A DNA stretch of 14,363 nucleotides from Candidatus Jordarchaeia archaeon (lineage in GTDB: Archaea > Asgardarchaeota > Jordiarchaeia > Jordiarchaeales > Jordiarchaeaceae): positions 1-14,363 of the forward strand of contig JAHQXB010000103.1 in the NCBI GenBank assembly GCA_029856435.1. Direction: 5' to 3'. Of the stretch, positions 1 to 14,363 are shown piece after piece. Position 1 is the first letter of the stretch; each line of letters begins with the position of its first letter. Under the pieces are notes generated by a model. That model worked only from the letters and a program-made list of their open reading frames with translations, was not told the DNA's origin and ran no database searches. The translations under genes and the position numbers were made by a program.

Positions 1-51
1 GTAGAGGAGAGGAAATCGGATAGGAAACAGGTTACAATAAAACAAATTTAA
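1..51 (+). CDS. Possible 3' end of an upstream gene cut by the window edge (VEERKSDRKQVTIKQI*)
   Basis: Purine-rich open frame from base 1 ending in TAA at 49-51; only 16 codons, no recognisable motif. Confidence 0.25.
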   Translation, partial: VEERKSDRKQVTIKQI

Positions 52-270
52 CATTGCCATAATCAACCCAGATAAACAATTGGTGTTAATGGTAGAGCCG
101 TGGTTTGGGTGGGTTGCAGTCTACTTGGTCAAGGGTAGACGTATGTGGACCTAGGGCTTCCCACATTACCCATACCTCTCACGGGTGTGAAAAAGGTATC
201 TTTTTTGGTAAATATCATTTCTGCAGATATTGAATATTGGGAGATTGATGAATGGTTTGGTTTTGGGGTT

Positions 271-1845
271 CTAGTTGTATTGGGTGCATATGGTGAATTC
301 TATGCCGTGTTTCATTGTTCTCAGTTGCCACACTATTCCCTCAAGGAGGGTTCTTAGCGCAAAGTAGTCCGGGGAATCTTTGGATGGGTAGCATACATTT
401 ATTGTTGGGGTAACCAGCTTGGGGTCTTTTGTTACTGCTATGATTCTTCCCAAAAGGTGGATTGTTTCGAAGAAGCCCCCCATCATTACTGTTCTGAGGT
501 AGTTTCCTTTAGGCGATTTTGGAAGTTTACCAATTTTTGACTCTAATAGTTCCCGTGTTATTTCCAAAATTTTGAGGAATTTGTGTTCATAATTACTTTT
601 CCCATTTAGGGTATAGGTGTATATCGCTGTGGTTAAGAGGAGGATTTTTTCCGGGGATAGGGGGAGTTTCCATATTTCCTCTTCCAGTTCCTCCAGTGCT
701 TCTATGTTTCCCGTAAAATCCATATTTCGTATTAGCTCTATCAGGAACAAGTAGATGTTCTCAATCGTCTCAACATGTTTCAGATTTCTTCTCTCATACT
801 TGTTTATGAGCAGCCTAGCCAAATTTTCAAAAAGATTAGACAAAGGTTCCAGCTCAGGTTTCCGGTCACAATACTCCCACATCGAAACAATAACCTCATC
901 AATAGTTCTAGCAATATCATCCTCCTCCCCCAAGACATACGAAGAAACCTTCAGAATACTTCTACGATACGGTTCACCAGCTTCTGCGCTAAACCTCAAA
1001 AAATTGTAAAGGGAATCTATCAAAATAAAAGACTCATCACTCTCCCACTCAAAACGCTCACGCTTGAAAAAAATAGCCCCCCTCAAAACCTCTAAAACAA
1101 AGTTTTGCAATTCCCTTGGAGAATGCGAGTCCCTGCCAAGAAATAGCATATCGGAGAGAGTGCGATAAAGCCAACGTAGATCCATCATCAGCCCCCTATC
1201 ATAGAAAAAGTTCCTGAGGAACTCAAAGAATTCCCTGTAAAGCTCCCCTAGCTCATTTAGGCCTCCCATCCTGAGACAGTCGCCCAGTTCAGAAATCAAA
1301 ATAATTAGAGCCTCACTACTACACTCCTCCACCCCCCTCTTCACACGGGTAATCAGGTTCCGCCAATCATCTCTAGATTCAGCCACACTAATCATCATGC
1401 GAAAAAGCGCAATTTTTGCGTCAAGAAGAGCCCTCTCCTCAAACTCCAAATTAGGATAGTTTCTAAGCTTCTCAAAAATGCTTTTCGCCCTGTCAACTCG
1501 CTTTCCTCCCCACAATATGTCCGCCTCAGCCAGATTTAACAGAAACATGGACCAAAAAACACTACCATCCGGAGACATAAACCGCTCTTCACATTCTTCA
1601 AGCTTATCCAAAACATACTCCATTCGCCCACCCCTCACCCCCAAATAAACCAAAATAAGAGCAACCAAGGAGTAAATAACGAAAACATCACCATCCTCAA
1701 AACACCACATATCTAGAGACAGACCCCTAAGTAACTGCAATACAAACCCAAGCTCCCCCAATTCAGAAACATTCTCCTCAACCAACGAAGACAGAGAACC
1801 GTAGATTTCCCTCAAGAAAAACCGGATGGAATCACCACTTACCAT
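271..1845 (-). CDS. Hypothetical 524-aa protein, predicted mostly alpha-helical (TPR/solenoid-like), function unknown
   Basis: Long uninterrupted ORF rich in L/E/I/F/R with amphipathic helical periodicity; no catalytic motif recognised; TATA-like box about 25 nt upstream of the ATG. Confidence 0.8.
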   Translation of the reverse strand: MVSGDSIRFFLREIYGSLSSLVEENVSELGELGFVLQLLRGLSLDMWCFEDGDVFVIYSLVALILVYLGVRGGRMEYVLDKLEECEERFMSPDGSVFWSMFLLNLAEADILWGGKRVDRAKSIFEKLRNYPNLEFEERALLDAKIALFRMMISVAESRDDWRNLITRVKRGVEECSSEALIILISELGDCLRMGGLNELGELYREFFEFLRNFFYDRGLMMDLRWLYRTLSDMLFLGRDSHSPRELQNFVLEVLRGAIFFKRERFEWESDESFILIDSLYNFLRFSAEAGEPYRRSILKVSSYVLGEEDDIARTIDEVIVSMWEYCDRKPELEPLSNLFENLARLLINKYERRNLKHVETIENIYLFLIELIRNMDFTGNIEALEELEEEIWKLPLSPEKILLLTTAIYTYTLNGKSNYEHKFLKILEITRELLESKIGKLPKSPKGNYLRTVMMGGFFETIHLLGRIIAVTKDPKLVTPTINVCYPSKDSPDYFALRTLLEGIVWQLRTMKHGIEFTICTQYN

Positions 1846-1869
1846 AAAAAAATTTAAACAAACAACTCA

Positions 1870-1884
1870 TATATAAATTATTAC
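1870..1884 (-). promoter_or_regulatory. Putative TATA box (TTTATATA) plus purine-rich BRE for the 524-aa gene; likely leaderless transcript
   Basis: Minus strand reads GTAATAA-TTTATATA with the box ending 25 nt before the ATG at 1845, the canonical archaeal spacing. Confidence 0.45.
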
Positions 1885-1892
1885 CAAGATAA

Positions 1893-2008
1893 AGGGGGTG
1901 ATGTAGAATTGTTCGGTTTCGCCTCAAAAAGGGGGTGTTTATAGTGCTTCTTTCACGATTTGGAGCCTTATTAGGGAGATGGAACCGAATAAATCTACGT
2001 CACCCCCT
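1893..2008. repeat. Imperfect 28-bp inverted repeat (arms 1893-1920 and 1981-2008) around a 60-nt loop
   Basis: Left arm AGGGGGTGATGTAGAATTGTTCGGTTTC versus reverse complement of right arm AGGGGGTGACGTAGATTTATTCGGTTCC: 24/28 identical. Confidence 0.85.
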
Positions 2009-2013
2009 CCATA

Positions 2014-2169
2014 CATAATCATTTGATCCTCCAAAAAAGTAGGCTTAACAGGGCTTCCCTCCAAATAAGCCTAAAAAACGGTAAGACCGGCAAACCCTGC
2101 ACACAATTCATGCCAACAAACCACATACTTAACGACAGAACCCCGGCAGCTTACAATAAAAACTCTTTA
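2014..2169 (+). repeat. Copy A of a dispersed ~156-bp inverted repeat (partner at 7059-7218)
   Basis: Manual alignment: core 2080-2131 matches the reverse complement of 7095-7146 at 47/52, including the exact 20-mer AACCCTGCACACAATTCATG (2093-2112 / 7114-7133). About 75-80% identity overall with small indels. Confidence 0.9.
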
Positions 2170-2240
2170 CGTCCCAAAAATTTTATAATGCTGTTAAGTT
2201 ACAATATAATTACATCATTACAAAAATTTATTTTTAGCCG

Positions 2241-2504
2241 GTGACCTTCTTGAGTTCCGACAGAAAATACACTACAATTCCAGTTTTAGTTGAGGTTAAG
2301 GAAGCTCTTGATAGAATAAGGGGAGAAAAGGAGTGGAGTAAATTTCTAGCCGAGCTTTTGGAAGAAAACAGAAAGCTGCGAAGAAAGCTGGCGGCAAGAA
2401 ACTTACAGAAGAGGTTTAACACTGTTGAGAGCCATATTTCAGAGTCCCACAGAGACTTGAAAGGCCTCAAGCTAAAACACTCGGAAATAGAAGAGACACC
2501 CTAG
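2241..2504 (+). CDS. vapB: VapB-type antitoxin (archaeal ribbon-helix-helix-like family)
   Basis: 87 aa; N-terminal YTTIPVLVEVKEALDRIRGEKEWSKFLAELLEE fits the archaeal VapB strand-helix-helix pattern; directly upstream of a PIN gene. Start could be GTG 2241 or TTG 2250. Confidence 0.8.
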   Translation: MTFLSSDRKYTTIPVLVEVKEALDRIRGEKEWSKFLAELLEENRKLRRKLAARNLQKRFNTVESHISESHRDLKGLKLKHSEIEETP

Positions 2505-2526
2505 CAGAGCTTCCGGAGGATGTTCC

Positions 2527-2922
2527 GTGAGAATCGTCGTTGAGACTGATGCTCTAATCGCCCTAGAGAGAATAAGGAAACTTGAAAAGTTCGTTGAAAT
2601 CTACGATGCCTGCATAACCGCAATAACCGAGTACGAGTATGTCAGAGGAGAAATTAGGGCGGGGATAAACTCAGAAGAATCCAAAAGAACCGTTGAGGAT
2701 GCATTTGAAGTGCTACCCCTAGATAACAAGAGCATAATCACAGCAAGCAAGATTTGGGCTGAGCTAAGCAGTAGAGGAGAACTACCTGAAGAGAGAGACC
2801 TACTAACAGGAGCCATCTGTATCTCAAAAGACACACCACTCTGGACGCTGAACAAAAAACATTTCAAAAGACTTGAAGGATTCGGCCTCAAACTCGTAGA
2901 TGTGGATACTGAAAACCTATAG
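2527..2922 (+). CDS. vapC: VapC PIN-domain ribonuclease toxin
   Basis: 131 aa; PIN motifs IVVETD, ITEYEY, ERDLLTGAIC, LWTLNKKHF; GGAGGA SD at 2515-2520, 6 nt before the GTG. Confidence 0.92.
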   Translation: MRIVVETDALIALERIRKLEKFVEIYDACITAITEYEYVRGEIRAGINSEESKRTVEDAFEVLPLDNKSIITASKIWAELSSRGELPEERDLLTGAICISKDTPLWTLNKKHFKRLEGFGLKLVDVDTENL

Positions 2923-2985
2923 CCCCAGACAAACCCACACACGCTTTTACAGACAAAAGATGAAAAAAATGTTCCCATAAAAAAT

Positions 2986-3003
2986 TATGAAAAGTTTTTC
3001 ATA
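2986..3003. promoter_or_regulatory. Palindrome TATGAAAA-GT-TTTTCATA, candidate regulator site (core ATGAAA-N4-TTTCAT)
   Basis: Perfect 8-bp arms; the same 16-bp core recurs at 13415-13430 in the csa5/csa3 intergenic region. Confidence 0.5.
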
Positions 3004-3197
3004 GGAAAGTCATATACGACCACGCAACCTCAAAACAAGAAGACCTAAAATTTTTCACGGCAAACAACTACACCTTTACGCGCTTCAGACAAAAGTTTTT
3101 TATGGGAAACAGTTACGGGTGCTGGTTTAATTTTGTGTTTTTCGTGTTTCTGTTTGTTTTCTTTTTTGGTTGTAGCACCTTTCCGCGTTTTTGGAAT

Positions 3198-3239
3198 CAT
3201 AATATAATTATGGAAATATATTTCCGAAAAATTTATATT
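3198..3239 (+). promoter_or_regulatory. Putative promoter of the DUF2797-cas1-cas2-cas4 operon with abutting palindromes
   Basis: CATAAT-ATA-ATTATG (3198-3212), perfect 14-bp palindrome GGAAATATATTTCC (3212-3225), GAAAAA BRE-like (3226-3231) and TTTATATT TATA-like (3232-3239), about 60 nt before ATG 3302. Confidence 0.5.
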
Positions 3240-3301
3240 TTTCCAAAACAATAAATAGACCAAACCCCCCTTGCGAGAGAAAAAAATTAGGGGAAAACAG
3301 G

Positions 3302-4198
3302 ATGACCACCATCACACAACAAATCATAACCCCCCACCCCGAAGAAACACCCCAAAAAGAAGACATCCAATTCATAGTAAGAGGATACAGCTGGCGCCCC
3401 TTCCTAGGATTCACCCTACCACACCTAGACCTCCTAACACCCCAAGGACTGGGAAGCATCCCCCTCTTCGGAGAACACACCCTCACACTCACAAAAGAAA
3501 AATACTGCCTAGAATGCCAAAACCCCACAAAAGACACCCAATACTGCCCCCAATGCCAAAAGCTAGCCAAAATACAGAGACTACAATGCATAACCAAAGG
3601 AGCAGGAACACCCTACAACCAGCAGTGCAACCCAGAAAACCCACCCTGCAACTCACCCTGGGCCGCACAACACTGCCAGCAAGAGCACGTAATCTACATA
3701 GCAGGATTCGGAGAACTCTTCAAAGTAGGAGTAACAAAAACAGAAAGATGGAACACCCCAGACGGATACAAGTACCGACTAATAGAACAAGGAGCAGACT
3801 CCGCCACAGTACTCAGAGGAAACCTAAACCTGGCAAGCGCCCAAGAAACAGAACAACTCATAGCCGACGCCCTAGACCTAGAAACAAGAGTACCATTCGA
3901 ATACAAAGCAGAAGAATATGCAAATCCAAAAGGCCCCCAAATCCAAGAACTAAAAAAACTAAGCCAAGAAGCAGCAAGAAGATTCCATCTACACGAAGTA
4001 TGCATACTCAACCTAAACCAAGTATATGAAGTGCGCCCCCCACTCCCAGTAGACATAAACCTATGGCAGATCGAAAACCTAATTGGAAAAGTAACCTATG
4101 TTCGGGGAAACATTCTATACCTCCAATCCAACGGCTTACTCATAGCCCATGACCTCAGCTCTGCGAGGGGGAAGGGAATAATCTGCGAGGAGGACTAA
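3302..4198 (+). CDS. DUF2797-like Cys-rich (probable zinc-binding) protein, possible GIY-YIG/T5orf172-like nuclease
   Basis: 298 aa; C-x2-C-x9-C-x2-C, then C-x12-C-x6-C-x8-C-x3-H, followed by HVIYIA...FKVGVT...YRLIEQGA and C-terminal GKVTYVRGNILYL. I recognise this layout as DUF2797 from memory, not from a search. The stop is 3 nt before the cas1 start. Confidence 0.78.
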   Translation: MTTITQQIITPHPEETPQKEDIQFIVRGYSWRPFLGFTLPHLDLLTPQGLGSIPLFGEHTLTLTKEKYCLECQNPTKDTQYCPQCQKLAKIQRLQCITKGAGTPYNQQCNPENPPCNSPWAAQHCQQEHVIYIAGFGELFKVGVTKTERWNTPDGYKYRLIEQGADSATVLRGNLNLASAQETEQLIADALDLETRVPFEYKAEEYANPKGPQIQELKKLSQEAARRFHLHEVCILNLNQVYEVRPPLPVDINLWQIENLIGKVTYVRGNILYLQSNGLLIAHDLSSARGKGIICEED

Positions 4199-4201
4199 AA
4201 A

Positions 4202-5254
4202 TTGTTAATTGAAATAAACAGTCATGGCTCCTTCATAGGAAAAAAAGGACAATGCATAAAAATAACCTGCGCAGGCGAAAAACTCGCAGAAGTCCCAGTA
4301 GTCAAACTCACAGAAATAATAGTCTCAGCCTCCACAACCATATCCTCAGACGCCGTAAAACTACTAGCAGAAAACGGAGTACCAATACTATTCATGGGCG
4401 GAGGAAAACCAGTAGCCCTACTCCACGGCTTCTTCATGCATGGAACAGTCCTCACACGCAGAGAGCAAATAACCGCCTACGGAGACCAGAGGGGAACCCA
4501 CCTCGCCAAAGCCTTTGTAGACGCAGGAATGACCAACAAACACCGCCTCCTCAACTACTTCGCAAACAGCAGAAAACGCACCGACCCCACAACAGCAGAA
4601 AGCCTAGAAATAGCCACCCAAGAAATAAGGCAGGTACAGGAAAAACTCAGCACAATAAACGGACTAATCACAGAAAACCGCTACGAACTAATGGGACTAG
4701 AAGCAGAAGCCACCCGCATCTACTATCAAGCCCTAAGATTAATCCTTCCAGAAGAAATAAGGTTCCAGAGAAGGGAAAAAAGACCACCCAGAGATCCCTT
4801 CAACGCCGCCCTCAGCCTAGGATACACCATACTCAACAGCAGAGTGCTGGCAGCAGTAACCGCCTGCGGACTGGAACCCTTCGCAGGATTCCTACACGCA
4901 GACCGCTCCGGAAAACCCTCACTGGTACTGGACCTCTCAGAAGAGTTCAGGCAGCCAGTAGTAGACAGAACCGCCATAAGCATGTTCACCCAAGGAATAT
5001 TAACCCCAAAAGACTTCCAACACACAGGCAGTGGACTCCTATTCACAGAGGAAGCCAAGAAAAAATATATTGAAGCCCTACTCAAAAGACTAGAAGGCGA
5101 AGCAAAACCAGAAGAAGGCAAAACGCCGCTTGAAAACATGATTTTCCACCAAGCAAGAGAAATAGCCCGCTACCTCCTTGGAAAATCCCAATCCTACACC
5201 CCATACACCTTTGAGTGGTGGGGAACAACAGGAGGAGAAAACCACGATGAATAA
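4202..5254 (+). CDS. cas1: CRISPR-associated integrase Cas1
   Basis: 350 aa; ELMGLEAEATRIYY, RPPRDPFNAALSLGYTIL, GLEPFAGFLHAD, SLVLDLSEEFR with catalytic E/H/D present; TTG start with GAGGAGG SD inside the preceding gene. Confidence 0.98.
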   Translation: MLIEINSHGSFIGKKGQCIKITCAGEKLAEVPVVKLTEIIVSASTTISSDAVKLLAENGVPILFMGGGKPVALLHGFFMHGTVLTRREQITAYGDQRGTHLAKAFVDAGMTNKHRLLNYFANSRKRTDPTTAESLEIATQEIRQVQEKLSTINGLITENRYELMGLEAEATRIYYQALRLILPEEIRFQRREKRPPRDPFNAALSLGYTILNSRVLAAVTACGLEPFAGFLHADRSGKPSLVLDLSEEFRQPVVDRTAISMFTQGILTPKDFQHTGSGLLFTEEAKKKYIEALLKRLEGEAKPEEGKTPLENMIFHQAREIARYLLGKSQSYTPYTFEWWGTTGGENHDE

Positions 5255-5525
5255 CATTGTAACCTACGATGTGCCAGACGACAGACTAAGAGCAAAAATC
5301 GCCGCCAAGCTTTTTGGCTATGGCCTCAAAAGACTACAGAAAAGCGTCTTCATAGGAGAGATGAGTAGAAACAAGGCTGAAATGCTAGCCTTAGAACTGG
5401 AAGACCTAGTGGGAGGAGAACCTGCAGACATACGCATTTTCCCAATATGCGAAAAGTGCTTAGAAGCCCACATTGTGGTCTGCGAACTCCACGATATAAG
5501 TGAGGAGGAGGTAGTAATAACTTGA
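5247..5525 (+). CDS. cas2: CRISPR-associated protein Cas2 (start revised from 5178 to ATG 5247; 92 aa)
   Basis: IVTYDVPDDRLR and GLKRLQKSVF motifs; GGAGGAG SD at 5231-5237; overlaps the cas1 end by 8 nt. Confidence 0.96.
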   Translation: MNNIVTYDVPDDRLRAKIAAKLFGYGLKRLQKSVFIGEMSRNKAEMLALELEDLVGGEPADIRIFPICEKCLEAHIVVCELHDISEEEVVIT

Positions 5526-6121
5526 CCGTCTGGGAATGCGTGAGGCCCAGAATCATTTTCACAGCCGAAGACATAAGACAATACGGATACTGCAAAAGAA
5601 AACCCTACTTCCGCCACGTATTAAAAGCTAGACTCCAACCCTCAATCAAAATGTTGAGAGGCGAAAAAATACACCAAAAAACATGCAGAGCCAAAAGCAT
5701 AGAAAAAGAGGAAAACAGAGAAGTCTCACGCTACTACAACATTTATCTCTGTTCCGAGGCTTTGGGACTCGCAGCCATAATAGACTATTTCGAATATGAT
5801 GGCGAGAAAATAACACTGGTAGACGTAAAATCCGGCGCTGGAGCATCAAAAAACATATACGAAGGCTACTACCTCCAAATGGCCGCCTACGCCCTACTCG
5901 TAGAAGTCTGCCTAGACATACCCGTAAAAAGCGTACTGATACGCTACGAAGACGACAAAAAAGAAAAGCTTCTACAAATAGACTTCAAAGCAAAAGCCAC
6001 CGTAATCCAAATCCTAAAAAGGCTAAGAGAAATGGTGGAAAACGAAACAATACCACCACCAACCAGCAACCCCAAAAAATGCACAGACTGCGAAGCGTGG
6101 AAAATATGCAGAAGATGCTAA
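5522..6121 (+). CDS. cas4: CRISPR-associated Cas4 (RecB-like nuclease with Fe-S cluster)
   Basis: 199 aa; N-terminal YCKRK, G..IH, IIDY, VDVKSG, LQMAAY and C-terminal CTDCEAWKIC; TTGA overlap with the cas2 stop. Confidence 0.95.
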   Translation: MTVWECVRPRIIFTAEDIRQYGYCKRKPYFRHVLKARLQPSIKMLRGEKIHQKTCRAKSIEKEENREVSRYYNIYLCSEALGLAAIIDYFEYDGEKITLVDVKSGAGASKNIYEGYYLQMAAYALLVEVCLDIPVKSVLIRYEDDKKEKLLQIDFKAKATVIQILKRLREMVENETIPPPTSNPKKCTDCEAWKICRRC

Positions 6122-6458
6122 ATTTGGAATTTTTGAGGAATATCCTCTAGTGGCAAGTGGTTGTTCAAACTACAAAAAAGTGTAATATAATAATAAGGTT
6201 TGATGTGAATGTAATAGTTTTTCATTAGAATGTTTAGTTAATTTAAAGTTTTTTAAGGAAGAAATAATAAATTAAGTTAAGGGGTAATCCTCTTTAAACT
6301 AATGCGATTGTATAAGGTGGGATATAGATTTCTCATTAATTTTTTCCTAAACTTATCCTTCTCCGGGGTTCATTTTAGGCTTCTTTTCCCAAAAAAAGGC
6401 GGAAAAAACCATATTTTCTGGAAGCGAAAAGGAAAAAATTAATGGGAAAGTCTATAGA

Positions 6459-6867
6459 ATGACAGATAAAAAATTATCTCTTGAAGATATTGCTTCTGGC
6501 CCCTCAATTCGCCGCATTGCTGATGTTTTCCATTATCTAGTGGTAGTTGCTAGAATCAAACAATATTACTATGAGCTGAAATTTGTTCGCGACGGCAAGC
6601 TATTAGAACTTATGGGTAAAGCTCTCAGAGATATTGATACACTGAGTAACGATAAGAACATGAAAAAGGAGATTTCGAAACTTGCAACGAGACGAATACA
6701 AAACGGAAGCACTAAGAATTCTAACAGACATTTCAAGGGCGATATCTACGAGAAACATAAATCTATTTAATAATGATGCCATGTTTCACATAATAAGAAT
6801 AGACAACATCAAAACAATACCTAGGGAGACTGTTTTTAAAATACAAACGAGCCTAAAAAGCGAATAA
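6459..6867 (+). pseudogene. Probable frameshifted small helical gene, tentatively Csa5/Cas11-like
   Basis: Two overlapping ORFs (6459-6770, 6682-6867) join into 135 aa if one base is removed near 6664-6700. The N-terminal ~45 aa share a hydrophobic register with the Csa5 at 12922-13353 by eye only. Confidence 0.4.
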
Positions 6868-7058
6868 ATCCATACCAGAAATATTCCAATTCAGAGTTAT
6901 TAAGCCACTCTGTTGTTTTAAAAGTTTATTTTTGACCTATTGGTATATGAATTTGGCTCAGATTTTATTATCTCTGCAGGAGTTGATAGGTAAGGAAGTT
7001 TAGTGAAAAAGAAAAATGAGAAAAGCTGTTCCAGAGGAGTGATGTTAATCCCAGTTAT

Positions 7059-7218
7059 TAAAGAGTTTCTTTTGTAGACTTAGGAACCTTGTCGTAAGTA
7101 TGTAGTCTGTTGACATGAATTGTGTGCAGGGTTAGCCAGTCTTACCATTTTTTTGGGCTTTAAATTTGGAAAAAAGCCATGTAAAGTCTCCTTTTTTTGA
7201 GAGGATCAAACGATTATG
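7059..7218 (-). repeat. Copy B of the dispersed inverted repeat (partner at 2014-2169)
   Basis: Reverse complement begins CATAATCGTTTGATCCTC (copy A: CATAATCATTTGATCCTC), contains the 47/52 core and ends TACAAAAGAAACTCTTTA (copy A: TACAATAAAAACTCTTTA). Confidence 0.9.
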
Positions 7219-7465
7219 CGTAGAAGGGAAGCCACATACTTAAGACGAGAGCCCTAGACTTACAAAATTATGTTTCCCGACACGTATCACACATAATGTG
7301 TGGAACGAGCGCTATTTTCATCGCAGATACTACCTCTTCCTCACCAAGAAAAAAAGCTCAAGAAAAAGCTAAAACCAATTTTGTAAGCCTCTTTTGCGGA
7401 AACGTAGAAATGTATGGAAGGTGCTAATTCTAGGCATCTAGTGTTATGGATTCGTTGTGTGTTAT

Positions 7466-7477
7466 AAAAAGAAAAAA
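7466..7477 (-). terminator. Putative oligo-T terminator of the interference operon
   Basis: TTTTTTCTTTTT on the minus strand, 18 nt after the cas8 stop; archaeal terminators are U-tracts. Confidence 0.4.
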
Positions 7478-7495
7478 GTATATCTTTGAGACAGA

Positions 7496-8641
7496 CTAAA
7501 GCGGTATTGCTTCTGCTAGTCTTCTACCTTTATAAACTATCCAACGTTCGTCGTCTTCTGTTTTCCCTCCTAATAATAGGGATGTTTCAATTCTTGAGGC
7601 TCTTAGGAGTAGTTCGTCTCGTTCTTTTTCATTTCCTTTTTGGAGTGCGAGGAAAAGTAGTTTGACTATTTCTATTGCTCGTTCTCTGATTTTAAGGTTT
7701 TCAGCTTTTGCAGGAGTGAGGGCTTTTATTAGTAAATCTTTTAGGTAGCCCTCTAATTTTTTGTCATCCTTGATTTTCTGGAGTTTTTCGCCTGATCTGG
7801 TTATGAAGGAACTTATTGGCAGGTGGTAGGATACCCCAATGGACGCTGGTTTGGACCCTGAAGGATCCTTCATGCTTAAGAGGAATAAGTCAGGCGTATT
7901 TTTGGGTAGGATTAGTGACAACCAGAGCATTACGGCTTCTTCAGGTTTCAATCCAGGAATTATTGAGAATTTTCCTTTCTCCTTTATTGGGCTCCATAGG
8001 GTGTATATTTCCGAGTATATTGAGCCTATGTCGTAGGGTAGGAGGTGTACTGTGTGGTATTCTGTTTTGCCTTTTTGTATGTCGTATGGTGCTCCTCCTA
8101 GCCGTGAAAATATGTATCCCGCGATAAGTGTCATGAGATAGTCAATGTTTAGTTTTATTTCGAGGCGTTCTTTTCCTTTCATGAAGGGTGCTCTCGTGAG
8201 TGTATAAAAGTCGGGTTTAAGTATGCTCATAGGTATGAAATCGCCGGTTCCGAATGATGAGAAGGCGGCAGTTAGCTTTTGGGGGTTGTACTTTCTGAGT
8301 TCCTGTGCATAAGTTTTTAATGCTTCCACAAAGGTGCTTCCCTGTGGGAGATTAAGGCTTTTTTGAAATGTTCCGAAGGTTTTTTTCTCGTTGCCTGTTA
8401 ATGGTATGTCAATTTTGCGGTCTTTAGTATATTCTTCAAGTCTTCTTGCAGCACGTTCCATTGTTTGAGCTAGAACCTCATTTACGTTTACTGCTTTTGT
8501 TTCTATTATGGCTTTGTCCCCTTGCAGCCTTAGGGATTTAATTTCAGAGCTTAGTGTAGCGTTTAGGAATGTTAACATTAGGTATCTTAGTATACCTACT
8601 GGCGGAACAACTATTTCTAAATAAGTAGGACTCGACATCAT
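7496..8641 (-). CDS. cas8a2: Type I-A large subunit Cas8a2 (Csa4-like)
   Basis: 381 aa; last gene of a csa5-cas7-cas5-cas3'-cas3'' operon, the position of cas8a2 in Thermoproteus-style I-A loci; FIPMSILKPDFYTLTRAPF resembles the Csa4 conserved block; ATGA overlap with cas3''. Confidence 0.75.
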   Translation of the reverse strand: MMSSPTYLEIVVPPVGILRYLMLTFLNATLSSEIKSLRLQGDKAIIETKAVNVNEVLAQTMERAARRLEEYTKDRKIDIPLTGNEKKTFGTFQKSLNLPQGSTFVEALKTYAQELRKYNPQKLTAAFSSFGTGDFIPMSILKPDFYTLTRAPFMKGKERLEIKLNIDYLMTLIAGYIFSRLGGAPYDIQKGKTEYHTVHLLPYDIGSIYSEIYTLWSPIKEKGKFSIIPGLKPEEAVMLWLSLILPKNTPDLFLLSMKDPSGSKPASIGVSYHLPISSFITRSGEKLQKIKDDKKLEGYLKDLLIKALTPAKAENLKIRERAIEIVKLLFLALQKGNEKERDELLLRASRIETSLLLGGKTEDDERWIVYKGRRLAEAIPL

Positions 8642-9411
8642 TTAATCATCTCCTTAAGTTCTTCCAAAAACTTTCTTCTTGATTTATTGACTTGAAGTCC
8701 CCTCTTGGAATATGCATCTATATTATCTGCTATTAAGAGAGGGTTCATTATGAGGACATAGAGTTTAGGCCAATGATATTGATTCATACTAATGCGTTTG
8801 AAATAGTCACGTAACCAGGTTTGGAAATTATTAATGTCTTGACGGCTAATTTCGATAGCTTTTTTGATAGCTTCTATGGGAGTACCGTACTTCTCAAGAA
8901 TTTTTAGGTTGTTATTCTCGCAGATTTGGCTTTTTGCAATTTTGGTTAAATCGTCTAGTAGGGTTGATATGTAGGGTAAGGCGGTAACTATTTTACTAAT
9001 TGCATCCTTGAAGGCATGATGATGGTTGAGGACACTTAGAGTTAGGAGAAGTTTTTCTTCATTACTTAAATTTCCGTTATGTTCTCCATATTTGTAGCAA
9101 GCTACTGCTGAAAGTATTTCATGATGTTGAAAGCCTACTTCTTTTTTACATTGGCATTTTTCATCGAAGTTTCTTTGGAAGTACATGTAGGCTTTTCCCA
9201 AATCGTGGAAGAGTACCGCTATTTTTATAATTTTTTTAATTTTATCCTCGTTAAGGTTTATTTTTCCCCCGGAGGCTGCCCGTAATCTTCTTGAAACCAC
9301 GCTAGCGTAGGTTGGATTTTTTTCCAAAAATCTGTCCGCAATTTGTATACATCCCTCTACATGGTCTATTAGTGATTGTCCAATAAAAGCACATGGCTTC
9401 ACCAAAATCAC
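8638..9411 (-). CDS. cas3'': Cas3'' HD nuclease (stand-alone)
   Basis: 257 aa; DHVEG, LFHDLGKA, HHEILSA, NHHH and ADNIDA HD motifs; GTGA overlap with the cas3' stop. Confidence 0.93.
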   Translation of the reverse strand: MILVKPCAFIGQSLIDHVEGCIQIADRFLEKNPTYASVVSRRLRAASGGKINLNEDKIKKIIKIAVLFHDLGKAYMYFQRNFDEKCQCKKEVGFQHHEILSAVACYKYGEHNGNLSNEEKLLLTLSVLNHHHAFKDAISKIVTALPYISTLLDDLTKIAKSQICENNNLKILEKYGTPIEAIKKAIEISRQDINNFQTWLRDYFKRISMNQYHWPKLYVLIMNPLLIADNIDAYSKRGLQVNKSRRKFLEELKEMIK

Positions 9412-11051
9412 CCCACGTAACCTGTCTCCTTATCTATCTCCTCCACGACAATGCCTTCAAAATCCCTATCAATAAGACCCAGACTGAGAGATGGTTCGTT
9501 AAGCAGTCTGTTAAGCTTGTTGGTGTCTAGTTCTTCAACTTTTCCATCTCTGACTACCTTCGCTGTCCTCCTTAGAGCCCTTTTTGCCATATCCTCAGAT
9601 AATCCCACTGCGTAATCCAGATAGTTACTATTAGCTAAATCCTTGCTGTCGAAAGCCGCAACTATACCAAAGGAATCCGTTAATCCTTTAAATGTCCTCA
9701 AAATTTCTGCGGCGATATCTTTGTCTAAAACTGGATACATATCAAGCATTTCTAGAGCCTTCATTAGGTCTTCCTCAAATCTTGGAGGCTCCCTTTTGCC
9801 ATAAATTTCAAGGTTCATAATGTTTTGAAGTTCAAGTTCAATTTCTGGCCTTGGGCGGTAATCGCCTCTGCTTATTCTCTTAATGCAAAGTAATGTATCC
9901 TTAATTACGTCACTGTCGTATACTCCGCGTTCAGATAGTGGATTTACAATTAGAACTTCTCCTTCGTCGTGTCCGGGTTTTCTGGCTACTCTTCCCATTC
10001 GTTGAATGAGTCTATCGGGAGGACAAATCTCGCTTATCAGTACGTCGAAACTTGCGTCTATTCCCGCCTCGACGACCTGAGTTGCTATTAGTAGCTCAGC
10101 TTCCTTCAGTTTTTCTGAATTTCTCTTTTTCACATTTTCAGGAAGTCTTCCGTGGAGCAACAGTGGGCTGAGATGCTTTAGAGCATTGTATATTTCCACC
10201 GCATTTTTCACTTCATTTATTACTGCTAAAACCCTCTTTTTCTGTTTCGTTTTTTCAACAATCAAATCAACAATACTCTCGGGGCGAAAATCTAGTACTA
10301 GTTTCTTCTTAGATCTGGTTTCCTCAAATTTGTCCCTCAATGGTTCATATTTAATTTCCTTCTTTTTGATTCCATATTTGTCTAGTTCTGAACCTATGGA
10401 TCGAACTAGTTTATTGGGCATTGTAGCCGACATAATAATAATTGGGACGCCCGTAAGCGCCAGTAAAACCATTGCCTTTATGGCTGTGCCAAGATTTTTT
10501 GCTTCTTCTTTAAAAGTTGCCATAGGTGAAAAAAGGTGGAACTCGTCAAACACTACCATTGAGGTGTATATGTTACCTCTCGGAAATTCAAAATGTGCAA
10601 CATTATGCTTAAGTAGTTTTGCTAACTCATAGGCTGGTGCCTTAAACAGGTTCAACATGAAAGTGTCCAATGTGACAATTACACATCTTTTGGCAAAGAA
10701 AGGCGAACCGGGATGACCCATATGTTGAGCTCCAATGTTCTCAGCGCCTAATTTAAGCTTTTTGAACCAATCAATGAGACGTTTATATAGGTCGTCAACA
10801 ATGCTTCTCATGGGAAGCACATGAATTACTTTAGAAAAATATTGGTTTCCGCCTATTGCTGCCTCTGCCAGGGCAAGGGTCATGGCTGATTTTCCATATC
10901 CAGTTGGAAGCTCCATAATAAGAACATTTGGCTCTCCCGCCTGCAAGAGCTCTTCCAACGCTTCCAACGATTCACTTATGGCAGGCCTCGACTCCCAATT
11001 AAGCCTTGAGCAAACTGACTCGTAATGTTGGACTAATGTTTCCAGGTTCAT
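9408..11051 (-). CDS. cas3': Cas3' SF2 helicase
   Basis: 547 aa; ELPTGYGKS (Walker A), DEFH, MSAT, LLHGRL, ATQVVEAGID, QRMGRVAR; no fused HD domain. Confidence 0.96.
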   Translation of the reverse strand: MNLETLVQHYESVCSRLNWESRPAISESLEALEELLQAGEPNVLIMELPTGYGKSAMTLALAEAAIGGNQYFSKVIHVLPMRSIVDDLYKRLIDWFKKLKLGAENIGAQHMGHPGSPFFAKRCVIVTLDTFMLNLFKAPAYELAKLLKHNVAHFEFPRGNIYTSMVVFDEFHLFSPMATFKEEAKNLGTAIKAMVLLALTGVPIIIMSATMPNKLVRSIGSELDKYGIKKKEIKYEPLRDKFEETRSKKKLVLDFRPESIVDLIVEKTKQKKRVLAVINEVKNAVEIYNALKHLSPLLLHGRLPENVKKRNSEKLKEAELLIATQVVEAGIDASFDVLISEICPPDRLIQRMGRVARKPGHDEGEVLIVNPLSERGVYDSDVIKDTLLCIKRISRGDYRPRPEIELELQNIMNLEIYGKREPPRFEEDLMKALEMLDMYPVLDKDIAAEILRTFKGLTDSFGIVAAFDSKDLANSNYLDYAVGLSEDMAKRALRRTAKVVRDGKVEELDTNKLNRLLNEPSLSLGLIDRDFEGIVVEEIDKETGYVG

Positions 11052-11885
11052 TCAGCCAACCCCACTGGCTATTAGAATCTCCCCATCGACTTCAAATGCC
11101 CTCCCCCTAGTCAATTCAACCGTAACAAGCGTAGAGCTGATTGGCGTTTTAGTACCTGGAATTATGTATTCCTCAAACCGTGCACTTGCTTCTCTACCCC
11201 AACCACCACTCCAAAACATTTCCATGTAATATCCACCCTCTACAACGCTACCCAGAACTGCGGGAAAGTAATACCTAGTTTTCAATTTTCTATCCTTAGT
11301 GGGCGTGGCTTCAGACAACTTTACATCAATTACAGAAATTATGGACTCTCTGCTACCAATTCTAGTCATTTCCCAAGCCGCTTTAACTAATTCATTTTCA
11401 AAATTTCCATCTACGACTTTACTCATTGAGTCATCTATGAGAAATGCTGCAGTTAGTACCCCACTAGGATAGAAAACCTTACCCACTGGAATGGCTCCTG
11501 TTCTGAATTTCATCGTATACCTTCTTCCACCAGCAAGTATTTCATCCTCTTCGCTTTTTGTTGTTTCGTGAAAGAGGATAGTATTGTACTTGCTTAAATC
11601 CTCCCAAATTATTGCAATGTTATCCAGATATGCAGATGCACACACCACGTACTTTTCTATTACCATCGCGGGGCTCAGAATACTATTTTTCTCAAGCTTA
11701 ATTGTCTCTCCCTTTATTTGTTGCCCATCTAACTTTAAGACCCCTTTTTTAACTAGAGGATAGGCGAGGGCCCCTATGAGAGTGGTTGGAGGAGGGAGAG
11801 GGGTGGCGCTCTGATACTTACTGGTTCCAGGAGACCTTATCCAAAAACCCCAGTGGTACTCTGCTTTAACTTTCAGAACTAGCAT
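11052..11885 (-). CDS. cas5: Cas5 (type I-A Cas5a)
   Basis: 277 aa; YHWGFWIRSPGTSKYQSATPLPPPTTLIGALA and RIGSRES motifs; stop directly abuts the cas3' ATG. Confidence 0.93.
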   Translation of the reverse strand: MLVLKVKAEYHWGFWIRSPGTSKYQSATPLPPPTTLIGALAYPLVKKGVLKLDGQQIKGETIKLEKNSILSPAMVIEKYVVCASAYLDNIAIIWEDLSKYNTILFHETTKSEEDEILAGGRRYTMKFRTGAIPVGKVFYPSGVLTAAFLIDDSMSKVVDGNFENELVKAAWEMTRIGSRESIISVIDVKLSEATPTKDRKLKTRYYFPAVLGSVVEGGYYMEMFWSGGWGREASARFEEYIIPGTKTPISSTLVTVELTRGRAFEVDGEILIASGVG

Positions 11886-11906
11886 TAAAAGAGACTCCTT
11901 CTCTTT

Positions 11907-12920
11907 TTAACCCTTCTTCATTGTCATATCCACAAGTTTGCTCATAAAGTCTTCCGGGGTTTTGGTTACCTCCACACCCTCCACCCCTTCGGCAGCGTCT
12001 TCCTTGTCGAATGCCAGAGTAGAAACTGTGACATTACTCTGTAACTTTTTCATTACGGTTGAGAAAGTTTGCGCTCTTTTAACAGACTCTCCGATGAATT
12101 TTTTAGAATTTCCAGGACAAACAATAAAGCTTGCATTAGGCGAGTATGCTGCTATAGCTGATAGGGGTTCAATGTTTGGCAGGAACCTACTTCTCTTAGC
12201 ACCACACTGAAATTGAGTTAGAAATTGCGCTAAAGCGGACAATGCTCCCACCACTCGAGCGTCCCTTTGCTTTGCAAGCTCACTCTCATCTTTTTGATTC
12301 CTCTCTCCAAATTCTGTTGAGGGAACAGATATTCTAGAAATATCCAGATTAAAAGTGAATGTGTAAACGGCAGATCCCACTTCAACATTGTAGGGTTGTT
12401 GGTACTGTTTCATAGAAGAGGAAGCATATCTCACTTGAAACTGAGACTCCAAAGCTGCGGCTTCAGTTTCAAAAACTGCAGGAAGCATATACCCAACTTG
12501 AAAGGTGGACGTCCTCTTTATAGGATAAGCTCCTGCATAAAGGAAACCGCCCACATCACATACATAGTCCTTGAGCATAACCTGTACTTCTGCGTTCCTT
12601 ATCCCGTTCTCATTCTCAGGGATAGAAATTCCAGCTTCCTTTATGAGTTTATCATCCGTGAATTTTAAAAACTCGCCGCGCTCCGAGTATGGCGAAAGGG
12701 GCAGTTTTCTTTTCTTTGCTTCCTCCACTAGGTAGAACTGATATGCATGGGCAAGTGATTCTCCTGAAATTGCTGGCACAAATCGAATGGAGTAACTCCC
12801 ATCCTGGCCCGTGATTATGGGAGCAGTTCTGTGTCTTACTAAGTTGCCTACAGTCTCAACACTGTTAAGACTTTCCAAATTGACTAAAAGCCTAAAGGCT
12901 ATGCTTAGAAATCCTTCCAT
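11907..12920 (-). CDS. cas7: Cas7 (Csa2/DevR family) backbone subunit
   Basis: 337 aa; LNSVETVGNLVRHR, VPAISGESLAHAYQ, DVGGFL, KRTS and GAKRSRFLP motifs of I-A Cas7. Confidence 0.96.
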   Translation of the reverse strand: MEGFLSIAFRLLVNLESLNSVETVGNLVRHRTAPIITGQDGSYSIRFVPAISGESLAHAYQFYLVEEAKKRKLPLSPYSERGEFLKFTDDKLIKEAGISIPENENGIRNAEVQVMLKDYVCDVGGFLYAGAYPIKRTSTFQVGYMLPAVFETEAAALESQFQVRYASSSMKQYQQPYNVEVGSAVYTFTFNLDISRISVPSTEFGERNQKDESELAKQRDARVVGALSALAQFLTQFQCGAKRSRFLPNIEPLSAIAAYSPNASFIVCPGNSKKFIGESVKRAQTFSTVMKKLQSNVTVSTLAFDKEDAAEGVEGVEVTKTPEDFMSKLVDMTMKKG

Positions 12921-12921
12921 A

Positions 12922-13353
12922 TTATGCCTCCTTTTCCTCCCTCTTAGAGAGGGCTGATGCTACCATAGACATGGCATAGCTTGCCACACTTCGGGCTATT
13001 CTTATGTTTTTTGAAGCGTCTTCAAGGAAGTTTTTAATCTGCTCATCGTCTGCTAGGTAACCAGAGACTGTATCTACTACTCTAGTGTTATCCTTTTTTG
13101 AAACAATTTTTACCACTTTTAAGCCTTCCTTTTCCTTATGGGGCTCCTCAAATATTCCCTCCGCTCCCTCTGTTTCAATACTTCTCCTCAGAAGATTTTC
13201 AAGGATTCGAGAGTTTTCATAGAGTGCTCTGCTTACACTATCGTAGGATAGGGCATTGGCTATACGGTCTATGATAGAATAGCTCCTAGAAGCTATGCCA
13301 ACTGCTGCGAGTGATGTGGCTACACCTCGATATTTTTTTAGGTCTAAACTCAT
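12922..13353 (-). CDS. csa5: Csa5 (Cas11) small subunit
   Basis: 143 aa; IIDRIANALSYDSVSRALYE motif; first gene of the operon, 1 nt before cas7; AAGGTGA SD upstream. Confidence 0.85.
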   Translation of the reverse strand: MSLDLKKYRGVATSLAAVGIASRSYSIIDRIANALSYDSVSRALYENSRILENLLRRSIETEGAEGIFEEPHKEKEGLKVVKIVSKKDNTRVVDTVSGYLADDEQIKNFLEDASKNIRIARSVASYAMSMVASALSKREEKEA

Positions 13354-13390
13354 TCCTAATCACCTTAAAATTTATATGACCTAACCAGCA

Positions 13391-13430
13391 TATATATTTT
13401 TTGGTTCCATAGAAATGAAATTTGTTTCAT
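13391..13430. promoter_or_regulatory. Divergent csa5/csa3 control region: minus-strand BRE/TATA-like element (about 13391-13405) and palindrome ATGAAA-TTTG-TTTCAT (13415-13430)
   Basis: Minus strand reads CCAAAAAATATATATG about 38 nt before the csa5 ATG; the palindrome lies just upstream of it. Confidence 0.55.
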
Positions 13431-13485
13431 CAATTTGAAACACAACTAGGGGAAACAAATAATTGTTCTAAAACCATGGAACAAG

Positions 13486-14127
13486 ATGATGAAAATGATA
13501 CTAATAGTCACACTCGGCTTCGATGAAAAATTCGCATTAAGAGCCATAATGCGAAGAGGAATAAAAGAAGGAGACAAACTCCTAGCCCTACTACCCCAAA
13601 AAGGAGATCCAAGAGGAGAAAAAGCCTTCCTAACCCTGAAGCAAACATTACTAAACATGCTTCCAAAACTAGAAGTGGAAAAAGCCGAAATAAACATTCA
13701 AGATCCATACGGAGCAATTTCAAACCTCAGAAAAGTACTGAAATCCTTAAGCCTAAAAGGTGAAGAACTAATACTAAACATCAGCGGAGGACAAAGGTTA
13801 CTCATAATCGAAACACTCGCAGCCGCCCTAAGCCTCAATCTAGGAAACCTAAAACTTGAGCTGGAAACAGAAGACTCATCATTATATTTCACAACCTCCC
13901 TAGACATCATGCTCCCAATGGATCTAGACAAATTAGATTTAGATATACTCAAAAAAATAGCTGAAAAAGGTAGCGTAAAATTAACAGACCTACTAGATAA
14001 AATAGAAATCCCAAAAACAACCCTATGGAGAAAACTAAACAGACTAGCAGAACTAAAATTACTCGAAAAAGACAAAGACAACTACATCCTAAGCGACCTA
14101 GGGCGAAGCAGAGTCGAACCCACCTAA
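13486..14127 (+). CDS. csa3: Csa3 CARF + winged-HTH transcriptional regulator
   Basis: 213 aa; LIVTLGFDEKFALR and ILNISGGQRLL CARF motifs; C-terminal wHTH (LTDLLDKIEIPKTTLWRKLNRLAELKLL). Start may be 13486, 13489 or 13495. Confidence 0.93.
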   Translation: MMKMILIVTLGFDEKFALRAIMRRGIKEGDKLLALLPQKGDPRGEKAFLTLKQTLLNMLPKLEVEKAEINIQDPYGAISNLRKVLKSLSLKGEELILNISGGQRLLIIETLAAALSLNLGNLKLELETEDSSLYFTTSLDIMLPMDLDKLDLDILKKIAEKGSVKLTDLLDKIEIPKTTLWRKLNRLAELKLLEKDKDNYILSDLGRSRVEPT

Positions 14128-14363
14128 ACTCAAGTTGCCCCAACCAAAATAAACACTCAACACAAATTATGACTCACCCATGGCGATAGAGATTTAGTCG
14201 GCTTTGGGGAAGATTTTTGAAATTTGATGTGCTTTTATAACACCACTATTTGAGGCGGTGTTATTTGAGACACCTGCTAGGAAGCAACTCTCACTCACGT
14301 TTCCCGTCCTACATGACGCGGCTATCATATCCTCCTATCCTACGACAAAAGTCTACACTGAAA

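Follow-up and report, generated by a model that had tools for sequence, protein, structure and literature searches.

A uas13A-type DUF2797 protein heading a type I-A cas1-cas2-cas4 operon in Asgard archaea, a candidate accessory nuclease of spacer acquisition

Cas4, Csa1, the DnaQ-type exonucleases and other accessory nucleases are central to the handling of prespacers, and prespacer capture, trimming and orientation are poorly understood beyond a few model systems. Csa1 (PF06023), a Cas4-family PD-(D/E)XK nuclease, heads csa1-cas1-cas2-cas4 operons. Type I-A adaptation in S. islandicus needs both Cas4 and Csa1, which set the PAM, the 3' motif, the spacer length and the orientation (10.1101/486738), and the csa1-cas1-cas2-cas4 operon of this organism is activated by Csa3a (PMC9456107).

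The family DUF2797 has been connected to the same process in a catalogue of systems. The supplement of Altae-Tran et al. (2023, Science, PMC10910872) lists UAS-13, “Acquisition (DUF2797)”, with the gene uas13A, and UAS-44, “Acquisition (DUF2797 large zinc finger protein)”; the entries comprise six and eight loci, respectively, and carry no analysis in the catalogue itself. As far as these entries go, both share the family and the link to adaptation modules with the protein described here (P0001), and the UAS-44 proteins are longer (433 aa). The uas13A sequence as printed in the supplement reads, in a comparison made by eye only, like row L045:4423-5358 of our alignment, which lies within the cas-linked clade described below and matches P0001 with an E of 2e-21 and 27% identity over 233 aa. 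A literature search found no main text tying DUF2797 to CRISPR, and the link stands in the supplement of that study. The association of DUF2797 with adaptation, catalogued in 2023, is thus not new, and the original prediction, which had taken the family as not described in association with Cas proteins, was mistaken on this point. Added here beyond the UAS-13 catalogue are its prevalence in Asgard archaea, its separation from non-linked paralogues, the slot it shares with csa1, its co-variation with Cas1 and its GIY-YIG-like core.

The window, i.e. the whole stretch of DNA analysed, is a complete contig of 14.4 kb (14,363 nt) from a Candidatus Jordarchaeia archaeon. It carries a type I-A locus in which csa5, cas7 (csa2), cas5, a split cas3'/cas3'' and cas8a were all found, along with an adaptation operon whose Cas1, Cas2 and Cas4 were identified by Pfam and NCBIfam searches:

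3302-4198, + strand: gene of the cas1-linked DUF2797 protein, P0001, 298 aa, first gene of the adaptation operon (intact ORF; PF10977)
4187-4194, + strand: GAGGAGGA, Shine-Dalgarno-like site for cas1 within the final codons of the DUF2797 gene (sequence read directly)
4202-5254, + strand: cas1, TTG start, 350 aa (PF01867, E 4.5e-81; TIGR00287, 8.2e-85)
5247-5525, + strand: cas2, 92 aa, overlapping cas1 by 8 nt (PF09827, E 1.4e-17)
5522-6121, + strand: cas4, 199 aa, TTG start, overlapping cas2 by 4 nt (PF01930, E 2e-14; TIGR00372, 7.2e-27)
6130-6134, + strand: first T5 run past cas4, candidate archaeal terminator of the operon (T5-run scan)
7496-13353, - strand: block of type I-A interference genes (Pfam; PADLOC), comprising the next six
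7496-8641, - strand: cas8a/csaX (PADLOC Cas8a/CsaX, E about 3e-23)
8638-9411, - strand: cas3'' HD (Pfam)
9408-11051, - strand: cas3' (Pfam)
11052-11885, - strand: cas5 (Pfam)
11907-12920, - strand: cas7/csa2 (Pfam)
12922-13353, - strand: csa5 (Pfam)
13486-14127, + strand: csa3, CARF-like N domain and wHTH (PF22662, E 9.4e-26), a likely regulator of the cas operons

Neither a CRISPR array nor cas6 was found in the window. Csa1, whose absence had been noted from the open reading frames, has no match in the window or in the genome, which is 97.8% complete.

The assignment of the first gene to DUF2797, originally made from the sequence alone, is confirmed by Pfam, in which residues 60-277 of P0001 match positions 5-215 of the 227 of PF10977 with an E of 1.8e-15 and 57.9 bits, against a gathering cut-off of 25 bits. 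The predicted tight coupling of the four genes also holds: the TAA of the DUF2797 gene (4196-4198) lies 3 nt before the TTG of cas1 (4202-4204), the two further junctions are overlaps, and GAGGAGGA falls, as described, within the 3'-terminal codons of the DUF2797 gene, where it may act as the ribosome-binding site of cas1. The stretch 3302-6121 contains a single T5 run (5311-5315), versus seven in the 310 nt upstream. The arrangement is consistent with co-transcription of DUF2797, cas1, cas2 and cas4, and DUF2797 and Cas1 are probably translated in step. A contig of 1196 nt with about 93% identity, from hot-spring relatives, spans 3294-4471 over the DUF2797/cas1 junction; the two runs with such contigs are labelled metatranscriptomic and are probably DNA, and one transcript is not thereby shown.

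The strong preference for A or C at third codon positions, which had been read as a property common to the four genes, is indeed high in DUF2797 (0.89), cas1 (0.87) and cas4 (0.85), and lower in cas2 (0.69), compared with a genome mean of 0.53 (sd 0.11) over 1687 ORFs, among which DUF2797 ranks 6th and cas1 11th. It does not, however, mark the operon: csa3 and housekeeping genes, e.g. those of NuoH, NuoD and PurF, share it, and as a sign of coupling it therefore carries little weight. Orthologous cassettes beyond the Jordarchaeia-like relatives are without it, and the bias was rejected as a sign of shared origin. A “mobile cassette” bounded by an inverted repeat was likewise rejected, since the repeat about the cassette (2004-2131 and 7095-7228) consists of two copies of a dispersed repeat of roughly 130 nt that occurs at least 41 times in the genome and not only around the cassette.

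Across Asgard archaea, the gene is closely tied to cas1. A profile of the clade was searched over 400 Asgard genomes, and its matches were crossed with the positions of Cas1. The scores are bimodal, with 41 full-length matches at 131 bits or more and all others, the paralogues, at 94 bits or less; P0001 itself scores 355 bits. The 41 copies come from 38 of the 400 genomes and from 13 families, which corresponds to about a third of the 107 genomes that have Cas1. Forty of them adjoin cas1, 36 directly upstream on the same strand and four adjacent and divergent, and the remaining one is truncated where its contig ends. The distance from the DUF2797 stop to the cas1 start ranges from -41 to +134 nt, mostly from -7 to +15, and the same gene order is present on contigs outside the 400-genome set. 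A Korarchaeota/Thermoproteota label is attached to one cluster. The effector modules beside the cassette differ, being type I-A here and type I-D in L003, L059 and L062.

In a tree of 20 cas-linked and 36 non-linked Asgard copies, from which the UAS-44 proteins were left out, one branch with an SH-aLRT support of 100 separates all of the former, with P0001 on their side, from all of the latter, so that the survey and the tree together bear out the proposed cas1-linked clade. Hence, the window encodes, at 3302-4198, a member of a DUF2797 clade that is linked to cas1. Pairwise distances of DUF2797 and Cas1 are correlated (r = 0.95, or 0.87 without same-genus copies, a value reached in 0 of 2000 permutations); relatedness among the genomes inflates this correlation as well as the linkage counts. 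The housekeeping paralogues found in Asgard archaea and in bacteria belong to the same Pfam family as P0001 and have the same overall fold: the model of P0001 resembles a bacterial DUF2797 cluster in the ESM Atlas with a TM of 0.72, and this search returned only DUF2797 itself. Unlike the clade of P0001, the non-linked paralogues lie across the supported branch and away from cas1, next to RNase E/G-family, radical SAM or DHH genes. NCBI annotates the family as “DUF2797 domain-containing” or “hypothetical”.

The comparison with Csa1 is one of position. Nine Asgard genomes have csa1 directly upstream of cas1, and no contig among the Asgard genomes surveyed carries both csa1 and a cas1-linked DUF2797 gene. 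The Cas1 proteins linked to csa1 group into a single subclade (support 99) that lies within those linked to DUF2797; the two genes thus head cas4-bearing operons in sister lineages of a single Asgard Cas1 clade, and the DUF2797 gene takes the slot upstream of cas1 that csa1 has in related lineages. In this positional sense, the suggestion that DUF2797 stands in the place of Csa1 is upheld. The two proteins have no relationship in sequence or fold, the core of P0001 being GIY-YIG-like, and P0001 has no match to Csa1, Cas4 or PDDEXK families in Pfam, NCBIfam or PADLOC. P0001 is a positional analogue of Csa1 only. DUF2797 cassettes, in contrast to Csa1, accompany type I-D effectors too; csa1 is not known as a usual component of I-D systems, and replacement of Csa1 therefore cannot explain everything.

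Three regions of P0001 stand out in an alignment of 40 clade members, which share 20-35% identity:

3506-3556, + strand: codons of the putative C4 zinc ribbon (C69-x2-C72 ... C82-x2-C85); all four Cys invariant
3587-3676, + strand: codons of the second Cys cluster (C96, C109, C116, C125), a putative metal or cluster site; each Cys in at least 90% of members, absent in a few
3683-4015, + strand: codons of the GIY-YIG-like core, residues 128-238 (Y132, K141/G143, R159, E184, K202), from predicted models

The Cys clusters and the motif VIYIA-x5-FKVGVT...R...QG, both picked out originally from the single sequence, are real and conserved across these 40 proteins: besides the four Cys of the ribbon, Y132, K141, G143 and K202 are invariant, and besides the second cluster, R159, Q163, G164 and E184 are conserved in at least 90%. 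Judging from these residues, P0001 may bind metal.

An AlphaFold model of P0001, which shows the C4 zinc ribbon and the second Cys cluster as well as the core, has a pLDDT of 88, and another model one of 92.8. The predicted core follows the order beta-beta-alpha-beta-alpha, with a three-stranded sheet (strands 129-136, 139-146 and 167-175) and two helices (156-163 and 177-191), and the N- and C-terminal strands form a small beta module. GIY-YIG nucleases are the top-ranked solved folds in VIA and Foldseek, at low scores: the Z values, all below the trust level of the tool, are 5.1 and 4.7 for HIGLE, 4.7, 4.4 and 4.3 for Slx1, 4.2 and 3.9 for I-TevI and 3.7 for UvrC-N, within an overall range of 3.3-5.1 for matches of this fold, and the best Foldseek E is 0.19 (UvrC-N), with probabilities of 0.63 or less. 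The predicted core and these nucleases (I-TevI, the UvrC N-terminal domain, Slx1, HIGLE) have the same order of elements, and in the model the elements that carry the catalytic residues of GIY-YIG enzymes hold Y132 on strand 1, K141 on strand 2, R159 on helix 1 and E184 on helix 2, with a Gly also on strand 2, in apparent agreement with the Tyr, Gly, Arg and Glu of these nucleases. P0001 differs in that the second Tyr of GIY-YIG is Lys141, and the position of the usual Asn apparently Lys202; its core also lies between two additions that canonical members lack, a zinc ribbon with its Cys cluster and the beta module. The T5orf172 branch of GIY-YIG has K-[IV]-G in its second motif.

At the level of profiles, residues 120-250 match only DUF2797 in Pfam, with no GIY-YIG, T5orf172 or MUG113 match at E up to 10. 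P0001 has no match in PHROGs or PADLOC, and NCBIfam is without a model for it; the whole model found nothing in the PDB with Foldseek, and the clade profile returned only zinc-ribbon matches of chance level among PDB sequences. In Asgard archaea, T5orf172 (PF10544) is all but missing (1 of 151 genomes). Independently of this analysis, a 2026 preprint describes DUF2797 as having a cryptic GIY-YIG fold (10.64898/2026.10.10.758204). The resemblance to GIY-YIG/T5orf172 that had been seen in the motif is thus plausible but weak: topology, residue placement, the top fold ranks and the preprint speak for it, whereas the Z values of 5.1 or less, the missing HMM match and the Lys in place of the second Tyr do not. 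A complex prediction with the Cas1 dimer and residues 19-298 of DUF2797, with an alignment for each, gave a score of 0.00, which is evidence neither way.

Taken as a whole, the uas13A-type DUF2797 protein heading the type I-A DUF2797-cas1-cas2-cas4 operon probably serves spacer acquisition as an accessory DNA-binding nuclease. A role in adaptation is quite likely, the chances that it is an active nuclease are about even, and it is rather doubtful that it specifically does the job of Csa1. The protein combines four predicted parts, namely the N/C-terminal beta module, the C4 zinc ribbon, the second four-Cys site and the GIY-YIG-like core with Tyr132, Lys141, Arg159 and Glu184. It would partner Cas1-Cas2 and Cas4 in the role of the unrelated PD-(D/E)XK nuclease Csa1. 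As for the acquisition step, it may serve to capture prespacers or to trim them, plausibly at the end left unprocessed by Cas4, and would in this way help to set the spacer length and orientation.

The linkage to cas1 fits equally well a factor that does not cleave, in which a GIY-YIG-derived fold would have lost catalysis and would serve DNA binding or an architectural role in adaptation, e.g. recognition of the leader or repeat, or holding of prespacers for Cas1-Cas2. Both the zinc ribbon and the beta module would suit nucleic-acid binding, and the Lys at the second Tyr together with the apparent Lys202 for Asn suggests that catalysis may be lost or altered. Such a factor is nevertheless unlikely, given that Tyr132, Arg159 and Glu184 (presumed metal ligand) are at least 90% conserved despite 20-35% identity, a pattern more typical of a retained active site. 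Regulation of cas1-cas2-cas4, at the transcriptional or post-transcriptional level and outside the acquisition machinery, would suit the first gene of an operon and its zinc-binding motifs, and the RNase E/G-family gene that adjoins the non-linked paralogues in one Asgard family is a hint of an RNA role. This is improbable, as csa3, a likely dedicated regulator, is already present, the searches of P0001 revealed neither an HTH nor another known regulator domain, and the frames overlapping or abutting cas1, which suggest matched protein amounts, suit a complex partner better.

Homing endonucleases commonly have GIY-YIG domains, and two copies of a dispersed repeat flank the cassette, as would befit a selfish or hitch-hiking gene of this type, for instance a homing endonuclease remnant or addiction element, which would have settled upstream of cas1 and play no part in CRISPR. 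The flanking repeat occurs throughout the genome, however, and position and orientation are kept in 13 Asgard families at the low identity given above, distances co-vary with those of Cas1, and no clade copy was found away from cas1 in the 400 Asgard genomes; a selfish origin is accordingly very improbable.

The reading as an accessory nuclease of acquisition is directly testable, along with the comparison with Csa1, by recombinant proteins and a heterologous acquisition assay. In about one in three of the sampled Asgard genomes with cas1, the family is firmly tied to that gene, yet it has a catalogue entry only and no Cas name. Possibly, though this is tentative, a GIY-YIG-type zinc-ribbon nuclease has in much of Asgard taken the place of Csa1 as the second enzyme to process prespacer ends within the Cas1-Cas2-Cas4 spacer-acquisition complex and trims the end that Cas4 does not process. 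If DUF2797 actively stands in for Csa1 as a GIY-YIG-like nuclease, the adaptation complex would offer a clear example of replacement by a non-homologous protein, which would need a cas name and profile, and a third nuclease fold would join Cas4/Csa1 and the DEDDh exonucleases in CRISPR adaptation.

The window spans one complete contig from an Asgard genome. A type I-A CRISPR-Cas locus is recognised in it by Pfam and PADLOC, and no CRISPR array lies within its 14,363 bases. The genes are arranged as follows:

3302-6121, plus strand: DUF2797-cas1-cas2-cas4 operon
7496-13353, minus strand: csa5, cas7/csa2, cas5, cas3', cas3'' and cas8a/csaX
13486-14127, plus strand: csa3

The operon begins with an unbroken ORF (3302-4198) coding for a protein of 298 aa, P0001, whose match to the Pfam DUF2797 model (57.9 bits, cut-off 25) bears out the identity given in the original prediction. 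The layout described there, with a stop close to cas1 and tightly coupled genes, is right in every checked detail, coordinates included: GAGGAGGA is located at 4187-4194, in the last codons before the end of the DUF2797 TAA at 4198, the TTG of cas1 begins at 4202, and cas1/cas2 and cas2/cas4 overlap by 8 and 4 nt, respectively. One T5 run is found within the operon and the next one after cas4, at 6130, a distribution compatible with a single transcript for the four genes.

Directly upstream of the operon, an 87-aa small ORF (2241-2504, plus strand) is followed by a PIN-domain gene (2527-2922, plus strand), and the two look like a VapBC-type toxin-antitoxin pair. The PIN gene and the adaptation cassette are bracketed by two inverted copies (2004-2138, plus; 7090-7228, minus) of a dispersed repeat of ~130 nt, perhaps a MITE-like element or the gene of a structured RNA. 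At least 41 copies with 79-87% identity are spread over the genome (e.g., loci L069-L075), and the repeat shows no specificity for the cassette. Two ORFs beside the cas genes, of 524 aa (271-1845, minus) and 103 aa (6459-6770, plus), match no Pfam or PADLOC family.

The third-position A+C bias that had been noted for the four genes is real, with values of 0.89 for DUF2797, 0.87 for cas1, 0.69 for cas2 and 0.85 for cas4 against a genome mean of 0.53 (sd 0.11), but it says little about coupling, since it is common to csa3 and housekeeping genes and is missing from the cassettes of other Asgard families. Orthologous cassettes of the same genus have it as well, and the bias is a patchy trait of this lineage's genome. 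Extreme values (0.82-0.93) are seen in a small set comprising DUF2797, cas1, cas4, csa3, NuoH, NuoD, PurF, a glycosyltransferase and an FGGY kinase, located at 3302-6121 and 13486-14127 of the window and on contigs C162, C143, C139, C3 and others of the genome. A cassette labelled Korarchaeota is biased the opposite way (0.15-0.22).

The closest homologues of P0001 are labelled Candidatus Freyarchaeota or Jordarchaeum, and close ones (63-91% identity) precede cas1-cas2-cas4 on every contig found; the effector modules next to such cassettes vary: type I-A in the window, I-D in locus L003 and another type I in L001. The Pfam DUF2797 model detects the family in 134 of 400 Asgard genomes, the majority being paralogues distant from cas1. 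Run over the 400 genomes, a profile built from cas-linked DUF2797 proteins (A1) splits linked from non-linked copies cleanly: its 41 full-length matches score 131 bits or more, and no other match exceeds 94 bits. Compared with Cas1 coordinates, 36 of the 41 immediately precede cas1 and share its strand, and four, all from one genus of family f10, are adjacent but divergent, so that 40 stand beside cas1; the last is interrupted by a contig end. These copies belong to 38 genomes of 13 families, about one third of the 107 Cas1-bearing genomes, and the distance from the DUF2797 stop to the cas1 start is mostly -7 to +15 nt. On metagenome contigs picked from sub-clades without a verified member, cas1 adjoins DUF2797 too, and one cluster is labelled Korarchaeota/Thermoproteota.

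A variant cassette with the order opposite-strand cas1, DUF2797, a 329-aa protein, cas2 and cas4 is present in one Asgard genus (f10 g21: G053:C173, G054:C56, G055:C8, G056:C129) and on two metagenome contigs (L065 3959-8284, L066); the 329-aa protein matches the Cas1 profile weakly (E 5.8e-9). Another cas1-linked DUF2797 copy (G324:C113:3874-4752, L043) has an in-frame TAG, perhaps through pseudogenisation or misassembly.

The cas1-linked clade that the original prediction proposed to look for is recovered when 145 DUF2797 proteins are placed in one tree: a branch with SH-aLRT 100 divides all 20 verified cas-linked copies from all 36 non-linked Asgard copies. Pairwise distances of DUF2797 and Cas1 are correlated (r = 0.95, or 0.87 without same-genus copies; matched by 0 of 2000 permutations in either case), which is taken as supportive only, because kinship among genomes inflates r. 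Non-linked paralogues have an RNase E/G-family gene directly before them (f8), a radical SAM gene before (f31) or a DHH/DHHA1 phosphoesterase gene beside them (f13), in neighbourhoods at L013 49-2283, L055 4477-6844, L009, L028 and L052, which hints that the entire family acts on nucleic acids.

The original prediction did not know the family as Cas-associated; two catalogue entries show that it is. UAS-13, "Acquisition (DUF2797)", covers 6 loci, and UAS-44, "Acquisition (DUF2797 large zinc finger protein)", covers 8 (Altae-Tran et al., 2023, supplement, PMC10910872). Compared by eye, the printed uas13A sequence resembles the alignment row L045:4423-5358, a member of the cas-linked clade that matches P0001 with E 2e-21, and the DUF2797-acquisition link was therefore already catalogued in 2023, with no analysis given there. 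Cas1-linked DUF2797 is not named by any NCBIfam or PADLOC model.

In Sulfolobus, adaptation cassettes are ordered csa1-cas1-cas2-cas4 (PMC9456107), and Cas4 and Csa1 are both required to set PAM, 3' motif, spacer length and orientation (10.1101/486738). In line with the absence of csa1 stated originally for the operon, this genome yields no Csa1 match. Of the 400 Asgard genomes, 27 do have Csa1, and in nine of these csa1 is directly upstream of cas1, the exact position of DUF2797 in the window. The two cassettes never share a contig in the Asgard survey; genome G115 has one of each, on separate contigs. In the Cas1 tree, every DUF2797-linked and every csa1-linked Cas1 falls into one clade (support 100), the csa1-linked ones as a single nested subclade (support 99), with 11 other Asgard Cas1s outside. 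Locus L104, considered as an exception to this pattern, was rejected as it carries a DUF2797 gene missed by the Pfam model. The proposal that DUF2797 stands in place of Csa1 thus holds as a positional analogy, by shared slot and nested Cas1 clade, and a functional analogy is probable, although DUF2797 cassettes also go with type I-D effectors. PDB entries 9vj9 and 9vja ("Type I-A CRISPR integrase prespacer catching complex", released April 2026) appeared in the fold search at chance level; they would be the natural reference for the role of Csa1 or its stand-in.

The AlphaFold2 model of P0001, made with the clade alignment, is a confident one with pLDDT 88 and pTM 0.85, and the core modelled alone has pLDDT 92.8. 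Both Cys clusters and the motif noted originally are kept across the clade, with a C4 zinc ribbon (C69, C72, C82, C85), a second set (C96, C109, C116, C125) and Y132, K141, G143, R159, Q163, G164, E184 and K202 invariant or nearly so. The predicted core has the topology beta-beta-alpha-beta-alpha, with Y132 in strand 1, K141/G143 in strand 2, R159 in helix 1 and E184 in helix 2. In the established structures of I-TevI and UvrC, these places of the GIY-YIG fold are occupied by the GIY, YIG, Arg and Glu elements. An exhaustive structural aligner ranks GIY-YIG nucleases (HIGLE, Slx1, I-TevI, UvrC-N) first for both models, at Z 3.3-5.1, below the tool's trust level; Foldseek finds no match with the whole model and, with the core alone, places the UvrC GIY-YIG domain among its top five at E ~0.2, also below trust level. 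The resemblance proposed originally is plausible from topology, residue places and rank, but it is weak in scores, and HMM searches give no GIY-YIG-type match for P0001. The predicted core is called GIY-YIG-like here, and the protein is not filed as a superfamily member; a 2026 preprint reads DUF2797 generally in the same way, as a cryptic GIY-YIG fold (10.64898/2026.10.10.758204).

The window gene is a real, intact member of a catalogued, uncharacterised cas1-linked DUF2797 family. The present analysis adds how far the cas1 link extends in Asgard genomes, shows the family to be cleanly separate from housekeeping paralogues and to share its slot and Cas1 kinship with csa1 cassettes, and maps the conserved residues onto a GIY-YIG-like core. 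Less probably, P0001 has a non-catalytic or a regulatory role; most likely, the cas1-linked DUF2797 protein would serve spacer acquisition as an accessory nuclease that binds DNA.
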